From contig CACYOR010000002.1 in NCBI GenBank assembly GCA_902775985.1, positions 21,139 to 85,138 on the forward strand: a stretch of 64,000 nucleotides of DNA. The letters are read 5' to 3'. The notes under the pieces are model-generated. The model was not told the origin of the DNA and made no database searches. It saw only the letters and a program-made list of their open reading frames with translations. The position numbers and the translations under genes were made by a program. Source of the stretch: Oscillospiraceae bacterium (lineage in GTDB: Bacteria > Bacillota > Clostridia > Oscillospirales > Oscillospiraceae). Of this stretch, positions 1-64,000 are shown piece by piece (the first letter of the stretch is position 1; every line of letters begins with the position of its first letter).

Positions 1-106
1 TGCAAAAGCGCTTCCCTCTCCGCGCTCAAAGGCGTTCTGGAGAAGCACGCCCTTGCATAAGCCCTTCGCCTTGCGCACATCCTAAGGAGGAAAGGGGGAA
101 ATTCCC

Positions 107-658
107 ATGTCCAACGATCTGCTGGTGCAATGCTGTGCGCCGACGCTGGCCGGGCTCAAAACCGGCAGCCTCTTCTCCTGCCCCTGCCCCGACCGAAAGG
201 AGCTGACCGCCCAGATCCGTCAGCTCAACCGTCAGCTTCGCGAGCGGGGTCTGATGATCCTCCCTCTGCGCTATTCTCAAAAGCGTGCCCTGGTCTATCT
301 CTTCCGCCCCCTGGCCCTGCAGCGGGATCTGAAAAACAGCACCGCCCGGGCGATCCTGGACGGGGCCGGATATGGCGGACTGTCCAGCGATCAGTGCCTG
401 TTGCGCCTGATCCGCCGTCTGCGGGAGAGCGGCGATTTTCCCCACGAGATCGGGCTCTTTCTCAGCTATCCGCCCGAGGATGTGAAGGCCTTTATCGACA
501 ACAAGGCCCAAAACTATAAATTCATCGGCTGCTGGAAGGTGTACGGCGATGAGGCCGCCGCCCGAAAGACCTTTGAAACATACAAAAAATGCACAGATTC
601 CTACTGCCGTCTGTTCCGGGCGGGCTATCCCCTGGGGCAGCTGGCCGTGGCTGTGTGA
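107..658 (+). CDS. DUF3793 family protein
   Basis: 183 aa ORF with SD (AAGGAGG) upstream; N-terminal ...CCAPTLAGLKTGSLF... and FPHEIGLFLSYPPEDV motifs match my memory of DUF3793, which typically sits next to flavodoxin as here. Confidence 0.7.
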   Translation: MSNDLLVQCCAPTLAGLKTGSLFSCPCPDRKELTAQIRQLNRQLRERGLMILPLRYSQKRALVYLFRPLALQRDLKNSTARAILDGAGYGGLSSDQCLLRLIRRLRESGDFPHEIGLFLSYPPEDVKAFIDNKAQNYKFIGCWKVYGDEAAARKTFETYKKCTDSYCRLFRAGYPLGQLAVAV

Positions 659-685
659 GAGCAACAGGAAAGGAAGGACACAAAC

Positions 686-1108
686 ATGAAAAACGTAGCA
701 GTGGTATTCTGGAGCGGCACCGGCAACACCGAGGCCATGGCGGAGGCCGTCGCAAAGGGCGCCCGCGCCGCCGGCGCTTCCGCCTCTGTCATCCCCGTGG
801 GCAGCTTTGACGCCTCCCAGATCGCCAAGTTCGATGCCTTCGCCTTCGGCTGCCCCGCCATGGGCAGCGAAGCCCTGGAGGACAGCGAATTTGAGCCTGT
901 CTTCGAGGACGTGAAGGGCTCTCTGGCCGGCAAGAGCGTGGCTCTCTTCGGCTCCTACGGCTGGGGTGACGGCGAGTGGATGCGCTCCTGGGAAGAAAAC
1001 TGCGCCGGCGCTGGCCTCTCTCTCGCCTGCGACAGCGTCATCTGCAACGACGCCCCCGACGATGATGCCGTGGCCGCCTGCCAGGCTCTGGGCGCCGCTC
1101 TCGCCTGA
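686..1108 (+). CDS. short-chain flavodoxin
   Basis: 140 aa; FMN phosphate-binding loop VFWSGTGNTE at N-terminus, acidic short-chain flavodoxin layout; SD GGAAGGA upstream. Confidence 0.9.
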   Translation: MKNVAVVFWSGTGNTEAMAEAVAKGARAAGASASVIPVGSFDASQIAKFDAFAFGCPAMGSEALEDSEFEPVFEDVKGSLAGKSVALFGSYGWGDGEWMRSWEENCAGAGLSLACDSVICNDAPDDDAVAACQALGAALA

Positions 1109-1148
1109 TCGGATACTCACTATCTCTCTCCTTATATAAACCCCCGCA

Positions 1149-1180
1149 GCGCGCCTCCTCGCCGGAGGCGCGTTTTTTTC
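1149..1180 (+). terminator. intrinsic terminator after flavodoxin
   Basis: CGCGCCTCC/GGAGGCGCG stem followed by TTTTTTT. Confidence 0.8.
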
Positions 1181-1210
1181 AATATTCACTTTATCACATT
1201 AAACAAAGGA

Positions 1211-1290
1211 AAATTGTATTCTATACATTGTTGACAAACATGACCCGGAAGCCTATAATCCATTTCGTACAGAAAGCACGGATTCTGTAC
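1211..1290 (+). promoter_or_regulatory. promoter/operator/leader module of ABC operon 1 (TTGACA 1231-1236, 17 bp, TATAAT 1254-1259)
   Basis: consensus -35/-10 with 17-bp spacer; 28-nt block 1211-1238 and 16-nt block GTACAGAAAGCACGGA 1267-1282 are repeated at 6337-6364 and 6393-6408; 1267-1290 forms hairpin GTACAGAA/TTCTGTAC. Confidence 0.7.
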
Positions 1291-1347
1291 CATTCCAAGT
1301 ACACCATGGCTTTGCCACGGAAACAATTCTAACAGGAGGAAAAACAA

Positions 1348-2565
1348 ATGAAAAAGACTCTCGCACTGCTTCTGGCGTTGGTAATGGTCTTTGCGGTCGC
1401 CTGCCCATCCGCGTTTGCAGCGGATCAGGATTATTCCGGCTACACCATCCGCATCTACTCCAACTCCAACTCCACCGAGCGTACCACCTGGCTCATCAAC
1501 GAGGCCAAGGAGGCCGGCTTCAGCATCAGCATCGACGATAACTCCGTTATCTCCGGCGATACCGCCGCTGTCCAGGCCGCCAATGAGAAGAAGGACGGCG
1601 ACCTGATCTTCGGCCTGAACGAGACCCGCTGGGGCCAGCTGATCGACGGCCAGTATGAAAACCTGTCTCTGATCGACTGGGAGCCCTCCTGGGCTGACCA
1701 GGTCGGCGAGTACAAGTATGACGGCCAGGCCTACGGCCTTGTCATCCAGAACGTCCTGATGCTCTACCGCAACGACGAGTTCGGCACCAACGGTGAGGAG
1801 CTGCACTTTGATCACTGGGCTGACGTGGTCAACTCCGGCTACAGCTGGTATCGCCAGAACAAGATCGGCGGCACCACCAACGCCAATATCAACTCCGCCA
1901 TTCTCTATGCTTTTACCGATCCTGAATCCCCCGCCGGCGGCATCTCCGTCGACGGCTGGAAGGCCCTGTGGAAGTTCTGCGCTGACGGCAAATCCGGCGG
2001 TGACGACTACAAGTACGGCTTTGATCCTCTGAACAAGGGCGATGTGGCCATCTCCGAGTTCTATTCCTCCGCTCTCTACGGCAAGATCGACGCCGCGGCC
2101 GAGGGTTCCGAGCATCCCCTGATCGGTGCGCTGGAGCCCGAGAACTGGGCCCTGGTCGACATCGCTGACGGCACCTACTACATCGCCGAGTACATCGGCA
2201 TCCTCGACAAGGCCGGCCGTACCGAGGAGGAGACCGAGGCTGTCAAGGCCTTCGCCGACTGGTTCGGTTCCGCCGAGGTCCAGGCTGCCTGGGCTGAGGA
2301 GTTCGACTCCGTCCCCTGCAACGCCGAGGCTGTTGAGCTGGTCTACGGTGAGGACATCCCCGAGATCTATCTGCTGCCCAACTTCGCTCTGAGCACCGTT
2401 GAGGGCACCGATATGACCTATGCCGCTTACGTGGCTGCCCACTCCGCCGAGTGGACCAATATCATGACCAACCTGGGCTTCTACTGGGCCGACGCCTCCG
2501 ACGCTAAGCCCGAGCCCGATTGGGACGCGCTGGATTGGGCCGTGCTGACCCAGAAGGCCGAGTAA
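1348..2565 (+). CDS. ABC transporter substrate-binding protein (family-1 solute-binding, Fe3+/polyamine-type), secreted
   Basis: 405 aa; N-terminal signal peptide MKKTLALLLALVMVFAVACPSAFA; strong SD AGGAGGA; first gene of SBP-ATPase-permease operon. Confidence 0.8.
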   Translation: MKKTLALLLALVMVFAVACPSAFAADQDYSGYTIRIYSNSNSTERTTWLINEAKEAGFSISIDDNSVISGDTAAVQAANEKKDGDLIFGLNETRWGQLIDGQYENLSLIDWEPSWADQVGEYKYDGQAYGLVIQNVLMLYRNDEFGTNGEELHFDHWADVVNSGYSWYRQNKIGGTTNANINSAILYAFTDPESPAGGISVDGWKALWKFCADGKSGGDDYKYGFDPLNKGDVAISEFYSSALYGKIDAAAEGSEHPLIGALEPENWALVDIADGTYYIAEYIGILDKAGRTEEETEAVKAFADWFGSAEVQAAWAEEFDSVPCNAEAVELVYGEDIPEIYLLPNFALSTVEGTDMTYAAYVAAHSAEWTNIMTNLGFYWADASDAKPEPDWDALDWAVLTQKAE

Positions 2566-2584
2566 GCATTTTCCCTTCGCTCTC

Positions 2585-2614
2585 ATGGGGACTTGGTTCA
2601 TCCCAAGTCCCCAT
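2585..2614 (+). promoter_or_regulatory. intercistronic hairpin (partial attenuator) after SBP gene
   Basis: ATGGGGACTTGG/CCAAGTCCCCAT 12-bp stem between SBP and ATPase genes, weak U tract. Confidence 0.45.
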
Positions 2615-2713
2615 TTCCGCATACCGAAAGCGTTCGGTGTTTCGGCGTGCGGAAGTGGGGACGCCGCCTTCCCCTAACCAGGTCTGATTTTTACATAAAG
2701 GAGTAGAGGCACT

Positions 2714-3751
2714 ATGATCAGGTTAAACGACATCGTTGTGAAATTTGGGGACTTCACCGCCCTGCACAACATCAACGTTCACGTCAAGGAAGGCGAATTC
2801 TTCACCTTTCTCGGTCCCTCCGGCTGCGGCAAGACCACCACGCTGCGCACCATCACCGGCTTCATTGAGCCCGTCTCCGGCTCCGTGGTCGTAAAAGGCA
2901 AGGACATCACCCATGTTCCCATCGAGGACCGGAACATCGGCATCGTGTTCCAGAGCTATGCCCTCTTCCCCACCATGACCGTGTACGACAACATCGCCTT
3001 CGGCTTGAAGGTCAAAAAATTCAAAAAGGCCGAGATCGACCAGAAGGTGCGGGAGATTGCCCGGAAGGTGGATCTCTCCGACGAGCAGCTACAGAAAGCC
3101 GTCTCCCAGCTCTCCGGCGGTCAGCAGCAGCGTGTCGCCATCGCCCGCGCCCTGGTGACCGGTCCGGCCATCATCTGCATGGACGAGCCGCTCTCGAACC
3201 TGGATGCCAAGCTCCGCGTCCAGCTCAGAAACGAACTGAAAAAGATGCAGAAGGACTTCGGAATCACCACCATCTACGTCACCCACGACCAGGAGGAGGC
3301 CCTGACCCTGTCCGACCGCATCGCCGTGTTCAATAAAGGCTACATTGAGCAGATCGGCACCCCCAACGAGGTCTACAACCACTCCAAGACCGAGTTTGTC
3401 TGCAACTTCATCGGCGACATCAACCGCCTCTCCGATGAGGTGATCCAGAAGGCCAAGGCCGCCGGCGGAGACGTGGATCCGACCAAGCACAACTATGTGC
3501 GTCTGGAGCGTCTGCACGTGAATGTGGAGCCGCGGCCCGGTCAGATTGCGCTGGACGGCGTGGTCACCATGCGGGAATACTACGGCCTGTACATCAAGTA
3601 TTACATCGATCTGGGCAGCCAGAGCATCAAGGTCATCGAGAAGAACGACGGCGTGCGGATCTATGAGGAGGGCCAGAAGGTCCAGGTCATCCTCGACCCG
3701 CGGGATATCATGGCCTATGAGCCTGGCGAGGACGCGGAGGTGGAGGCATGA
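2714..3751 (+). CDS. ABC transporter ATP-binding protein (PotA/FbpC-like, with C-terminal TOBE-like extension)
   Basis: Walker A GPSGCGKTT, signature LSGGQQQRVAIARAL, Walker B IICMDEPLSNLD. Confidence 0.92.
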   Translation: MIRLNDIVVKFGDFTALHNINVHVKEGEFFTFLGPSGCGKTTTLRTITGFIEPVSGSVVVKGKDITHVPIEDRNIGIVFQSYALFPTMTVYDNIAFGLKVKKFKKAEIDQKVREIARKVDLSDEQLQKAVSQLSGGQQQRVAIARALVTGPAIICMDEPLSNLDAKLRVQLRNELKKMQKDFGITTIYVTHDQEEALTLSDRIAVFNKGYIEQIGTPNEVYNHSKTEFVCNFIGDINRLSDEVIQKAKAAGGDVDPTKHNYVRLERLHVNVEPRPGQIALDGVVTMREYYGLYIKYYIDLGSQSIKVIEKNDGVRIYEEGQKVQVILDPRDIMAYEPGEDAEVEA

Positions 3752-5661
3752 ACACGACGCTCGACCGCAGGCTCCATCCGGAGCTGCTGGTGCGGATCGT
3801 AGGCGTGGCCTTCTTCGCGTATCTCTTCTTCGGCTTCATGCTTCTGCCCTGCCTCAACACCCTCACCAGCATCTTCAACGTCAAAAACGCCGCCGGCGAA
3901 CGGGACGCCTTTGCCGTCATCCGTTTTTTCCTGGCCGGCAGCATGGGCAAATATGTCTGGAACTCCCTGAAGCTCGCGATTCTGCTGGTCATCACCGTCA
4001 ATGTGGTGGGCATCTCCATCGTGCTGCTGACGGAGTATTTTGACATCAAGGGCGCCCGCATCCTCCGTCTGGGCTATATGACCACGATGATCTATTCCGG
4101 CGTCGCCCTGGTCACCGGCTATATGTTTCTCTACGCCAATGACGGCATTCTGACCACCGCCTTAAAAAACGCCTTCCCCAACATGAACGGCAACTGGTTT
4201 TCCGGCTTCAACGCGGTGCTCTTCACCATGACCTTCGCCTGCACCTCCAACCACGCCCTCTTCCTGCGCAATGCCATCCGCGGTATCGACTACAACACCG
4301 TGGAGGCCGCACGGAACATGGGTGCCAAGCCCTTCAAGGTGCTGTGGAAGGTGGTCTTCCCCACCCTGATCCCCACGCTTTTCTCCCTCACGGTCATGAC
4401 CTTCATTACCGGTCTGTGCGCCATGTCCGCCCCGACCTTGCTGGGCTATGACTCGATTAACCCCGAGATCGTCCGTTTGGCCGGCTCCTCCAGCGCGGAC
4501 GAGGCCTTCCCTCAGGCCCGCGCGGCGCTGTTGTCCATCATCCTGGCCATGTTCACCATCGTGCTGCTGACGGTGCTCTCGGCCTACGAGCGCAAAGGGC
4601 ACTACCTCTCCGTCTCCAAAACCAAGGCCAAGCTTCAAAAGCAGAAGATCAACAATCCCGTTTCCAATGTCCTGGCCCACATTTACGCCTACGTTCTCTT
4701 CATCATCTACATGACCCCCGTGGTGATGATCGTCATCTTCTCCTTCCAGACCTACAGCGCCATCCGCCTGAAAAAGCTGGATCTGAGCCAGTGGACGCTG
4801 GTCAACTACTTTGGGCAGCAGGACTATGAATACCTGACCAGCCGCGGCAAATACAAGACCCGCGTGGGCTCCATCTCCGGCGTCTTTGCCAACGAGGCCA
4901 CCCTCGGCGGCATCAAGCTGAGCTTTGTGCTCTCAGCCCTCGCCGCCGCCCTTGCCTGCGTGATCGTGGTGGTCGCCTGCAACTACATGTTCCAGAAGCA
5001 CCATAAGAAGAGCGGCGTGGTGCTGGAATACGCCCTGCTCTTCCCCTGGCTGCTGCCGACGATCCTGATCTGCTACTCTTACCGCACCTATTTTAACAGC
5101 GATTCCATCTGGTACGTGGGCAACCAGAATCTCTATTACGCTCAGAACGTCCGCTTCCTGATCGTTATGGCCTATACGGTGACGAAGCTGCCCTTCTCCC
5201 TGCGCATGATCAAGGCCTCGTTCTACTCCATTGATGAGGAGCTTGAGGAGGCCGCGCGGAACCTGGGGGCGAGGAAGATCTATACCTTCCTGCGCGTGAA
5301 ACTGCCCATCATCCTGCCCAGCGTGCTGGCCGTCTTCGCGCTGAACTTCAACGCCCTCTTCACCGAGTACGACATGTCCGCCACCTTTGCCAGCACCTAT
5401 GGCACCAGCTATGCCATGGTCATTCAGGCCATGTGCCGCGAGGAGGGCCTCTACGGCTACAATGTCAACGCCTCGGGCCGCCGCTGCGCCTCCACGGTGT
5501 TCATCATGCTTGTCTCCGGTCTGATCCTCTATCTGGTCTACGGCGTGGGCTCCCGCGATCTGGGCGAGCGTCTGGAGATCCGCGACCGCCGCCGCAAGCG
5601 CCTCGACCGTCTCTTCGGCCGGAATAAGAAACAGGAAGGAGTCGTCAAACCCAAGGTATGA
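3748..5661 (+). CDS. ABC transporter permease, fused two-module (FbpB/ThiP-like)
   Basis: 637 aa polytopic membrane protein with two EAA-like loops (VEAARNMGAKPFKV and EELEEAARNLGARK); ATGA overlap with upstream ATPase gene. Confidence 0.88.
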   Translation: MNTTLDRRLHPELLVRIVGVAFFAYLFFGFMLLPCLNTLTSIFNVKNAAGERDAFAVIRFFLAGSMGKYVWNSLKLAILLVITVNVVGISIVLLTEYFDIKGARILRLGYMTTMIYSGVALVTGYMFLYANDGILTTALKNAFPNMNGNWFSGFNAVLFTMTFACTSNHALFLRNAIRGIDYNTVEAARNMGAKPFKVLWKVVFPTLIPTLFSLTVMTFITGLCAMSAPTLLGYDSINPEIVRLAGSSSADEAFPQARAALLSIILAMFTIVLLTVLSAYERKGHYLSVSKTKAKLQKQKINNPVSNVLAHIYAYVLFIIYMTPVVMIVIFSFQTYSAIRLKKLDLSQWTLVNYFGQQDYEYLTSRGKYKTRVGSISGVFANEATLGGIKLSFVLSALAAALACVIVVVACNYMFQKHHKKSGVVLEYALLFPWLLPTILICYSYRTYFNSDSIWYVGNQNLYYAQNVRFLIVMAYTVTKLPFSLRMIKASFYSIDEELEEAARNLGARKIYTFLRVKLPIILPSVLAVFALNFNALFTEYDMSATFASTYGTSYAMVIQAMCREEGLYGYNVNASGRRCASTVFIMLVSGLILYLVYGVGSRDLGERLEIRDRRRKRLDRLFGRNKKQEGVVKPKV

Positions 5662-6275
5662 TTAAAAACATTGTTTTCGACATGGGCCGCGTCCTCATCG
5701 CCTGGGATCCGCCCCGTCTGATCGCCCGCCTCGGATACAGCGGCGAGGACGCCGACCGTCTTCTCCGGGAGGTGTTCAGCTGTGCCGAATGGCAGGGCCT
5801 CGACCGAGGACGTTTGAGCCCGGAGGAAGCCCTGGCGACCATGCTGCCCCGTCTCCCCTCCCATCTGCATGAGGCCGCAGAGCATTTCGTCCGCGCCTGG
5901 TGGGTAGAGGATCTCTGGCCCATCGAGGGCATGGCGGAGCTCGTCCGGGAGGTCAAGGCTCTGGGCTACGGCGTCTACCTCTGCTCCAATGCTACCAGCT
6001 GTCTCCATCAATACTTTGATCGGATTCCCGGCTCGGAGTGTTTTGACGGCAAGATCGTCTCCGCTGACTGGAAGATGCTCAAGCCCCAGCGGGAGATCTA
6101 TGACACGCTCTTCCGGGAATACAGTCTTGATCCCGCCGAGTGCTTTTTCATTGACGACAACCCCGCCAATGTGGAAGCGGGCATGATGCTTGGCATGGAC
6201 GGTGCCGTTTTCTTCCGGGATATGACCCGTCTCCGCGCCGAGCTAATCGCCGCCGGTATCCCGGTCCATCCCTGA
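5658..6275 (+). CDS. HAD-superfamily hydrolase (subfamily IA)
   Basis: 205 aa; motif I VFDMGRVLI, later SN..., FIDDNPANV motif; ATGA overlap with permease gene. Confidence 0.8.
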   Translation: MIKNIVFDMGRVLIAWDPPRLIARLGYSGEDADRLLREVFSCAEWQGLDRGRLSPEEALATMLPRLPSHLHEAAEHFVRAWWVEDLWPIEGMAELVREVKALGYGVYLCSNATSCLHQYFDRIPGSECFDGKIVSADWKMLKPQREIYDTLFREYSLDPAECFFIDDNPANVEAGMMLGMDGAVFFRDMTRLRAELIAAGIPVHP

Positions 6276-6283
6276 TTTTAAAG

Positions 6284-6320
6284 GCTGCGCGTATCGTTTT
6301 GATACGCGCAGCTTTTCTTG
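6284..6320 (+). terminator. intrinsic terminator after HAD gene
   Basis: GCTGCGCGTATC/GATACGCGCAGC 12-bp stem followed by TTTTCTTGTTT. Confidence 0.85.
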
Positions 6321-6336
6321 TTTGGGCAAAGCAGGC

Positions 6337-6416
6337 AAATTGTATTCTATATATTGTTGACAAATTCCGCCGGCACGGCTATAATTCTTTTTGTACAGAA
6401 AGCACGGAATGCTTTC
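6337..6416 (+). promoter_or_regulatory. promoter/operator/leader module of ABC operon 2 (TTGACA 6357-6362, 17 bp, TATAAT 6380-6385)
   Basis: 27/28 identical to 1211-1238 and 16/16 identical to 1267-1282 at the same distance (7 nt) from the -10 box; hairpin GAAAGCA/TGCTTTC 6398-6416. Confidence 0.7.
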
Positions 6417-6442
6417 CATTTGTGGTTGAGGAAAACTTCATA

Positions 6443-6487
6443 ACAAGAAGGGCGTACGCCCTTCTTGTCTTACAGCGCAGCTGTAAG
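6443..6487 (+). promoter_or_regulatory. two abutting hairpins in the 5' leader of ABC operon 2
   Basis: ACAAGAAGGGCG/CGCCCTTCTTGT (6443-6468) directly followed by CTTACAGC/GCTGTAAG (6469-6487), about 70 nt before the start codon. Confidence 0.5.
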
Positions 6488-6554
6488 ACGCGCGCGATTC
6501 GGTGATTCGCAGTTCGGCTGCACACACATAAAATAAAAACAGGAGGAAAAGAAC

Positions 6555-7652
6555 ATGAAGAAGACATTAGCACTGCTGTTGGCTCTGATCATGGTCCTGG
6601 CTCTGGCCGCTCCCACGGCCTTTGCCGACGACATGGAGGATCTTGTCGCTGCCGCCAAAGAAGAAGGCGAGCTGGTCGTCTACGGCTCCTGCGAGGAGGA
6701 GTACCTCGCCGCCGCCTGCCAGAACTTCGAAAAGCTCTACGGCATCAAGGTCAGCTATCAGCGCCTCTCCACCGGTGAGGTTCCCGCCAAGATCGAAGAG
6801 GAGAACGGCAATCCCTCCGCTGACGTCTGGTTTGGCGGCACCAACAACCCCTACGACGGTCTGGCCGCGAAAGGCTTCCTGGACAATTCCTATGTCCCCA
6901 TCAATGCGAGCCACCTCTCCAAGGATCTGTATAAGGATCCCGACGGATACTGGTACGGCATCTATACCGGTCTGCTGGGCTTCATGGTGAACACCGATGA
7001 GCTTGACCGCATGGGCCTCGAGGCTCCCCAGACCTGGGACGACCTGCTCAAGCCCGAGTACAAGGGCCTGATCTGGCTGTCCAACTACAAGACCGCCGGC
7101 ACACCGAAACTGGTCGCCAACCTCATGATCCAGCTGAAGGGTCATGACGAAGGCATCCAGTATCTGGTAGACCTGGATAAGAACGTCGAAGTGTACACCA
7201 AGTCCGGCTCCGGCCCGTCCAAGAACGTGGGCACCGGCGAGTGCGTGATCGGCATCGGCTTCCTGCATGACGGCATCACCCAGATTATCGACAACGGCTA
7301 TGAGAACGTGAAGCTGATCGTCCCGCAGGACGGCACCGCGTGCGAGATCGGCCCCGTGGCCATCTTCAAGGGCGCTGCCCACCTGAACGCCGCCCGTCTG
7401 TTCGTGGAATATGCGCTGAGCCCCGACTGCGTGGAGCTGGCCGCTCAGAACGGCTCCTATCAGTTCCTGGTCATCGACAATGCCGAGCAGCCCGAGGCTG
7501 CCAAGGAGTTCGGCCTGGATCCCAGCCTGGTGTGGGACGGCTATGACTTCGCCGCTGCCAAGGCCGACACCGATCAGAACGTGGAAGACGTCATGGCTGC
7601 CATCGAGAATGCCGGCGCCGACGTGGGCGAGGGTCGTTTCCAGACTTCCTGA
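6555..7652 (+). CDS. ABC transporter substrate-binding protein, Fe(III)-type (AfuA/FbpA-like), secreted
   Basis: 365 aa; signal peptide MKKTLALLLALIMVLALAAPTAFA (near-identical to the signal peptide of 1348-2565); SD AGGAGGA. Confidence 0.85.
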   Translation: MKKTLALLLALIMVLALAAPTAFADDMEDLVAAAKEEGELVVYGSCEEEYLAAACQNFEKLYGIKVSYQRLSTGEVPAKIEEENGNPSADVWFGGTNNPYDGLAAKGFLDNSYVPINASHLSKDLYKDPDGYWYGIYTGLLGFMVNTDELDRMGLEAPQTWDDLLKPEYKGLIWLSNYKTAGTPKLVANLMIQLKGHDEGIQYLVDLDKNVEVYTKSGSGPSKNVGTGECVIGIGFLHDGITQIIDNGYENVKLIVPQDGTACEIGPVAIFKGAAHLNAARLFVEYALSPDCVELAAQNGSYQFLVIDNAEQPEAAKEFGLDPSLVWDGYDFAAAKADTDQNVEDVMAAIENAGADVGEGRFQTS

Positions 7653-7694
7653 TCCGATCGTATGATACAGACTGACTGATCTCCGCAAAACCGC

Positions 7695-7727
7695 AGAGGC
7701 GGCGGGAAATCCCGCCGCCTCTTTCTT
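7695..7727 (+). promoter_or_regulatory. intercistronic terminator-like hairpin after SBP gene
   Basis: AGAGGCGGCGGG/CCCGCCGCCTCT 12-bp stem then TTCTT, between SBP and permease genes. Confidence 0.55.
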
Positions 7728-7745
7728 ATGAAAGGAGATGGATTT

Positions 7746-9455
7746 ATGGCAAGAGGACAAGGGGCGGCATTGGACCGTAAAAAGCTCCTGGCCGATCCCA
7801 TTCTGGTCACCACCATTGTCTTGCTGATTACCTTTTTGACCCTGTTCATTCTCTATCCGCTGGCGATCCTGCTGGTGGACAGCTTTGTGGGTGACGGTAC
7901 CTTCGGGCTGAGTATCTTCAAGCGCATTTTCGCGATGAAGTCCTTTACCCGTGCCATCACCAATACGCTGAAGGTCGGCTTTGTGGTCGGCATTCTTTCC
8001 TCCCTGATTGGCCTGCTCTTTGCGTATGTGGAGGTCTATGTGCGCATGAACAAGTTTGTGGGCGGGCTTTTCAAGGTCGTGTCGATGCTGCCGGTCGTCT
8101 CGCCCCCCTTCGTGCTGTCGCTGTCGATGATCATGCTTTTCGGCAAGGCGGGTCTTATCACCCGTTTTCTGCTGCACATCTACGATAACAGCGTCTACGG
8201 CTACTGGGGCATCGTCATCGTCCAGACCCTGACCTTCTTCCCCGTCTGCTACATGATGCTCAAGGGCCTGCTCAAGAATATCGACCCCTCCCTGGAGGAG
8301 GCCGCCCGGGACATGGGCGCGGGCCGCTGGAAAGTCTTCGCAGACGTGACCCTTCCCCTGATGCTCCCCGGCCTCGGCAACGCCTTCCTGGTCACCTTTA
8401 TCGAGTCCATCGCGGACTTCGCCAACCCCATGATCATCGGCGGCTCTTACGACACCCTGGCCACCACGATCTACCTGCAGATCACCGGCGCCTATGACAA
8501 GGCCGGCGCCGCCGCCATGGCCGTGGTGCTGCTGTGCATCACGCTGCTGATGTTCGCCGTGCAGAAATACTATCTGGAGGCCAAGACCGCCGCCACCCTC
8601 ACCGGCAAAGCCAGCCGCGGCCGCATGCTGATCGAGGATAAGAGCGTGAAGGTCCCGCTCACGGTCTTCTGCGCGCTCGTAGCGATCTTTGTCATCATGA
8701 TGTACATCTGCGTGCCCATCGGCGCCCTCTTCCCCACCTGGGGCTACAAGTTCTTCCCGCTGACCGGCAAATGGTTCAAGCTGGTCTTCACCCGGTACCA
8801 CGGCTTCAAGGCCTTCAAGGACTCCTTTGTGCTGTCGCTGATCGCCGCACCGGTCACCGCACTGCTGAGCATGATCATCTCCTATCTGGTGGTCAAGCGC
8901 AAATTCAAGGCCAAGGGCTTTATCGAGGCGGTCTCCATGCTGGCCATGGCCGTGCCTGGCACCGTTCTCGGCGTCGGCTACATCCGCGGCTACTCGGGCG
9001 GCCTGTTCCACACCGGCGTCCTCCAGGGCATCTACGGCACGGGACTGATCCTGATCATTGTCTTTGTGGTGCGCTCCCTGCCCACCGGCACGCGCAGCGG
9101 TATCTCCGCCCTGCGGCAGATCGACAAGAGCATCGAGGAATCGGCCTACGACATGGGCGCGGACAGCTTCAAGGTCTTCATGACTGTGACGCTGCCCCTT
9201 ATCAAGGACTCCTTCCTCTCCGGACTCGTGACCGCCTTTGTGCGCAGCATCACGGCCATCTCCGCCATCATCCTGCTGGTGACGCCGTCCTTCCTGCTCA
9301 TCACCGTGCAGATCAACGAGTTCGCCGAGAAAGGCTCTTACAGCCTGGCCTGCGCCTTCGCCACCATTTTGATCATCATCACCTACGGTGCGGTGCTGCT
9401 GATGAATCTCTTCATCAAGTATTTCGGCACCAGTCGGAAAATCAAGGAGGATTAA
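7746..9455 (+). CDS. ABC transporter permease, fused two-module (iron-type)
   Basis: ORF opens at 7728 but AAGGAG sits 8 nt before the ATG at 7746; two EAA loops (LEEAARDMGAGRWKV, IEESAYDMGADSFKV). Confidence 0.88.
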   Translation: MARGQGAALDRKKLLADPILVTTIVLLITFLTLFILYPLAILLVDSFVGDGTFGLSIFKRIFAMKSFTRAITNTLKVGFVVGILSSLIGLLFAYVEVYVRMNKFVGGLFKVVSMLPVVSPPFVLSLSMIMLFGKAGLITRFLLHIYDNSVYGYWGIVIVQTLTFFPVCYMMLKGLLKNIDPSLEEAARDMGAGRWKVFADVTLPLMLPGLGNAFLVTFIESIADFANPMIIGGSYDTLATTIYLQITGAYDKAGAAAMAVVLLCITLLMFAVQKYYLEAKTAATLTGKASRGRMLIEDKSVKVPLTVFCALVAIFVIMMYICVPIGALFPTWGYKFFPLTGKWFKLVFTRYHGFKAFKDSFVLSLIAAPVTALLSMIISYLVVKRKFKAKGFIEAVSMLAMAVPGTVLGVGYIRGYSGGLFHTGVLQGIYGTGLILIIVFVVRSLPTGTRSGISALRQIDKSIEESAYDMGADSFKVFMTVTLPLIKDSFLSGLVTAFVRSITAISAIILLVTPSFLLITVQINEFAEKGSYSLACAFATILIIITYGAVLLMNLFIKYFGTSRKIKED

Positions 9456-9458
9456 GCA

Positions 9459-10535
9459 ATGGAAAAGATCAAGAAAGGCGTTCGCCTCGATCACATATCG
9501 AAGATCTATCAGGACCCCAAGACCGGCAAGGATTTCTATGCCGTCAAGGACACCTCTCTTACCATCGAACCCGGCTCCTTCGTGACCTTGCTGGGTCCCT
9601 CCGGCTGCGGCAAGACCACGACGCTGCGCATGATCGCCGGCTTTGAGAGCCCGGACGAGGGTGAGATCTACCTGGGGGACGAGCCCATCAACGAGCTGAC
9701 ACCCAACAAGCGCGACACCGCCATGGTGTTTCAGAGCTACGCCCTGCTCCCCCACTACAATGTCTTTGACAACGTGGCCTACGGTCTCAAGCTCCGCAAG
9801 GTCCCCAAGGAGGAGATCAAGGAGCGCGTCATGAACATCCTCGACCTGGTGGAGCTCACCGGTATGGAATCCCGCATGACCAACCAGCTCTCCGGCGGCC
9901 AGCAGCAGCGTGTGGCCCTGGCCCGCGCCCTGGTCATTGAGCCCTCGGTCCTGCTCTTTGACGAGCCGCTCAGCAACCTGGACGCCAAGCTGCGCGTCTC
10001 CATGCGCACCGAGATCCGCCGCATTCAGCAGCGCGTGGGCATTACGGCCATCTACGTCACCCATGACCAGTCTGAGGCCATGGCCCTCTCGGATCAGATC
10101 ATCGTTATGAACAAGGGCGTCGTGGCCCAGATGGGCACACCCCAGGAGATCTACTACCACCCGGTCAACGAGTTTGTGGCCGACTTCATCGGCGAAGCCA
10201 ACTTCCTCAAAGGCAAGCTGACCGAGCTCAATGGCGGCAAAGCCGTGCTCGACATTCACGGCAACCCCCTGACGGTGGAGGCCCGCGGGGATATGGAGCC
10301 CGGCAAGGAATACACCGTGGTGCTCCGTCCCGAGGCCGCGACCCTGGCCGACGAGGGCGGCATGCCCTGCGAAGTCGTGCTCTCCTGCTTCATGGGCTCC
10401 TACCAGAACTACCATGTCATGGTGGGCGATGCGCTGGTCAAGCTGGAGGAACACAACCCCAAAAACAAGCGCATCTATCAGGTGGGCGAGCACTGCCATC
10501 TGGTCTTCGACCCGGCTTCGGTCCACGTCCTGTAA
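9459..10535 (+). CDS. ABC transporter ATP-binding protein
   Basis: Walker A GPSGCGKTT, LSGGQQQRVALARAL, LLFDEPLSNLD; SD AAGGAGG. Confidence 0.92.
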   Translation: MEKIKKGVRLDHISKIYQDPKTGKDFYAVKDTSLTIEPGSFVTLLGPSGCGKTTTLRMIAGFESPDEGEIYLGDEPINELTPNKRDTAMVFQSYALLPHYNVFDNVAYGLKLRKVPKEEIKERVMNILDLVELTGMESRMTNQLSGGQQQRVALARALVIEPSVLLFDEPLSNLDAKLRVSMRTEIRRIQQRVGITAIYVTHDQSEAMALSDQIIVMNKGVVAQMGTPQEIYYHPVNEFVADFIGEANFLKGKLTELNGGKAVLDIHGNPLTVEARGDMEPGKEYTVVLRPEAATLADEGGMPCEVVLSCFMGSYQNYHVMVGDALVKLEEHNPKNKRIYQVGEHCHLVFDPASVHVL

Positions 10536-10554
10536 AGCCTGTACCCGCTTCTTT

Positions 10555-10594
10555 CAAGAGGCAGCGGAAAGCACCGCTGCCTCTTGACTTTTTT
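10555..10594 (+). terminator. intrinsic terminator after ABC operon 2
   Basis: CAAGAGGCAGCGG/CCGCTGCCTCTTG stem followed by ACTTTTTT. Confidence 0.85.
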
Positions 10595-10651
10595 CCCGGG
10601 AAAAGGGATAATGAAGCTGCCTATATACAAACTGACAGGAGGCCCTTCTTC

Positions 10652-11674
10652 ATGACTTATAACGAAATTCTCGCCGCCGCCAAAACCGAGGTTGGCCCCT
10701 ACTGCAAGGCCTGCCCGGTCTGCAACGGCAAAGCCTGCGCCAACGCCATGCCCGGCCCCGGCTGCAAATATCCCGGCAACGTTGCGGCCCGCAACTTTGA
10801 CAAGTGGCAGGAAATCTGCGTGAACATGGACACCCTGTGTCCCAACGCCGATCCCGATGTGAGCTTTGAGCTCTTTGGCCGCTCCTTTACCGCGCCTATC
10901 TTTGCCGCTCCCCTCGGCGCCATTGATCTGCACTACGGCCCAAAATACAAGGATCCCGCCTACAACAGCATCCTCATCAAGGCCGCCTATGACTACGGTC
11001 TGGCCGCCTTCTCCGGCGACGGCGTGGACCCCGCCATCATGAAGAGCGCCGTGCAGGATATGATCCAGGTGGAAGGTGTGGGCATGCCCACCATCAAGCC
11101 CTGGAACAAGGAAGCCGTGTTTGAGAAGCTGGACATTCTCAACGCCAACAAAATCTTCGCCGCCGCCATGGACGTGGACGGCGCGGGTCTCCCCTTCCTG
11201 AAGGCCATGAACCCCAACGCAGGCAGCAAGTCTGTCGACGAGATGAAAGAGATCATCGACTACGCCGAGATGCCCTTTATCATCAAGGGCATCATGACCC
11301 CCAATGGAGCTCGCAAGGCTGTCGAGGCCGGGGCCGCCGCCATCGTAGTCTCCAATCACGGCGGGCGTGTACAGGGCGGCGTTCCCTCCACGGCGGAGGT
11401 TCTGCCCTCCATCGTCGAGGCCGTCAAGGGCCAGACCGTGATCTTTGTCGACGGCGGCATCCGCTCCGGTGTGGACGTGTTCCGCGCTCTGGCTCTGGGC
11501 GCCGACGCCGTGCTGATCGGCCGTCCGATCCTGCCGCTGGTCTATGCCGCGGGGGCCGAGGGCTTTAAGGTCTACATGGACAAGATCATCGGTGAACTCA
11601 AGTCCACCATGACCATGTGCGGCGCCGCCACGCTCAAGGATATCACCCGCGACAAGGTGTGGCTGGATAAGTAG
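10652..11674 (+). CDS. FMN-dependent alpha-hydroxy-acid dehydrogenase/oxidase family protein
   Basis: 340 aa; TIM-barrel FMN motifs incl. VVSNHGGRV and DGGIRSG; unusual N-terminal Cys cluster CKACPVCNGKAC. Confidence 0.85.
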   Translation: MTYNEILAAAKTEVGPYCKACPVCNGKACANAMPGPGCKYPGNVAARNFDKWQEICVNMDTLCPNADPDVSFELFGRSFTAPIFAAPLGAIDLHYGPKYKDPAYNSILIKAAYDYGLAAFSGDGVDPAIMKSAVQDMIQVEGVGMPTIKPWNKEAVFEKLDILNANKIFAAAMDVDGAGLPFLKAMNPNAGSKSVDEMKEIIDYAEMPFIIKGIMTPNGARKAVEAGAAAIVVSNHGGRVQGGVPSTAEVLPSIVEAVKGQTVIFVDGGIRSGVDVFRALALGADAVLIGRPILPLVYAAGAEGFKVYMDKIIGELKSTMTMCGAATLKDITRDKVWLDK

Positions 11675-11690
11675 TATTTCTCCTGTGTGT

Positions 11691-11720
11691 GGGCGCTGCA
11701 GAAGCAGCGCCCGCTTTTTT
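11691..11720 (+). terminator. intrinsic terminator
   Basis: GGGCGCTGC/GCAGCGCCC stem then GCTTTTTTG. Confidence 0.85.
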
Positions 11721-11804
11721 GATTCAGCCTCCCTTTTCAAAGCTCTTGCGAAACGGGGAAACTTGTCATATAATATAGGCTGAATTTTTTCTGCGGAGGC
11801 GGGC

Positions 11805-13379
11805 ATGAAGAAAAGCATCCAAGGCCTTGGGGCTCTGTTGCTGGCGCTGATCCTGATTCTGGGAGGCTGTCTATGGTTTGCCCGGCAGAAATCGGGCCTG
11901 TTTATCGACGAGATCTATACCTATGGTCTCTCCAACAGTCATTACGCCCCCTTCCTCAACGACATGACCGGCGGCAGCCTGGAGGGCGCCACGCTCACCC
12001 GGCAGCAGCTGATGGACTATCTGGTGGTCAACGACGGGGAGAGCCTGGATTTTGCCTCCGTCTACTATAATCAGGTGCACGACGTCCATCCTCCCCTGTA
12101 CTACTGGCTGATGAACATCGCTTGTTCCCTGACGCCCAATGTGTTCAGCTACTGGTCTGGCCTGATCCTGAATCTGATTCTCTATCTGCTGACAGCCGTT
12201 TTGCTCTATGCCCTTTCCTTCACCCTGTTTGAGGACCGTCTGAACGCGGCGCTGGCCGCCCTGCTCTACGGTCTGAGCGCCCTGGGCCTCTCCACCATGC
12301 TGATGATCCGCATGTATGTGCTGATGGCCCTGCTGACCGTTCAGTTGGCTTTGATCCTGGCCCGGATGATCCGTGAGCCCCGGCCCATCCACTATCTGCT
12401 CTTTGCCCTTACCCTGTTTCTGGGCCTGATGACCCAGTATTACTTCGTGTTCTACGCCTTTTTCCTCTGCCTGGGCTACGGCCTCTGGCGTCTGGCGAGG
12501 CGGGAGTGGAAACAGGCCTTTGCCTTTGCCCTCTGCGCTTTTGCCGGCGTTGGTCTTCTGCTGCTCGCCTTCCCGGCCTGTCTGGACCATCTCTTTGCCG
12601 AGAAGATGGTCTCCGGCGGGAACGCTGTGGAGAACCTGCTGGACAGCAGCCAGTATGCCTGGCGTCTGGGCAGCTTCTTCCGGTCCATCGTCCACGGCAT
12701 GCACGGGGCCATTTTTTCCGCCGCCCTTGTTTTCCTGGCGCTGATCGCCTCGCTGCTGAAAAAGGGCGCAAAGCTTCGCTTCCCCGCTCTGTCGCTGCTT
12801 GTTCTGCTTCCCGCTGTCCCCACGCTGCTGCTGGTGGCTATCATCTCGCCCGTGGTAGAAATCCGCTATGTTTACAACCTGGTGCCGATTCTGGCGCTCT
12901 GGGTCAGTCTGCTGATTTCTCTGCTCTGGCAGGCTTCTCTTTTCCGGAAACGCACGCCCCGTCTCCTGCTCGCGCTGCTTGTGGTGCTGATCGCCCTCTG
13001 GCAGGGCCGCGCCGTCCCGCCCGATTATCTCTATATCGAGTATCGGGATTTTGATGCCATCGCCGCCGAACACAGCGATGCCCCCTGTGTCTACCTGGAC
13101 GACAACTACTTCGCCCCCATCACCGAGGATATCCAGCAGCTTTTGTACTTTGACGATGTCTTCGTCACTGCCGATCCGGATTCCGCCGCTCTGGATGACT
13201 ATCTGGCCCGCTATGCCGATTCCGAAGAGGCCGTTGTCTACGTGGATATCAGCAAGTTCTGGTCCAGCGGCTTCGATCCGGAGGAGATTCTCCCCCGGCT
13301 CCTGGAGAGCACGGAGTTTGGCGCCTGGAAACCTCTTTACACCACCGGCTTATCGCAGACCTTCCTGCTTACGAAATAA
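11805..13379 (+). CDS. polytopic membrane glycosyltransferase, GT-C fold (GT39/ArnT-like)
   Basis: 524 aa, about 11-12 predicted TM helices followed by a soluble C-terminal domain; early DEIYTYG acidic motif as in GT-C enzymes; directly upstream of GtrB/GtrA-like genes. Confidence 0.65.
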   Translation: MKKSIQGLGALLLALILILGGCLWFARQKSGLFIDEIYTYGLSNSHYAPFLNDMTGGSLEGATLTRQQLMDYLVVNDGESLDFASVYYNQVHDVHPPLYYWLMNIACSLTPNVFSYWSGLILNLILYLLTAVLLYALSFTLFEDRLNAALAALLYGLSALGLSTMLMIRMYVLMALLTVQLALILARMIREPRPIHYLLFALTLFLGLMTQYYFVFYAFFLCLGYGLWRLARREWKQAFAFALCAFAGVGLLLLAFPACLDHLFAEKMVSGGNAVENLLDSSQYAWRLGSFFRSIVHGMHGAIFSAALVFLALIASLLKKGAKLRFPALSLLVLLPAVPTLLLVAIISPVVEIRYVYNLVPILALWVSLLISLLWQASLFRKRTPRLLLALLVVLIALWQGRAVPPDYLYIEYRDFDAIAAEHSDAPCVYLDDNYFAPITEDIQQLLYFDDVFVTADPDSAALDDYLARYADSEEAVVYVDISKFWSSGFDPEEILPRLLESTEFGAWKPLYTTGLSQTFLLTK

Positions 13380-13400
13380 ACATACGCGAGGAAAACACCT

Positions 13401-14327
13401 ATGTTATCTGTCATTCTCCCCTCCTATAACGAGGAAAAAATGATCCCTGTCGCCGCCGAGACCATCACCGGGATTCTCGACGAGGCCGGGATCGACCATG
13501 AGCTTCTCTTTGTGGACGACGGCTCCAAGGATCAGACCTGGAACGAGATCCAGCGTGTCTCCACGCTCAATTCCCATGTGGTCGGCGTGCATTTCAGCCG
13601 GAATTTTGGCAAAGAGGCCGCCATGTTCGCCGGGCTCGAGACTGCGAAGGGCGACTGCTGCGTCGTGCTTGACTGCGATCTGCAGCACCCGCCCGAGAAG
13701 ATCGTGGAGATGTACCGCCTCTGGGAACAGGGATATGAGGTCGTCGAGGGCATCAAAGAGGACCGGGGTGAGGAGTCCGGTTTTCACAAGTTCGCCGCCA
13801 ACAGCTTCTATGCTCTGATCAGCAAGGCCACCGGCATGGACATGGCCGCCTCCTCCGACTTTAAGCTCCTCGACCGCAAGGTGGTGGATACGCTCAACAA
13901 GATGCCGGAGCGCAACGTCTTTTTCCGGGCACTGAGCTTTTGGGTCGGCTTCAAAAAGACCGAAGTCAGCTACTGCGTGCGGGAGCGCACCGTAGGTGAG
14001 AGCAAGTGGAGCACCAAGTCCCTCATCAAGTACGCCATCAACAACATCGGCTCCTTCTCCTCCCTGCCCCTGCATCTGGTCATCGGCATGGGGGTTATCA
14101 TGCTGCTGATCGCCGTGATCTTTGGCATCGTCGCTCTGGTGCAGAAGATCGCCGGCACCGCCCTGGGCGGCTTCACCACGGTCATCCTCCTGCTGCTCTT
14201 CTCCAGCAGTCTCATCATGATCTCCCTCGGCATCATCGGCTATTATATTGCCCGCATCTATGAGGAGATCAAGGGCCGCCCGCGCTATATCATTTCCCGC
14301 ATCTGCGGGAGAGAGGACACGAAATGA
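13401..14327 (+). CDS. GT2 polyprenyl-phosphate glycosyltransferase (GtrB/CsbB/ArnC-like)
   Basis: 308 aa; ILPSYNEE, DDGSKD, DCDLQHPP (DxD) motifs and two C-terminal TM helices. Confidence 0.88.
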   Translation: MLSVILPSYNEEKMIPVAAETITGILDEAGIDHELLFVDDGSKDQTWNEIQRVSTLNSHVVGVHFSRNFGKEAAMFAGLETAKGDCCVVLDCDLQHPPEKIVEMYRLWEQGYEVVEGIKEDRGEESGFHKFAANSFYALISKATGMDMAASSDFKLLDRKVVDTLNKMPERNVFFRALSFWVGFKKTEVSYCVRERTVGESKWSTKSLIKYAINNIGSFSSLPLHLVIGMGVIMLLIAVIFGIVALVQKIAGTALGGFTTVILLLLFSSSLIMISLGIIGYYIARIYEEIKGRPRYIISRICGREDTK

Positions 14328-14755
14328 TTGAAAAAATCAAACAACTCTGCATCAAGCACCGGGAGATTCTGGTCTATCTGATCGTCGGCGGACTCACCAC
14401 CCTGGTCTCCTGGGCCGCCAAATTTCTGTGGAACTTCGCCTTTTATGGCGGTACAGCCTATCCGACGAGCCTGCAGAACACCGTCCTCTCCGTTGTCAAC
14501 TGGGTCGCCGGCGTGGCCTTCGCCTATCCCACCAACCGTAAATGGGTGTTCCAGAGCCGCAACCCGAACATTCTCTCCGAGGCCAGCGGCTTTGTGGCCT
14601 CCCGCCTCGCCACGCTGGGGATCGACTGGGCCGTCATGCAGATCCTGGTCAATGTCCTCGGCATCAACGTTTTTGTCGGGACGGTGATCTCTGCCGTTCT
14701 TGTTGTCATCGGCAACTATGTGTTCAGCAAACTCTTTGTCTTCAAGAAGAAATAA
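14324..14755 (+). CDS. GtrA family membrane protein (lipid-linked sugar flippase candidate)
   Basis: 143 aa, four TM helices, GtrA-like sequence (YLIVGGLTTLVSW...); ATGA overlap with GT2 gene. Confidence 0.85.
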   Translation: MIEKIKQLCIKHREILVYLIVGGLTTLVSWAAKFLWNFAFYGGTAYPTSLQNTVLSVVNWVAGVAFAYPTNRKWVFQSRNPNILSEASGFVASRLATLGIDWAVMQILVNVLGINVFVGTVISAVLVVIGNYVFSKLFVFKKK

Positions 14756-14767
14756 GATCACATCTAT

Positions 14768-14812
14768 AGCGAAAGGGCGGATGCCAAAGCACCCGCCCTT
14801 TCGCTGTTTATT
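14768..14812. terminator. bidirectional terminator between convergent operons
   Basis: AGCGAAAGGGCGG/CCGCCCTTTCGCT stem with T-rich flank (GTTTATTT). Confidence 0.75.
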
Positions 14813-16029
14813 TAGTAAATCAATCCGTATTGCTCAGCCAGCGGCTGCAGTTTTGCTTCCGGCAGCGCTCCCTCATACAGCGCCCGTCCCTGATACAGAC
14901 GCAGCGCCTGCTCCAGAAGCCCCGCGTCCTCACAGACCAGGCACAGGGGCTTGCCGATCATGTGCTGGCAGTCGGCAAAGGTATCTAACGCCGCCGCCTC
15001 CCGGATTTGCAGGGCGATCACCGGTCGGTTCTCCTCCATGGCATCCTCCAGGCGGCTCTCCAGTTCATCGTCGCAGGGCAGCACCTCCCCGATCGGCGTG
15101 TCAGGCGGGAGAAAGAAACACTCCTTCTCCGTGGCACAGGGGAGCTGATCGGCAAAGCGGGGCGCCGGTGCCCGCAGGTTTAGGGCCCGCGTCCCCTCGG
15201 CCAGGGCCCGGATATGGGCCGCCTCCGTGCCGCAGCAGCCGCCGAAGATGCCGACGCCTGCCGCCGCCATCTCGTTTAGGCAGGCGGTGAAATCCTCGGG
15301 CAGGCAGTCATAGACCGTCTCGCCGTCCCGGATCTCCGGGATGCCCGCGTTGGGCTTTGCGATCAGCGGGACACGGCTGATCTCCCCCAAACGCTTGAGC
15401 TGCACCGTCAGTTCCTTCGGCCCAACCGAGCAGTTGAGGCCAAAGGCGTCCACGCCCATGCCCTGCAGGATCTGCAGCACCGCCGTCACGTCCGATCCGG
15501 TCAGCGTGCGGCCTTTTTCGTCACAGGTGAAGCTGACGAACACCGGTTTATCGCTCATAGATTTGACCGCAAGAACTGCCGCGCGGGCCTCCGCCACGGT
15601 CATCATCGTCTCGATCACAAAGAGGTCCACCCCGGCAGCCTCCAGGGCCGCGGCCTGTTCGGTGTATATCTCCACCAGTTCCTCAAAGCTCGTCTCTCCC
15701 AGAGGATAGAGCATCAGCCCGGTGGGGGCCATATCCCCGGCCACCCAGGCTTTTCCTCCAGCCGCCTCCCGGCTGAGGGCCACCAGGCGACGATTATAGT
15801 CTTCCACCTTATTGAAGATGCCATGGGCCTCCAGCTTCACCCGGTTAGCCCCGAAGGTCGGCGCGTAGAGAATACGGCTGCCCGCTTCCACATAGCCGCG
15901 CTGGATGGTCAGAAGACTCTCCGGATTCGCCAGGATCCACCTCTCCGCGCAGTCCGTGCCGTCATAGCCGCGCTTTTGCAGCTGCGTGCCCGTCGCGCCG
16001 TCCAGTATCAGGGGAAAGTTCAGTTCCAT
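14812..16029 (-). CDS. homocysteine S-methyltransferase family protein (zinc thiol methyltransferase) with about 110-aa C-terminal extension
   Basis: 405 aa; N-terminal LILDGATGTQL, zinc ligands in LNCSVGP and GGCCGTEAAHI (GGCCG motif as in the MetH Hcy domain). Confidence 0.85.
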   Translation of the reverse strand: MELNFPLILDGATGTQLQKRGYDGTDCAERWILANPESLLTIQRGYVEAGSRILYAPTFGANRVKLEAHGIFNKVEDYNRRLVALSREAAGGKAWVAGDMAPTGLMLYPLGETSFEELVEIYTEQAAALEAAGVDLFVIETMMTVAEARAAVLAVKSMSDKPVFVSFTCDEKGRTLTGSDVTAVLQILQGMGVDAFGLNCSVGPKELTVQLKRLGEISRVPLIAKPNAGIPEIRDGETVYDCLPEDFTACLNEMAAAGVGIFGGCCGTEAAHIRALAEGTRALNLRAPAPRFADQLPCATEKECFFLPPDTPIGEVLPCDDELESRLEDAMEENRPVIALQIREAAALDTFADCQHMIGKPLCLVCEDAGLLEQALRLYQGRALYEGALPEAKLQPLAEQYGLIY

Positions 16030-17534
16030 TCGTCCTCATCCTCCTCGTAAAAGTACATCTGTTCGGGGTATTCCCGGTTAAATTCCGCGTTGCCGGAGAG
16101 TTCCAGATAACGGCAGGCCTGCCGGATCTCATGAAGCTTGGCCCGGCATTCCGTATTCAACAGCGCCATCCGCGCCCCGGCGAGAGAGCTGTTTTGCAGC
16201 AAAACGGTTTTCTCGACGAGTGCCTGGGGCAGCATGCCGATGGCCGCCGCGCTCTGCACGTCCATATACGTGCCGAAGCCGCCTGCGAGATAGAGATGCT
16301 CCACATCCTCCAGGCGCATGCCCGCCTCTTTCATCAATACCCGGATCCCGGCCGCCACCGCCGCCTTGGCCAGCTGCAGCTGCCGCACATCTTTTGCCGT
16401 GAGAAACAGGCGTTGATCCTCCGTCAGATAAAAGACTCCGTTGCCGTTGTCATCCTCGCCCAGCCAGGCCTCAAAGCCCTCCGGGGCCTCCTCCGGACCC
16501 AGCAGCAGGCCGGAAGCGCTGATCACCCGCTTTTCGCACAGCAGCGCCAGCAGGTCGATCAGGCCCGAGCCGCAGATCCCGATCGGCTCTCCGCCACCGA
16601 TCACCGTGAGCTCCGGGCCGCTATCCGTCCAGCGCACATGGCTGACCGCGCCGGTTGTACCCGCCATGCCGCAGCGGATCCCCACGCCCTCAAACGCCGG
16701 GCCGGAGGCCACCGCGCAGCAGAGAAAGCCCTCTTTTCCGCCCAGGGCCATCTCGCCGTTGGTGCCGATATCCAGAAACAGAGAACGCTCCTCCCGCTCC
16801 GGCAGGCCGCTGGCCAGCAGTCCCGCCGTGATATCGCCGCCCACATAGCCGGCCACGCAGGGCGCATAAAAGAGGCCTTCCTCCGGGCTTTTCTCGGTAA
16901 ACAAGGTCGTCGGTCGAAAGGGCGCCACGGCGATCCCCGCCGGGGAGAGCCCTGCGTGGAGATGCTGCATCACGGTGTTGCCCGCAATGACCGTCTCCCG
17001 TAAATCCTCGGCCCTGACTCCCAGTTCTTTCAGCATGTCCTGCAATTGCCTGAGAAGCCGTGTTTGAAGTTCCGCAAGGCCGTCGGGATGCTCCATACCG
17101 TACTGGCAGCGGCTAATCACATCCGCGCCGTAAGGGGCCAGTGCGTTCCAGGCGCTGGCTATTCCCAGGGAATGCCCGTTTGAGAGATCCAAAAGCTCCA
17201 GCACGACCGTGGTTGTTCCCAAATCGACCGCCGCCCCGAGGCCCTGACGCCCGGGCGTGATGCTTGGCTTCGCTCCGCTCTCCCCCAGGATCGCACCGCC
17301 GCGGTGCTGCGGCACGGTCAGGACGCCGCTTCTCGGCGCCGGAGTCTGGCAGGCCAGAACCTCCCGCTCTCCGGTGCCGTCCGCGAGATGCACGCGGCAG
17401 CGGCCGCAGGTGCCCGCCCCGCCGCAGGGCGCCGCAAAGGGAATCCCCGCGCGGCGCAGCAGCTCCAGCAGCGTTTCTCCCTCCTGAGGCGCGATATTCA
17501 GGCTGTGCTCCTCGGTTCGAATTTGGATACCCAT
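16020..17534 (-). CDS. corrinoid reductive activator (RACE-type: N-terminal 2Fe-2S ferredoxin + ASKHA ATPase domain)
   Basis: CGGAGTCGRCRV plant-type ferredoxin motif then ASKHA-fold region (DLGTTTV, DIGTNGE); start placed at MGIQIRTEE (ORF opens at 17597 without SD); 10-nt overlap with downstream gene. Confidence 0.8.
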   Translation of the reverse strand: MGIQIRTEEHSLNIAPQEGETLLELLRRAGIPFAAPCGGAGTCGRCRVHLADGTGEREVLACQTPAPRSGVLTVPQHRGGAILGESGAKPSITPGRQGLGAAVDLGTTTVVLELLDLSNGHSLGIASAWNALAPYGADVISRCQYGMEHPDGLAELQTRLLRQLQDMLKELGVRAEDLRETVIAGNTVMQHLHAGLSPAGIAVAPFRPTTLFTEKSPEEGLFYAPCVAGYVGGDITAGLLASGLPEREERSLFLDIGTNGEMALGGKEGFLCCAVASGPAFEGVGIRCGMAGTTGAVSHVRWTDSGPELTVIGGGEPIGICGSGLIDLLALLCEKRVISASGLLLGPEEAPEGFEAWLGEDDNGNGVFYLTEDQRLFLTAKDVRQLQLAKAAVAAGIRVLMKEAGMRLEDVEHLYLAGGFGTYMDVQSAAAIGMLPQALVEKTVLLQNSSLAGARMALLNTECRAKLHEIRQACRYLELSGNAEFNREYPEQMYFYEEDEDEWN

Positions 17535-17666
17535 GATCGTCTTCGCCCGTTGACACCGGGCTTTTCCTTTTGTATAATTGGTAAAAAATGCATACACAAA
17601 GTATACTATCCGGCCGGCATGGCTTTGTCAACGGATTTTTTCATGTGATACGAGGGAGGCGAAAGC

Positions 17667-18212
17667 ATGGCGGATGCAAGGGAACTGGCCCGCGAGCTGG
17701 GCTTTTCCCGCAGCGCGTGGATGGACCTCTCCCTCCTGCGCGTCTACCCCGAGGTGCGGGAGATATGCGCCGCGGGTCGCTGTCAGCGCTATGAGCACAG
17801 CTGGAGCTGTCCGCCCGCCTGCGGCAGCCTGGAACACTGTGCAAGGCGGATGGCCGCCTATGACCGTGGGCTTCTGGTGCAGACCACGGCGCAGTTGGAG
17901 GACGACTTTGACGCCGAGGGGATCGCCGCCGCCCAGACTCTGCACAAAATGCGTTTTGAGGCGCTGGCCCGGCAGCTTCGCCAACTGCAGCCCGACTGTC
18001 TTCCTCTGACCGCCGGCACCTGCACGCTTTGTCGGCGCTGCACCTATCCCGAGCGCCCCTGCCGTTTTCCCGGGAAACGTCTCTCCTCCATGGAGGCCTA
18101 CGGGCTGCTGGTCAGCGAGGTCTGCCAGCAGGCAGGGCTCCCCTATTACTACGGCCCGAAAACCATCACCTATTCCTCCTGCATCCTCATGAAAGAAGGG
18201 ATCCACACATGA
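17667..18212 (+). CDS. DUF2284 family Cys-rich metal-binding protein
   Basis: 181 aa with CxxxxC / CPPAC / CTLCRRC clusters typical of DUF2284, which accompanies corrinoid methyltransferase genes. Confidence 0.72.
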   Translation: MADARELARELGFSRSAWMDLSLLRVYPEVREICAAGRCQRYEHSWSCPPACGSLEHCARRMAAYDRGLLVQTTAQLEDDFDAEGIAAAQTLHKMRFEALARQLRQLQPDCLPLTAGTCTLCRRCTYPERPCRFPGKRLSSMEAYGLLVSEVCQQAGLPYYYGPKTITYSSCILMKEGIHT

Positions 18213-19921
18213 CACCGAAAGAGATTTTCCTGGAACTTCTGAAACCCGATGGAAAACCGGAGCGCCAGCTCAAGCAGTATGAGGCGCTGCATCTGGTGCT
18301 CAACGATCCCATCAACGGCTATCTGCGCGGCAACCGGGTACGCGGCAGCGTCAGCAAGGATCGCTGGGGCACCACAATTCTCTTCCCCGCGGACGCGCCC
18401 GGTGCCACGCCCCACATCACGCCCGATGACAAGGTCTGCCCCGATGTCACCCGCTGGCGGGACTTCGTCCATGCGCCGGACCTGGGCGCCAACTGCACCG
18501 AGGGCTGGGAGGACTGCGCCCGCATGGCGCGAGAGGCCGCCGGAGATCAGAAGCTGGTCTGCGGCTTTATGGGCACCGGTATCTTTGAACAGACCCATTT
18601 CCTCATGGGTTTTGAGGACACACTCACCAATTTCTATGAGCATCCCGCCGAGATGCATGAGCTGATCGACTATATCACCGAATACAGGCTCGACTACGTC
18701 AAACGGCTGATCGACGGTCTGCAGCCCGACGCCATCTTCTCCCACGACGATTGGGGCGCCAAAGAGGCCCTGTTTATGAAGCCGGAGATGTGGCGGGAAT
18801 TCTATAAGGAGCCTTATCGCCGCTTCTACGGCTACATCCGCTCCCGCGGCGTGATCGCCATTCACCACGCCGATTCCTATCTGGTGCCGATCCTTGAGGA
18901 TATGAAGGAGATCGGCATTCAGGTCTGGCAGGGCACCCTGCCGGAAAACGATATCCCTGCTCTCCAGGATCAGCTGCAGGGCACGCTTGTCCTGATGGGC
19001 GGCATCGGTGCCGCCATTGACCGTCCCGACTCCACCGAGGAGGAGATCCGCGCCTATGTCCGGGACGCCCTGGCCCGCTATTGCCCCGGCGGACATTACA
19101 TTCCCTCCATCACCTACGGCATCATGGGCACCGTCTACAAGCATGTGGATCCGATCATCGACGAGGAGATCGACCGCTACAACGCCGGACTTCACATGCC
19201 CCGGCAAGCGCTGCCCCCACTGCCGCACCGTAAGCGCAGGCAGGCCGCCGCGCCTGTCCAGGCAGCAGAAGCGGAAAACGCCGCAGATGGTCTGCTGGCC
19301 GCGCTGGCGGACGCCCTCTGCCGCGGCCAGAAAAAGAAAGTACTGCGCCTCTGCCAGGAGGCGCTGGACGCCGGCCTGGATCCGCAGACGATCCTGAATG
19401 AGGGGATGCTCCCCGGTATGAGCCGTCTGGGTGAGGATTTCACCGCCGGGCGCGCCTTCGTGCCCGAAATGCTGATGGCCGCCCGCTGCATGAACGCGGC
19501 CACAGAGCTGCTCAAGCCCCTGCTGACTTCCGAGGCCTCTGAGCCCGTGGGCCGGGTCTGCCTCGGCACCGTGCGGGGTGATCTGCACGACATCGGCAAG
19601 AATCTGGTCAAGATCATGATGGAGGGCTCCGGTCTGGAGGTCATCGACCTGGGCGTGGATGTGGCGCCCGAGACCTTTGTGGAGACCGCCATCGAGCGGC
19701 ACTGTGACGCCATCGCCTGCTCCTCCCTGCTGACCACCGCCATGAACGAGATGCGTCGGGTCGTGCAGCTGGCCGAGGAGCGCGGGATCCGTGATCGGGT
19801 CAAGATCCTGGTGGGCGGCGCTCCCATCACCCAGAGCTTCTGCGACGAAATCGGCGCCGACGCCTATACCGACGATGCGGCCCAGGCTGCCCGGACCGCG
19901 GTGGCCCTGCTGCGACGCTGA
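18209..19921 (+). CDS. fusion protein: UroD-like (MtaA/CmuA-family) methyltransferase + cobalamin-binding domain
   Basis: start taken at ATG 18209 (ATGA overlap with DUF2284 stop, GAAGGG SD), not the ORF opening at 18029; C-terminal 210 aa carry B12-binding_2 helix bundle and GDLHDIGKN (DxHxxG), SSLLTT, VGGAP motifs. Confidence 0.85.
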   Translation: MTPKEIFLELLKPDGKPERQLKQYEALHLVLNDPINGYLRGNRVRGSVSKDRWGTTILFPADAPGATPHITPDDKVCPDVTRWRDFVHAPDLGANCTEGWEDCARMAREAAGDQKLVCGFMGTGIFEQTHFLMGFEDTLTNFYEHPAEMHELIDYITEYRLDYVKRLIDGLQPDAIFSHDDWGAKEALFMKPEMWREFYKEPYRRFYGYIRSRGVIAIHHADSYLVPILEDMKEIGIQVWQGTLPENDIPALQDQLQGTLVLMGGIGAAIDRPDSTEEEIRAYVRDALARYCPGGHYIPSITYGIMGTVYKHVDPIIDEEIDRYNAGLHMPRQALPPLPHRKRRQAAAPVQAAEAENAADGLLAALADALCRGQKKKVLRLCQEALDAGLDPQTILNEGMLPGMSRLGEDFTAGRAFVPEMLMAARCMNAATELLKPLLTSEASEPVGRVCLGTVRGDLHDIGKNLVKIMMEGSGLEVIDLGVDVAPETFVETAIERHCDAIACSSLLTTAMNEMRRVVQLAEERGIRDRVKILVGGAPITQSFCDEIGADAYTDDAAQAARTAVALLRR

Positions 19922-20072
19922 ACAAAGCGACCGCTTTGCCCGTGTGGACGGCATCACGGTCGACCCCTTCGGCACCTCCTTCACCGTCACGCTGGAGGAT
20001 TATGATACCATCAGCCGCATGATTACCCGCATCACCTCTGAGGATTGAGCCGGAACCGAAAACCGAAACAGC

Positions 20073-20100
20073 AATCGCCGCGAGAATTCGCGGCGATTTA
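20073..20100 (+). terminator. intrinsic terminator after corrinoid operon
   Basis: AATCGCCGCGA/TCGCGGCGATT stem then TTATCTT. Confidence 0.7.
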
Positions 20101-20167
20101 TCTTATCGGATTCTGCAATTTATGTAAATTAGATTATGTAAATATTGTTATGTTAACTATTCAGAGC

Positions 20168-20222
20168 AAAAAAAGAAGCAAGCCCCAACTTTTACGTCTC
20201 TCGTTCATAAAAGTCAGGGCTT
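20168..20222 (-). terminator. strand-specific orphan intrinsic terminator
   Basis: minus-strand AAGCCCTGACTTTTA/TAAAAGTTGGGGCTT 15-bp stem whose two non-WC positions are G-U on the minus strand but A-C/C-A on the plus strand, followed by GCTTCTTTTTTT. Confidence 0.7.
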
Positions 20223-20227
20223 ACTTC

Positions 20228-20260
20228 TCTGAATTCTTAATATCTAACATCATTTAACCT
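20228..20260 (-). other. 10-codon mini-ORF (MMLDIKNSEK) with SD, ending at the base of the orphan terminator
   Basis: AAGAAAGAGAGG then TTAA then ATGATG...TAA read on the minus strand; coding status unproven. Confidence 0.25.
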
Positions 20261-20572
20261 CTCTTTCTTAGATTTTGTACCGAAGTCTCCTGTAAGCTCT
20301 TTCCCTCCCTGCCTGTGTTGTTTTCCTTTTCTCGAAGTGAGATACACCTTTGCGCTGGGGAAGAACTCCTGCCGTACTCCGGTTGAGGCCTGTTCAAAGT
20401 TCTACTCGATGAGACTCTTTCGATCCTTGAAGCTCGGTCTATTTATAAGGTCTTGACCTTTTGTGATTATAAAATAACAAATCCTACTCCCGCTGTCAAG
20501 GGTCAGCTCCGCCAAAGATCACCGGCTGTTTTTGTCTCTTTTGACGGTTTTATCCTTTTTATTGAATTCCCA

Positions 20573-20602
20573 TTGACAATCAATTTGTGCATTGTATATA
20601 AT
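20573..20602 (+). promoter_or_regulatory. sigma-70-type promoter for lipoprotein gene (TTGACA, 18 bp, TATAAT)
   Basis: consensus hexamers in AT-rich spacer. Confidence 0.55.
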
Positions 20603-20621
20603 AGTGGTGTTGGGTGTTTTG

Positions 20622-20650
20622 TTGGCGGTGCTTTCACCGCCAATTTTCTT
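20622..20650 (+). promoter_or_regulatory. terminator-like hairpin inside the short 5' leader
   Basis: TTGGCGGTG/CACCGCCAA stem then TTTTCTT, only about 15 nt after the predicted TSS and 35 nt before the ATG. Confidence 0.45.
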
Positions 20651-20683
20651 GCTTTTACTTGCCTTTTGTGCTATGGTGAAGCC

Positions 20684-21331
20684 ATGAAAAAACAGATCGC
20701 TGTCATTTTGCTTTTACTTCTTTCGCTGTGCTTTTGCGCCTGCGGAAAGAAAAGCCAGCCCATTGACACGGGCGATACAAACGAATATCAGGTGGATATC
20801 CTTCCGGTCACACCGGAGCCCACGGTGCAGACCTTTACGCATTTCGAGTCCATCCCCATTGATGCGGAAAACTGGAGCACCTATTTCGAGATCCGCGAGA
20901 TTCCCCTTTACATGCTCAATCCCAACGGCGGGATCCTGGAGGCGGAGCAAAACTACTGCGTGGCCCTGCGGGAGGCCTATCTGCCCATGCTCCGGTCCTC
21001 GGACAGTTATCAGGTGGACTTCACGGTGGCCTTTGACGTCTATGTGAACACCCTGGATATCGATTTGTCCAGCTATCGCTTCCAGCACACAGACGACAGG
21101 CTTTTCGCCCTGCGCGCCGAACACAGCTGCGTCTTCAACCAGCGGGCCCTGCACAGCAGCGACGCCAACGCCAGCTACGATCGATTTCTGAACGAGGGCG
21201 TCCCCTACTATCAGAACGCCTTCTTCACCGGCAGCGCCACCTATACCGACGGGGTCTGGGCCGGTTTCTATGTGGATCCGTCCACCCTGCAGGTGCTGTC
21301 CGCCAGCGGGACGCTGGAACTGGGCTACTAA
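20684..21331 (+). CDS. hypothetical lipoprotein
   Basis: internal start MKKQIAVILLLLLSLCFCACGKK (signal peptide plus lipobox-like Cys) chosen over ORF opening at 20453; no family recognised. Confidence 0.6.
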   Translation: MKKQIAVILLLLLSLCFCACGKKSQPIDTGDTNEYQVDILPVTPEPTVQTFTHFESIPIDAENWSTYFEIREIPLYMLNPNGGILEAEQNYCVALREAYLPMLRSSDSYQVDFTVAFDVYVNTLDIDLSSYRFQHTDDRLFALRAEHSCVFNQRALHSSDANASYDRFLNEGVPYYQNAFFTGSATYTDGVWAGFYVDPSTLQVLSASGTLELGY

Positions 21332-21384
21332 TACCCGATACGGTGATAGCGAAAGGGAGAGGCATTGGCCTCTCCCTTATTGTT

Positions 21385-21867
21385 TTATTTCTTTCCGAGA
21401 TTGCCCAGCATATCCATGGCGCCGGAGATCAGGCTTGAGAGCAGATCGTCCGTCTGCTCTCCTTTCAGGAGCTTGAGCGCCGCCTTCTGCCGGTCCGCGT
21501 CCGCCTTGCGATAGGCGTTCAGCAGCGTCTTTTCCGCCCCTGTCAGTTCCACAGCAGTAGTGGTCTTTTTACTGTTAGTGGAGCTGGTCTTTTTGGCGGT
21601 GCTGCCGGTCTTTTTTGCCGTGGATGTGGTCTTCTTGGCCGTGCTGCCGGATCCGCCCTTGGGCGCCTCAAGCAGCGATTTCTGTGTGACGCCGGTGGCT
21701 TTTGCGATGGCTTTCAGCTGGGCCTGGGTCAGTTCCTTTTCCCCACGCTCAGCCTTGCCGATATCCGAAGCCGAGAGCCCGTCGATCTTCTTGGCCAGAC
21801 CTTCCTGACTCAGTCCTGCTTCCGTCCTGGCTTCTTTGATGAGTTCTCCGACTTTTTTCGCTGCCAT
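21385..21867 (-). CDS. XRE-family HTH protein with Lys/Thr/Ser-rich repeat linker
   Basis: N-terminal HTH (ELIKEARTEAGLSQEGLAKKI...), central STAKKT repeats, SD GGGAGG; 15 nt downstream of DUF937 gene. Confidence 0.78.
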   Translation of the reverse strand: MAAKKVGELIKEARTEAGLSQEGLAKKIDGLSASDIGKAERGEKELTQAQLKAIAKATGVTQKSLLEAPKGGSGSTAKKTTSTAKKTGSTAKKTSSTNSKKTTTAVELTGAEKTLLNAYRKADADRQKAALKLLKGEQTDDLLSSLISGAMDMLGNLGKK

Positions 21868-21882
21868 CGTGCCGCCTCCCGC

Positions 21883-22698
21883 TTACTGCATCGCGGACAG
21901 CAGCGCGCTCAGAAGGGCGTTGCCGTTAAGGCTGTCATCCTTCTCCGGCTGCTGCGCGCCGCCGAAGAGCGCGCCGATGAGGCTGTTGGCGGGAGAGGCC
22001 GCCTGCTGCGTTCCGCCGCCCAGCAGAGAGCCAAGCAGAGCCGCCGTGGGGTTGACAGCAGGCTGCTGTTGCTGCTGCATGCCGCCGCCCAGCAAGGAGC
22101 CCAGCAGAGAGCTCGCAGCGCTGGCCGCGGGCTGCTGTTGCTGCTGCGGAGCACCGCCCAGCAGGGCGCCCAGCAGAGAGCTGCCGACGCTGGCCGCAGG
22201 CTGCTGCTGTTGCTGCTGCACGCCGCTGAGCATGGCCATCACATCGCTCAGATCCAGACCGTCGCTCAGGTCGACCTTGGGCTTGGCCGCGGTGCTGGTG
22301 GTCGCAGCGGACAGACCGCTCAGCAGAGCGGGCGCGATGGCGCTGAGAACAGAGCGGACTTCACCCTCGGCCATATCGGTCTCGACCGCGAGAGCCTGCA
22401 CGGCGCTGTCGGTGTCATTGCCCAGGATGTGGCCGACGATCTTGCCGCCGTCCACAGTATCCGCCTCGTCGATCTGCTCGGCGATGGAGCGGGTGTTGGT
22501 GTGCTGGGTCAGAGCGCCCAGCAGGGACTGCACGCCGGACTGGGAGGAGACGTTTCGGGTCATGGCCTTGAGCAGCAGGGGGATCGCAATGGCGACCACT
22601 TTCTTCAGCTGCGACTTGGACAAGCCGGTCTTCTTGGCCAGCGCGGCGACCGCCACGTCGGACAGCAGAGAGCTGGAGAGAACACTTAACAGATTCAT
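21883..22698 (-). CDS. DUF937 domain protein with Gln-rich tandem repeats
   Basis: start MNLLSVL at 22698 preceded by AGGAGG; N-terminal DUF937-like region (LLSVLSSSLLSD...VAIAIPLLLKAM), C-terminal SLLGxLLGG-QQQQQPAA repeats. Confidence 0.72.
   Translation of the reverse strand: MNLLSVLSSSLLSDVAVAALAKKTGLSKSQLKKVVAIAIPLLLKAMTRNVSSQSGVQSLLGALTQHTNTRSIAEQIDEADTVDGGKIVGHILGNDTDSAVQALAVETDMAEGEVRSVLSAIAPALLSGLSAATTSTAAKPKVDLSDGLDLSDVMAMLSGVQQQQQQPAASVGSSLLGALLGGAPQQQQQPAASAASSLLGSLLGGGMQQQQQPAVNPTAALLGSLLGGGTQQAASPANSLIGALFGGAQQPEKDDSLNGNALLSALLSAMQ
22010..22220 (-). repeat. three in-frame tandem repeats of about 69 bp inside the DUF937 gene
   Basis: repeated GCTGCTGTTGCTGCTGC...CCCAGCAGAGAGC units encoding LLGxLLGGxxQQQQQPAAS. 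Confidence 0.8.
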
Positions 22699-22762
22699 AG
22701 TTTGCCTCCTAAACATATTTTGGGATTTCCTGGTTTCAGTATACTACGCTTTTTCCAAGATT

Positions 22763-23707
22763 TCATCTGTTTTTTACAAAAACAGAATCATTTTCGTCAA
22801 AGCGGTACTCGATGTATTTCCGGAAGACCTCGCCCGGGCGGAGCACGGTGCTGGGATATTCCGGGTGGTTGGGGCTGTCGGGGTAGAACTCCGGCTCCAG
22901 CGCCACAGCCGCGTTGGGGCGGTGGCTGCCGCTGAGCCCGCTGCCGGTGTAGACCTGGATGGCGGGAAAATCGGTCCGGATCGTCATGCGGCAATCCCCG
23001 TCCGTCAGCACGCAGGCAGGCTCTCCCGCGAGGACAAAACAGTGGTCGTAATTCTCGCCGATCGGCCTGGCCTGGCGGAAATCAAAGCGTGTACCCTCCA
23101 CCGTCTCGACCGCCGTGGGGATGTTCTCCCCATCCACCGCCAGATACTTGTCCGCGTTGAGCTGGAGCACCGCGTCCAGGCATTTGCCGTGCCCGCTCAG
23201 ATCGAAATAGCTGTGGTTCGTGGGGGCGAAATGGGTCGCTGCGTCGCACTCCCCTTCAAAGTCCAGCCGTAGCGTCGTGGCGCCGGAGAGGGAGTAGCGC
23301 ACGGTCTCTTTGATCTCCCCCGGGAAGCCGTTGTCCCCTGCCGGTGAGAGCAGAGAAAAGCGCAGGCTCTCCCCTTCGATCGCCGCCTCCCAGCGCCGTT
23401 TGTTGTGCAGGAGACCCGCCGTACCGCCGTGCAGTTGGTTCCGCCCCTCGTTGGCCGTCAGGGTATAGCGCTTTCCGTCCAGCGTGAAGGCCGCGCCGGC
23501 AATGCGGTTGGCATAGCGCCCGACGGTCGCGCCGAGAAAGTCATTGGACGCGAGATAGTCCTCCGGTGTCTCATAGCCGATCACCCGCTCCTGGCCCTTA
23601 TACTGCAGGCTGACCAGCGTAGCGCCCAGATCGCTGACGCGGACACGGAGGAATTCGTTTTCCAATGTAAACAGGGAGAAATTTCCCCAGATTTCTTTAA
23701 TGATCAC
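22763..23707 (-). CDS. galM: aldose 1-epimerase (galactose mutarotase)
   Basis: 314 aa; mutarotase-like sequence (GRYANRIA, NQLHGG, HSYFNL-like NHSYFDL); GTG start preceded by GAGGAGG. Confidence 0.85.
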   Translation of the reverse strand: MIIKEIWGNFSLFTLENEFLRVRVSDLGATLVSLQYKGQERVIGYETPEDYLASNDFLGATVGRYANRIAGAAFTLDGKRYTLTANEGRNQLHGGTAGLLHNKRRWEAAIEGESLRFSLLSPAGDNGFPGEIKETVRYSLSGATTLRLDFEGECDAATHFAPTNHSYFDLSGHGKCLDAVLQLNADKYLAVDGENIPTAVETVEGTRFDFRQARPIGENYDHCFVLAGEPACVLTDGDCRMTIRTDFPAIQVYTGSGLSGSHRPNAAVALEPEFYPDSPNHPEYPSTVLRPGEVFRKYIEYRFDENDSVFVKNR

Positions 23708-23770
23708 GAAGCAGCACCTCCTCGTTTTTGTCTATTTTAATGCATCCTTTCATGTTTTTCAATCCCGTTC

Positions 23771-23799
23771 TTGTAAAGAGCCACATATCGTGGTATAAT
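23771..23799 (+). promoter_or_regulatory. gdhA promoter (TTGTAA, 17 bp, TGgTATAAT)
   Basis: extended -10 and near-consensus -35. Confidence 0.6.
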
Positions 23800-23807
23800 T
23801 TTAGTAG

Positions 23808-25223
<1,416 letters not shown>

Positions 25224-25239
25224 TCCCCATAACAGCACA

Positions 25240-25274
25240 GCACCCCGGTGATTTCTCACCGGGGTGCTCTTTCG
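25240..25274. terminator. terminator between convergent gdhA and TPM genes
   Basis: GCACCCCGGTGA/TCACCGGGGTGC stem then TCTTTCG. Confidence 0.75.
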
Positions 25275-25279
25275 TATGA

Positions 25280-26131
25280 TCAGAATTTTCCGCTGTGGCT
25301 GTGGTTCGGCATCCCGCCGTTGAAGCCGCCGCCATGTCCGCCGCCGTGATCCCGCGGCTGCTCGATGACCTGCACCGTGCGGGTGCGGTTGATGAACTGG
25401 TCCTCCTTCACCCGGAGCCGGGCGCTGCCCGAAACGACATATTCATCCGCCGTGTCCCGCTCCTTGGCCGTTTTCATCTGGGACTTGAAGCCCTGGCAGA
25501 CCGCCAGCGCGATGGCACTGGAGGGTGCGATGGCGATGATGAGTTTGGTGATGGGATCCATGCCGTCGCCAAAGCCGAAGATGCTCTCCTGGGAGTTGTA
25601 TTCGCCGCCCGACGGATCCTGGGCCTCCTGCTGGGCCCGGGACAGGAGTTGTCCCGCCCCCTGGATATAGGCCAGCACGCCATTATACCAGTCGTCCTCG
25701 CGGAAGTATTTCAGGAAGCCGGATTCCAGGCGGTTGAGATTGGCGTGGGTAAACCACCGGGCCGCATTCGGGCCGTAATCCTGCAGGGCATAGTCCCGCT
25801 CCTCCAGGCTCAGCAGCAGGAGCAGCCCGTCCCGATCGTCGCCGAAGCCCAGATCGTAATAGCCATAAAAGCCCTGGGCGCAGTCCTCCACGCTCTGGGG
25901 GTTATACTGGGTAAAATCGTCCACCAGGATGGCGTAAATGGCACAGTGATACTCGGAGGACACCTGGGTCGCCGCATCGTTGAGAGCCGCGACCTGAGAC
26001 TCCGTAAAGAGATTGGCCGCGTCGGTCACATAGCCGAGGGTCATTTCGCTCTCCTGGGCCAGAGCCGTGCCGCTCAAGCTCAGGCAGAGGAGCAGGCAGA
26101 GGAGCACACTGAGAGCAATCTGTTTTTTCAT
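25280..26131 (-). CDS. TPM-domain protein (secreted, C-terminal TM and Gly/His-rich tail)
   Basis: start MKKQIALSVLLCLLL (signal peptide) with GGGAGGG SD; YVTDAANLF...TPM-like N-domain; single TM near C-terminus. Confidence 0.72.
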   Translation of the reverse strand: MKKQIALSVLLCLLLCLSLSGTALAQESEMTLGYVTDAANLFTESQVAALNDAATQVSSEYHCAIYAILVDDFTQYNPQSVEDCAQGFYGYYDLGFGDDRDGLLLLLSLEERDYALQDYGPNAARWFTHANLNRLESGFLKYFREDDWYNGVLAYIQGAGQLLSRAQQEAQDPSGGEYNSQESIFGFGDGMDPITKLIIAIAPSSAIALAVCQGFKSQMKTAKERDTADEYVVSGSARLRVKEDQFINRTRTVQVIEQPRDHGGGHGGGFNGGMPNHSHSGKF

Positions 26132-26145
26132 CTCCGCGCCCTCCC

Positions 26146-27252
26146 TTACAAAAACAGCAGCGCCGCGATCACGCCGGCGATGGGCAGGGCGATGCGGGCG
26201 AACCAGCTCCAGTACAGATCCTTGGCCACCGGCAAATCGCCGATCAGCTTTCCGGTCTGACCGTTCATGGAAAAGAGGAAGGTCTTGCCGTGCCAGCGGG
26301 TGGCAAGCAGCCAGACCGGCATCAGCGCGTATTTGACCCGGCCCCGCCGCAGGCGAACGTTCTGGGACACCGGCACGCAGCTGGCATAGCCGCCCACCGT
26401 ATTTCGCACGATCTGCACCGCGGTGTTCGCCGCCCGGCGGTTGGCGCGTTTTTCGCACTCCTCCACCTCCACGTCGTACTTGTTGGCGTAATAGCCGGGC
26501 AGATAGGCCGCGGAGAAAGGCTTAAGGTCGGCATAGTCAAAGGTCTCGATGGCGTCCATATGGGCGTCGGGCATCTGCCGCGAGGCGTCCACCGGGATAT
26601 TCTCAAAAGCAACGGTCCCGGCGCGCCGCACCCGGAAATGATCTGTCTCCGTGACGCGCTCACGCCCATTGGAATAGACCCGCACCTGGGTGGCGGCGAA
26701 CTCCATATCCGCGTCCGCCTCGCCGTCAAAGAGCCAGAAAGGCACATACACGCCCTTGACCTCTTCGATGTGGTTGTCGCTGCGGAAGCTCTTGGGCAGC
26801 AGCTTTTTTCCCTGGTAGTATTTCTTCAGGGCCCGTACCGCCGCCTCTTTGTCCAGCTTGAAGGGCAGAATGTAGTCCGGCTTTAGCATCCCCTGAAACT
26901 GGGCGGGCACTACTGTGGGATTGCCGCAATAGGGGCAGCTGGTGGCCACGGTCGTCTCATCGCAAATCAGCTCCGCCCCGCAGGAGGGGCAGGAATAGCT
27001 TTTCAGATGGGCCTGCTCGGCGTCCCAGCTCCCGTTTTCCGGCCAGTCCCAGCCCTCCACCGGGCTCTCAACCGGCTCCTCCGCCGGGGCGGCCTGCGCG
27101 GCCTGATCGATCTTCTCGCCGTAGAGTGCCTCGATCTCCTGTACCGTGAAATGACTGCCGCAGTAATCGCAGGCGAGATTCCCGCTCGCCCCCTCGAAAT
27201 GCAGCGGGCCGGTACAGGCCGGGCACTGGAAATTGGTAATCTGGCTTGCCAT
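26146..27252 (-). CDS. double zinc-ribbon protein with C-terminal membrane anchor, function unknown
   Basis: start MASQITNFQCPACTG with AAAGGAG SD; CPAC...CDYC and CPSC...CPYC ribbons; terminal hydrophobic helix IALPIAGVIAALLFL. Confidence 0.62.
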   Translation of the reverse strand: MASQITNFQCPACTGPLHFEGASGNLACDYCGSHFTVQEIEALYGEKIDQAAQAAPAEEPVESPVEGWDWPENGSWDAEQAHLKSYSCPSCGAELICDETTVATSCPYCGNPTVVPAQFQGMLKPDYILPFKLDKEAAVRALKKYYQGKKLLPKSFRSDNHIEEVKGVYVPFWLFDGEADADMEFAATQVRVYSNGRERVTETDHFRVRRAGTVAFENIPVDASRQMPDAHMDAIETFDYADLKPFSAAYLPGYYANKYDVEVEECEKRANRRAANTAVQIVRNTVGGYASCVPVSQNVRLRRGRVKYALMPVWLLATRWHGKTFLFSMNGQTGKLIGDLPVAKDLYWSWFARIALPIAGVIAALLFL

Positions 27253-27266
27253 GGCACGCTCCTTTC

Positions 27267-28151
27267 TCAGTCCTCTTCGCTCTCCTCCGGCAGCGGAGCC
27301 AGAGGATCCGTCACATCCATCTGATCGGGCATCGGCTCTCCGGCCTCGATCAGCGGAAGATACCACATTTCATAATAATAAGGCCGCTGGCTGTCCTGAG
27401 GCCAGATCTCCCCCCAGGGGCGCAGGCAGAGAGTGAAATCAAACTGCTGTCCCTCGCCGCTGTGCCGTCCCTGCAGGGTCAGTTCTCCCTCCGCGCTCGA
27501 GAGCGTCCAGGCGCCCTCCTCCAGCGGCATGAACCAGAAATAACCGTCCTCCGCCACCGCGCTGCCGTCCTCCTGCGGCCGAAGCTGCACCCAGCCCATG
27601 GGCTCCGCGGCGCTTTGATCCTCGTCCCAGAGCAGCAGGCTGACGCTGCCGTCTTCCTCGCTCCGGAAGCGGGCGCAGAGATCGTACCAGGTGTCGGCCA
27701 GCTCTCCCTCGGCGTTCTCGATGCGCCACCAGCCGTACCAGTCGCCGTTCCATTCCGCCTGAAGCAGAGCCTGCTGCTCCCGCTTTGCGGCGCGCTCGGC
27801 CAGATAGCTCTCCGCCCGATCTTCCCGGGCGTAGATCAGGGTGATGTTATCGGGGATCTCCAGGCTCACCAGGCCGTTTTCGATCGTTCCGGCCAGCACC
27901 TGTCCGTTCACGTCCACCCGCAGCTCGCTGCCCTCCCGGGTCCAGCGGATGGCGCCCAGTTCACCCCGGATCGTGAGCTCCCCATAGCCGCCCTGGTCCA
28001 GATTCAAAACGCTGTCCGCCAGGTCCAGCGGTTCCTCCCCGCTCCGGACCTCCACGCAGTGATAGAGTCCCGCGTTTTCATCCTTCTCTCCGCAGCCGCA
28101 GAGAGCCAGCGTCATCAGCACTATCAGAAAAAGCAAGCAAAGCCGCTTCAT
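27267..28151 (-). CDS. hypothetical lipoprotein
   Basis: start MKRLCLLFLIVLMTLALCGCGEK (lipobox LCGC); AAAGGAA SD; acidic Trp-rich mature domain, no family recognised. Confidence 0.6.
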   Translation of the reverse strand: MKRLCLLFLIVLMTLALCGCGEKDENAGLYHCVEVRSGEEPLDLADSVLNLDQGGYGELTIRGELGAIRWTREGSELRVDVNGQVLAGTIENGLVSLEIPDNITLIYAREDRAESYLAERAAKREQQALLQAEWNGDWYGWWRIENAEGELADTWYDLCARFRSEEDGSVSLLLWDEDQSAAEPMGWVQLRPQEDGSAVAEDGYFWFMPLEEGAWTLSSAEGELTLQGRHSGEGQQFDFTLCLRPWGEIWPQDSQRPYYYEMWYLPLIEAGEPMPDQMDVTDPLAPLPEESEED

Positions 28152-28184
28152 GCATCCGTTCCTTTCGCATTTTGATCTGACATT

Positions 28185-28213
28185 ACTATAAAATACAAGC
28201 GCCAAAAATGCAA
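28185..28213 (-). promoter_or_regulatory. promoter of lipoprotein/zinc-ribbon/TPM operon (TTGCAT, 17 bp, TATAGT)
   Basis: hexamers read on minus strand, about 35 nt upstream of the start codon. Confidence 0.55.
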
Positions 28214-28256
28214 GCCGGGATTTGATCTGTTCCTGAAGGGCGCTTTTGGGGTAATA

Positions 28257-28386
28257 GATGATGGGAGTCGCTTGCATCCGCTTTCCGCACGCGAAAAGCG
28301 GATAAATGGATTCGCCAGTTTGTGAACTGGCTCATGCACACGCCACCGGCGTGTGCGGACATGATTCGACTCCCTTCCCTTTTCCA
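28257..28386. repeat. tRNA-linked structured element, copy G (closing helix from tRNA-Gly T-arm, three internal hairpins)
   Basis: 28257-28270 is an exact 14-nt copy of tRNA-Gly positions 28430-28443; GGGAGTCG 28263-28270 pairs with CGACTCCC 28367-28374; hairpins 28276-28303, 28314-28331, 28336-28356; homologous to 55367-55505. Confidence 0.7.
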
Positions 28387-28391
28387 AACAA

Positions 28392-28420
28392 AAAGACCGC
28401 CCCACCGGGCGGTCTTTTCG
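28392..28420. terminator. bidirectional terminator after tRNA-Gly
   Basis: AAAAGACCGCCC/GGGCGGTCTTTT stem flanked by A/T tracts on both sides. Confidence 0.85.
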
Positions 28421-28422
28421 TT

Positions 28423-28496
28423 TGGAGCGGATGATGGGAGTCGAACCCACCTTATCGGCTTGGGAAGCCGGAGTTCTACCGATGAACTACATCCGC
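28423..28496 (-). tRNA. tRNA-Gly (anticodon CCC), CCA encoded
   Basis: manual cloverleaf: GCGGATG acceptor, GTTC/GAAC D-stem, anticodon loop TTCCCAA, GTGGG-TTCGACT-CCCAT T-arm, CATCCGC-T-CCA. Confidence 0.9.
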
Positions 28497-28507
28497 GTGT
28501 GGATGAT

Positions 28508-28536
28508 ACTATACCACAGCTTTCCGGAAAATTCAA
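28508..28536 (-). promoter_or_regulatory. tRNA-Gly promoter (TTGAAT, 17 bp, TGgTATAGT)
   Basis: hexamers on minus strand ending about 11 nt before the mature 5' end. Confidence 0.65.
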
Positions 28537-28666
28537 GAGCGGAACCGGCATTTTTTCCGCCCGGCTTTGACAGGCTTTTTTGTCCTGCTGCGCTATGCTC
28601 ATAAAGCCGGGCACGGGTTGATGGAGGGCGGCTGCGCGCGATCCGCCCTCCGGATGCCTGCCGCGA

Positions 28667-28695
28667 TTGACAAAGGGACGCCGCCGGATTAAGAT
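28667..28695 (+). promoter_or_regulatory. candidate promoter for thiamine diphosphokinase gene (TTGACA, 17 bp, TAAGAT)
   Basis: hexamer spacing. Confidence 0.45.
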
Positions 28696-28722
28696 GAGAA
28701 AAAACATAGAAGGACGATTCCC

Positions 28723-29340
28723 ATGAATAAACACTGTATGATCATCTCCGGCGGGGCCTTCTCCTCCATCCCCCAGCCGGGTCCGGATACCTTTGTTATC
28801 GCCTGTGACCGGGGCTATGCCTATGCCGAACGATGCGGCATTCACCCCGATCTGCTGGTAAGCGACTTTGACTCCTATTCCGGGTCGATTGATCCCACTG
28901 TTCCGGTCCATCGCTTTCGCGCGGAGAAGGACGACACCGACACCATGATCGCGATCCGTACGGCCATCGAGCAGGGCTTTGCGAGCGCCGAGCTCTACTG
29001 TGCCCTGGGCGGGCGGCTGGATCACACGCTGGCGAATCTTCAAAGCATGGTTTTTGCCGAAAAGCATGGCCTTTCCCTGCGCATTCACAGCGCCGACACG
29101 GAGATCCTCAGCCTGCGAAACGGAAGTCTTCGCCTCCCCCGCCGGGAGGGCTATTCTCTCTCCGTCTTTGCCATGGAGGATTGCTGCCGCGGCGTCAGCA
29201 TTCACGGCACCAAGTATGAGCTGGACAAGGTGGAACTGAGCTCGGCCTTTCCCCTCGGTGTCAGCAACGAGTGGGCCGGCGATGAAGCGGTCATCACCGT
29301 CGAGGACGGTATTCTGCTGATCATCCTCTCCCAGCTTTGA
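28723..29340 (+). CDS. thiN: thiamine diphosphokinase
   Basis: 205 aa; IISGG..., LVSDFDSYSG, KDDTDT motifs characteristic of TPK. Confidence 0.88.
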   Translation: MNKHCMIISGGAFSSIPQPGPDTFVIACDRGYAYAERCGIHPDLLVSDFDSYSGSIDPTVPVHRFRAEKDDTDTMIAIRTAIEQGFASAELYCALGGRLDHTLANLQSMVFAEKHGLSLRIHSADTEILSLRNGSLRLPRREGYSLSVFAMEDCCRGVSIHGTKYELDKVELSSAFPLGVSNEWAGDEAVITVEDGILLIILSQL

Positions 29341-29352
29341 TAAAGATGCTTT

Positions 29353-29378
29353 GCCCCGCCATGTTGCGGGGCTTTTTC
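29353..29378 (+). terminator. intrinsic terminator
   Basis: GCCCCGC/GCGGGGC stem then TTTTTC. Confidence 0.8.
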
Positions 29379-29447
29379 ATTGCATTTGCAATTTTTAAAA
29401 TTTTCTTGTAAATTATACTTGACATATGCAATCACGTAAGATATACT
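29379..29447 (+). promoter_or_regulatory. promoter (TTGACA 29419-29424, 17 bp, TATACT 29442-29447) with palindromic operator ATTGCATTTGCAAT (29379-29392) and extra TGCAAT half-site in the spacer
   Basis: 6-2-6 perfect palindrome upstream of -35 and repeat of the half-site at 29427-29432; likely autoregulation by the XRE protein. Confidence 0.55.
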
Positions 29448-29472
29448 TGGCATCGTCAGGAGGGAACCAAAC

Positions 29473-29676
29473 ATGAGAAACCTGAAAATGAAATTCCGGC
29501 GCATTGAACTGGATATGTCGCAGACAGAGCTGGCCCAGAAAGCGGGGGTTACCCGCCAGACCATCGGCCTGATCGAATCCGGGGACTTTAACCCCTCCAT
29601 CAAGCTCTGCATCGCCATCTGCAAGGCGCTGGGCGTCACATTAAACGATCTGTTCTGGGAGGAGAATGAGGAATGA
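29473..29676 (+). CDS. small XRE-family transcriptional regulator
   Basis: 67 aa; MSQTELAQKAGVTRQTIGLIESG HTH; SD GGAGGG. Confidence 0.88.
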   Translation: MRNLKMKFRRIELDMSQTELAQKAGVTRQTIGLIESGDFNPSIKLCIAICKALGVTLNDLFWEENEE

Positions 29677-30119
29677 AACACAACAATCTGGATGAAATGC
29701 AGGAGCAGGAACTTCTGAAAATCGAGCACAACGGCTGCTGGCTGGCCTTCTGGGGTCTGCTGCTCGCCATCATCGTGCAGGCCATTTCCGGCAAGGGCGA
29801 TCCCTTTGGCGAGTGGATCCTGTTTATGCTTCTTGCCGTTTATATGGGTATTGCCTGCATGCGCAAGGGGATCTGGGACCGCCGTCTCAAGATGGACGGG
29901 AAAACCAATCTGCTGGTCTCTCTGGTGGCGGCCGTCTGCGCCGGGGCCTTTATGTTTGCCTTCAGCTATCTGCGCTTTGACAGTCTGGACGGCGCGATCG
30001 CTTCCTGCGCCATTATGGCCGTCTCCGTCTTTGTACTCTGCCTGATCGCACTGTCTCTTGCCGCCCGCGCCACCAAAAAGCGCCAGGAGGCGCTCAACGC
30101 CGAACCCGACGAGAAATAA
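29673..30119 (+). CDS. small membrane protein co-transcribed with XRE regulator
   Basis: 148 aa, four predicted TM helices, ATGA overlap with regulator gene. Confidence 0.7.
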   Translation: MKHNNLDEMQEQELLKIEHNGCWLAFWGLLLAIIVQAISGKGDPFGEWILFMLLAVYMGIACMRKGIWDRRLKMDGKTNLLVSLVAAVCAGAFMFAFSYLRFDSLDGAIASCAIMAVSVFVLCLIALSLAARATKKRQEALNAEPDEK

Positions 30120-30133
30120 GCCTATTCAATAGG

Positions 30134-30168
30134 AAAAGGCGATACCGAAAAACCGGTATCGCCTTTTT
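30134..30168. terminator. bidirectional terminator
   Basis: AAAAGGCGATACCG/CGGTATCGCCTTTT stem with A/T flanks. Confidence 0.85.
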
Positions 30169-30171
30169 GTG

Positions 30172-31767
30172 TTATCGGAAGCTTCTGACCCAGTTGAGCA
30201 GAGAACCGGGATGGGTATTCTCCAAAACCGTGCGGCGCATGTAGTCCGTCACCGGACCGTTGCGGGCCATCTTATCAAGGATCGCCCCCTGCAGCTCCTC
30301 CACGCTCATCTCCTCATAGGGCTTGTTCACCACCGGACGCTCCTCGCTTGCAAGCGTTACGGCCTCCGGCTGTTTCGCCTCGGCAAAGGCTTCCTCGATC
30401 GCCGCCATGTCCAACGCGGGCTTTTCCCCTGCCGCCGTCTCCGGCAGCCAGATCTCGCCGCCGTTGGCCGGTACACTCAGATGCAGTCGGCCATTCTGCG
30501 CTGTGACGCGCTCCCCGTGCAGGGCGCCCACATAGCTTCCCTCGCCAGGAAGATCAAAGCCCGCGGCGCTGTCGTCACAGTTGACCGTGACCATCACCCG
30601 TTCCCCGGGGATTTCCCGGGCAAAAGCATATTGGCGGTTTCGAAGCAGCAGCTCCTGATAGCCGCCATAGGCCAGGGCTCTGCTCCCCTGTCGAATCTGC
30701 CCCAGCGCCGCCACCAGGCGAGAGCAGGCGTTCTCCTCCATCTGCGCCAGATCCAGGGCCGGGCGGATCGCGTCGTCGGAGCCGCCGCGATGCTTGACGC
30801 CCTCGATGCCGAATTCCGAGCCATAGTATACGGAGGGAATGCCCGGAAGGGTATAGAGCAGCACATGCACCGGCACGAAGTGCGCCTTGTTCCAGAGCTT
30901 GGTATAGATGCGCTCCACGTCGTGGTTATCTACAAAGCTGTACAGCCGAAAGCGCCGCAGGTCACCGCCCGCCATGCGCAGACTCCGGTTGACGGTGTGG
31001 GCGATCTCAAAATAGTTGTGGTCGTTGTGCCCGGAGTAGAGAGCTTTGTGCAGTGCATAATCCGTGACGCTGTGGAGCGTCTGCCCGTTGACCCAGCGGT
31101 TGTACTCGCCGTGGATCACTTCACCCATGAGCCAAAACTCCGGCTTGACCGTATCCGCCAGACCGCGCAGGGCCCGCATGAAATCGAAATCCAGCACGTC
31201 GGCGGCATCCAGGCGCAGACCGTCGATGTCAAACTCCGCCACCCAGAAGCGCACCACATCCAGCAGATAGTCCCGCACGGCGGGATTGCGCTGGTTGAGC
31301 TTCGCCAGCAGGTCGTAGCCGCCCCAGTTTTCATAGGAGAAGCCGTCGTTATAGCTGTTGTTGCCCCAGAAATTGACATTGCAGTACCAGTCCCGATAGG
31401 CGGAGCCCTCCCGCTTCTCCTTCAGATCCCGGAAGGCAAAGAAATCCCGGCCCGTGTGGTTGAAGACCGCGTCCAGGATCACCCGGATCCCCGCCTTATG
31501 GCAGGCTGCCACAAAGTCTTTCAGATCCTCGTTTGTCCCCAGGCGGCTATCCAATTTGCGATAGTCGGTGGTCTCATAGCCATGACCAACAGACTCAAAG
31601 AGCGGGCCGATATACAGGGCATTGCAGCCAAGGCTCCGGATATGTTCGATCCAGGGGAAGAGCGCGCGGAGGCGGTGTACCGGTTCGCCATAGGGGTTCT
31701 CCTTCGGCGCTCCGGTGAGCCCCAGGGGGTAGATATGATAAAAAACGGCTTCGTCGTACCAGGCCAT
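30172..31767 (-). CDS. GH13 alpha-amylase family glycoside hydrolase (cytoplasmic)
   Basis: 531 aa; GH13 regions DAVFNHTG, GLRLDAADV, LMGEVIHG, FVDNHDV; no signal peptide. Confidence 0.9.
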   Translation of the reverse strand: MAWYDEAVFYHIYPLGLTGAPKENPYGEPVHRLRALFPWIEHIRSLGCNALYIGPLFESVGHGYETTDYRKLDSRLGTNEDLKDFVAACHKAGIRVILDAVFNHTGRDFFAFRDLKEKREGSAYRDWYCNVNFWGNNSYNDGFSYENWGGYDLLAKLNQRNPAVRDYLLDVVRFWVAEFDIDGLRLDAADVLDFDFMRALRGLADTVKPEFWLMGEVIHGEYNRWVNGQTLHSVTDYALHKALYSGHNDHNYFEIAHTVNRSLRMAGGDLRRFRLYSFVDNHDVERIYTKLWNKAHFVPVHVLLYTLPGIPSVYYGSEFGIEGVKHRGGSDDAIRPALDLAQMEENACSRLVAALGQIRQGSRALAYGGYQELLLRNRQYAFAREIPGERVMVTVNCDDSAAGFDLPGEGSYVGALHGERVTAQNGRLHLSVPANGGEIWLPETAAGEKPALDMAAIEEAFAEAKQPEAVTLASEERPVVNKPYEEMSVEELQGAILDKMARNGPVTDYMRRTVLENTHPGSLLNWVRSFR

Positions 31768-31796
31768 GTTGTTCTCCTTCTGTATAGAATGCTACG

Positions 31797-31825
31797 ATTA
31801 TACTAAAAAATCGAAAAAGGAGCAA
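31797..31825 (-). promoter_or_regulatory. candidate amylase promoter (TTGCTC, 17 bp, TATAAT)
   Basis: hexamers on minus strand. Confidence 0.45.
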
Positions 31826-31830
31826 GCATA

Positions 31831-31862
31831 GAAATACGGCAGGATCTCCCCTGCCGTATTTC
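31831..31862 (-). terminator. terminator after M20 hydrolase gene
   Basis: GAAATACGGCAGG/CCTGCCGTATTTC 13-bp stem. Confidence 0.7.
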
Positions 31863-31872
31863 CATATTTTCT

Positions 31873-33318
31873 TTACAGTGCGATGGGCACCGCGTCCGCT
31901 TCGATGGGGCAAACATAGCCGTCCCCGACCCGCGCAGCAAATTCCTCCTTGGCCGCCTGCAGCAGCGCCTCATCCGTCAGCAGGTCGATGGCCGTCGCCG
32001 CCAGCACCTTGGCCGCCTGCAGCATGCCTTTGTGGGCCAGGCCGCTCTTCCCGCAGGCCACGATCTGCCAGGAATGCCCGGGTACGCCCGCGGGCCAGCA
32101 GGCCGTGTTAATCTGTGAGGTGGGCGTCAGCCAACTCACATCGCCCACATCGGTGCTGCCGGGCGAGAAGCTGGTAGCCGAATAGAGCGGCGGGATAAAA
32201 TCGTTGATGGGCTTTTTCCCGTTGTCGGAGAGCGCCTTGACCAGCTTGGCGATCTCCGGATCGTTCCGCACACCGTCGATACCCTCAATGCCGCTGCCGG
32301 GATAGCTGGCCTTCAGCGCCGCCGCCAGGGCATAGTCCTCCTCGCTGTATTCAGGCACACCCTCGGCGACGAGATTTTCATACAAGGCCTTCTCGATGGT
32401 GAAATTGGGCAGCAGCTCCGCCGTGCCGTCGATAAACACACGCTCATACGTTGTACCGGTCATGAGCGCCGCGCCCTTGGCGATATCGTCCACCCGCTTT
32501 TGCAGCGCAATGGTGTCCACCACTTTGTTGGCCCGCACCATGTACAGCACATCCGCCTTTGCCTGAACCACGTTGGGCGAGACGCCGCCGGTATTGGTGA
32601 TGGCATAGTGGATGCGGCAGTCGGGCGTCATATGCTCCCGCAGGAACTGAACCCCCACGTTCATAAGCTCCACCGCGTCCAGCGCGCTGCGGCCGTTGAA
32701 GGGATCGCCCGCCGCATGGGCCGGGACACCGGAAAATTTGTAGAGCACCTGGATACAGGAGTTGTTGGTGCCGGTCATGGTCTGGTTGGCATCGCCCGGA
32801 TGCCAGCAAAGCGCCGCGTCCAACTCCTTCCAGAGTCCTTCCCGGGCCATATAGGCCTTGCCGGCGCCGCCCTCTTCCCCGGGGCAGCCGAAGAAGATCA
32901 CCGTGCCGGGTTTGCCGCTTTTTTCCAGGAAGTCCTTCACCGCCGCAGCCGCCGCCAGAGAACCGGCCCCCAGCAGATTGTGCCCGCAGCCATGGCCGCT
33001 GCCGCCGGGAACGACCGGCTTCGGCTCCGTCTCCCCCGCCTGCTGGCTCAGGCCGCTGAGGGCGTCAAACTCACCCAGGATGCCGATCACCGGTCCTCCG
33101 CTCCCGTATGAACCGCAGAAGGCGGTCTGGATGCCGCAGAGATTCTCCGTGACCGTGAAGCCAAGCTCTTTCAGCTTCTCGCAGTAGAGTGCCGCCGACT
33201 TGAATTCCTTCAAGCTCAGTTCCGCATTTTCCCAGATCTGATCCGCGATCGCTTCGTAATAGGCAGCGTTTGCCTCCACGTAGGCGGCAGCCGCCTGCTT
33301 TTCCTTTTGTTCGAACAT
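31873..33318 (-). CDS. M20-family amidohydrolase (AbgB / aminobenzoyl-glutamate hydrolase subunit B-like)
   Basis: 481 aa; GILGEFDAL, GHGCGHNLLG metal-ligand motifs typical of AbgB-type M20 enzymes; SD AGGAGGA. Confidence 0.85.
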   Translation of the reverse strand: MFEQKEKQAAAAYVEANAAYYEAIADQIWENAELSLKEFKSAALYCEKLKELGFTVTENLCGIQTAFCGSYGSGGPVIGILGEFDALSGLSQQAGETEPKPVVPGGSGHGCGHNLLGAGSLAAAAAVKDFLEKSGKPGTVIFFGCPGEEGGAGKAYMAREGLWKELDAALCWHPGDANQTMTGTNNSCIQVLYKFSGVPAHAAGDPFNGRSALDAVELMNVGVQFLREHMTPDCRIHYAITNTGGVSPNVVQAKADVLYMVRANKVVDTIALQKRVDDIAKGAALMTGTTYERVFIDGTAELLPNFTIEKALYENLVAEGVPEYSEEDYALAAALKASYPGSGIEGIDGVRNDPEIAKLVKALSDNGKKPINDFIPPLYSATSFSPGSTDVGDVSWLTPTSQINTACWPAGVPGHSWQIVACGKSGLAHKGMLQAAKVLAATAIDLLTDEALLQAAKEEFAARVGDGYVCPIEADAVPIAL

Positions 33319-33336
33319 TGCCTTTCCTCCTGGTCG

Positions 33337-33365
33337 AAAAAGGGAGGGGCAAGCCCCTCCCCTGC
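33337..33365 (-). terminator. intrinsic terminator 18 nt upstream of the M20 start codon
   Basis: minus strand GGGAGGGG/CCCCTCCC stem followed by TTTTT, immediately followed by CGACCAGGAGGAAAGGCAATG. Confidence 0.7.
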
Positions 33366-33500
33366 ATTGTTATACTGATATCTGATAGGAAAGTCGGAAA
33401 TGATTTTCGAGCCAGAATTGCGCCAGACAAGGCGGACTCCGCAGAGCATAATGGAGATATATGGTCAAGGAGGCCAACGCAGTATGGCACAATATCAGTA

Positions 33501-34265
33501 TTAAAGTACCTTGGACAGGAAATCCTTCAGACGCGGGTTCTGCGGATGGTTGAAGATCTCATCGGGGCTTCCCTGCTCCAGGATCTTGCCGTCGTCCATG
33601 AAGAGGACCCGGTTGCCCACCTCACGGGCAAAGCCCATCTCATGGGTGACCACCACCATGGTCATGCCCTGCCGCGCCAGCTTTTTCATAACATCCAGCA
33701 CCTCGCCCACCATCTCGGGGTCGAGGGCGGAGGTGGGCTCGTCAAAGAGCATCACGTCCGGTTCCATCGCCAGGGCGCGCACAATGGCCACACGCTGTTT
33801 CTGGCCGCCGGAGAGCTGAATGGGATAAGCGTCGGCGCGGTCAGCCAGCCCGACACGGTCCAGCAGATCCCGGGCCTTGGCCTCGGCCTCCGCCTGGGGC
33901 ACGCCCTTGACCTTGATGGGCGCCAGGGTCATGTTCTGCAAAATGGTCTTGTGGGGAAAGAGATTAAAATGCTGGAACACCATGCCCATTTTCTGCCGGT
34001 GCAGGTCGATGTTCAGCTTCTTGCCGTCGGGACCCTTCTTCTTGGTGATATCGGTCCCCTCGAAGATGATGGAACCGGAGGTTGGCACCTCAAGCAGGTT
34101 CAGCGAACGCAGGAAAGTGGACTTGCCGGAGCCGGAGGGCCCGATGATGACCATCACATCGCCCCTGTTGATGTCCACGCTCACTCCATCGAGCGCCTTG
34201 ATCTGGTCGCCATTGTAATATTTTTTCAGATCCTGTACCTGGATCAGCTTATCGGATGTCGCCAC
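33501..34265 (-). CDS. amino-acid ABC transporter ATP-binding protein (GlnQ-like)
   Basis: Walker [25 protein letters not shown]; GTG start at 34265 preferred (GAGGAGG 7 nt upstream) over ORF opening at 34283. Confidence 0.9.
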
Positions 34266-34938
34266 GGCGCAGCCTCCTCTCAAACACAGCCAGCAGTTTG
34301 CTCAGCACAAAGGTCAGCACAAAGTATACCACCGCCACCATGATAAGCGGTTCCATGGTCAAATACGTCGTGCCCTTGATGAGCAGGCACTGGGTCATCA
34401 GATCGCCGATAAAGAAGGTGGAAGCCAGCGAGGTATCCTTCACGATCATAATGAACTCATTGCCTAGGGCCGGCAGGATGTTCTTGACCGCCTGGGGCAA
34501 AATGATCTGCGTCATGGTCAGACGCTGACTCAGGCCCAGCGAACGGGCCGCCTCGGTCTGGCCGATGTCCACCGCCTGAATACCGGAACGGATGATCTCC
34601 GAGACGTAGGCCGCGCTGTTGCACACCAGGGCGATCGCCACACAGAGATACTGTTTCCGGTTCAGGAAGGGGATCAACTGCGGCAGGGCGAAATAAAACA
34701 GATAGAGCTGCAGCAGCATGGGCGTGCCGCGGATGATCTCGGTATAGATCCCGGCGATCCAGCGGAAGGGCGGGAACTTTGACATGCGCAGCAGCGCGAT
34801 GAGCGAGCCCAGAATGGCACCGACCGCCACCGTTATGGCCGCAAGAGAGAGCGTGTAGCCCATGCCGGTGAGCAGGAACTTGTCCCAGTATTTGATCGTG
34901 AGCTTTACGATGTTATGGCCTATCGTCGCAAAATTCAT
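34249..34938 (-). CDS. amino-acid ABC transporter permease (His/Glu/Gln/Arg/opine family)
   Basis: 229 aa; EAA loop [17 protein letters not shown], five TM helices. Confidence 0.9.
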
Positions 34939-35016
34939 AGCTTCCTCTTTTCATACGAAGCGGGGTGCTCCGGAAAGAGCACCCCGGCAATTTCTCAACG
35001 GTTTCTGTCTCTGAAC

Positions 35017-35865
35017 TCAGTTGTCCAGCGTGACTTCAATGGCGCTGGCACTGGCGGCGATTTCCAGAGCTTCCTGATACCAGGTGTCGTAGTAACCGGC
35101 GTCATAGGCCTTGGCCAGGGCGGCGTTGATCGCGTCAAGCAGTTCCTTCTCGCCCTTGTGGATCAGGATCACGTTCGCCTCAAACTCCTCGGCGACCTCA
35201 AACTCCCAGCTGCACTTGACCAGTCCGGGGTGGTTGGCAATGATCTGGGTGCCGTTGCCGTCGGCCACCGCCAGGGCTTCGATGTTGCCGGCCTCCAGCT
35301 CCATCACGCCGACGCCGATCTCACCGATCGTGACAGCCTTGGCATTGGGAAGCTGAGAGGTGACCAGATCCATCTGCAGGGAGGCGTTCTGGGCGCCTAC
35401 GGAGACGCCGTCGAAGTCTTCCGCCTTGGTGTATTTCTCCGCGTCCTCAGCACGGATCAGGATGACCTGCTCGGTCTCGTTGTCGCCGGCATAGTAGTAA
35501 TCGGACAGCTCGTAGTTCTCGGCACGGGTCTCGGTCCAGCTGTAGCCGGAGATGGAGACGGGGATGTTGCCGGAGGAGACAGCCGTCTGGCAAGCGTCGA
35601 AGCTCATGGCCTGAATGTCCAGCGTCACGCCCAGCTCCTCGGCCAGGTATTTGGCCAGGCTCACGTCAAAGCCCACATAGGACTGCTGGCCTTCCTTGGA
35701 GGAGTCCACAAACTCCATGGGGCTGAAGTCGGGGGAAAGGGCAACGGTCAGGACGCCGCTCTTCTTGATTTCGTTCAAAGCCTGGTTTTCTTTCGGCGCA
35801 GAGCCGCAGGCAGCCAGTGCGAGAATCATGACCAGCGCAAGCGCCAAGCAAACGATCTTTTTCAT
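35017..35865 (-). CDS. amino-acid ABC transporter substrate-binding lipoprotein (family 3)
   Basis: start MKKIVCLALALVMILALAACGS (lipobox) with GTGAGGA SD; PBP type-2 family-3 layout. Confidence 0.88.
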   Translation of the reverse strand: MKKIVCLALALVMILALAACGSAPKENQALNEIKKSGVLTVALSPDFSPMEFVDSSKEGQQSYVGFDVSLAKYLAEELGVTLDIQAMSFDACQTAVSSGNIPVSISGYSWTETRAENYELSDYYYAGDNETEQVILIRAEDAEKYTKAEDFDGVSVGAQNASLQMDLVTSQLPNAKAVTIGEIGVGVMELEAGNIEALAVADGNGTQIIANHPGLVKCSWEFEVAEEFEANVILIHKGEKELLDAINAALAKAYDAGYYDTWYQEALEIAASASAIEVTLDN

Positions 35866-35918
35866 TTTTATGTCCTCACTTTCGTCAACTTGAATAAATA
35901 TTCGTTGGAACGATTGTG

Positions 35919-35947
35919 ATAATAGCACTAAGGGCTTCACTTGTCAA
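35919..35947 (-). promoter_or_regulatory. promoter of amino-acid ABC operon (TTGACA, 17 bp, TATTAT)
   Basis: hexamers on minus strand in AT-rich spacer. Confidence 0.55.
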
Positions 35948-36034
35948 TAGCTTTTTTGAAAAAATATTCTATTTTTTCTTTTTTTATTCTTGTTTATTCA
36001 TTTTTCGGAGAGTATTCACAAATACGCCGAATAT

Positions 36035-36850
36035 TTAATGAATATTCCGCGCTTTATGCAAGGAAAAAATGGAAAATACCAGAAGATTGGCCAGCACGAT
36101 GCTCGCCCCCGTGGGGGTCTCCAGGAAGTAAGAGGCGATCAAGCCCACCAGGAAGCAGCCCACGGAGATGCAGGCGGCGCAGAGCACCACGCTGCGGAAG
36201 CTCTTGCAGACGCGCATGGCGGAGAGGGCCGGGAAGATGATGAGGCTGGAGATGAGCAGGGCGCCCATCATCCGCATGCCGAGCACCACGGTCACCGCCG
36301 TGAGCACAGCGAGGAGCGTATTATAGAGCTCCGTCCGGGTGCCGGTGGCCTTGGAGAAGGTCTCATCAAAGGTCACGGCAAAAAGGCGGGGATAAAACAG
36401 CACGAACAGCAGCAGCACCCCCAGCGACAGCAGCACGCTCAAAATCGCATCCGAGCGGCTCAGAGACAGGACGCTGCCGAACATATAGCTGGAGACCTCG
36501 GTATTCATGCCGGTGGTGACCGAGACGCTGACCACGCCGATGGCCAGGGCGCTGGAGGAGATGAGAGCGATCATGGCGTCACCCTTGATACGGCTGGACT
36601 GGCTCAGCCGGAGCAGCAGCACCGCCGCCAGCATCACCACCGGGATCGCCACGGCCAGCGGCGCCAGATGCAGCGCCGAGGCGATGGCCAGCGCGCCGAA
36701 GCCCACATGGCTCAGCCCATCGCCGATCATGGAATAGCGCTTGAGCACCAGGGAGACGCCCAGCAGGGCCGCACAGAGACTCACCAGCACGCCCACGATC
36801 AGGGCGCGCTGCATAAAGTGGTAGGAAAACATCGCCAGAATTTCACTCAT
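36035..36850 (-). CDS. znuB: metal ABC transporter permease (ABC-3 / ZnuB-TroD family)
   Basis: 271 aa, about 8 TM helices, ABC-3 family sequence; ATGA overlap with ATPase gene. Confidence 0.88.
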   Translation of the reverse strand: MSEILAMFSYHFMQRALIVGVLVSLCAALLGVSLVLKRYSMIGDGLSHVGFGALAIASALHLAPLAVAIPVVMLAAVLLLRLSQSSRIKGDAMIALISSSALAIGVVSVSVTTGMNTEVSSYMFGSVLSLSRSDAILSVLLSLGVLLLFVLFYPRLFAVTFDETFSKATGTRTELYNTLLAVLTAVTVVLGMRMMGALLISSLIIFPALSAMRVCKSFRSVVLCAACISVGCFLVGLIASYFLETPTGASIVLANLLVFSIFSLHKARNIH

Positions 36851-37554
36851 AGCCGGTTCCCTCCCAAGAAGCGCCGGGCCTGCGTACTCTCCCGGTACGC
36901 GGCAGCCGTGCCGAAATAGAGCTGCCGCTGCCCCAGATGCAGGATATGGGTCGCATAGCGCACCGCCGCGTGGATATCGTGGGAGACCATGATCACTGTG
37001 ATATTGTCGCAGAGGTTTACCAGCTTAATAAGGTTATACATCTCCCCTGTTGCGATGGGATCCAGCCCGGTGACCGGCTCATCCAGCAGCAGCAGCTTTT
37101 TCGTGGCGCAAAGAGCCCGGGCCAGCAGCACACGCTGCTGCTGGCCGCCGGAGAGATCCTGATAGCTGCGCTCTTTCAGGTCCTCAATGCCCATGCGCTC
37201 CATGTTCATGTCCGCGCGGGCGCGATCCTCCGCGTTGTAGTGGAGCCGGCGTCCCAGGGAATTGAGGCAGCCCGAGAGCACCACCTCCCGGACGCTGGCC
37301 GGGAAATCCCGCTGCAGTTGGGTCTGCTGGGGCAGGTAGCCGATCTCGGTGGCCTTGAGGCCCTCGCCGAAAATGATGCTGCCGCCGTCCGGCGCTTTCA
37401 GGCCCAGAAGCCCCTTGATCAGGGTGGACTTGCCGGAGCCGTTTTCCCCCACCACACAGAGATAGTCCCCGGCGGAGAGGGAAAAATTCACACCCTCCAG
37501 CACGGTTTTTCCGTCGTAAGCAAAGCTCAGATCCTTTGCCGTCAAAATCGCCAT
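36847..37554 (-). CDS. znuC: metal ABC transporter ATP-binding protein
   Basis: Walker A GENGSGKST, LSGGQQQRVLLARAL, LLLDEP. Confidence 0.9.
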   Translation of the reverse strand: MAILTAKDLSFAYDGKTVLEGVNFSLSAGDYLCVVGENGSGKSTLIKGLLGLKAPDGGSIIFGEGLKATEIGYLPQQTQLQRDFPASVREVVLSGCLNSLGRRLHYNAEDRARADMNMERMGIEDLKERSYQDLSGGQQQRVLLARALCATKKLLLLDEPVTGLDPIATGEMYNLIKLVNLCDNITVIMVSHDIHAAVRYATHILHLGQRQLYFGTAAAYRESTQARRFLGGNRL

Positions 37555-38495
37555 TATGCCAATGCCTCCCGCAGGCTCTCCACATTGCCCAACATCAATT
37601 CATAATAACTGATACCGGCTTTCAGCTGATCCGCTGTCACATTGTGACAGGAGTGGAACAGCAGCTTTTTGCAGCCCGTATCCTCGCAGATCACGTCCGC
37701 CATCTTCTCGTTGGAAAACTCGATATAGAATACCGCCGGGATCTGTTCCTCCCGCACCCGGTCGATCAGAAAGGCCACCGTGCCCGCCGCGGGCTCCGTA
37801 TCCTCGGCACAGCCGGGGAAGGCGGCGAAATAGTCCAGACCGTATTCCTCCACAAAATAGCGCACCGGGAAACGGTCGGCAAAGATCACCGTACTGTGAC
37901 TGCCCTGCTCCACGACCGCACGGAACGCCGCGTCCAGTTCTGCCAACTTTTCACAGTAGGCCTCGCAGTTAGCCCGATATAGGTCTCCGTGCTCCTCATC
38001 CCGGTCCGCCAGCGCTTCTGCAATGGCGCGGCAGATTCGCTGGGCGTTCACCGGTGAGGTCCAGACGTGCTCGTCGTACTCGGTCTCGTCTTCTTCGCCC
38101 TCTTCCTCTGTCTCCTGCATGCCCTCCTTGATCTCCTCTTCCAAGGCGTCCACGCATTCGAGCATCACAAGGCTGGGGATCTCCGTCTCCTGTCCGGCCA
38201 GCAGCGTTTCCAGCCAGACCTCGGATTCGCCCCCGTTGCAGATCAGCAGATCGCAGCTCTGGATCCGCCGCATATCCTGGGCGGTCGGTTCAAAGCTGTG
38301 GGTCTCCGCCCCGGGTGGGACCAACAGCGTCACCTTGGCCTGATCCCCCGCCACCTGACGGGCAAAATCGTAGGCCGGGAACACCGTGGTCACGATACTA
38401 AGCCTTCCGTCCTGCCCTTCCGGTTCCCGCTCTCCGCAGGCGCAGAGGGACAGGGCAAGCGCTGCCGCAACTATCAAAATAAATAATCGTTTCAT
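37554..38495 (-). CDS. znuA: metal (zinc-type) ABC transporter substrate-binding lipoprotein
   Basis: start MKRLFILIVAAALALSLCACG (lipobox); cluster-9 SBP with acidic loop MQETEEEGEEDETEYDEH as in ZnuA; TAATG junction with ATPase gene. Confidence 0.85.
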   Translation of the reverse strand: MKRLFILIVAAALALSLCACGEREPEGQDGRLSIVTTVFPAYDFARQVAGDQAKVTLLVPPGAETHSFEPTAQDMRRIQSCDLLICNGGESEVWLETLLAGQETEIPSLVMLECVDALEEEIKEGMQETEEEGEEDETEYDEHVWTSPVNAQRICRAIAEALADRDEEHGDLYRANCEAYCEKLAELDAAFRAVVEQGSHSTVIFADRFPVRYFVEEYGLDYFAAFPGCAEDTEPAAGTVAFLIDRVREEQIPAVFYIEFSNEKMADVICEDTGCKKLLFHSCHNVTADQLKAGISYYELMLGNVESLREALA

Positions 38496-38520
38496 AAGCA
38501 CCCTACTTTCCTGACTATAC

Positions 38521-38549
38521 ACTATACCGTAAAGTTTTCGCCCGGTCAA
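38521..38549 (-). promoter_or_regulatory. promoter of metal ABC operon (TTGACC, 17 bp, TATAGT; second TATAGT 1 nt downstream)
   Basis: hexamers on minus strand; tandem TATAGTGTATAGT. Confidence 0.5.
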
Positions 38550-38613
38550 GCCGGGCTTTTCATCGCTGCACGTCTATGCTATACTGAATAAAACTTTTTT
38601 GGAGGGACTTTAG

Positions 38614-39189
38614 ATGAAGATCTGCATCTACGGTGCATCCAGCAACCGGCTTGAGCCACGGTATTACGAGGACGCGAGGCGCTTCGGCACCCTGCTGGCC
38701 GAGGGCGGCCACAGCCTGATCTTTGGCGGCGGGGCCGGCGGTCTGATGGGTGCCTGCGCCGAAGGGGCCTCCGGCGCGGAGATCATCGGCGTGGCGCCCC
38801 GTTTTTTTGACGAGCCTGGTATTCTCTACCCGGGCTGCACCCGCATGATCTATACCGAGACGATGCGGGAGCGGAAAGCCATCATGGAGGAGGAAGCCGA
38901 GGCCTTCGTGGTGCTGCCCGGCGGGATCGGCACCTTTGAGGAATTCTTCGAGACCCTCACCCTCAAGCAGCTGGGCCGGCATGACAAGCCCATCGCCCTG
39001 CTCAATACCCTGGGCTGCTACGACGCCATGCAGGAGCTGCTGCGCCGTTCGGCCGAGACGGGCTTCATGAGCGCAAACTGCCTGAAGCTCTACGCCCTCT
39101 GCGACAGTCCCGCCGCGGCGCTGGACTATGTGGAAAATGCCGATCGTTTAACCGGCGGCATTTCCCGTCTTGAAGACTATGCCAAATAA
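38614..39189 (+). CDS. LOG family / TIGR00730 Rossmann-fold nucleotide-binding protein
   Basis: 191 aa; GGGAGGLMG and PGGIGTFEE (PGGxGTxxE) motifs. Confidence 0.88.
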   Translation: MKICIYGASSNRLEPRYYEDARRFGTLLAEGGHSLIFGGGAGGLMGACAEGASGAEIIGVAPRFFDEPGILYPGCTRMIYTETMRERKAIMEEEAEAFVVLPGGIGTFEEFFETLTLKQLGRHDKPIALLNTLGCYDAMQELLRRSAETGFMSANCLKLYALCDSPAAALDYVENADRLTGGISRLEDYAK

Positions 39190-39197
39190 GCGTTTTG

Positions 39198-39225
39198 ACT
39201 CCCGCTCAAAAGCGGGAGTTTTCGT
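39198..39225 (+). terminator. intrinsic terminator
   Basis: ACTCCCGC/GCGGGAGT stem then TTTTCG. Confidence 0.75.
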
Positions 39226-39334
39226 ATGTTGTGGGAAGATCGCCACTTTTTCCCCTCTGGCTCTTGAATTGCCTGCCCGCTTTTGATAATATAGTATATT
39301 ATAAAATAAAGTAGTTAAGGATTCAGAGAGAGAA

Positions 39335-41350
39335 ATGAAGTCAAAGGAATGGAAAATCCCATATTCCCGTCCCTTTGTTCCGGAATCGTTGACCCGGGCC
39401 GGCTGCGGTCCCCTGCTGGCGGCGGTGTTATCGCTGCGGGGCGTGTCCAATCCCCGGGAGGCCAAGGCCCTGTTGGAGGGCGGGCCGGAGCTGCTGCACG
39501 ATCCGCTGCAGATGCTGGGGATGGATGTGGCCTGTGCCCGCGTGCGGCAGGCCATCGCCCGGGGAGAGACGGTCGCCGTCTATGGCGACTACGATGTGGA
39601 CGGCATCACCGCCACCTGTCTGGTGACGGACTATCTGCGCGGTAAAGGGCTGACCTGTCATCCCTATATCCCCGACCGGAACGAAGAGGGCTATGGCCTC
39701 AACTGCAGCGCGCTGGATGCTCTCCGGGAGGAGGGCGTGAGCCTGCTCATCAGTGTGGACTGCGGGATCACCGCCGTGGAGGAGAGCGAGCACGGCCGGG
39801 AACTGGGCATGGATGTGCTCATCACGGACCACCATGAGTGCAAGGAGGGCGAACTGCCCGACGCGGTGGCCGTGGTGGACTGCAAACAGCCCGGGGACTG
39901 CTATCCCAATCCCTATCTGGCCGGTGTGGGCGTGGCGCTGAAGCTGGTCAGCGCAGTGGAGGGCGATGGACCGGCCATGCTGGAGCGCTATGCCGATCTG
40001 GTGGCGGTCGGTACGATCGCCGACGTCATGCCCCTCATCGGGGAGAATCGCTATCTGGTTCAGCGCGGCCTGGACAAGCTGGTACACGATCCCCTGCCCG
40101 GCTTTGCCGCCATGATCCGAGAGGCCGGCGTCGATCCCCAGCGGCTCTCTGCCTCTGCCATCGGCTTCAGCCTGGCCCCGCGTCTCAACGCCGCCGGCCG
40201 TCTCGGCCAGGCGGGAAAAGCCGCGGAGCTGCTCATGTGTACGGATGCGCAGCAGGCCACTGCCCTGGCCTCCGAACTCTGTGCTCTCAATCGCGAGCGC
40301 CAGAACATCGAGACCGAGATCTGGCAGGAGGCGCAGCAGATGCTGCAGGGCCAGACGCCCACCGCCCCCATCGTGCTGGCCAGCGACCGCTGGCACCAGG
40401 GCGTTATCGGCATTGCCGCCTCTCGCCTCGCCGAGCAGTTTTCTCTGCCGGCAATCATGATCTGCCTCAGCGGTGAACAGGGCAAAGGCTCTTGCCGCAG
40501 CTATGGCGGCTTCAATCTCTTTGAGGCGCTCTCCGCCTGTTCTGAACACCTGATCGGTTTTGGGGGTCACGCCCTCGCCGCCGGTCTCAACATCCGCAGC
40601 GACAAGCTGGAGGATTTCCGGGCGGCCCTCACCGCCTATTACGAGGAAAACAAACCCGCCGCGCAGCCGGAGGTCGCCTGTGATCTGCTGCTGCGTGACC
40701 CGAATCTTCTCAGCATCGCTAACGTGCGGGAGCTGGAACGGCTGGAGCCCTACGGCAATGCCAATCCCAAGCCCGTTTTCTGCCTGTCGAATGTGCTGCT
40801 GGAGAGTGCCGACACTGTGGGCAACGGCCGGCACTGGCGGGTACGGCTGCGCCTTGGGCACAAGCTGCTGGAGGGTATTTTCTTCGGCCACACCGGTGAG
40901 GAGTTGGGCATCCGCGCTCTCGACCGGGTGGACGTGGCCTTCAGTCCGCAGATCAATGAATTCCGCGGGCATGTCTCCGTACAGCTGCTGCTCAGCGCCG
41001 TGCGGCTCCACGATCCGTCGGAGCTCTGCCGTCGGATTCTGGACGGTGAGACGCAGATCCGCTGGGCCGCCGCGGACTATTGCCCGGATCGGGGCGACTT
41101 TATCCGGCTCTGGCGCACCTTCCGAGGGCGGATCGCCCTGCCGGATACCGCCGAGGAAATCCTTCGGCTTTGCCCGGGCGATATGGAGCCGGAGCGCTAT
41201 TGTCTCTGTCTGATGACCTGGCTGGAGGCCGGTCTCCTGCAGAGCGAAAACGGAAACATCTACGGCGCAAAAAGCGCTGTGCTGGATAAAAAGGTGGATC
41301 TGGAAGCCACCGGTCTGCTCCAGGCGCTCCACACCTGGGAGCTCAACTGA
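39335..41350 (+). CDS. recJ: single-stranded-DNA-specific exonuclease RecJ
   Basis: 671 aa; DHH family motifs VYGDYDVDGIT, SVDCG, ITDHHEC, DHHA1 GFGGHALAAG. Confidence 0.92.
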   Translation: MKSKEWKIPYSRPFVPESLTRAGCGPLLAAVLSLRGVSNPREAKALLEGGPELLHDPLQMLGMDVACARVRQAIARGETVAVYGDYDVDGITATCLVTDYLRGKGLTCHPYIPDRNEEGYGLNCSALDALREEGVSLLISVDCGITAVEESEHGRELGMDVLITDHHECKEGELPDAVAVVDCKQPGDCYPNPYLAGVGVALKLVSAVEGDGPAMLERYADLVAVGTIADVMPLIGENRYLVQRGLDKLVHDPLPGFAAMIREAGVDPQRLSASAIGFSLAPRLNAAGRLGQAGKAAELLMCTDAQQATALASELCALNRERQNIETEIWQEAQQMLQGQTPTAPIVLASDRWHQGVIGIAASRLAEQFSLPAIMICLSGEQGKGSCRSYGGFNLFEALSACSEHLIGFGGHALAAGLNIRSDKLEDFRAALTAYYEENKPAAQPEVACDLLLRDPNLLSIANVRELERLEPYGNANPKPVFCLSNVLLESADTVGNGRHWRVRLRLGHKLLEGIFFGHTGEELGIRALDRVDVAFSPQINEFRGHVSVQLLLSAVRLHDPSELCRRILDGETQIRWAAADYCPDRGDFIRLWRTFRGRIALPDTAEEILRLCPGDMEPERYCLCLMTWLEAGLLQSENGNIYGAKSAVLDKKVDLEATGLLQALHTWELN

Positions 41351-41367
41351 GAAAGGGGGACATCCGA

Positions 41368-43614
41368 ATGGAAGAGAACCGACAGCCGCATATGCTTCTC
41401 GACCCGGATCAGATGTACTCCGAGCTGGAGAAGAAAATCGCTGCCACCGGACACGACTTCGATCTCAAGCGCATCCGCGCGGCCTACGAGATGGCCCGCG
41501 CCGCCCATGAGGGGCAAAAGCGCAAGGACGGTTCCCCCTATGTGACCCACTGTGTGGCCGCGGCCGACATCTCCGTGGACATGGGTCTGGATGAAGACTC
41601 CATCGTGGCCGCCCTGCTGCACGACGTGATCGAGGACACGACGCTGACCCATGCGGACATCGCCCGGGATTTCGGCGACGCGGTGGCGGATATCGTCGAG
41701 GGCGTCACCAAGCTGACGCGCGTGCAGTACACCAGCAAGGAAGACGAGCAGATGGAGAACCTGCGCAAGATGCTCATGGCCATGGCCAAGGACATCCGCG
41801 TCATTCTCATCAAGATCGCCGACCGGCTGCACAATATGCGTACCATGGATTATCAGACGCCGGAAAAGCAGCGTTCCAAATCTCTGGAGACTATGGAGAT
41901 CTACGCGCCCATTGCCCACCGCCTCGGCATTCAGAAGGTGAAGTGGGAACTGGAAGACCTCTCCCTGCAGTATCTGGATCCGGCCGGCTACAAGGAGATT
42001 GCCGATTCCCTGCGCGACCGCATGCCGCAGCTGGAGCGCTTCATGAAAAACATGGAGGAGAAGATCCAGACGCAGCTGAAATCCGAGGGCATTGAGGCCA
42101 CGGTCTATTACCGCATCAAGCACATCTACAGCATCTATCGGAAGATGTACGCCCAGAAGCTGAATATCTCCGGCATCTTCGACCTCTGCGCTTTCCGCGT
42201 CATTGTGGATACGATCCCCGACTGCTATAACGTCCTCGGTCTGATCCACTACATGTTCAAACCTGTTCCCGGGCGCTTTAAGGACTACATCTCCACCCCC
42301 AAGCCCAACATGTACCAGAGCGTGCATACCACGGTCATCGGTTCCGAGGGCATCCCCTTTGAGGTGCAGATCCGCACCTGGGACATGCACCATACGGCCG
42401 AATATGGCATCGCCGCCCATTGGAAATACAAGATGGGCGACGGCGCCTCCACCGTGCGCGGCGGCGATGAGGAGAAGTTTGCTTGGGTGCGCATGCTGTT
42501 GGAGAGCCAGCAGGAATCCGACGCGCAGGACTTCTTCCACGATTTGAAGATCGATATGTTCGCCGACGAGGTGTTCGTCTTCTCCCCCAAGGGCGACGTG
42601 ATCAACCTGCCCGCCGGCGCCACCCCCATCGACTTTGCCTACAGCATCCATTCCGATGTGGGCAACCACATGGTCGGTGCCAAGGTCAACGGCCGCATCG
42701 TCACCTATGACTACGCGCTGCAAAATGGCGACATTGTGGAGATCCGCACCTCCAAGTCTGCTCCCGGCCCCAGCCGCGACTGGCTCAACATGGTCAAGAG
42801 CGGCTCGGCCCGCACCAAGATCAAGCAGTGGTACAAGAAAGAGCGCCGGGAGGAGAATGTGATCCGCGGGCGTGAGATGCTGGAGGATGAACTCCGGCAC
42901 ATGGGCCTCACTCTGGACGACGTGCTGGATGAGGAGATCATCGCCCCCATCCTCAAGCGCCTCTGCTTCGCCACGTTGGACGATCTCTATGCCGCCATCG
43001 GCTACAACGGCATCGCCGTGGCCCGCGCGGCCAACCGCATGCGGGACGAGGTCAAAGCCCGCAGCGAGCGCAACGAGAAAAAGACCGTTCTGGACAAGGT
43101 CTCCGCCGCGGCTGACCGGCGCGAGCAGAACGCCAAGAAAGAGGTTAAGCCCGTCCAGGGTGTTCTGGTGGAGGGGCTGGACAACTGCCTGATCAAGTTC
43201 TCCCGCTGCTGCACCCCCGTGCCGGGGGATGATATCATCGGCTTCATCACCCGCGGGCAAGGCGTCTCCATCCACCGCAAGGACTGCCCCAACTACCAGC
43301 AGCGCAGCCATGAGCCACAGAACGAGGGCCGCTGGATCCGTGTGGCCTGGGCCAAGGAGATCACCGAGAGCTATGTCACCTCCGTCTCCATCGCCTCCAA
43401 GGACCGCAGCGGACTGGTCATGGATATCGCCACGGTGCTCAATGCGCTCAACGCCAAGGTGCGCACCCTGACCTCCCGGGACATCGGAGGCGGATTGGCG
43501 CTCACCAACATCTCGCTGGAGGTCAAGAACGCGGGCGAGTTGCGCTACGTGATGAACCGCCTCAGCGCGATCCCCGGCGTGAGCAGTGTGACAAGAAGCG
43601 GAGAGAAGAAATGA
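41368..43614 (+). CDS. relA: bifunctional (p)ppGpp synthetase/hydrolase
   Basis: 748 aa; HD domain (LLHDVIEDT), RelA/SpoT synthetase (YRSLHT-like YQSVHTTV), TGS and ACT domains. Confidence 0.95.
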   Translation: MEENRQPHMLLDPDQMYSELEKKIAATGHDFDLKRIRAAYEMARAAHEGQKRKDGSPYVTHCVAAADISVDMGLDEDSIVAALLHDVIEDTTLTHADIARDFGDAVADIVEGVTKLTRVQYTSKEDEQMENLRKMLMAMAKDIRVILIKIADRLHNMRTMDYQTPEKQRSKSLETMEIYAPIAHRLGIQKVKWELEDLSLQYLDPAGYKEIADSLRDRMPQLERFMKNMEEKIQTQLKSEGIEATVYYRIKHIYSIYRKMYAQKLNISGIFDLCAFRVIVDTIPDCYNVLGLIHYMFKPVPGRFKDYISTPKPNMYQSVHTTVIGSEGIPFEVQIRTWDMHHTAEYGIAAHWKYKMGDGASTVRGGDEEKFAWVRMLLESQQESDAQDFFHDLKIDMFADEVFVFSPKGDVINLPAGATPIDFAYSIHSDVGNHMVGAKVNGRIVTYDYALQNGDIVEIRTSKSAPGPSRDWLNMVKSGSARTKIKQWYKKERREENVIRGREMLEDELRHMGLTLDDVLDEEIIAPILKRLCFATLDDLYAAIGYNGIAVARAANRMRDEVKARSERNEKKTVLDKVSAAADRREQNAKKEVKPVQGVLVEGLDNCLIKFSRCCTPVPGDDIIGFITRGQGVSIHRKDCPNYQQRSHEPQNEGRWIRVAWAKEITESYVTSVSIASKDRSGLVMDIATVLNALNAKVRTLTSRDIGGGLALTNISLEVKNAGELRYVMNRLSAIPGVSSVTRSGEKK

Positions 43615-44054
43615 GAGCTGTTGTTACCCGTGTAAAAAACGCCTCCGTCCTCATCAAGGGGCGGGAACCCGCCGCCATCGGCAAGGGCTTTCTGGTCCTG
43701 CTGGGCGTCCATGAGGAGGACACCGAGGCCGAGGCCCGGAAGATTGCGGACAAGCTCTGCGGTCTGCGGGTGTTTGAAGATGAAAACGGCAAAATGAACG
43801 TGAACCCCCACGACGCGGGGGCAGAGCTGCTGATCATCAGCCAGTTCACGCTCTTTGCCGACTGCCGTTCCCGCCGGCCCGGTTTCTCCCACGCCGCACG
43901 GCCGGAGAAGGCCATCCCGCTCTATGAGCTGGTGATCGCCCTCTGCCGGGAACAGGGCTTTACCGTCCGCACCGGCGAATTCGGCGCGGACATGCAGGTG
44001 CTGAGCCAGAATGACGGCCCGGTCACTATACTTTTGGACACGAAGGAGCTGTAA
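43611..44054 (+). CDS. dtd: D-aminoacyl-tRNA deacylase
   Basis: 147 aa; MRAVVTRV..., SQFTLFAD, NDGPVT motifs; ATGA overlap with relA. Confidence 0.95.
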   Translation: MRAVVTRVKNASVLIKGREPAAIGKGFLVLLGVHEEDTEAEARKIADKLCGLRVFEDENGKMNVNPHDAGAELLIISQFTLFADCRSRRPGFSHAARPEKAIPLYELVIALCREQGFTVRTGEFGADMQVLSQNDGPVTILLDTKEL

Positions 44055-44059
44055 AAGCC

Positions 44060-44674
44060 ATGCTGATCAAAACGCTGCCAGTCGGCCAGCTGGAGACCAA
44101 CTGCTATGTGGTCACCAACGAAGAGACGCTGCAATGCGTTGTCATTGACCCCGGCGATGAGAGCAACACCATCCTCGACTATCTGGAGGATAACCGGCTT
44201 CACTGCGAGGCCATTCTCCTGACCCACGGCCACTACGACCATGTCGGTGCGGTGGAAGGGGTCCAGGAGGAGACGGGTGCCGTCGTCTACATGCATCAGG
44301 AGGACGACCGCCGTATCCGTGGGGACTATCACTTCCCCTTCTCTCTTCCCCAGAATGGGAAATACTACAAGGACGGCGATCAGCTGGAACTGGCTGGGCT
44401 GTGCTTTGACGTGATCGGCACCCCCGGCCACACTCCCGGCGGCGTGACCCTGCGCTGCGAGAACGCCCTCTTCACCGGCGACACGCTCTTTCGCGGAAGC
44501 TGCGGACGGGTGGATCTGCCCGGCGGCGATATGGACGAAGAGCTCGCCTCCCTGCGCAAAATCTGTTCCCTGCCCGGGGAATACGAGGTCTACCCCGGCC
44601 ATATGGACTCCAGCACCCTGGGACGGGAGCGGATGTTCAACTATTACTGCAGAGCTGCAATGTCGTCAAAATAA
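44060..44674 (+). CDS. MBL-fold metallo-hydrolase
   Basis: 204 aa; THGHYDHVG (HxHxDH) motif; conserved position after dtd. Confidence 0.88.
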   Translation: MLIKTLPVGQLETNCYVVTNEETLQCVVIDPGDESNTILDYLEDNRLHCEAILLTHGHYDHVGAVEGVQEETGAVVYMHQEDDRRIRGDYHFPFSLPQNGKYYKDGDQLELAGLCFDVIGTPGHTPGGVTLRCENALFTGDTLFRGSCGRVDLPGGDMDEELASLRKICSLPGEYEVYPGHMDSSTLGRERMFNYYCRAAMSSK

Positions 44675-44704
44675 TGCCTTCTCGGGCAATTAAAAGGAGA
44701 GACT

Positions 44705-45610
44705 ATGGAACCGACACTTGTTATTCTGGCTGCCGGGATGGGCAGCCGCTTCGGCGGTCTCAAGCAGATCACGCCGGTGGATCCCTATGGCCACGCCATC
44801 ATCGACTTTTCCCTCTATGACGCCTACCGCGCCGGTTTTCGCAAGGTGGCCTTCATCATCAAGCACGAGATCGAAGCGGATTTCAAGGCCGCCGTCGGCA
44901 AGCGGATGGAGAAGTACTTCGATGTAAAATACGTCTTTCAGCAGCTGGATAAGCTGCCCGAGGGTTATTCCGTCCCCGCGTGTCGCGTCAAGCCCTGGGG
45001 CACCGGCCACGCCGTACTCTGCGCCAAGGATGTGATCGACGGCCCCTTCGCCGTCATCAACGCGGATGACTTCTACGGCCCTTCCGCCTATCAGGCCCTG
45101 TACGATTTTCTCTCCTCCGAGGGGCCGGAGAACGAGCACGCCATGGTAGGCTATCTGCTGCGCAATACGGTCACCGAGCACGGCACCGTCGCTCGCGGCA
45201 TCTGCCAGGTGGAAAACGGCCTGCTGACCGGCGTGGTGGAGCGCACCAAGATCAAGAAGGACGGCGTGGATGCCGCCTATACCGAGGACGGAGAAACCTG
45301 GATCCCCCTTTCCGGGGAGAGCGTAGTTTCCATGAACTTCTGGGGCTTCCGACATAGTATGCTGGAGGAGCTGGAAAAGCGCTTTCCTGCCTGGCTGGAC
45401 GAGAATCTTCCCGTCAATCCTGAAAAATGTGAATACTTCCTGCCCCTGGTAGCCAATGCCCTCATCCAGGAGAACGAGGGTTCCATCCAGGTTCTCAACT
45501 GCCATGAGACCTGGCACGGCATCACCTACCGGGAGGACATGGACAGCGTGGTCAATTATATCGCCTCCCTGCGCGGGCAGGGTGTCTATCCCGAAGCTTT
45601 ACTGGATTAA
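44705..45610 (+). CDS. sugar-phosphate nucleotidyltransferase
   Basis: 301 aa; LAAGMGSRFGGLKQ (GxGxRxxxxxK) signature; SD AAAGGAG. Confidence 0.8.
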   Translation: MEPTLVILAAGMGSRFGGLKQITPVDPYGHAIIDFSLYDAYRAGFRKVAFIIKHEIEADFKAAVGKRMEKYFDVKYVFQQLDKLPEGYSVPACRVKPWGTGHAVLCAKDVIDGPFAVINADDFYGPSAYQALYDFLSSEGPENEHAMVGYLLRNTVTEHGTVARGICQVENGLLTGVVERTKIKKDGVDAAYTEDGETWIPLSGESVVSMNFWGFRHSMLEELEKRFPAWLDENLPVNPEKCEYFLPLVANALIQENEGSIQVLNCHETWHGITYREDMDSVVNYIASLRGQGVYPEALLD

Positions 45611-45625
45611 GAGGAGGAAACGAAA

Positions 45626-46651
45626 ATGAAAGTACTGGTCACCGGCGGCGCCGGCTATATCGGAAGCCACACCTGTGTGGAACTGCTCAATCAGGGGCTG
45701 GACGTGGTCGTCATCGACAATCTGGTCAACTCCAGCGCCAAGGCCATCGAGCGCGTGGAAGAGATCACCGGCAAGCATGTCGACTTTTATCAGAACGACG
45801 TGCGCGACCGGGCCGCACTGGATCGAATCTTTGAAAAGCATGATATCGGCTGCGCCATTCACTTTGCCGGGCTCAAGGCCGTGGGCGAATCCGTGGCCAT
45901 GCCGCTGGAATACTACGACAACAACCTCTTCTCCACCGTCACTCTCTGCGAAGCCATGCGGGACCACGGTGTGAAAAACATCGTGTTCTCCTCCTCCGCC
46001 ACGGTCTATTCCGGCGATAACCAGATGCCGCTGCGGGAAACCTCCAACACCGGGCACTGCACCAACCCCTACGGCTGGACCAAATACATGTCCGAGCAGA
46101 TCCTCCGCGACACCGCCAAGGCCGTGGACGATTTCTCCGTGGCGCTGCTGCGCTACTTTAACCCCATCGGCGCCCACAGCAGCGGCATGATCGGCGAGGA
46201 TCCCCGGGGCATTCCCAACAACCTCATGCCCTTCATCGCCCAGGTGGCCGTCGGCCGCCGGGATCACCTGAACATCTTCGGCAACGACTATGACACTCAC
46301 GACGGCACCGGCGTGCGCGACTACATCCATGTGGTGGACCTGGCCCGCGGCCATGTCGCCGCCATCAAGTACATGCAGGATCACCGGGGTGAGAGCGTGT
46401 TCAACCTGGGCACCGGCACCGGCTACAGCGTGCTGGATATGGTCCACGCCTTTGAGCGCGTCACCGGCATCAAGATCCCCTATGAGATCGTGGACCGCCG
46501 TCCCGGCGATCTGGCCACGGTCTATTCCAGCCCCGACAAGAGCGCGGAGCTGCTGGGCTGGAAGGCCCAGTATAACCTGGACGATATGTGCCGCGACACC
46601 TGGGCCTGGCAGTCCAAGAACCCCATGGGCTACGGCAGCGTGGAGGATTGA
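45626..46651 (+). CDS. galE: UDP-glucose 4-epimerase
   Basis: 341 aa; VTGGAGYIGSH, SSSATVYG-like, YGWTK (YxxxK). Confidence 0.95.
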   Translation: MKVLVTGGAGYIGSHTCVELLNQGLDVVVIDNLVNSSAKAIERVEEITGKHVDFYQNDVRDRAALDRIFEKHDIGCAIHFAGLKAVGESVAMPLEYYDNNLFSTVTLCEAMRDHGVKNIVFSSSATVYSGDNQMPLRETSNTGHCTNPYGWTKYMSEQILRDTAKAVDDFSVALLRYFNPIGAHSSGMIGEDPRGIPNNLMPFIAQVAVGRRDHLNIFGNDYDTHDGTGVRDYIHVVDLARGHVAAIKYMQDHRGESVFNLGTGTGYSVLDMVHAFERVTGIKIPYEIVDRRPGDLATVYSSPDKSAELLGWKAQYNLDDMCRDTWAWQSKNPMGYGSVED

Positions 46652-46666
46652 TTTTGAACAGCACGA

Positions 46667-46705
46667 AAACCGGCCGCATCCGATCTGGATGCGGCCGATT
46701 TTCTG
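46667..46705. terminator. bidirectional terminator
   Basis: CGGCCGCATCC/GGATGCGGCCG stem with ATTTTCTG / GTTTTCG flanks. Confidence 0.8.
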
Positions 46706-46716
46706 TATATTATTCT

Positions 46717-47436
46717 TCATTCGCCATAGGGAGCATTCGGGTCGATGAAGCGGTCATGGCTCGCCGTACGCTTGGCCAGGCGATAGGCCGCCACGAACAG
46801 CACCGCCACAAAGGCGACAAACACCAGGCTCAGGCTCTCCCGCTGCTGGGTGGCGATAAAGTCATACAGACCGTGCAGCAGTGCCGGAAGCACCACCGCC
46901 ATGACGCGGCTGCGCCTGGCGTCTTCGGGATAGCCCCACATCTCCTGGCGCCTTGCCACACCGTACCAGACGCCCATAAACACGCCGAAGCAGGCATGCC
47001 CGGGGATGGCCGTGAGGGCGCGGGCCATGGCCGTGGCCAGACCATAGCGCAGCACATAACCGATGTTCTCCCAAATCGCAAAGCCAAGCGAGACAAAGAC
47101 CGCGTAGACCACGCCGTCGAACTGGCAGTTGAAGTGCGGGCTGCGCCAGGTCTGCTTCTTCAGGAGGAGATATTTGAAGCCCTCCTCCGAAAAGGCCACG
47201 ACGCCGAAATACAGGAGGAGTCTATAGGCCAGGCTTGCCTCCGGCAGGAAATAGGCCAGGATCAGATCCCCCAACTGCTCAGAAAGCGAGGCCAGCACCG
47301 TGGACAAAACGCCGAGAACCAGCAGTCCCAGCAGCAGCGAGACCGGCTCGCTCTCCAGGCGATCCAGCCGATAGATCCTCACCAGCAGGATCAAGGCGGG
47401 GATCACCGCCGCCGCAATCAAAATCGTCTCTACCAT
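46717..47436 (-). CDS. PrsW-family intramembrane metalloprotease
   Basis: start MVETILIAAAV with GGAGG SD, one nt after upstream stop; FSEEGFKYL (EExxK) and HACFGVFMG / HGLYDF motifs. Confidence 0.8.
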   Translation of the reverse strand: MVETILIAAAVIPALILLVRIYRLDRLESEPVSLLLGLLVLGVLSTVLASLSEQLGDLILAYFLPEASLAYRLLLYFGVVAFSEEGFKYLLLKKQTWRSPHFNCQFDGVVYAVFVSLGFAIWENIGYVLRYGLATAMARALTAIPGHACFGVFMGVWYGVARRQEMWGYPEDARRSRVMAVVLPALLHGLYDFIATQQRESLSLVFVAFVAVLFVAAYRLAKRTASHDRFIDPNAPYGE

Positions 47437-47437
47437 G

Positions 47438-47929
47438 TCAGACCTCCAGCTTGATACGCATGACCAGAATGGCCGCCAATACACCGATCACGACGCCGGC
47501 CAGAATACCGCTGAACATCAGGAAAGGCAGATAATAGCGCAGCACGTCCGTCCCCAGCAGGAAACAGGCCATGCCGATCTGCCCCACATTGTGGAGCACG
47601 CCGCCCGTCACGCTGACAGCGACCGAGGAAAAAAGCCCCGTGGCTTTTAATCCGATCATGCCCAACAGGCTCAGCACTGCGCCGGCCACGCTGTAAAAGA
47701 GCGTCGCGCCGGTGCCGAACAGCAGGGACACCAGGAACACCCTGATCAGCGAAACCACCGCCGCCTCTTTCCAGCCCAGCTTATAGAGCGCGAACACCAC
47801 CGCGATGTTGGCCAGGCCCATCTTCACACCGGGGATCGCCACGAAAGCGGGGATCTGGCTCTCCACAAAGGAGAGGATCATCGCCACGGCGATAGTCAAC
47901 GCCATGACCGTTACTTTTTTTGTTTTCAC
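47438..47929 (-). CDS. Gx transporter family membrane protein (formerly heptaprenyl diphosphate synthase component I-like)
   Basis: 163 aa, five TM helices, LSFVESQIP...GVKMGLANI signature. Confidence 0.78.
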   Translation of the reverse strand: MKTKKVTVMALTIAVAMILSFVESQIPAFVAIPGVKMGLANIAVVFALYKLGWKEAAVVSLIRVFLVSLLFGTGATLFYSVAGAVLSLLGMIGLKATGLFSSVAVSVTGGVLHNVGQIGMACFLLGTDVLRYYLPFLMFSGILAGVVIGVLAAILVMRIKLEV

Positions 47930-47941
47930 TCCGTGCTCCTC

Positions 47942-48310
47942 TCAGCCCGTGATCATATCCACAAGCTGCTCTCCGCCCTCCACCGTCACCGTGAGAAGGT
48001 TTGGCAGGCAGGTGATGACCTGGCCCGACATACTGATTTTCCCCATCAGCATACACACATGGTCCGGGCAGTCGGCCTCCTGTATCCAGGCCTCCCCCTT
48101 GTCGATGGCAAGGACATTGGTCCCGCCGTTGAGGGGATAGACCCCATTCTGATCCATGGCATAGCGGGCGACCTCCCGCCCGTCCACGCGCACGACGGCC
48201 CAGGTCCCCGCCTCGTCGGTTTTGCCGTATTGAAAATAGAGGATCCCGGTCAGCGCAAGGAGCACCGCGATCAGGAGCACGTCCATAAGAAGTCTTTTTC
48301 GTCTATCCAT
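47942..48310 (-). CDS. NusG domain II-containing membrane-anchored protein (DUF1312)
   Basis: start MDRRKRLLMDVLLIAV with AGGTGA SD; CPDHVC motif. Confidence 0.75.
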   Translation of the reverse strand: MDRRKRLLMDVLLIAVLLALTGILYFQYGKTDEAGTWAVVRVDGREVARYAMDQNGVYPLNGGTNVLAIDKGEAWIQEADCPDHVCMLMGKISMSGQVITCLPNLLTVTVEGGEQLVDMITG

Positions 48311-48374
48311 TGTTTCACCTGTATCATGTGTATTTTCTTTTATATTAAAACCTTTCCTTTTCCTCGTCAAGCGC

Positions 48375-48411
48375 AAAAAATCACCCCGGATGAATCTCTC
48401 ATCCGGGGTGA
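48375..48411 (-). terminator. intrinsic terminator after LysM gene
   Basis: TCACCCCGGATGA/TCATCCGGGGTGA 13-bp stem followed on the minus strand by TTTTTTGCG. Confidence 0.88.
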
Positions 48412-48430
48412 AACTCTGTTTTGCTTTCGA

Positions 48431-50050
48431 TCAGGCGTCCTTCAGAACGACAGTCACATACACGTTGTAGGCGGGCATGGAGAAGGTGAAGTTGGAGGAC
48501 ACAGAGACCAGATAGTTGCTGTTGATCTTGTTGTTGATCACTTCCTCCAGGGAGTTGGGCTTCACGGTCGAAACCATGATCTTGCTGATGACCTTGCCGG
48601 AGGGCAGCTTATCGAAGATCAGGCTGACGCTCTGGCCCGGCTCGGCCTGGTAGTTGGTGTAGCCGTTGACAACCGGCGTGACGGACAGCTGAGAGTTCTC
48701 ATAATTGATGATGTTGTGCGGGGTCTTGGTCTCGTCATACTTGAAGGTGACCACGATCTGCACGTCGCTGGCGGGCATCACGAAGTTGTTGTTGGCGTCC
48801 ACCGGGATATTGGCCCCGTTGGAGGTGCGGGTCACGGTGATCTTGTCCAGAGAATAGTAGTGGTCAGGAGTCGCAACCACGTGAACCGTCTGATTGTTGA
48901 CAGCGCCGTTAACGGACTGTCCATTCACCGTCAGGGAGTAGGTACCGTTCACAGAACCGGTCTTGTTCAGCGTATAGTAGGTGTTGCCTGCTGCGCCCGG
49001 AGTGACCGAGCCGCCCTGGCCGGGAACCACGCTGGAGCCGCCGCCGGAACCGCCGGCGCTGCCGCTCACAGGGAAGAGCAGGGTCTGACCCACCTTAATG
49101 GCAGCCAGATTGATGTTGTTGTTCAGCGCGGAGATCTTGTTGGCATTGGCCGCGTAGCTGATGCCGTAGGTCCGGCACAGCGCATCAACCGTATCACCGG
49201 AGACAACCTTGTGGGCAATGACCTTGGTGTAGGTGCCGGAGGTAGGAGCGGACATGCTGGGGATGGAGAGCTTCTGGCCGACGGTCAGGCGCGCCGCATT
49301 GGTGATGCCGTTGAGGCTCTGCACCGTGGCACTGTTGGCGCCATAGTAGTTGCAGATATTATAGAGCGTATCGCCGGACTTGACCACGTAGTCGATCAGG
49401 TAGTACTGAACAGTATCGCCTGCCAGGGTGGTGCCGGTGGTCGCCACGGCGGTGCCGGTGGTGACGGTGCCGGTCGTGGTGGTGGGCGTGGCGGTGTTCA
49501 GAGCCGGTGTGGTGCCAGGCGCGGGAAGCGTCAGCACGCGGCCGACCTTGAGGTTATTGTAGTTGGTGATGTTGTTGACCGTGGTGATCCAGTCATAGTT
49601 CTTATGGAAGTCGATGCCCAGTGTCTGGCAGACCTTCAGAACGGTGTCGCCGCTCTTCAAGGTATACTGAATGGTGGAGGCGCCGCCAGTATAGGTGGTG
49701 GTAGTGGTTGTCGGAGTGACAACAGTGCCGGTCGTCGTGGCAGTCGGCGTGGTGGTCGTTGTGGTCGTGGGGGCGACATACTTCAGCACCTTGCCCTCTT
49801 TCGGCAGGACCAGCGTCTGGCCCACAGAGAGGATATTGGGATTCTTCAGCTTATTGGTATTGACAATCCACTCTCTGTTGGCATTGAAATCAATCTTGTG
49901 ATCTGCGCAGATTTTGGACAGATAATCACCCTGCTGCACCGTGTAAACCCAGGTGTCCCCGTCATCTGCATAAGCCGTCACAGACAGGCCCGCAAACAGA
50001 CCTGCCACAACGCACAGGCAGAGCAGCAAACTAAGCAAACGTTTTTTCAT
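48431..50050 (-). CDS. secreted cell-wall-binding protein with four LysM domains and two C-terminal beta-sandwich-like repeats
   Basis: 539 aa; signal peptide MKKRLLSLLLCLCVVAGLFAGLSVTAYA; four Y(T/V)V(Q/K)SGDT...-type LysM modules separated by Thr-rich linkers. Confidence 0.88.
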   Translation of the reverse strand: MKKRLLSLLLCLCVVAGLFAGLSVTAYADDGDTWVYTVQQGDYLSKICADHKIDFNANREWIVNTNKLKNPNILSVGQTLVLPKEGKVLKYVAPTTTTTTTPTATTTGTVVTPTTTTTTYTGGASTIQYTLKSGDTVLKVCQTLGIDFHKNYDWITTVNNITNYNNLKVGRVLTLPAPGTTPALNTATPTTTTGTVTTGTAVATTGTTLAGDTVQYYLIDYVVKSGDTLYNICNYYGANSATVQSLNGITNAARLTVGQKLSIPSMSAPTSGTYTKVIAHKVVSGDTVDALCRTYGISYAANANKISALNNNINLAAIKVGQTLLFPVSGSAGGSGGGSSVVPGQGGSVTPGAAGNTYYTLNKTGSVNGTYSLTVNGQSVNGAVNNQTVHVVATPDHYYSLDKITVTRTSNGANIPVDANNNFVMPASDVQIVVTFKYDETKTPHNIINYENSQLSVTPVVNGYTNYQAEPGQSVSLIFDKLPSGKVISKIMVSTVKPNSLEEVINNKINSNYLVSVSSNFTFSMPAYNVYVTVVLKDA

Positions 50051-50160
50051 TCTGATATCCTCCCGACCGGCTTTCCCAAGCCGAATAATGTATATGATTA
50101 AGTCTGTTACCGTTATGTCATCGATTACAAATGGTTACATCCCAGGAACAGGTTAATTGC

Positions 50161-50189
50161 ATTATATGACATGTTGCCCGATATTGCAA
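50161..50189 (-). promoter_or_regulatory. LysM gene promoter (TTGCAA, 17 bp, TATAAT), implies a 5' UTR of about 105 nt
   Basis: consensus hexamers on minus strand. Confidence 0.6.
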
Positions 50190-50235
50190 GAGGGAAACGC
50201 AAAAATTTTTAAAAATTAAGAAATGTTTTTTCCGG

Positions 50236-50292
50236 TTATGGAAACCGGGCTTACAACATTATGGAAACTGACCATACAACATTATGGAAACT
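50236..50292 (+). repeat. three direct repeats of TTATGGAAAC phased every 23 nt (two extend to 18 nt TACAACATTATGGAAACT)
   Basis: copies at 50236-50245, 50259-50268, 50282-50291; 18-nt perfect copies at 50252-50269 and 50275-50292. Confidence 0.85.
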
Positions 50293-50338
50293 ATACTCCA
50301 TCCGTGCGAAGCGAACAAAATCGGACGGCGCTCCCGTT

Positions 50339-50367
50339 TTGACAAGCGAATCTCCTATGTGTATAAT
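50339..50367 (+). promoter_or_regulatory. yfcE-like gene promoter (TTGACA, 17 bp, TATAAT)
   Basis: perfect consensus hexamers. Confidence 0.7.
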
Positions 50368-50393
50368 AAAGGAAAACAGTGGGAGGTTTCGCT

Positions 50394-50939
50394 ATGCGAC
50401 TTGTTATCGCCTCGGACATTCACGGCTCTGCCCTCTATTGTGGCAAACTGCTGGAAGCTTTTCAGCGGGAAAACGCCGACAAACTGCTTCTTCTGGGGGA
50501 TCTGCTCTATCACGGACCGCGGAACGATCTGCCCAAGGGCTACGACCCCAAAACGGTGACGGCCCAGCTCAATGCCTGCGCGGACCGGATCCTCGCCGTC
50601 CGCGGCAACTGTGACGCGGAGATCGATCAAATGGTGCTCCACTTCCCCATTCTGGCCGACTATTGCCTGCTCTTTGCGGGCAGCCGCTGCTTCTTTGTCA
50701 CCCATGGGCATCTCTATCATACCGCATCTCTTCCGCCTCTGCAAGAGGGGGACATTCTTCTCCACGGCCACACCCATGTCCCCTGTTGGGAGGAATTCGG
50801 AAAGCGAAACCTCTATCTCAATCCCGGCTCCGTCTCGCTGCCAAAAAACGGCACGCCCCGCGGCTATATGCTGCTGGACGACGGACACATCGCCTGGAAG
50901 ACGCTGGAGAGCGAGAGCTACCACGAACTCTTACTATAA
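50394..50939 (+). CDS. yfcE: YfcE-family metallophosphoesterase
   Basis: start MRLVIASDIHGS with GGGAGG SD; DIHG, GDLLYHGPRN, GNCD, THGH, GHTH motifs. Confidence 0.88.
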   Translation: MRLVIASDIHGSALYCGKLLEAFQRENADKLLLLGDLLYHGPRNDLPKGYDPKTVTAQLNACADRILAVRGNCDAEIDQMVLHFPILADYCLLFAGSRCFFVTHGHLYHTASLPPLQEGDILLHGHTHVPCWEEFGKRNLYLNPGSVSLPKNGTPRGYMLLDDGHIAWKTLESESYHELLL

Positions 50940-50951
50940 CAAAAATGTTTG

Positions 50952-50983
50952 CGGCGGATCCGAAAGCGGATCCGCCGTTTTTA
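50952..50983. terminator. bidirectional terminator
   Basis: CGGCGGATCCG/CGGATCCGCCG stem then TTTTTACC. Confidence 0.8.
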
Positions 50984-51730
50984 CCCTTTTCGTTTGGCCC
51001 GCTTGTCCCGGATCTCCTCCAGCGCCTGCCGCGCCTCGCGCAGATGCTCGGCCAGAGGGCGGTCCGACTGGAAGGCCAGGAAGAAGTACACCCGCTGAGA
51101 GGCCCGCTCCCGCACGCTGCGGATGTGGGCTTTCAGGTCCTCGTAACGGACAATGACCCCATTTTCATCGGCAAACTTCTTCAGCCGCGCCAGCACATTG
51201 GCCGAATAGACCACGTCAATGACAAAGACGCCGAAGAAAAAACCGATAAAGAAAGAAAAGGCCAGATTCCGCGACAGCCAGGCCAGGGCGTTGAGGATGC
51301 GCGGATGGATAAAGAAATAGTACAGCGCGCCCAGCACCGCCCAGAAGAAGGAAAACAGCGGGCAGATCAGGCCCTGGATGTTGCCCCAGCATTGGCTGTA
51401 ATCCCAGAGGCGCACCTTGAAGCATTTCACGCTGATCAATCCCGCGATGTACTCAATCAGCGTCATGCTCACCGCCATCCCGAGAAACAGCAGCGCACGG
51501 CCCGCCGTGCTCGCTTCCAGGCCCCAACGCGTGCCGCCGACAGCCAGCAGATAGAGAATACACAGGCCACTGCCGTAGAGGGGCAGATAGGGCCCCACGC
51601 AGAAGCCGGGGTTGATCCACTTATGTTCCGGGTTTGAGCCGGAGAAGAACTTGCGGAAAAACAGCTCCAGCAGCCAGCCAAACACCGAGCCGAGGAAAAA
51701 CAGATAGGCCAGCACCAGCAAAAGATTCAT
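50981..51730 (-). CDS. polytopic membrane protein (DUF1113 / putative ABC-transporter type IV family)
   Basis: start MNLLLVLAYLFF with GGGAG SD; GWLLELFFRKFF...GPYLPLYG signature of the family. Confidence 0.72.
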   Translation of the reverse strand: MNLLLVLAYLFFLGSVFGWLLELFFRKFFSGSNPEHKWINPGFCVGPYLPLYGSGLCILYLLAVGGTRWGLEASTAGRALLFLGMAVSMTLIEYIAGLISVKCFKVRLWDYSQCWGNIQGLICPLFSFFWAVLGALYYFFIHPRILNALAWLSRNLAFSFFIGFFFGVFVIDVVYSANVLARLKKFADENGVIVRYEDLKAHIRSVRERASQRVYFFLAFQSDRPLAEHLREARQALEEIRDKRAKRKG

Positions 51731-51965
51731 CGCAACCACTCCCGATTCTTGATCACTCCTTTATATACTATTCTTATCCGCAAAAAACAAGACCGGACCC
51801 TCCGTTTTTCGACATGCCGCGCATTTTGCCCAGCACCGCTCTTCTTTCTCTCCTGCGTGTCCTTTTTCGCGTTTTTCTCATACACTGTGGTACAGGGATT
51901 CTCCCTGCATTTATCCGGCGCAGAAGGCTGCGTGCCTCCTGCGCTGTATCAGGAGGTCAAACACC

Positions 51966-52811
51966 TTGGCTGTGTTTTCCAACCAGGCCACCCTGTCCTA
52001 CACGGGCGGCACCATCAATTCCAACATTGCCAGCGGCGAGATCACGGAGGCACTCTCCGCGACCAAGACCGCCGTCTCTGCCAGCTATTCTCCGGACGGC
52101 ACGGTGAGCTATGCTGTCAGCATCGTCAACGCCGGGACGTCCGACGCCACCGGAGTCAGTCTGACCGATGATTTGGGTGCGGCGCTCTTTGAGGGGCAGA
52201 CCGTCTATCCGCTGCAGTATGTGGACGGCAGTCTTCTCTTCTTCCTTGACGGTGTCCAAGGCCCCGCTCCCACCGTCGCGGGCGGGCCTCCGCTGAGTGT
52301 CAGCGGGATCACAGTCCCCGCCGGCTCCAGCGTGATGCTGATCTACGAGGCACGGGTGAGTGCTTTTGCGCCTCTCGGCCCGGACGCCGCCATTACCAAC
52401 ACCATCACCGTCACCGGCGACTGCATCGTGACGCCGCTGACCGACTCGGCCAGTATCCCCATGCAGATGGCCCCGCGGTTGTCCATCGCCAAGTCGGTCA
52501 GTCCCGAGGTCGTCACCGGCTGCTCTGAGCTGAGCTATACCTTTGTTATCCAGAATTCCGGCAGCGAGGCCGGAGCGGAGGCCGCCGTCGTCATCACCGA
52601 CGTCTTTGATCCCATTCTCTCCGATCTCCGCGTCACACTGGACGGCGCCCCCATGGCCCGGGCCGCCTACAGCTACGACGAGGCCACCGGCACTTTCAGC
52701 ACGGCGGCCGGCCAGCTCCGTGTTCCCGGCGCTGTCTTTACCCAGAACGCCGACGGCAGCTGGATGACCACCCCCGGCATTACGGTCCTTACTGTCAGCG
52801 GAATTATCTAA
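51966..52811 (+). CDS. DUF11 (conserved repeat domain) protein, two repeats, no signal peptide
   Basis: 281 aa; TTG start 9 nt after AGGAGG; two copies of the ...SYTFVIQNSG / SYAVSIVNAGTSDATGV...TD... DUF11-type beta-sandwich pattern. Confidence 0.6.
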   Translation: MAVFSNQATLSYTGGTINSNIASGEITEALSATKTAVSASYSPDGTVSYAVSIVNAGTSDATGVSLTDDLGAALFEGQTVYPLQYVDGSLLFFLDGVQGPAPTVAGGPPLSVSGITVPAGSSVMLIYEARVSAFAPLGPDAAITNTITVTGDCIVTPLTDSASIPMQMAPRLSIAKSVSPEVVTGCSELSYTFVIQNSGSEAGAEAAVVITDVFDPILSDLRVTLDGAPMARAAYSYDEATGTFSTAAGQLRVPGAVFTQNADGSWMTTPGITVLTVSGII

Positions 52812-52820
52812 GCAAAGCAC

Positions 52821-52848
52821 AGAGGACGGAGATCCCTCTCCGCCCTCT
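52821..52848. repeat. 28-nt palindromic direct repeat, copy 1 (AGAGGACGGAGATCCCTCTCCGCCCTCT)
   Basis: 27/28 identical to 53011-53038; itself a hairpin. Confidence 0.85.
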
Positions 52849-52960
52849 CAAGCTGTCGGCAAAGTGTCGACAGCTTGAGACGCAAGAATAGGAACTTTCA
52901 AAAAAGTTCCCATTTTTGCATGAATCAAACTCGAGAGGGAATAACCAATCCCCTCTCGAG
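52847..52960. repeat. cluster of three further hairpins between the direct repeats
   Basis: CTCAAGCTGTCG/CGACAGCTTGAG (52847-52879), GGAACTTT/AAAGTTCC then CATTTTTG (52891-52917), CTCGAGAGGG/CCCTCTCGAG (52930-52960). Confidence 0.8.
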
Positions 52961-53010
52961 CTCTCCCCATGCGTATCCAAGCTTAACTATATGAGTTTGT
53001 CTACAGTCTG

Positions 53011-53038
53011 AGAGGACGGAGATCCCTCTCCGTCCTCT
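53011..53038. repeat. 28-nt palindromic direct repeat, copy 2 (perfect hairpin; may serve as terminator between convergent genes)
   Basis: AGAGGACGGAGA-TCCC-TCTCCGTCCTCT followed by ACTTTTAT. Confidence 0.85.
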
Positions 53039-53061
53039 ACTTTTATAGTATAGCAGTATTT

Positions 53062-55143
53062 TTACCAGACACAGATCCGATTCTCCGGTGCCAGATACAT
53101 CCGATCACCCGGCTGGATGCCGAAGGTCTCGTAGAACTCCTCGAACTGCTGCACCGTCACGTTTGTGCGCAGGTAGCTGAGCGGATGGCTGTCATACTGC
53201 AGGGAGATGTACTCCGACTGCTGGCTGGTGAGTGTCCGCCACAGCTTCGCATACTGGCGGAAGAACAGCTCATAGTCGAAATCCGGAACCGTTTTGGCGA
53301 TACCGAGCATGCACTTGAGGCCGGCCATGTCGGCGATGGCCTCGGTCTGGATGTTGCTGCCCTTCACCATGGTGCTGCCAAAGGCCTTGATGCCGTCGTA
53401 ATAGGCGGCCAGGCGCTCAGCCCGGGCGGTGAAGGCGCTGTAATCCTCCTCCGTCCACCAGTTGCGCAAATCACCGTTTGCATCAAACTGGGCGCCGTTG
53501 GTGTCGAAGGCGTGGGAGATCTCATGCCCGATGACCGCGCCGATACCGCCGTAGAGCTCCTCGTCGCGCATATCATCACGGTAGAAATCGCCGCCCAAAA
53601 TACCGAGCAGGATGTTGATGGAGTTGTCCTGGGGATTGTAGTAGGCGTTGCATTCCAGCGTGCTCATCAGCCAGTAGCCGCGGTCCACCGGCTGATTGGT
53701 CAAGGCTACGTCCTGCTCCAGTTCATACTCGCTGAGCGTCTTCACGCACTCGCGCAGAGACAGGCCGGAGAGATCCACGTCGGAATAGTCTTTCCACTTT
53801 TCCGGATAGGCCACGTTGACCGTGATGCGATCCAACTTCTCCAACGCCGCTTCCCGGGTCGCATCCGAGAGCCAGTCCGTCTCGGCCAGCATCTGGCGAT
53901 AATAAGCGAGCACGTCTTCGCACACGCCCGTGATCCGCTCCTTGACTTTGCCGGCATCATAGCGCTCCAGGTAGCAGCGCTCCAAGGGCTCAGCAAGCCA
54001 GGAGGAGACGAACTGATAGGCATACTCCTCATCGGAGAGCTTGCCCTGTGAACCCATCGCGGCGTTCTGCAGATCCAGCATGGTGTTGAAGCTGTCCTGA
54101 TCCACATAATTGGACTGCCCGATCACATACTTGATGAGCATGCAGCTCTTCATCCCCGGGAGATTCTCCTCGGTAAAGACCTCGCTCAGCTTTTCCAGAT
54201 AGGCCGGTTCCTCCACCAGGAGCTTTTCCGCCTCTCCGTAGCCGTAGGAGCTGATCAGCCGCTCCAGGGGGAAGTTGGGTGCGAGGGCCGCCGCATCTGC
54301 CATGCTGTACTCGTTGTTGATCTTCTGGAGATAATCGGGGCTCATCTGCTCGTCCGCCGTCATGCAGACCGCGGCCAGCTTGGCCTCAAAGGCGATGGCT
54401 TCGTCAAAACGCTTTTCCGCCTCCTGCTTGGAGTAGCCCAGCTTTTCCAGCATAGCGGTGCTGCCCTTCTTGTACACATCGCTGAGCAGACGGCCGACAA
54501 CGCTTTTGTTCACATACTCGCCGGGATCCTGCAGCAGGAAACCGCTGTCGCTAAGATCAAGGATGTAGCGGGTCGCGTCGTTGAGGGAGGCGGTGTTCTC
54601 CATGCTGACAAAGCGCGGCACCTGGTAGGAACGCTCCCTATCGCAGAGAAAGTCGCTCAGCTCCTCGATGCTCGTCAGGGCCTCAATTGCCTCCACCGTG
54701 GGGCGGATCGGCTCCACACCGGCTGCATTGCGCGCATCCCAATCCAGATAGGCCGCGTAGAAATCGCGAATCAGATCGGCGTTGTGGCCCTCCAACTCCT
54801 CGTCCTCGAACAGGGCTCTGGCCTTGGCGTCGGTCTCCAGCTGTACATCCAGGAAGGGGCCGCACGAGGTATAGCCCGCGGGGATCTCACTTGTGGAGAG
54901 CCAGTCGTAGTTGACAAAGAGATGGAAGTCCTCCGCCGGGGATGTGCTCATCCCGGCTTTGATGTTGGCCTGCAGATCGGTGTCCGCCCAGGGCTCTCCG
55001 CCGCCGGGCTTGCCCATCATCAGCTGCTGCCCAAAGAGCAGGAAAGCGCCCGCGGCCAGTACCAGCACCAGCAGAACGATGCCAATACCGATCAGCCATT
55101 TTTTTGCTTTCCCAGGCTTGCGTGTTTTCTTTTCTTCGTCCAT
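53062..55143 (-). CDS. pepO: M13-family zinc metallopeptidase (PepO / neprilysin-like), N-terminal membrane anchor
   Basis: start MDEEKKTRK with AGGAGAG SD; TM anchor WLIGIGIVLLVLVLAAGAF; HEISHAFD (HExxH) and downstream E ligand region. Confidence 0.92.
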   Translation of the reverse strand: MDEEKKTRKPGKAKKWLIGIGIVLLVLVLAAGAFLLFGQQLMMGKPGGGEPWADTDLQANIKAGMSTSPAEDFHLFVNYDWLSTSEIPAGYTSCGPFLDVQLETDAKARALFEDEELEGHNADLIRDFYAAYLDWDARNAAGVEPIRPTVEAIEALTSIEELSDFLCDRERSYQVPRFVSMENTASLNDATRYILDLSDSGFLLQDPGEYVNKSVVGRLLSDVYKKGSTAMLEKLGYSKQEAEKRFDEAIAFEAKLAAVCMTADEQMSPDYLQKINNEYSMADAAALAPNFPLERLISSYGYGEAEKLLVEEPAYLEKLSEVFTEENLPGMKSCMLIKYVIGQSNYVDQDSFNTMLDLQNAAMGSQGKLSDEEYAYQFVSSWLAEPLERCYLERYDAGKVKERITGVCEDVLAYYRQMLAETDWLSDATREAALEKLDRITVNVAYPEKWKDYSDVDLSGLSLRECVKTLSEYELEQDVALTNQPVDRGYWLMSTLECNAYYNPQDNSINILLGILGGDFYRDDMRDEELYGGIGAVIGHEISHAFDTNGAQFDANGDLRNWWTEEDYSAFTARAERLAAYYDGIKAFGSTMVKGSNIQTEAIADMAGLKCMLGIAKTVPDFDYELFFRQYAKLWRTLTSQQSEYISLQYDSHPLSYLRTNVTVQQFEEFYETFGIQPGDRMYLAPENRICVW

Positions 55144-55181
55144 ACGATATCTCTCCTGTTCAATATTTGTTTCCCCGGCAA

Positions 55182-55211
55182 AGTATAGCACTCCTCCCCC
55201 CGCCTTGTCCA
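55182..55211 (-). promoter_or_regulatory. candidate pepO promoter (TGGACA, 18 bp, TATACT)
   Basis: hexamers on minus strand. Confidence 0.4.
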
Positions 55212-55257
55212 GCCGAGAATCTGGTTTAAGCCGGCTAATAAACAGGAAACAACGACA

Positions 55258-55335
55258 CTGGTCAGAGTGGGGAGACTTGTTTGCCTGTTTCGCTTGTGGG
55301 AGACGCGAAACGTAACAAACGCCCCATAATCTACA
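55258..55335. repeat. tRNA-linked structured element, decayed tandem copy P' (carries 20 nt of tRNA-Pro 3' end incl. CCA, 1 mismatch)
   Basis: TGGTCAGAGTGGGGAGACTT vs tRNA TGGTCGGAGTGGGGAGACTT; followed by GTTTGC + hairpin TGTTTCGC/GCGAAACG as in copy P, then only the 5' half of hairpin C (AACGCCCCA). Confidence 0.7.
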
Positions 55336-55366
55336 CGCATCATACTGGGAAATTTCCCTCTGCGGC

Positions 55367-55505
55367 CGTCGGAGTGGGGAGACTTGTTTGCATGTTTCGC
55401 TTGCGGGAGACGCGAAACATCATAGAATCGGCCAGTTTTTGAACTGGCCGATGAACGCCCCACCGGGGCGTTCGATTTTGATTCAAGTCTCCCCCTCTAA
55501 TACCA
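55367..55505. repeat. tRNA-linked structured element, copy P (closing helix from tRNA-Pro T-arm, three internal hairpins)
   Basis: GTCGGAGTGGGGAGACTT 55368-55385 = tRNA-Pro 55545-55562; GGGGAGACTTG 55376-55386 pairs with CAAGTCTCCCC 55484-55494; hairpins 55392-55420, 55427-55452, 55453-55473; collinear homology to 28257-28386. Confidence 0.72.
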
Positions 55506-55541
55506 AAAAGACAGGAGGCTCTTTTGAGCCTCCTGTCTTTT
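55505..55541. terminator. bidirectional terminator after tRNA-Pro
   Basis: AAAAAGACAGGAGGCTC/GAGCCTCCTGTCTTTTT. Confidence 0.88.
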
Positions 55542-55617
55542 TGGTCGGAGTGGGGAGACTTGAACTCCCGGCCTCTTGGTCCCGAACCAAGCGCGCTACC
55601 AGCTGCGCTACACCCCG
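55542..55617 (-). tRNA. tRNA-Pro (anticodon CGG), CCA encoded
   Basis: manual cloverleaf: CGGGGTG acceptor, GCGC/GCGC D-stem, CTTGG-TTCGGGA-CCAAG anticodon arm, GGGAG-TTCAAGT-CTCCC T-arm, CACTCCG-A-CCA. Confidence 0.9.
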
Positions 55618-55630
55618 AAACAGCTTTTAT

Positions 55631-55659
55631 ATTATAATGACAGCCCATACAATTGTCAA
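55631..55659 (-). promoter_or_regulatory. tRNA-Pro promoter (TTGACA, 17 bp, TATAAT)
   Basis: perfect consensus hexamers on minus strand, -10 ends 13 nt before mature 5' end. Confidence 0.75.
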
Positions 55660-55691
55660 GAGGAAAAATCGAAGATCGCCCTCTGTCCCCC

Positions 55692-55736
55692 AAAAGGAAA
55701 GACGCGGCACAGCATCGGCGTCGCGTCTTTCCTTTT
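55692..55736. terminator. bidirectional terminator after XRE gene
   Basis: AAAAGGAAAGACGCG/CGCGTCTTTCCTTTT 15-bp stem. Confidence 0.8.
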
Positions 55737-55760
55737 GGCTGTATAAACAGAGTCTTTTGT

Positions 55761-56147
55761 TCAGGCCTTTTCCAGACCGCCCTCAAACTTGCGGAGGATC
55801 TTTTTCGTTTCGGCTGCCATGTCCAGGATGGCTTTCTTTTCCTCCATCGAGCAATCCAGGAACAACTCCTCCAGCTCATAGGCTTTGATCTGCGTGAGCG
55901 CAGGCGTGTCCAGCTGCAGCAGCGCATCCGCCGAAATCTGCAGTGTCTCCGCGATTCGGGAAAAAATCAGAATGCTGAAGTGCGTCTTGCCCAGTTCGAT
56001 CGCACTCAGGTGTGCGGCCGAAATGCCCACCCGGTTTGCCAACTCGCTCTGGCTGATGCTCTTTCTCTTTCTCGCTTCCACGATCCGTGCACCAAGATCG
56101 CGAAGCAACTGTTTCTCTCTGTCTTCTATCTTATTCTCCATTCTCAT
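55761..56147 (-). CDS. XRE-family transcriptional regulator
   Basis: HTH ISQSELANRVGISAAHLSAIELGK; start uncertain (ATG 56147 or 56141 after GAGGA; ORF opens with TTG at 56180). Confidence 0.75.
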   Translation of the reverse strand: MRMENKIEDREKQLLRDLGARIVEARKRKSISQSELANRVGISAAHLSAIELGKTHFSILIFSRIAETLQISADALLQLDTPALTQIKAYELEELFLDCSMEEKKAILDMAAETKKILRKFEGGLEKA

Positions 56148-56348
56148 CCCATCCTCAACGCTGTCACGTGTCATCGCCAAACCGACACTCTGACATTTTA
56201 TTCAGTCGAATTATATCACAGTTTTTTCCTTATGTGTCGTGGTTTGCCAAATCCGCATTTTTTTATGTAAAAGCGGTTGCTTCTGTTTTGTATATTCTTG
56301 CAAAAAATCTTTTCTATCTCAGTCTTAATTATTTTTTAACAAATATTC

Positions 56349-56377
56349 TTGCATGTAGCGACGCAATATGCTATATT
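56349..56377 (+). promoter_or_regulatory. candidate promoter for LytTR gene (TTGCAT, 17 bp, TATATT)
   Basis: hexamers in AT-rich divergent spacer; 11-nt ATATTCTTGCA also occurs at 56292-56302. Confidence 0.5.
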
Positions 56378-56439
56378 TTTTTATGCATTCGTACGTTTCG
56401 TATTGACCCGCTTTGTTTGATGCTAAAGGAGCTTGCCCC

Positions 56440-57150
56440 ATGCTTCAATTTGCCCTCTGCGATGAAAACGAACAGCAACTGCAGGATACCGTTTCCGTTA
56501 TTATTGATCTGCTGCCGCCCGGCATTGTGGAAATCACCGGCTTTTCGTCGCCGTCCCAGCTGCTTGACCGGATCGATCAGGACGGCTTTCAGCCCGATCT
56601 GGCGCTTCTCCACATTGCCCTGTCGGAGATGAGCAGTTCCGCGCTCGCCGAGCAGCTGAACCGCCGACTCCCCAACTGCCGCATTGTTTTCGTCTGCACC
56701 CGCCGGGATGAGTCCACGGGTGCCTCCGCGGCACCTCGCCTCTGGTTTTCCATTCAGAACGATTGTCTGGGGAGTTTGCGGCCTCTTCTGGGGCAGTCCG
56801 TTTCCTGGCTTCTGCCGGGGACGGCCGGAAGCCTGCTTCTCGGCTTCAAGGGCAGGACGTTGGTTGTTCCGGCTTACGAAGTGCTGTATTTGGAGCGGGA
56901 AAACCGCAAAACGCGGGTCGTCTGCGAGCAGACAAGCTATCTGATCTCTCAAAGTCCGGCAAAGCTGATCCCCGAGGTGCTCAGCCGGCACATTGTCCGC
57001 TGCCATCAGGGCTATTGGGTAAACCTGGCCAAAGTCCGTTCTCTGGAGAAAAATGAATTCGTTCTGGCCAACGGCACGCGTATCCCCATCAGCCGCAGCC
57101 ATCGTGAGCAGGCAGTTCAGGCTTTTTGCACCTTTTACGGGCGGGAATAA
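56440..57150 (+). CDS. LytTR-family DNA-binding regulator with degenerate receiver-like N-domain
   Basis: start MLQFALCDENEQ with AAAGGAG SD; C-terminal LytTR domain (...VLYLERENRKTRVV...GYWVNLAKV...); His58 where the phospho-Asp is expected (PDLALLHIAL). Confidence 0.78.
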   Translation: MLQFALCDENEQQLQDTVSVIIDLLPPGIVEITGFSSPSQLLDRIDQDGFQPDLALLHIALSEMSSSALAEQLNRRLPNCRIVFVCTRRDESTGASAAPRLWFSIQNDCLGSLRPLLGQSVSWLLPGTAGSLLLGFKGRTLVVPAYEVLYLERENRKTRVVCEQTSYLISQSPAKLIPEVLSRHIVRCHQGYWVNLAKVRSLEKNEFVLANGTRIPISRSHREQAVQAFCTFYGRE

Positions 57151-57164
57151 AAAAACAATGACCA

Positions 57165-57197
57165 AATCTGCAGGTTCTCCGAACCTGCGGATTTTTA
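57165..57197 (+). terminator. intrinsic terminator
   Basis: AATCTGCAGGTTC/GAACCTGCGGATT stem then TTTTAATG. Confidence 0.75.
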
Positions 57198-57214
57198 ATG
57201 CACTTCGAAAAAAC

Positions 57215-57243
57215 GTGACATTTCTGCGCTGCTGTGGTATGCT
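57215..57243 (+). promoter_or_regulatory. candidate promoter for hypA-like/CDF genes (GTGACA, 17 bp, TGgTATGCT)
   Basis: extended -10; inverted copy TGTCAC of the -35 hexamer lies 50 nt downstream (57270-57275). Confidence 0.45.
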
Positions 57244-57292
57244 TGATTGGACACCCATTAAACGAAACTGTCACCATAAGGAAGTAAGGATC

Positions 57293-57637
57293 ATGCACGA
57301 ATTGGGAACCATCCATTACGTCATCGACACCGTGGAAAAGCTGGCCGTGGAAAACCAACTCACAAAGATCGGCTCGGTCACCCTGGAGGTGGGCGAGGTC
57401 AGCGGCATCATCCCCCATTTTCTCAGCGATTACTGGGAATATGCCAAGAAGAAAACCACCTATCTGCAGGACGCAGAGCTGAAAATCGAGACGATCCAAG
57501 CCGTCACCTATTGCCAGGACTGCGGGAAGACCTATCCCACGCTGGAATTTGCCAAGATCTGCCCCTACTGCAAAAGTGAGAACACCTTTCTTGTCACCGG
57601 CAACGAATACATCATCAAAGAAGTCGAAGCGATGTAA
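57293..57637 (+). CDS. hypA: HypA/HybF-like nickel/zinc metallochaperone
   Basis: 114 aa beginning MHELG (MHE nickel motif), CQDC...CPYC zinc ribbon; start chosen by AAGGA SD inside longer ORF. Confidence 0.78.
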   Translation: MHELGTIHYVIDTVEKLAVENQLTKIGSVTLEVGEVSGIIPHFLSDYWEYAKKKTTYLQDAELKIETIQAVTYCQDCGKTYPTLEFAKICPYCKSENTFLVTGNEYIIKEVEAM

Positions 57638-57708
57638 GGTGCGGGCCGCTGTGAAATGCAGCGGCCCGTTTTATTCCACAAGAAACCCAGAGTGAAGGGA
57701 GACCTTTT

Positions 57709-58872
57709 ATGGAGAGCATTCGCAACAAAATGAACAGCCTGAACACCGATAACCAGGCCGTACAGCGCGACAAAACCATCATCCGTACCAGCATCATCGG
57801 CATTCTGGCCAATGTCTTTCTGGCCGGCTTTAAAGCCGCTGTCGGCCTGCTGGCTCATTCCATCGCCATCGTGCTGGATGCCGTCAACAACCTTTCCGAT
57901 GCGGCCTCCTCCCTCATCACCATCGTGGGCACCAAGCTCGCCGGACGGGAGCCGGACCGCAAGCATCCCTTCGGCTACGGCCGCATCGAGTATCTGACCG
58001 CCATGATCATCTCGGTCATCGTCCTCTACGCCGGCATCACGTCCTTTACCGAGTCGGTCAAGAAGATCCTCCACCCGGACACGCCGGACTACAGCGTCGC
58101 CGCTCTCGTGATTGTCGCGGTGGGCGTCGTGGTCAAGATTCTGCTGGGCCGCTATGTCAAGGGCGTGGGTGAAAAGGTCAAGTCCGATTCTCTCGTCAAT
58201 TCCGGCGAGGACGCCCGGCTCGACTCCATCATCTCCGCCTCAACCCTGGTGGCCGCGGTGATTTTCCTGCTGACCGGTCTCTCGCTGGAGGCTTGGCTCG
58301 GCGCGGTGATCTCCCTTGTCATCATCAAATCCGGCGTGGAAATGCTGCGCGAAACCCTCTCCCGGATCCTCGGCGAGCGGGCCGATGCAGAGCTTGCCCG
58401 GGACATCAAGGCGACCGTGCTCTCCTTCCCCGGCGTAAGCGGCGCCTATGACCTGATCCTCAACAACTACGGCCCGGACACCTATAACGGTTCCGTACAC
58501 ATCGAGGTGCCGGACACCACCTCCGCCGGCGATCTGGACGAATTGCTCCGCTCCATCACCTTGGCCGTTCTCGCCAAGCACCACGTGATCCTCACCGCCA
58601 TCGGCGTCTATTCGGTCAACACCCATGACGATCAGGCCGCCCACATGCGGGACCGGATCAAGGAAAAGATCCTCGCCCGGGAGCATGTGTTGCAGATGCA
58701 CGGCTTCTATGTGAACGAAGAGAAGAAGACCATCCGCTTTGACGTGGTCATCAGCTTTGACGCCCCCGACCGCCGCGCGGAATACGCGGAGATCTGCCGC
58801 ATCGTGTCCGAGCTCTATCCCGACTACACCCTGCAGATCGCCATGGACACCGACTTCAGCGAATCGGAATAA
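57709..58872 (+). CDS. cation diffusion facilitator (CDF) family metal efflux transporter
   Basis: 387 aa; six TM helices with [14 protein letters not shown] (HxxxD-type site variant) and C-terminal cytoplasmic domain. Confidence 0.88.
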
Positions 58873-58887
58873 AGGAACAAAACTGCC

Positions 58888-61404
58888 ATGCCGCAACAAC
58901 AAAAGCAGCCCGACCGCATTGAAGTGCGTGGCGCCCGGGTGCACAATCTAAAAAACATCGATGCGGATATACCGCTCCATAAGATCGTGGGAATCGCCGG
59001 CGTCTCCGGCTCCGGAAAATCCTCGCTGTCCCTGGGCGTTTTGTACGCCGAGGGCTCCCGGCGCTATCTGGAATCTCTCTCCACCTACACCCGCCGCCGC
59101 ATGACCCAGGCGGCCAAGGCCCAGGTGGACGAGCTGCGCTATGTGCCCGCCTCTCTGGCCCTGCACCAGCGTCCCGGCGTCCCTGGGATCCGCAGCACCT
59201 TTGGCACGGGGACCGAGCTTCTCAACAGCCTGCGCCTCATGTACTCCCGCCTGGCCAGCCATCGCTGTCCCAACGGGCACTATATCCCGCCGACCCTGAA
59301 CGTGGCGGCGGAAAAAGAGATCCGCTGTCCGGTCTGCGGGGAACTTGTCATCGCCCCGGGGGCGGAAGAGCTCGCCTTCAACAGCGCCGGCGCCTGCCGC
59401 CGCTGCGATGGAACGGGCGTCATCCGCACGGTGGACGAGTCCACGCTGGTGCCGGATGAATCTCTCTCCATCGACGAGGGGGCCGTCGCCCCCTGGCAGA
59501 CGCTGATGTGGTCGCTGATGAAGGACATTGCCCGGGAAATGGGCGTGCGCACCGACGTGCCCTTTAGGGATCTGACGCCGCAGGAGCGGGAGATCGTCTT
59601 TCACGGTCCGGCGGAGAAGAAGCGCATCATCTATCAGAACCACACCACCGGCGCCGCCGGAGACATGGATTTCACCTACTTCAACGCCACCTACACAGTG
59701 GAAAACGCCCTGGCCAAGGTCAAGGACGAAAAAGGGCTCAAGCGGGTGGAGAAGTTTCTCAAGCAGGACGTCTGTCCCGACTGCGGCGGCACACGCCTCT
59801 CCGAGGCGGCCCGGGCTCCCCTGCTGCGCGGCATCTCTCTGGCCAAGGCCTGTCAGATGACGCTGGCCGATCTGGTTTCTTGGGTGGAGGGTGTCCCCGC
59901 CTCTCTGCCCGAGGAGATGCGCCCCATGGCAAAGAGCATCTGCGAATCCTTTTTGCACAACGCCAAGCGCCTCATGGAGCTGGGTCTCGGCTATCTCACC
60001 CTGGATCGGGAATCCTCCACTCTCTCCAACGGCGAGCGGCAGCGGATGCAGTTGGCCCGCGCCGTGCGCAACCGCACCACCGGCGTCCTCTATGTGCTGG
60101 ATGAACCCTCCATCGGCCTGCACCCGGCCAATCTGGAGGGCGTTGTCGGCGTGATGGAGGATCTGATCGCCGACGGCAACTCCATCGTCCTCGTGGATCA
60201 CGACACCAACATTCTCTCCCGCGCCGACTGGCTGCTTGAGATGGGGCCTGGCGCGGGCGCTTCCGGCGGCAGAATCCTGGCACAGGGCAGCGTGGAGAGC
60301 CTTATTGCGGATCCCGCCTCCCGCATCGGCCCCTATCTCTCCGGGAAAGCCTCTGTCCGCTCCCGGCCGAAGCTCGCGCGGGATGCGCTCTTTTCCCTGG
60401 GCACGATCCGTCTCTCCACCGACGCGATCCACACCGTTCAACCGCTGGAGGTGGCGATCCCCCGAGGCCGCCTCACCGTGGTGACCGGCGTCTCCGGCTC
60501 CGGCAAGACGACCCTGATTCTGGAGAGTCTGGTGCCAGCGCTGGAGGCCATGACCCACGGGAAGAAGCTGCCCGCCCATATCAAGTCCGTTGAGGCCGAG
60601 GGTATTCATCAGGTCAAGCTCATCGACGCCACGCCCATCGGCATCAACATCCGCTCCACCGTGGCCACCTATGCCGATGTGCACGACGAGCTGCGGAAGG
60701 TCTATGCCCGCACGCCCGACGCCAGGCAGCGCGGCCGGAAAGCGGGCGATTTTTCCTACAACACCGGCTGTCTCCGCTGTCCGATCTGCGACGGCACCGG
60801 CTCCATCAGCCTGGATGTACAGTTTCTCCCGGATGTGGACATCCCCTGCCCCGATTGCCGCGGCTCCCGCTACGGCCGGGAGGCCGGGCTGATCCGCCGC
60901 TCTTCAAAGCAGGGCGGACCGGCCTATTCCCTGCCGGAGCTTATGGATATGAGCGTGGATGAGGCTCTTGTCGCCTGCGCCGATCTGCCGCTGGTGGCGC
61001 GCCGCCTGCAGGTTTTGCACGATCTCGGTCTCGGTTATCTCACTCTCGGTGAGGAGACGCCCAGTCTCTCCGGCGGCGAAGCCCAGCGCCTGAAGCTGGC
61101 CAGTGAAATGGGGCGCGGGCAATCCGACACCGTCTTCGTCTTTGACGAACCGACCATCGGCCTGCACCCGGAGGACGTGGAGACCCTGCTGGCCGTGTTC
61201 CGCCATCTGATCGACTGCGGCGCCACGGTCATCGTCATTGAGCACGATCTGGACCTCATCCGCAATGCGGACTATCTGATTGACATGGGTCCCGGCGGCG
61301 GCGTTCACGGCGGGCGCATCCTCGCCGCCTGCACGCCGGAGGAGCTCTGCAAGAATCCCGAGAGTCTCACCGGGAAATACCTGAAAGCCTATCTGGAACA
61401 CTAA
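58888..61404 (+). CDS. UvrA-family ABC ATPase, class II paralog (short form lacking the UvrB-binding insert)
   Basis: 838 aa (canonical UvrA is about 940); GVSGSGKSS twice-type Walker A sites, zinc modules CPVCGE...CRRCDG and CPDCGG, CPICDG...[18 protein letters not shown] signature. Confidence 0.88.
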
Positions 61405-61408
61405 CACA

Positions 61409-61440
61409 CAAGGCACCGCGAATGTAAACGCGGTGCCTTG
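61409..61440. terminator. hairpin between convergent genes
   Basis: CAAGGCACCGCG/CGCGGTGCCTTG 12-bp stem, weak U tracts. Confidence 0.55.
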
Positions 61441-61455
61441 ATTCTATCTGGGTTC

Positions 61456-64000
61456 TTATTCGGTTCGCAGGGCTTCGACCGGATCCTTCTTGGCCGCCAG
61501 CCCCGAGGGGATCAGGCCGGCGATAAAGGTCAGCACCACGCTGATGATGACCAGTCCCACCCCGCCCACAGCGGGGAGCGTGGAATTGAGGACGAGGATC
61601 CCGGTCAGATCGTGGACGATGATGTTGATGGGGATGTTCAGCAGCAGGGTCATGCCGATGCCGATGGCCCCGGCGAAAAAGCCGATGATAAAGGTCTCCG
61701 CGTTGAAGACACGGGAGACATCCCGTTTGGAGGCGCCGATGGCGCGGAGGATGCCGATCTCCTTGGTGCGCTCCAGGACGCTGATATAGGTGATGATGCC
61801 AATCATGATGGAGGAGACCACCAGCGAAATGGCCACGAAAGCGATCAGCACGTAGCTGATGACCTTGATGATGGTGGTGATGGAACTCATCAGCAGCGCC
61901 ACCACGTCGGTATAGCTGATCTGATCCTCCTCATCCACGGTCTCGTTGTAGCGCTCGATCGCCTCACCGATGGCGTCCTTATTCTCGAAGGTGGAGGCAT
62001 AGATGTTGATAATACTGGGGCTGTCCAGATCCGCATAGCCCAGCTTTTTGAGCGTATCTTTCAGCGTACTGCTGGAGAACACCGGCGGCATGGCATTGTC
62101 ATAAACCCAGAGGTAGTCCTCATCGTCCATGTCCAGCAGTTCGAAATCCTTGGCGAGCTCTGCCTCCGGCACCTGCCGGTACAACTCCGCCATCTGAGCG
62201 GCGTACTGGGTCTTGATCTGATCGGTGACCATTTGCTTGATGTAGTTGAAGAGCATGTCGTCATCCATCTTGGAGAGCATGGAACTGTATTCCGGGTAAT
62301 TCTCCAGCACCATCTTCTCGATGTCCTCCCGGGTGGTGCCCTCCAGCTGTTCGTCCAGCAGCTCACTCAGATACTCGTCCGAAGGCTCGCTCATAAACTG
62401 GACGTAGATGTCCGCGATCGTCGCCGTGTCCGCCCCGGCCAGATAGTCCTTGGCGGCGTTGATCTTCTTGGTATTGGTCAGAGTCTCGTCCTCCCGATCC
62501 AGGAAGGGCAAACCGGTGAAGACCTCATGGGTCGGGTCCTGTAGCTGTTTTTTGACCAGCTCCTTCTCCGCCGTCTCCGTCAGGATATGCTCCACCAGTG
62601 CATGGGTATAGCCCACCGCGCCGGTCATGTTGGCGCTGACCGCGTCGTCATTCTGGCGGATCACGCCCACGATCTTCACTTCCAGACCGTTGTTGTACAG
62701 TGTGCGCAGGCCCAGCTCTTCCTCGCTCAGATCGATGTACTCCCCCGATTCCTCGTCCAGGCTGTATTTGTCGGCGGCGTAGACGTAGCGGAAGCTCATC
62801 TGGCAAATCTCTTCGTAGCTCCAGCTCTCCAGCTCCGTGTCCATGGCCTCGGCGGACATAAGCGCGTCCATGTTCTCGGCAATGGAGTCCGTTGCCTTGA
62901 GGCCCAGGGAGTAGAGCACCAGGTCGGAGATCTCGTTATTCTCATTGACGATCAGCACGACCTCATCAAAGCTGCGGGGCCAACGGCCATAGAGTACGTC
63001 GTACTGCTTTTCCAGAAGAGGATTAATGAGCTCCCCTTCCTCGCCGGGCAGCATCTCCTGCCAGATATCCAGCGTGGAGAACATCTGTCCATAGGTGGAA
63101 AAATAGCTGGTATAGTCGCCGCCGAAGGAGGCGGACATGGCCGTCTGCATGATCTGCACGGCGTCGGTCTTGCCGATATGGCCGTTCACGTCCTCGGCAT
63201 AGGGGGTCATATCCACATCGTAGGAGTACTGCACCGAGCTGAGATAGGGCGCGACCTCGCTGTCCTCCCGCTCCAGCCACTCCTTGAAGGCCCGCAGGTT
63301 GTTGGTCTCCGCGTCGGCCGTGACGAAGGAGTTGATCATGTCGTAGAGGACAGAGCTGGAATAGACTGCGTCCTTGTCGTGCTTTTTCTCCGCCGCCTCT
63401 GCCTGCACGCCCATGAGGGAGGTCATCATGCTGGTCATATCCACGGCCTCGGCCTGGATGGTGATGGGATAGCTGGAGAGCGTGTCCTCCTGCACCTTGT
63501 CGATGTAGTTCTGGATACCGTTGGAGAGGGACATAATCAGGGCGATGCCGATGATGCCGATGCTGCCGGCAAAGGCCGTGAGCAGCGTCCGGGCCTTTTT
63601 GGTCATCAAATTATTGGTGGAGAGCGCCAGGGCGGTAAAGAAGCCCATGGAGGTCTTTTTCTGCTTTTTTCCACGGACGGCTTCCTCGGTCACACCGGAA
63701 TCGTAGGGATCGCTGTCATCCACGATCAGGCCGTCCTTCAGGCGGATGATGCGGCTGGCATAGCCCTGGGCCAGATCCGGGTTGTGGGTGACCATGATGA
63801 TCAGCTTGTCCCGGGAGATCTCCTTCAGCAGATCCATGATCTGTACCGAGGTATCCGAGTCCAGGGCGCCGGTTGGCTCGTCGGCCAGCAGGATATCGGG
63901 GTTATTCACCAGGGCGCGGGCGATGGCCACGCGCTGCATCTGTCCGCCGGACATCTGGTTGGGTTTTTTGTAGAGCTGATCCCCCAGGCCCACCTTTTCC
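61456..64000 (-). CDS. MacB-type fused ABC ATPase + FtsX-like permease (5' end outside window)
   Basis: reading frame open to the window edge (...EKVGLGDQ...); MSGGQMQRVAIARAL, LLADEPTGALD, then TM1, about 500-aa extracytoplasmic domain and three C-terminal FtsX TM helices. Confidence 0.88.
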   Translation of the reverse strand, partial: EKVGLGDQLYKKPNQMSGGQMQRVAIARALVNNPDILLADEPTGALDSDTSVQIMDLLKEISRDKLIIMVTHNPDLAQGYASRIIRLKDGLIVDDSDPYDSGVTEEAVRGKKQKKTSMGFFTALALSTNNLMTKKARTLLTAFAGSIGIIGIALIMSLSNGIQNYIDKVQEDTLSSYPITIQAEAVDMTSMMTSLMGVQAEAAEKKHDKDAVYSSSVLYDMINSFVTADAETNNLRAFKEWLEREDSEVAPYLSSVQYSYDVDMTPYAEDVNGHIGKTDAVQIMQTAMSASFGGDYTSYFSTYGQMFSTLDIWQEMLPGEEGELINPLLEKQYDVLYGRWPRSFDEVVLIVNENNEISDLVLYSLGLKATDSIAENMDALMSAEAMDTELESWSYEEICQMSFRYVYAADKYSLDEESGEYIDLSEEELGLRTLYNNGLEVKIVGVIRQNDDAVSANMTGAVGYTHALVEHILTETAEKELVKKQLQDPTHEVFTGLPFLDREDETLTNTKKINAAKDYLAGADTATIADIYVQFMSEPSDEYLSELLDEQLEGTTREDIEKMVLENYPEYSSMLSKMDDDMLFNYIKQMVTDQIKTQYAAQMAELYRQVPEAELAKDFELLDMDDEDYLWVYDNAMPPVFSSSTLKDTLKKLGYADLDSPSIINIYASTFENKDAIGEAIERYNETVDEEDQISYTDVVALLMSSITTIIKVISYVLIAFVAISLVVSSIMIGIITYISVLERTKEIGILRAIGASKRDVSRVFNAETFIIGFFAGAIGIGMTLLLNIPINIIVHDLTGILVLNSTLPAVGGVGLVIISVVLTFIAGLIPSGLAAKKDPVEALRTE

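Follow-up and report, generated by a model that had tools for sequence, protein, structure and literature searches.

A repeat family with tRNA-matched ends at the 3′ ends of tRNA genes in Oscillospiraceae bears more resemblance to a DNA recombination module than to an RNA gene

Introduction

Integron attC sites are recognised by their R″ and R′ boxes (RYYYAAC...GTTRRRY), and the array of an integron is headed by the integrase IntI and an attI site. Cis-mobilizable elements (CIMEs) are att-flanked and kilobase-sized, and each derives by deletion from an ICE or IME that can be identified and can mobilize it. REP elements and MITEs are scattered through intergenic regions and have fixed ends whatever the insertion site; the target duplications made by MITEs are short, and REP/BIME elements are mobilized by a RAYT (IS200-like) transposase. 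In Dehalococcoides, the ssrA islands integrate at the T-loop (‘sublocation II’) of a tRNA or tmRNA gene and form tandem arrays downstream of this gene (PMC3146451). Each of these islands spans 10-30 kb and brings a serine-recombinase integration module of its own (DsiB/DsiA), and only one gene is targeted (PMC3146451).

Here, we analyse a stretch of 64,000 nts from an Oscillospiraceae bacterium (the window), in which a structured element of about 130 nts, closed by copies of tRNA sequence, had been predicted behind a tRNA-Gly gene. The element belongs to a repeat family for which no published description was found in the literature, and which we consider previously undescribed. Its features fit a DNA recombination module better than an RNA gene.

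Two full elements and a decayed unit in the window

The original prediction of tRNA-derived repeats enclosing three hairpins was correct, every repeat and hairpin being present where it had been placed (Table 1). Both ends of the Gly element derive from the last 22-23 nts of tRNA-Gly, from the T-loop to CCA. The direct repeat (DR), GATGATGGGAGTCG, is an exact 14-nt copy of 28430-28443 and is truncated, the outer 7 nts having disappeared from a repeat that spans 20-22 nts and reaches CCA in family members. The inverted copy (X), which reads TTCGACTCCC(TTC), matches 12 of the 13 nts of tRNA-Gly positions 54-66; it pairs with 28260-28270 and is also complementary to the tRNA gene at 28433-28445. 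Between X and the tRNA gene lies the terminator hairpin T, a palindrome with 20-nt arms (28383-28402 and 28407-28426, 95%), which forms the centre of a larger palindrome composed of the tRNA 3′ end, T and X. A simple terminator scan did not call the hairpin at 28384-28425 because its T-run is interrupted. Folded as a single strand, the Gly element gives an identical four-way junction on both strands, at -34.5 kcal/mol (z -5.7) for the plus strand and -36.2 kcal/mol (z -6.2) for the minus strand. This copy, which has decayed slightly, belongs to a large repeat family.

The collinear homolog announced behind tRNA-Pro was confirmed with slightly shifted limits, and folds at -43.1 kcal/mol on either strand (z about -9). 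The Pro locus also contains a third, decayed unit that had been overlooked. This unit comprises a DR of 21 nts with one mismatch (55259-55279), including TGG (= CCA), and has kept hp1 alone (55285-55312), hp2 being deleted. Both full copies of the window sit amid housekeeping genes, and they are fixed and identical in the 7-8 sampled strains of the window species.

Table 1. Features of the Gly and Pro loci in the window (positions are those of the window)
Feature	Position	Strand	Evidence
tRNA-Gly(ccc), anchor of the element	28423-28496	-	ARAGORN; Rfam tRNA, 61.1 bits
DR, antisense copy of tRNA-Gly positions 56-69, 5′ arm of closing helix P1	28257-28270	+	
hp1, variable hairpin, missing in short-form family members	28276-28303	unstranded	inverted-repeat search; family alignment A3
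hp2, GCCAGTT-TGTG-AACTGGC, best-conserved family block (CCAGTTnnTGAACTGG)	28314-28331	unstranded	invariant columns in A2, A3
hp3, perfect 9-bp stem, conserved loop context CCACCGG	28336-28356	unstranded	inverted repeat; family covariation
X, inverted copy of tRNA-Gly positions 54-66 (T-loop and 3′ strand of T-stem), 3′ arm of P1	28365-28377	+	
T, symmetric terminator hairpin between tRNA-Gly and X	28384-28425	unstranded	palindrome
tRNA-Pro(cgg), anchor of the second copy	55542-55617	-	ARAGORN; Rfam
Symmetric terminator hairpin, Pro locus	55503-55544	unstranded	homologous terminator in sister-species locus L140
Second full element, Pro locus	55368-55494	+	covariance model R1, 93.6 bits
Pro copy DR, 19 nts identical to 55544-55562	55368-55386	+	
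Pro copy hp1	55392-55420		
Pro copy hp2	55427-55452		
Pro copy hp3	55453-55473		
Pro copy X	55482-55494		
Third, decayed unit at the Pro locus	55259-55312	+	R1 only 10.7 bits, E = 0.8

A family confined to the 3′ ends of tRNA genes

The search for further copies yielded at least 98 distinct ones in Faecousia/Oscillospiraceae genomes from the gut, and all true copies adjoin the 3′ end of a tRNA gene. At least 16 tRNA identities serve as anchors. In about 75 loci, the element was found 73-95 nts downstream of the tRNA gene, convergent with it and in a single orientation. A chance origin of the 14-nt match at the Gly locus, which had been judged improbable, is excluded by these family-level data. 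In addition, the closing helix matches the neighbouring tRNA, as had been anticipated: in 82 loci X, at the inner end of the unit, is an inverted copy of the local tRNA from position 54 to about position 63-69.

The units are non-coding, measure 130-170 bp and are ordered, in the tRNA sense, as [tRNA 56-76] - terminator (with occasional cargo) - X (complementary to 66-54) - two or three perfect hairpins - next [56-76]. The outer end of the unit is the direct repeat, which runs from T-loop position 55/56 exactly to CCA. This CCA-anchored repeat is 20-22 nts long in 31 of 36 loci, and identity ends 0-8 nts past CCA in 31 of the 36; in the remaining five loci the terminator is duplicated too, as expected for tandem units. 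In the tRNA sense the unit boundary reads ...AATGCAAA|CGAGTCC..., the outer arms being tRNA sequence. Just inside the repeat, AATGCAAA bears no resemblance to the T-stem 5′ strand, so that the unit lacks a conventional double-stranded core site. Conserved loops were found in hp2 (TTTG), hp3 (CCACCGG) and hp1 (CTTGCGGGAGAC), together with a conserved GTAG at the foot of the imperfect hp2 stem, and in hp3 eight of ten pairs have changed on both sides while 99% remain paired. Units of distant genomes share 88-95% identity, which we do not rely on as an argument for recent horizontal transfer because the loops and the tRNA-derived parts are themselves constrained.

Since the element always follows the tRNA transcription unit, beside a symmetric terminator, it could be a host cis-element in which clustered hairpins would terminate transcription in both directions, or insulate, and so shield highly expressed tRNA genes and their neighbours from read-through. 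The hairpins are GC-rich, perfect and effective on both strands, as such a cluster would require. However, no T-runs follow hp2 and hp3, a plain terminator suffices in related species, and an insulator leaves both X and the exact 21-nt copy of the tRNA 3′ end without reason. Moreover, one copy lies between tRNA-Thr and tRNA-Tyr within an operon, where termination would be harmful. Hence we give this explanation hardly any weight.

Pairing, strand and transcription

In the family stems, 96.3% of the pair cells are paired, and 22 of 31 pairs covary. Changes on both sides of a pair were counted in 327 cells vs 92.6 +/- 7.9 in shuffles, and each pair has 0-2 one-sided (G-U type) changes. The original prediction had met conflicting strand signals and named no expressed strand, and the family as a whole carries no strand signal either: the folding energies of the two strands differ by -1.0 +/- 4.6 kcal/mol on average, and wobble-type substitutions in X number 14 vs 12 between the strands. 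Strong covariation, few one-sided changes and the lack of a better-folding strand appear, on sequence comparison, to fit a constraint on DNA or on both strands better than a constraint on RNA.

No sigma-70-like site was found at a conserved position on either strand of the 98 copies (at most 4 of 98 per 5-nt bin). In or beside the window Gly copy, no sigma-70-like promoter was found, the only promoter-like sites around it being that of tRNA-Gly (28536-28508, minus strand) and that of TPK, the thiamine pyrophosphokinase gene neighbouring this locus (28667-28695, plus strand). At 28185-28213, where the promoter of the next operon had been placed, no promoter-like site was detected at the threshold of the tool. 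Likewise, Rfam returned only the two tRNAs for the whole window at the gathering threshold. Between 28150 and 28520 at E <= 10, its top non-tRNA match was Leu_leader with 23.7 bits vs a 50-bit threshold, and in eight well-formed members scanned at E <= 0.5 it found nothing on the element. A known RNA family was rejected on these scans, in line with the earlier reading that the element belongs to no described one. A tRNA-like gene was rejected as well, as ARAGORN called no tRNA or tmRNA within the element and hp2 lacks a 7-nt anticodon or T-loop geometry.

These observations bear on a structured non-coding RNA transcribed in the tRNA sense, through terminator read-through or within a tRNA operon, whose 3′ end would copy the tRNA from the T-loop to CCA. 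In such an RNA, X would sequester the 3′-end copy or pair with the T-arm of the tRNA, so that the RNA would act as a mimic or decoy, or would control the processing or folding of the precursor. In its favour, the copies inside the Thr-Tyr operon lack a terminator, and eight species have kept their X, hp3, hp2 and 21-nt repeat while the linkers have wholly diverged. This conservation in a co-transcribed tRNA operon could equally indicate a role at the RNA level. The conserved loops, the covarying stems and four-way junctions with z-scores of -5.7 to -9 would also suit an RNA, and motifs acting in single-stranded DNA are hard to distinguish from RNA motifs by sequence analysis (PMC5737381). However, G-U intermediates are virtually absent from the 1612 pair cells, neither folding energy nor substitutions favour a strand, and neither strand has a conserved promoter. 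At most loci, a strong symmetric terminator separates the tRNA from the element in the tRNA sense, and in multi-tRNA operons the element is found only at the last tRNA, the Thr-Tyr operon being the sole internal case. An RNA in the tRNA sense appears unlikely, although it deserves to be kept in mind as a serious rival. The original prediction leaned towards another RNA, a convergent gene sharing the tRNA terminator; this leaning is not supported, given the same lack of a conserved promoter in the 98 copies, the near absence of G-U intermediates and the terminator between tRNA and element at most loci.

Gain, loss and exchange of units

Tandem arrays were found at six loci (L088, L002, L105, L109, L118 and L146). 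Unit copy number varies within a species: L145 holds one unit and L146 two tandem units of 149 nts, beside genes for an identical TPK protein. In related species, orthologous tRNA-Gly loci are empty (L147 and L149-L152). At the orthologous tRNA-Pro locus L140, the hairpins and the repeat are missing, while T and a degenerate X have been kept. The orthologous Gly locus L145, from a sister species, retains the full 22-nt DR and has T and X in common with the window but a different hairpin module; its T is near-identical to that of the window Gly locus, hence T and X were inherited together. Hairpin modules are interchangeable between variants. This behaviour, with arrays, one or two units, empty orthologous tRNAs and swapped hairpins, resembles that of mobile or recombining DNA; it argues against the convergent RNA gene and also against an RNA in the tRNA sense. 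T and X shared with different hairpins (window and L145), or kept without hairpins (L140), suggest that T and X may be immobile, and movement of T, X and hairpins as one unit fits the L140 and L145 data less well. Within a single species, no clean filled/empty pair was found, all strains of the window species carrying identical copies, and no circular form of the unit was seen.

The elements could also have arisen as a by-product of local replication errors, by template switching at the terminator palindrome with no dedicated enzyme, which would copy the tRNA 3′ end (a) in alternating orientation (a - T - X - hairpins - a), the arrays then spreading by unequal recombination. Supporting this view, direct and inverted tRNA copies alternate with hairpin spacers between them, the arms pair strictly by Watson-Crick rules, as would follow from templated copying, the palindrome of tRNA, T and X is long, its arms extending to as much as 23 nts besides the terminator at L022 and L120, and a tRNA-Gly segment is inverted between related species. 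However, template switching leaves unexplained why a homologous hairpin core with conserved loops recurs at many tRNAs and in many species, and why conserved blocks are separated by diverged linkers. In addition, the direct repeat cannot have been copied from X because it is longer and more perfect than X. We regard such an origin as very improbable.

Mobile elements and recombinases at tRNA 3′ ends

The 3′ ends of tRNA genes are hot spots for tyrosine-integrase, serine-recombinase and transposon-like elements. In some strains, a 5.4-kb tyrosine-integrase island occupies tRNA-Pro at the anticodon loop, with a 45-nt repeat, and shows the same CCA boundary as the repeat of the element. Serine-recombinase islands are hosted at a CCA junction, and a transposon-like element found at tRNA 3′ ends carries Shedu and HaeIII restriction-modification genes. 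The cargo examined between units consists of serine-recombinase island remnants and a transposon-like element. This cargo has its own ends, either junctions of the ATAACGG/TTATAGGA type or 20-bp terminal inverted repeats with iterons, and therefore belongs to other mobile elements; integron-like capture of cassettes was rejected for this reason.

Given such hot spots, the units could be passive, decaying att scars left by ordinary integrase islands that once occupied the T-loop of each tRNA, with no function today. The truncated Gly repeat and the clearly decayed third Pro copy would agree with this explanation. At the window loci, however, a plain att scar does not account for copies lying among housekeeping genes. 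The tRNA-Pro island was rejected as a source, since its anticodon-loop site differs and it merely displaces the element, leaving it intact. Across the family, a single 100-nt hairpin core accompanies at least 16 different tRNAs, the stems covary with 96% pairing, blocks are conserved between fully diverged linkers, and the repeats are perfect over 20-22 nts at most loci. Furthermore, no integrase-bearing, full-length parent containing the hairpins was found in about 100 loci, in viral contigs or in phage and plasmid collections. We therefore consider the scar explanation improbable. Carriage by phages or plasmids was rejected too: blastn against the phage and plasmid collections gave no match, and a scan of viral contigs gave only two true matches, both in host flanks of prophages.

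No recombinase was found encoded in or beside the units. Among 552 neighbouring ORFs, compared by BLAST clustering, no tyrosine recombinase recurred, and the window itself holds only housekeeping genes. The only recurrent neighbouring family is that of the large serine recombinases, present at five loci. In the four junctions examined (L059, L081, L094 and L098), these enzymes recombine 4-9 nts from CCA and not in the T-loop, so that only the last 4-9 nts of the tRNA are kept. Large serine recombinases were hence rejected as the direct cause, although they may be relatives.

Two further origins were discarded. Reverse transcription primed or templated by a tRNA is at odds with the orientation of the units, which does not fit a primer-binding-site model, and with the lack of a reverse transcriptase nearby; the repeat start at position 55/56 is, to our knowledge, not a reverse-transcriptase stop. 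A target duplication of the casposon or transposase type was dismissed because the unit ends are not mutual inverted repeats and because 21-22 bp is too long.

A possible recombination module folding as DNA

The reading that we tentatively prefer, at somewhat less than an even chance, is that the family consists of non-autonomous recombination modules, specific to tRNA 3′ ends and folding as DNA, which recombine in the T-loop by means of a putative trans-acting recombinase. It draws on the anatomy of the units, their position and orientation, their tRNA-matched ends and repeat boundaries, the wobble-free covariation, the lack of a strand signal and of conserved promoters, the arrays, the variation in copy number and in presence or absence, the confinement to the last tRNA of operons and the blocks conserved between diverged linkers. 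From these we infer a crossover point, folded DNA as the substrate, and a recombinase together with its type. Against this reading weigh the failure to find a recombinase gene in or beside the units, the absence of circular forms and of clean filled/empty pairs, the stability of the window copies, the foreign origin of the cargo examined, the possible immobility of T and X, the missing core site and the long conservation within a tRNA operon.

In this scheme, a recombinase encoded elsewhere in the genome would act within the T-loop, exchanging strands near position 55/56. Upon integration, the tRNA would therefore receive a new, element-borne 3′ end and terminator, and its old 3′ end would be moved to the far side of the unit as the direct repeat. 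One DNA strand, or an extruded cruciform, could fold by virtue of X and the hairpins, and X would then pair with the repeat to form a duplex copy of the T-loop/T-stem site of the tRNA beside a multi-hairpin junction. Such a structure would be reminiscent of a folded integron attC site or of the folded attP of CTX phage. Excision would make the displaced repeat once more the working 3′ end of the tRNA, which would explain why the repeat remains identical over 21 nts despite the decay of neighbouring linkers.

If the element is a recombination site, it would illustrate how a tiny non-coding element can fill the majority of sampled tRNA operon ends across a lineage by copying its target into its two ends. 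It would then point to a recombinase of relaxed or structure-guided specificity, of interest for genome engineering, and would help to explain why tRNA 3′ flanks are hot spots for defence islands in uncultured gut bacteria. If it is an RNA, it would represent a new class of tRNA 3′-end mimic. Either way, the family is a good marker for Faecousia-like genomes and an annotation problem, since partial tRNA copies can mislead tRNA and att-site callers.

Comparison with known systems

Similar to REP/BIME elements and MITEs, the units are short, high-copy, extragenic, palindromic and non-coding, and X and the direct repeat can be likened to terminal inverted repeats; the GTAG at the foot of the hp2 stem further recalls REP/BIME elements. 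However, the family is found only at tRNA 3′ ends, and its own ends copy the target. This distribution argues against REP/BIME membership. In contrast to MITEs, the ends vary with the neighbouring tRNA, the repeat measures 20-22 nts and every true copy lies at a tRNA 3′ end. Like CIMEs, the family is bounded by direct att repeats at a host gene 3′ end, lacks recombination genes and can be arranged in tandem with other elements occupying that site; it differs in having no known parent and in keeping a compact structured core across many target specificities.

The likeness to integron attC sites lies in complementary, covarying arms with little sequence conservation, in arrays where the site is repeated at the unit boundaries with its inverse at the site start, in the proposed single-stranded DNA fold and in a putative crossover at the inner end of the outer box. 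The family nevertheless lacks the RYYYAAC/GTTRRRY boxes, its ‘core’ being the local tRNA 3′ end, and it is predicted to fold as a three- or four-way junction rather than as the bulged hairpin of attC. Cargo is also seldom found between units, and what was examined of it comes from other mobile elements. No integron integrase or attI site was found beside the family arrays, every one of which is headed by a tRNA gene.

As in the ssrA islands, a direct repeat begins in the T-loop and reaches the gene 3′ end, tandem arrays are formed, a short conserved motif lies just inside each repeat and the tRNA would be regenerated by the incoming element. The integrase module that the islands encode beside the att site has no counterpart in the units, which are gene-less, measure only 130-170 bp, serve at least 16 tRNAs with ends matched to each, and possess a conserved core of several hairpins as well as an inverted arm derived from the tRNA. 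A bolder version of the preferred reading, which we hold to be unlikely, is that the small folded-DNA module, whose inverted arm would rebuild a duplex copy of the local T-loop/T-stem, is thereby ‘addressed’ to its target by base complementarity, one trans-acting recombinase being able to use every tRNA gene as a landing platform, in a previously unknown site-specific system of gut Oscillospiraceae. Such an addressed system may be integron-like or guide-like, and built on the 3′ ends of tRNAs.

Copies in the window

The features listed by the original prediction at the tRNA-Gly locus (a 14-nt repeat, an inverted copy, three hairpins and a terminator palindrome) were all found in the sequence, and its second copy, behind tRNA-Pro, is collinear with the first. 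The promoter that it placed at 28185-28213 was not reproduced. The Gly copy is degenerate: its direct repeat lacks the final 7 nt of the tRNA, and its inverted tRNA-derived arm (X) matches at only 12 of 13 positions. Folded as single strands, both strands of this copy give an identical four-way junction (-34.5 and -36.2 kcal/mol, z ~ -6), and the Pro copy reaches -43.1 kcal/mol on either strand (z ~ -9). A covariance model built from 39 members recovered these two copies from the 64-kb window and, weakly, a third, truncated unit, and nothing else.

Upstream of the tRNA-Gly promoter lies a GC-rich hairpin that matches no Rfam family. It is kept at four tRNA-Gly loci of related genomes (L145, L147, L149 and L151) despite the inversion in L149 and L151.

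Coordinates of the units and of neighbouring features (window positions unless a locus handle, denoting a locus fetched from a related genome, is given)
Feature	Position	Strand	Remarks
tRNA-Gly(ccc)	28423-28496	-	ARAGORN
tRNA-Pro(cgg)	55542-55617	-	ARAGORN
Gly locus, exact 14-nt direct repeat	28257-28270 = 28430-28443
Gly locus, inverted copy	28365-28377		TTCGACTCCCTTC
Gly locus, three hairpins	28276-28303, 28314-28331, 28336-28356
Gly locus, symmetric terminator palindrome	28384-28425
Pro copy	55368-55494		collinear with Gly copy
Third unit, truncated	55259-55312		farther out from Pro copy; 21-nt repeat including CCA and hp1 retained
GC-rich hairpin	28623-28651		GGAGGGCGG-N11-CCGCCCTCC
Permuted X variant	L145 2053-2200; L146 1904-2200
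Three co-oriented genes	L140 968-2914		258, 252 and 144 aa
Arg-type unit behind tRNA-Ser(gct)	L019 2376-2570
Large serine recombinase genes beside units	L059 ~5818-7356; L081 3571-5055; L094 497-2071; L098 1121-2806		element-oriented
Transposon-like element	L002 415-5035; L019 2560-4110; L035 right of unit

Size and placement of the family

A pattern drawn from hp2 and the hp3 loop, run on bacterial genomes taken one per species, matched at least 120 stretches. Matches in Proteobacteria, Actinobacteria and archaea lie inside genes and were set aside as chance. The true matches among those listed all belong to Faecousia or to unclassified Oscillospiraceae/Clostridia, in metagenome-assembled genomes from the gut of animals and humans. 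At least 98 distinct copies remain after filtering, so that the further copies anticipated by the original prediction do exist, beside tRNA genes. Some 75 loci have a tRNA gene, convergent every time, 73-95 nt past the hp3 loop; the tRNA identities used comprise Arg, Met, Pro, Lys, Leu, Ser, Gly, Gln, Val, Thr, Cys, Ala, Glu, His, Tyr and Asp. Where several tRNAs share an operon, the element is found at the last of them only, with the exception of a short form, lacking the terminator, between tRNA-Thr and tRNA-Tyr. The fetched loci happen to contain 17 other terminal tRNAs; a perfect repeat is present at 5 of these, and an X copy belonging to other hairpin variants at a further 5.

Neither the window copy nor eight well-formed members match an Rfam family, in line with the earlier remark that no described RNA family was recognised, and the literature searched holds no description. 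The element is absent from phage and plasmid collections; viral contigs contain it as host flank only. The finding is real and without description in the resources searched.

Architecture of the unit

Read in the sense of the tRNA, the unit runs from tRNA positions 56-76 through a symmetric terminator (T), X, the hairpins hp3', hp2' and (hp1') and AATGCAAA to a displaced copy of 56-76. With 36 loci aligned on CCA, this direct repeat measures 20-22 nt at 31. Identity past CCA stops within 0-8 nt, again at 31 of the 36; at the other five the terminator is repeated as well. X copies the tRNA in inverted orientation between position 54 and about 63-69; it measures 9-16 nt, or in occasional cases 23 nt with CCA included, and its sequence matches the local tRNA in every case. 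Two pairings are therefore open to it, forming two palindromes: over the terminator with the 3' part of the tRNA, and over the hairpins with the distal repeat. Near-invariant parts are hp2 (CCAGTTTTTGAACTGG) and the hp3 loop (CCACCGG); variable ones are the stems of hp1 and hp3 and the outer portion of hp2. Other variants carry different hairpins in an unchanged architecture. The original description of the element was accurate. Template switching at the terminator, with growth of a palindrome, leaves the core shared at many tRNAs unexplained and is highly improbable. A cluster of terminators or insulators would give no reason for the tRNA copies, and we consider it more improbable still.

In a variant at L145 and L146, the X region contains two pieces of the tRNA 3' end in sense orientation with their order permuted, first TCCGCTCC (positions 67-75) and then TTCGACTCCC (positions 54-63); pairing of both with the repeat would give a pseudoknot.

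Structure in DNA or RNA

An alignment of 52 sequences was made for the closing helix together with hp2 and hp3. Standard pairs make up 96.3% of its 1612 pair cells, covariation is seen at 22 of 31 pairs, and both sides changed in 327 cells against 92.6 +/- 7.9 in shuffles. The arms of the closing helix were picked as best-pairing stretches, which biases their pairing; hp2 and hp3 are free of such selection. One-sided changes of the G-U type are nearly absent (0-2 per pair). The original prediction left the expressed strand undecided, and across copies neither strand folds better (mean difference -1.0 +/- 4.6 kcal/mol; 54 copies favour one strand, 43 the other), with wobble-giving substitutions in X divided 14 to 12. 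No sigma-70-like promoter was found at a conserved position on either strand, and at most loci a strong symmetric terminator separates the element from the tRNA. A structure used as DNA, or constrained on both strands, accounts better for these features than a conventional RNA gene would; the RNA gene towards which the original prediction leaned is not supported. An RNA co-transcribed with the tRNA and mimicking its 3' end, best supported by the copies in the Thr-Tyr operon, is considered unlikely. Sequence analysis does not cleanly separate single-stranded DNA motifs from RNA motifs (PMC5737381).

Gain, loss and persistence

In the species of the window, the copies are identical at both loci in all sampled strains. 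At L145, where the adjoining thiamine pyrophosphokinase (TPK) is 85% identical, T and X are those of the window, including the diverged X tail, with unlike internal hairpins and a full 22-nt repeat. L146, from another sample with a TPK protein identical to that of L145, has two tandem 149-nt units, and tandem arrays occur in several genomes. L147 (73% identical) has a plain terminator without the element, as do L149-L152 (65-68%), where the tRNA segment is inverted. At the tRNA-Pro locus L140 (neighbouring peptidase 88% identical), a homologous terminator and a degenerate X are present, and the hairpins and repeat are missing. Comparison of the Thr-Tyr locus between eight species shows that X, hp3, hp2 and the full 21-nt repeat have been conserved, amid linkers that are no longer recognisable as related. 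From these relatives, the arrays and the Thr-Tyr conservation, it follows that the element is gained, lost, duplicated and remodelled and, where retained, is under purifying selection. Decaying scars of ordinary islands are contradicted by this block conservation and by the covariation, and are a rather improbable origin; the plain att scar envisaged in the original prediction was not what was found.

The inverted segment of L149-L152 corresponds to window 28423-28660 (tRNA-Gly(ccc), promoter and GC-rich hairpin), so that the tRNA faces the TPK gene. In L140, from a sister species, the stretch from the degenerate X to an M13 peptidase gene is occupied by three genes instead of the hairpins and repeat.

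Neighbouring mobile elements

The gene content of the window is housekeeping throughout, and no recombinase, transposase or reverse transcriptase was found in it. The tRNA 3' ends of this lineage are busy integration sites. In some strains (L132, L135, L137, L138 and L139), a 5.4-kb island sits in the anticodon loop of tRNA-Pro, the end of its 45-nt direct repeat coinciding exactly with CCA; it encodes a 406-aa tyrosine integrase (Phage_int_SAM_5 + Phage_integrase), a DUF6291 protein and small ORFs, and is lacking in the window strain (55500-55700) and in L133, L134 and L136. Islands with large serine recombinases (Resolvase, Recombinase and Zn_ribbon_recom domains at L059, L081, L094 and L098) are positioned at the CCA/terminator junction, where the final 4-9 nt of the tRNA are retained and no more. 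Further, there is a transposon-like element whose terminal inverted repeats measure 20 bp (GGCGCATATTTTGATAGAAA) and whose subterminal iterons differ per end (GGGGGGTGCA x5, TAGTCCGTCGAA x5); it inserts between the terminator of a unit and the tRNA-end copy that follows. Its L002 example bears a Shedu SduA gene, a HaeIII endonuclease and two putative C5-methyltransferase-like ORFs. Where examined, cargo between units was part of such other elements, and among 552 neighbouring ORFs the sole recurrent protein family was the serine recombinase (5 loci).

At three of the four serine recombinase loci, the ORF crosses the terminator and stops within X (...GLEPT*, ...GFEPI*, ...RIEPI*). About 120 nt left of the unit at L131 (element-oriented), GATGGTGACCCGCTGG + GTCTTCGCTTACGC occurs three times in tandem. 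Each copy joins the final 14 nt of the tRNA to a constant 14-mer, and the series has the look of remnants of another att type stacked together. Directly behind tRNA-Ser(gct) in L019 is a unit whose X and degenerate repeat match tRNA-Arg(ccg), the Ser-type repeat lying 1.9 kb farther; hence units can enter the array of another tRNA.

A possible recombination module

Tentatively, we favour the reading of the unit as a non-autonomous recombination module for a tRNA T-loop site. A crossover at position 55/56 would swap, at each integration or excision, which copy of 56-76 serves the tRNA, and the whole repeat, with nothing past CCA, would consequently be kept identical to the tRNA. Folding of a single strand or of a cruciform, made possible by X and by hairpins that are strictly Watson-Crick, would restore a duplex copy of the target, formed by X and the repeat, beside a junction. 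What is inferred here is where the crossover falls, that the substrate is folded and that a recombinase acts on it. This reading is weakened on three counts: the searches found no recombination enzyme for the unit, they found no circular form or empty-site pair within one species, and inheritance of T and X seems tied to the locus, with the hairpins exchanged.

The element is filed as miniature, att-bearing and tRNA-end-specific, a new form of a known kind; less probably, it represents a new recombination system that works by complementarity to its target. The ssrA islands of Dehalococcoides, which integrate in the T-loop and form tandem arrays (PMC3146451), are like the unit in these arrays and in their T-loop-to-CCA repeat boundaries, and the proposed folded unit with its rebuilt target duplex would resemble attC and the folded attP of CTX phage.

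Follow-up and report, generated by a model that had tools for sequence, protein, structure and literature searches.

A family of three-hairpin elements with arms matching the neighbouring tRNA gene in Oscillospiraceae and Clostridia genomes

Two elements convergent with tRNA-Pro and tRNA-Gly

The 64-kb window (the whole stretch of Oscillospiraceae DNA that was analysed) contains housekeeping genes only, and no linked recombinase, transposase or reverse transcriptase was found among them. Two elements, P and G, lie convergent with intact genes for tRNA-Pro and tRNA-Gly, and each shares a bidirectional terminator with its tRNA. The features of the two loci are listed below.

P locus:
55259-55312, plus strand: partial third unit (repeat D1), consisting of arm A' (TGGTCAGAGTGGGGAGACTTG), TTTGC and hairpin 1 only
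55368-55505, plus strand: P element, convergent with tRNA-Pro
55368-55386, plus strand: P arm A' (GTCGGAGTGGGGAGACTTG), reverse complement of tRNA-Pro nt ~56-74 and direct repeat of 55544-55562
55387-55391, plus strand: P junction linker TTTGC (consensus NTTGC in the family alignments)
55392-55420, plus strand: P hairpin 1, ATGTTTCGC / GCGAAACAT with a loop of 11 nt, from covariation and folding
55427-55452, plus strand: P hairpin 2, ATCGGCCAGTT TTTG AACTGGCCGAT, from inverted repeat, pattern and covariation
55453-55473, plus strand: P hairpin 3, GAACGCCCC ACC GGGGCGTTC, from covariation and folding
55482-55505, plus strand: P arm B, inverted tRNA-Pro T-loop and T-stem 3' strand (55482-55494), then decayed acceptor and ACCA (55495-55505)
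55506-55541: bidirectional terminator hairpin common to P and tRNA-Pro
55542-55617, minus strand: tRNA-Pro(cgg), intact
55659-55631, minus strand: tRNA-Pro promoter TTGACA-17-TATAAT, perfect consensus

G locus:
28257-28386, plus strand: G element, convergent with tRNA-Gly
28257-28270, plus strand: G arm A' (GATGATGGGAGTCG), 14 nt, reverse complement of part of the tRNA-Gly 3' end
28271-28364, plus strand: G core, with CTTGC, hairpins 1-3 and linker GGACATGA
28276-28303, 28314-28331 and 28336-28356, plus strand: G hairpins 1, 2 and 3
28365-28386, plus strand: G arm B, TTCGACTCCC followed by decayed acceptor and CCA
28387-28422: bidirectional terminator common to G and tRNA-Gly
28423-28496, minus strand: tRNA-Gly(ccc), intact

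Comparison of the two loci confirmed that P and G align collinearly and are homologous, as an earlier note on this DNA had proposed, and covariance model R1 scored them at 110.8 and 102.7 bits. A repeat search found 19 nt of P (55368-55386) to be identical to tRNA-Pro at 55544-55562, with the inverted sequence TTCAAGTCTCCCC at 55482-55494; the arm had been correctly recognized as a tRNA-Pro copy, but its extent (18 nt, 55545-55562) was off by one. Scanning the window with R1 gave no complete copy beyond P and G. The earlier count of two therefore holds for complete copies, but it overlooked the partial unit at 55259-55312, whose 51-nt repeat is 94% identical to 55368-55418. The hairpin 2 pattern matched four times in the window against 0.2 by chance, the four matches being two palindromic sites each scored on both strands.

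Folded as single-stranded DNA, P reaches -43.1 kcal/mol (z = -9), and its terminator, arm B and the tRNA 3' end form a palindrome with 30-nt arms that are 87% complementary. No plus-strand sigma-70-like promoter facing the element was found at P or G, where only the tRNA promoters were seen. An internal promoter (TTGCAT...TAAGGT) was considered and rejected, because its spacing of 19 to 29 nt shifts with the length of hairpin 1. Downstream of the P element, a TG-extended promoter-like site (55211-55182, minus strand) precedes an M13-peptidase gene (53062-55143) on the same strand.

Distribution, tRNA-derived arms and turnover

A search pattern combining hairpin 2 with the hairpin 3 loop matched 37 stretches in species genomes, of which ~32 were real and all came from Oscillospiraceae, Faecousia or Clostridia MAGs, and 67 stretches in metagenomes (~55 real). 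With R1, built on 25 copies, 106 copies were detected on the forward strand of the loci fetched from Oscillospiraceae/Clostridia MAGs and gut metagenomes, including diverged copies behind tRNA-Tyr and another tRNA-Val that the pattern had missed. Complete copies all lie convergently to a tRNA or tmRNA gene, at a distance of 45-95 nt. These genes include Ser, Val, Gly, Leu, Thr, Lys, Ala, Arg, Gln, Pro, Glu and Tyr tRNAs, amounting to ~15 tRNA species and one tmRNA (locus L020). A pattern scan of IMG/VR and BLAST against phage and plasmid collections returned no copy, and in Rfam, at gathering and permissive thresholds, only the two tRNAs matched. Only three tRNAs without an element in the fetched contigs were usable for comparison, and a generic pattern for lone left modules was too noisy for use. 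Orphan copies in L035, L067 and L087, in L013/L036 and in L057 have tRNA-like arms (e.g. tRNA-Lys type) and a terminator with no tRNA gene behind; this would reflect either loss of the tRNA or movement of the unit, arms included.

On the plus strand the element reads A', NTTGC, hairpin 1, A(A/T)GG, hairpin 2, hairpin 3 (with its ACC loop), an ATTT-type linker and B, followed by the terminator and the tRNA. It is non-coding and ~130 nt long (~180 bp counting the terminator), and the sequence upstream of A' is unrelated from locus to locus. Arm A' is the reverse complement of tRNA nt 55/56-76, covering T-loop, T-stem 3' strand, acceptor and often CCA, whilst B is an inverted copy of the T-loop and 3 bp more, continuing into a decayed acceptor/CCA. 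Identity between arm and tRNA, scored position by position (n = 50), was as follows.

A' against tRNA nt 54: 4%
A' against tRNA nt 55: 62%
A' against tRNA nt 56-72: 92-100%
A' against tRNA nt 73-76: 76-88%
B against tRNA nt 52-63: 92-100%, except nt 53 (66%)
B against tRNA nt 64-75: 42-72%, an abrupt drop

The edge of A' is sharp and always lies inside the T-loop, and outer A' is far better conserved than outer B, although the acceptor part of A' is missing in G, L012 and L020. Both A' and B track a species difference in the tRNA-Pro T-stem between the window and L070. Over the loci, the closing-helix sequence matches the local tRNA. The earlier proposal of a family with a conserved core and with ends specified by the adjacent tRNA is borne out.

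That proposal had described the closing helix as equal to the T-arm of the neighbouring tRNA, and had given this helix and the CCA end more weight than they bear. The helix is indeed a tRNA copy, its two strands both being copies of tRNA nt 55-63, but not of the T-arm alone, as the 5' arm spans the whole 3' end. Departures of A' or B from the tRNA are never compensated in the partner arm. Since both arms copy the tRNA and their changes go uncompensated, the helix shows no independent covariation and offers no independent structural evidence. Nor is the CCA end of both window copies conserved in the family: tRNA-Val copies, for example, read TTTCCGAGAG.

Tandem arrays of units are common, with three units in L012 and further arrays in L032 and L069, and the units of an array are copies of one another. 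Half-units occur as well (e.g. 55259-55312 in the window, and L018), the left ones made up of A'-TTGC-hairpin 1 and the right ones of hairpin 2-hairpin 3-B, and their boundary recurs between hairpins 1 and 2. The neighbours of half-elements in L038, L056, L099 and L101 were examined as possible cargo and rejected, being ordinary chromosomal genes with no integrase.

Cores group by genome, lineage or subfamily and not by tRNA identity; a "G type" core, for instance, lies behind Gly, Ser, Leu, Arg and Ala tRNAs. The tRNA-Gly locus of a close relative (L017) has one unit more than the window, with an unrelated core between like arms. This second core, CCTCCGCTGCGGCGGAGG-CCGGGTCGCGGGG...GAAAACATGCCACTGGCACGTTTTC, was seen in L017 (oriented extract, ~nt 1606-1725) and in L049 (~700-800), and its presence within like tRNA-derived arms indicates that the arm architecture is not bound to one core family. 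At a truncated tRNA-Gln T-loop in L099 (~4690-4950), a junction of A with TTTGC is followed by ~170 nt of AT-rich sequence, a decayed B-like copy and a terminator; this stretch may be a third core type.

Other sequences were found in or beside the units. A ~190-nt repeat rich in GTGAAAT/ATTTCAC lies within the hairpin 2 loop of one unit (L023 oriented extract, ~nt 195-385). In L038 and L046 the sequence CAATGTCAGTAAGTTAAGCTGACGAATCCTCC... breaks the shared terminator inside its loop, directly after the first arm, and may be another mobile element targeting terminator hairpins. Beside the element, the last 8 nt of tRNA-Val are the insertion point of islands whose first gene encodes a large serine recombinase (N-terminus MKAVIYARYSTESQ...), with the junction between TGGTGGAG and CAACGCAAGTCATATCCGAACTT in L007, L053, L075, L094 and L095, and between TGGTGGAC and ACATGCCTGTTAAATCCGAAC in L044, L051 and L091. 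Because island-like sequence also adjoins hairpin 2 in L094 and L038, the hairpin 2-hairpin 3-B-terminator module may have been captured by the island; alternatively, the island may insert at a pseudo-site in this position.

Covariation in the hairpin core

Covariation in the hairpins, which the earlier note had suggested checking, received strong support from the family alignment. Standard pairs make up 96% of cells, 27/34 pairs have changed on both sides, and none of 500 shuffles attained the observed values. Changes on both sides were seen for 9/9 pairs of hairpin 1 and 8/9 pairs of hairpin 3; in hairpin 2 the inner 7 bp are near-invariant and the outer pairs covary. That variable stems are kept by paired changes argues for selection on folding.

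RNA selected on one strand is expected to show many G-U and few A-C pairs. Hairpins 1-3 contain 15 G-T and 18 A-C pairs in ~2270 cells (~0.7% each) with no strand asymmetry, and as G-U pairs are no commoner than A-C, neither strand is favoured. The hairpins are under selection, but probably not as one-strand RNA.

This count bears directly on whether the element encodes a small RNA. The plus-strand transcript would end at the shared terminator, and would carry a ~20-nt 5' segment antisense to the tRNA 3' end, partly sequestered by B, or form a tRNA-like minihelix with CCA that acts on or mimics the tRNA. Such an RNA would fit the identity of A' to the tRNA (92-100%) while outer B decays, the way in which both arms follow the tRNA-Pro T-stem between the window and L070, the bidirectional terminator, and the conserved four-way junction fold with its conserved loops and linkers; antisense selection on A' could explain why outer A' is better conserved than outer B. 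Against it stand G-U pairs no commoner than A-C, upstream flanks that are unrelated and hold no plus-strand promoter-like site at either locus, and a CCA that is not conserved in the family. Several copies have uncompensated A' mutations, and G, L012 and L020 have lost the acceptor part. There is no Rfam match, and repeat DNA typically shows such half-units and tandem arrays. We consider a small RNA unlikely. Of the features of an Rfam-type small RNA class, a curated match, a one-strand G-U signal and, at P and G, an own promoter were looked for and not found. Among the three ideas raised earlier, the almost purely Watson-Crick pairs, the missing promoter, the unrelated upstream sequences and the missing Rfam match disfavour the tRNA-mimicking or antisense small RNA. 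A miniature tRNA-targeting module and an attachment-site architecture fit best, because of the form of A', the spread over ~15 tRNA species and one tmRNA, the tandem arrays and the half-elements. Plain terminators, REP elements and CRISPR arrays explain the element poorly, as the earlier note had held.

A derivation of the hairpins from the D or anticodon arms of the tRNA was rejected, as the similarity was unconvincing. Drawn with a 5-bp stem, hairpin 2 (55431-55448; 28314-28331) has a loop, TTTTTGAA or TTTGTGAA, like the T-loop TTCGAAT. On the strength of this loop resemblance, hairpin 2 could be a second T-arm-like recognition site.

Proposed insertion at the T-loop and alternative origins

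The reading that we favour, tentatively and at slightly less than an even chance, is that the element is non-autonomous DNA inserted at the T-loop of the tRNA gene, which folds in single-stranded or cruciform form and is mobilized in trans. Insertion would occur in the manner of T-loop-class integrative elements: the tRNA would stay intact, and a copy of its nt 55/56-76 (A') would end up displaced beyond the distal end of the element. The three-hairpin core and arm B would act as folded single-stranded or cruciform DNA, forming the recognition structure for a recombinase or transposase given in trans, and A'/B pairing would offer a duplex mimicking the target T-loop. Units would then multiply locally by tandem duplication, and would decay through deletions located at the bases of hairpins and midway along the palindrome of B, terminator and tRNA.

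Phage Ms6 provides a precedent, as its strand exchange takes place in the 7-base T-loop and its target is set by an attP core of 26 bases that matches the tRNA end exactly, such that changing the core retargets it (PMC1762012). Islands generally regenerate their target and leave a displaced fragment (PMC4383910). In its form, A' corresponds to the displaced fragment that a T-loop crossover would leave. As with Ms6 and the Islander genomic islands, the tRNA beside the element is intact, a direct repeat of its stretch between T-loop and 3' end lies displaced, and a tmRNA gene is also among the targets; as in Ms6, target choice would follow 22-26 nt of core identity (PMC1762012, PMC4383910). Unlike these elements, ours has an extra inverted T-loop copy and three covarying hairpins, one core family uses ~15 tRNA species, and no phage or plasmid relatives were found. 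Judged as a tRNA-integrating island, it has the intact target tRNA and the displaced direct repeat starting in the T-loop, but an integrase and cargo are absent between the repeats, where only ~130-180 bp lies, and none was found in the flanks.

Folded single-stranded DNA serves as the recombination site of CTX-phi-type IMEX elements and of integron attC. The element resembles these in its two inverted segments able to pair and mimic the target duplex, in a conserved structure with variable stem sequences, in encoding no recombinase and in its tandem arrays. It differs in that its target is the tRNA T-loop, not dif or attI, and it shows no sign of Xer or IntI; the single-stranded active form is one that we infer. 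Membership of integron attC was rejected, as the R''/R' boxes RYYYAAC / GTTRRRY are unmatched and the stem base ACTCGA / TTCGAGT is T-loop sequence. IS91, with its GTTC target, was rejected on junction sequences that do not match.

Like REP/REPIN, MITE and PATE-type repeats, the element is short, non-coding, multi-copy and intergenic, with hairpins kept by paired DNA changes, and would presumably be mobilized in trans. In contrast to them, it is strictly anchored at tRNA/tmRNA 3' ends, its "terminal inverted repeats" are local tRNA copies that differ per locus, and it has no linked RAYT, TnpA or other transposase and no target-site duplication of the usual kind. Membership of the MITEs was rejected, since no TIRs are common to all copies and the arms differ with each tRNA and equal the local one.

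Several observations run against T-loop insertion or bear on how it might work. No recombinase, transposase or reverse transcriptase linked to the copies was found in the loci or the window, and no neighbouring protein family was shared by more than three loci. No empty site or excised form was observed in the loci compared, and a strain comparison through the HTH protein beside tRNA-Pro, a single comparison, gave an identical locus only. Hairpin 2-hairpin 3 is near-identical in L022, L023 and L027, all from one MAG, whilst their arms and terminators are unrelated. Unrelated terminators beside near-identical cores are awkward if the terminator travels with the element, so the cores of one genome may resemble each other through gene conversion, not recent movement. 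The left half-site GCAA at the A'/core junction is unlike the T-stem. To our knowledge, arm B would have no role in classical tyrosine-integrase attP sites.

A more far-reaching version, which we think improbable, is that these elements represent a hitherto unrecognized class of programmable mobile modules aimed at tRNA/tmRNA genes. Both arms would be re-written from the target at each insertion, either by fold-back or tRNA-primed copying of the tRNA 3' end, as a bacterial non-autonomous retro- or single-stranded-DNA element, or by a T-loop recombinase reading a folded DNA cloverleaf. If the arms are re-written in this way, one core could colonize any tRNA without destroying its target.

The mirror symmetry around the terminator raises the further, and also unlikely, explanation of a passive palindrome. 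Fold-back copying at the tRNA terminator hairpin and gene conversion with the tRNA would make and keep the mirror copies, and the core would be an old, vertically inherited spacer whose copies in one genome gene conversion keeps alike, maybe with a role as insulator or in terminator protection. B, spacer and terminator do reflect terminator, spacer and tRNA end with functionless spacer bases included, and in L022 the palindrome matches at 37/39 positions despite a decayed left arm. Locus-specific terminators also fit, as do the array units of L012, which are copies of one another and not fresh tRNA copies. What speaks against a passive origin is the presence of the same core subfamilies behind at least five different tRNA species in different genomes, the like arms of the unrelated second core, the variable-stem hairpins held by paired changes and the difference of one unit between L017 and the window.

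Arm boundaries that coincide with the limits of the tRNA molecule, at the CCA end and the T-loop/T-stem, would suit a retro-type origin, which we regard as quite doubtful. Here the primer would be a terminated pre-tRNA folded back at its terminator hairpin, or else a mature tRNA annealed to A', and after a template switch to a core RNA the hybrid cDNA would enter the tRNA gene by homologous recombination. The mirror palindrome has the orientation of a snap-back product of the tRNA-sense strand, and A' resembles a primer-binding site in having 21-22 nt that can pair with the tRNA 3' end; Neurospora mitochondrial retroplasmids integrate via tRNA-primed hybrid cDNAs. Yet no reverse transcriptase was seen near any copy, the neighbouring tRNA genes all encode CCA, and the repeat in L015 runs ~6 nt past CCA. 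As m5U54 and pseudouridine 55 are not known to us as obstacles to reverse transcriptases, this origin also leaves the arm boundary in the T-loop unexplained.

An orphan guide RNA for an RNA-guided enzyme, with A' as guide and the three hairpins as scaffold in the manner of TnpB/IscB omega RNAs, Cas12k-type homing RNAs or IS110 bridge RNAs, is very improbable: a ~20-nt tRNA-matched segment that varies with the neighbouring sequence does adjoin a conserved structured scaffold, and GGTT adjoins the matched segment in the tRNA, but the ~90 loci contain no nuclease or recombinase gene, no effector of the OMEGA, bridge or CRISPR type (TnpB, IscB, IS110 recombinase, Cas12k) was found adjacent to or within the element in the examined loci, Rfam gave no match to omega, HEARO or IS605-type RNAs, the pairing is Watson-Crick only and arm B would sequester the guide seed.

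Genomic islands land chiefly at the 3' ends of tRNA and tmRNA genes, yet we found no description in the literature of a tRNA-linked repeat of this kind, or of miniature enzyme-less elements occupying these ends. Judged from its sequence, the element appears to be a kind of tRNA-targeted integrative or repeat DNA that is previously undescribed as far as the literature search reached, and there is a modest chance that the way in which its arms are specified is new. If it is mobile, one core on ~15 tRNAs would make the long-standing problem of tRNA target switching by integrative elements directly testable, and the element could point to a compact recombination system with a target set by ~22 nt of identity. 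In abundant uncultured gut Clostridia, the units give rise to tRNA fragments, to long palindromes and to breakpoints in assemblies beside tRNA genes, and supply part of the attachment site for larger islands.
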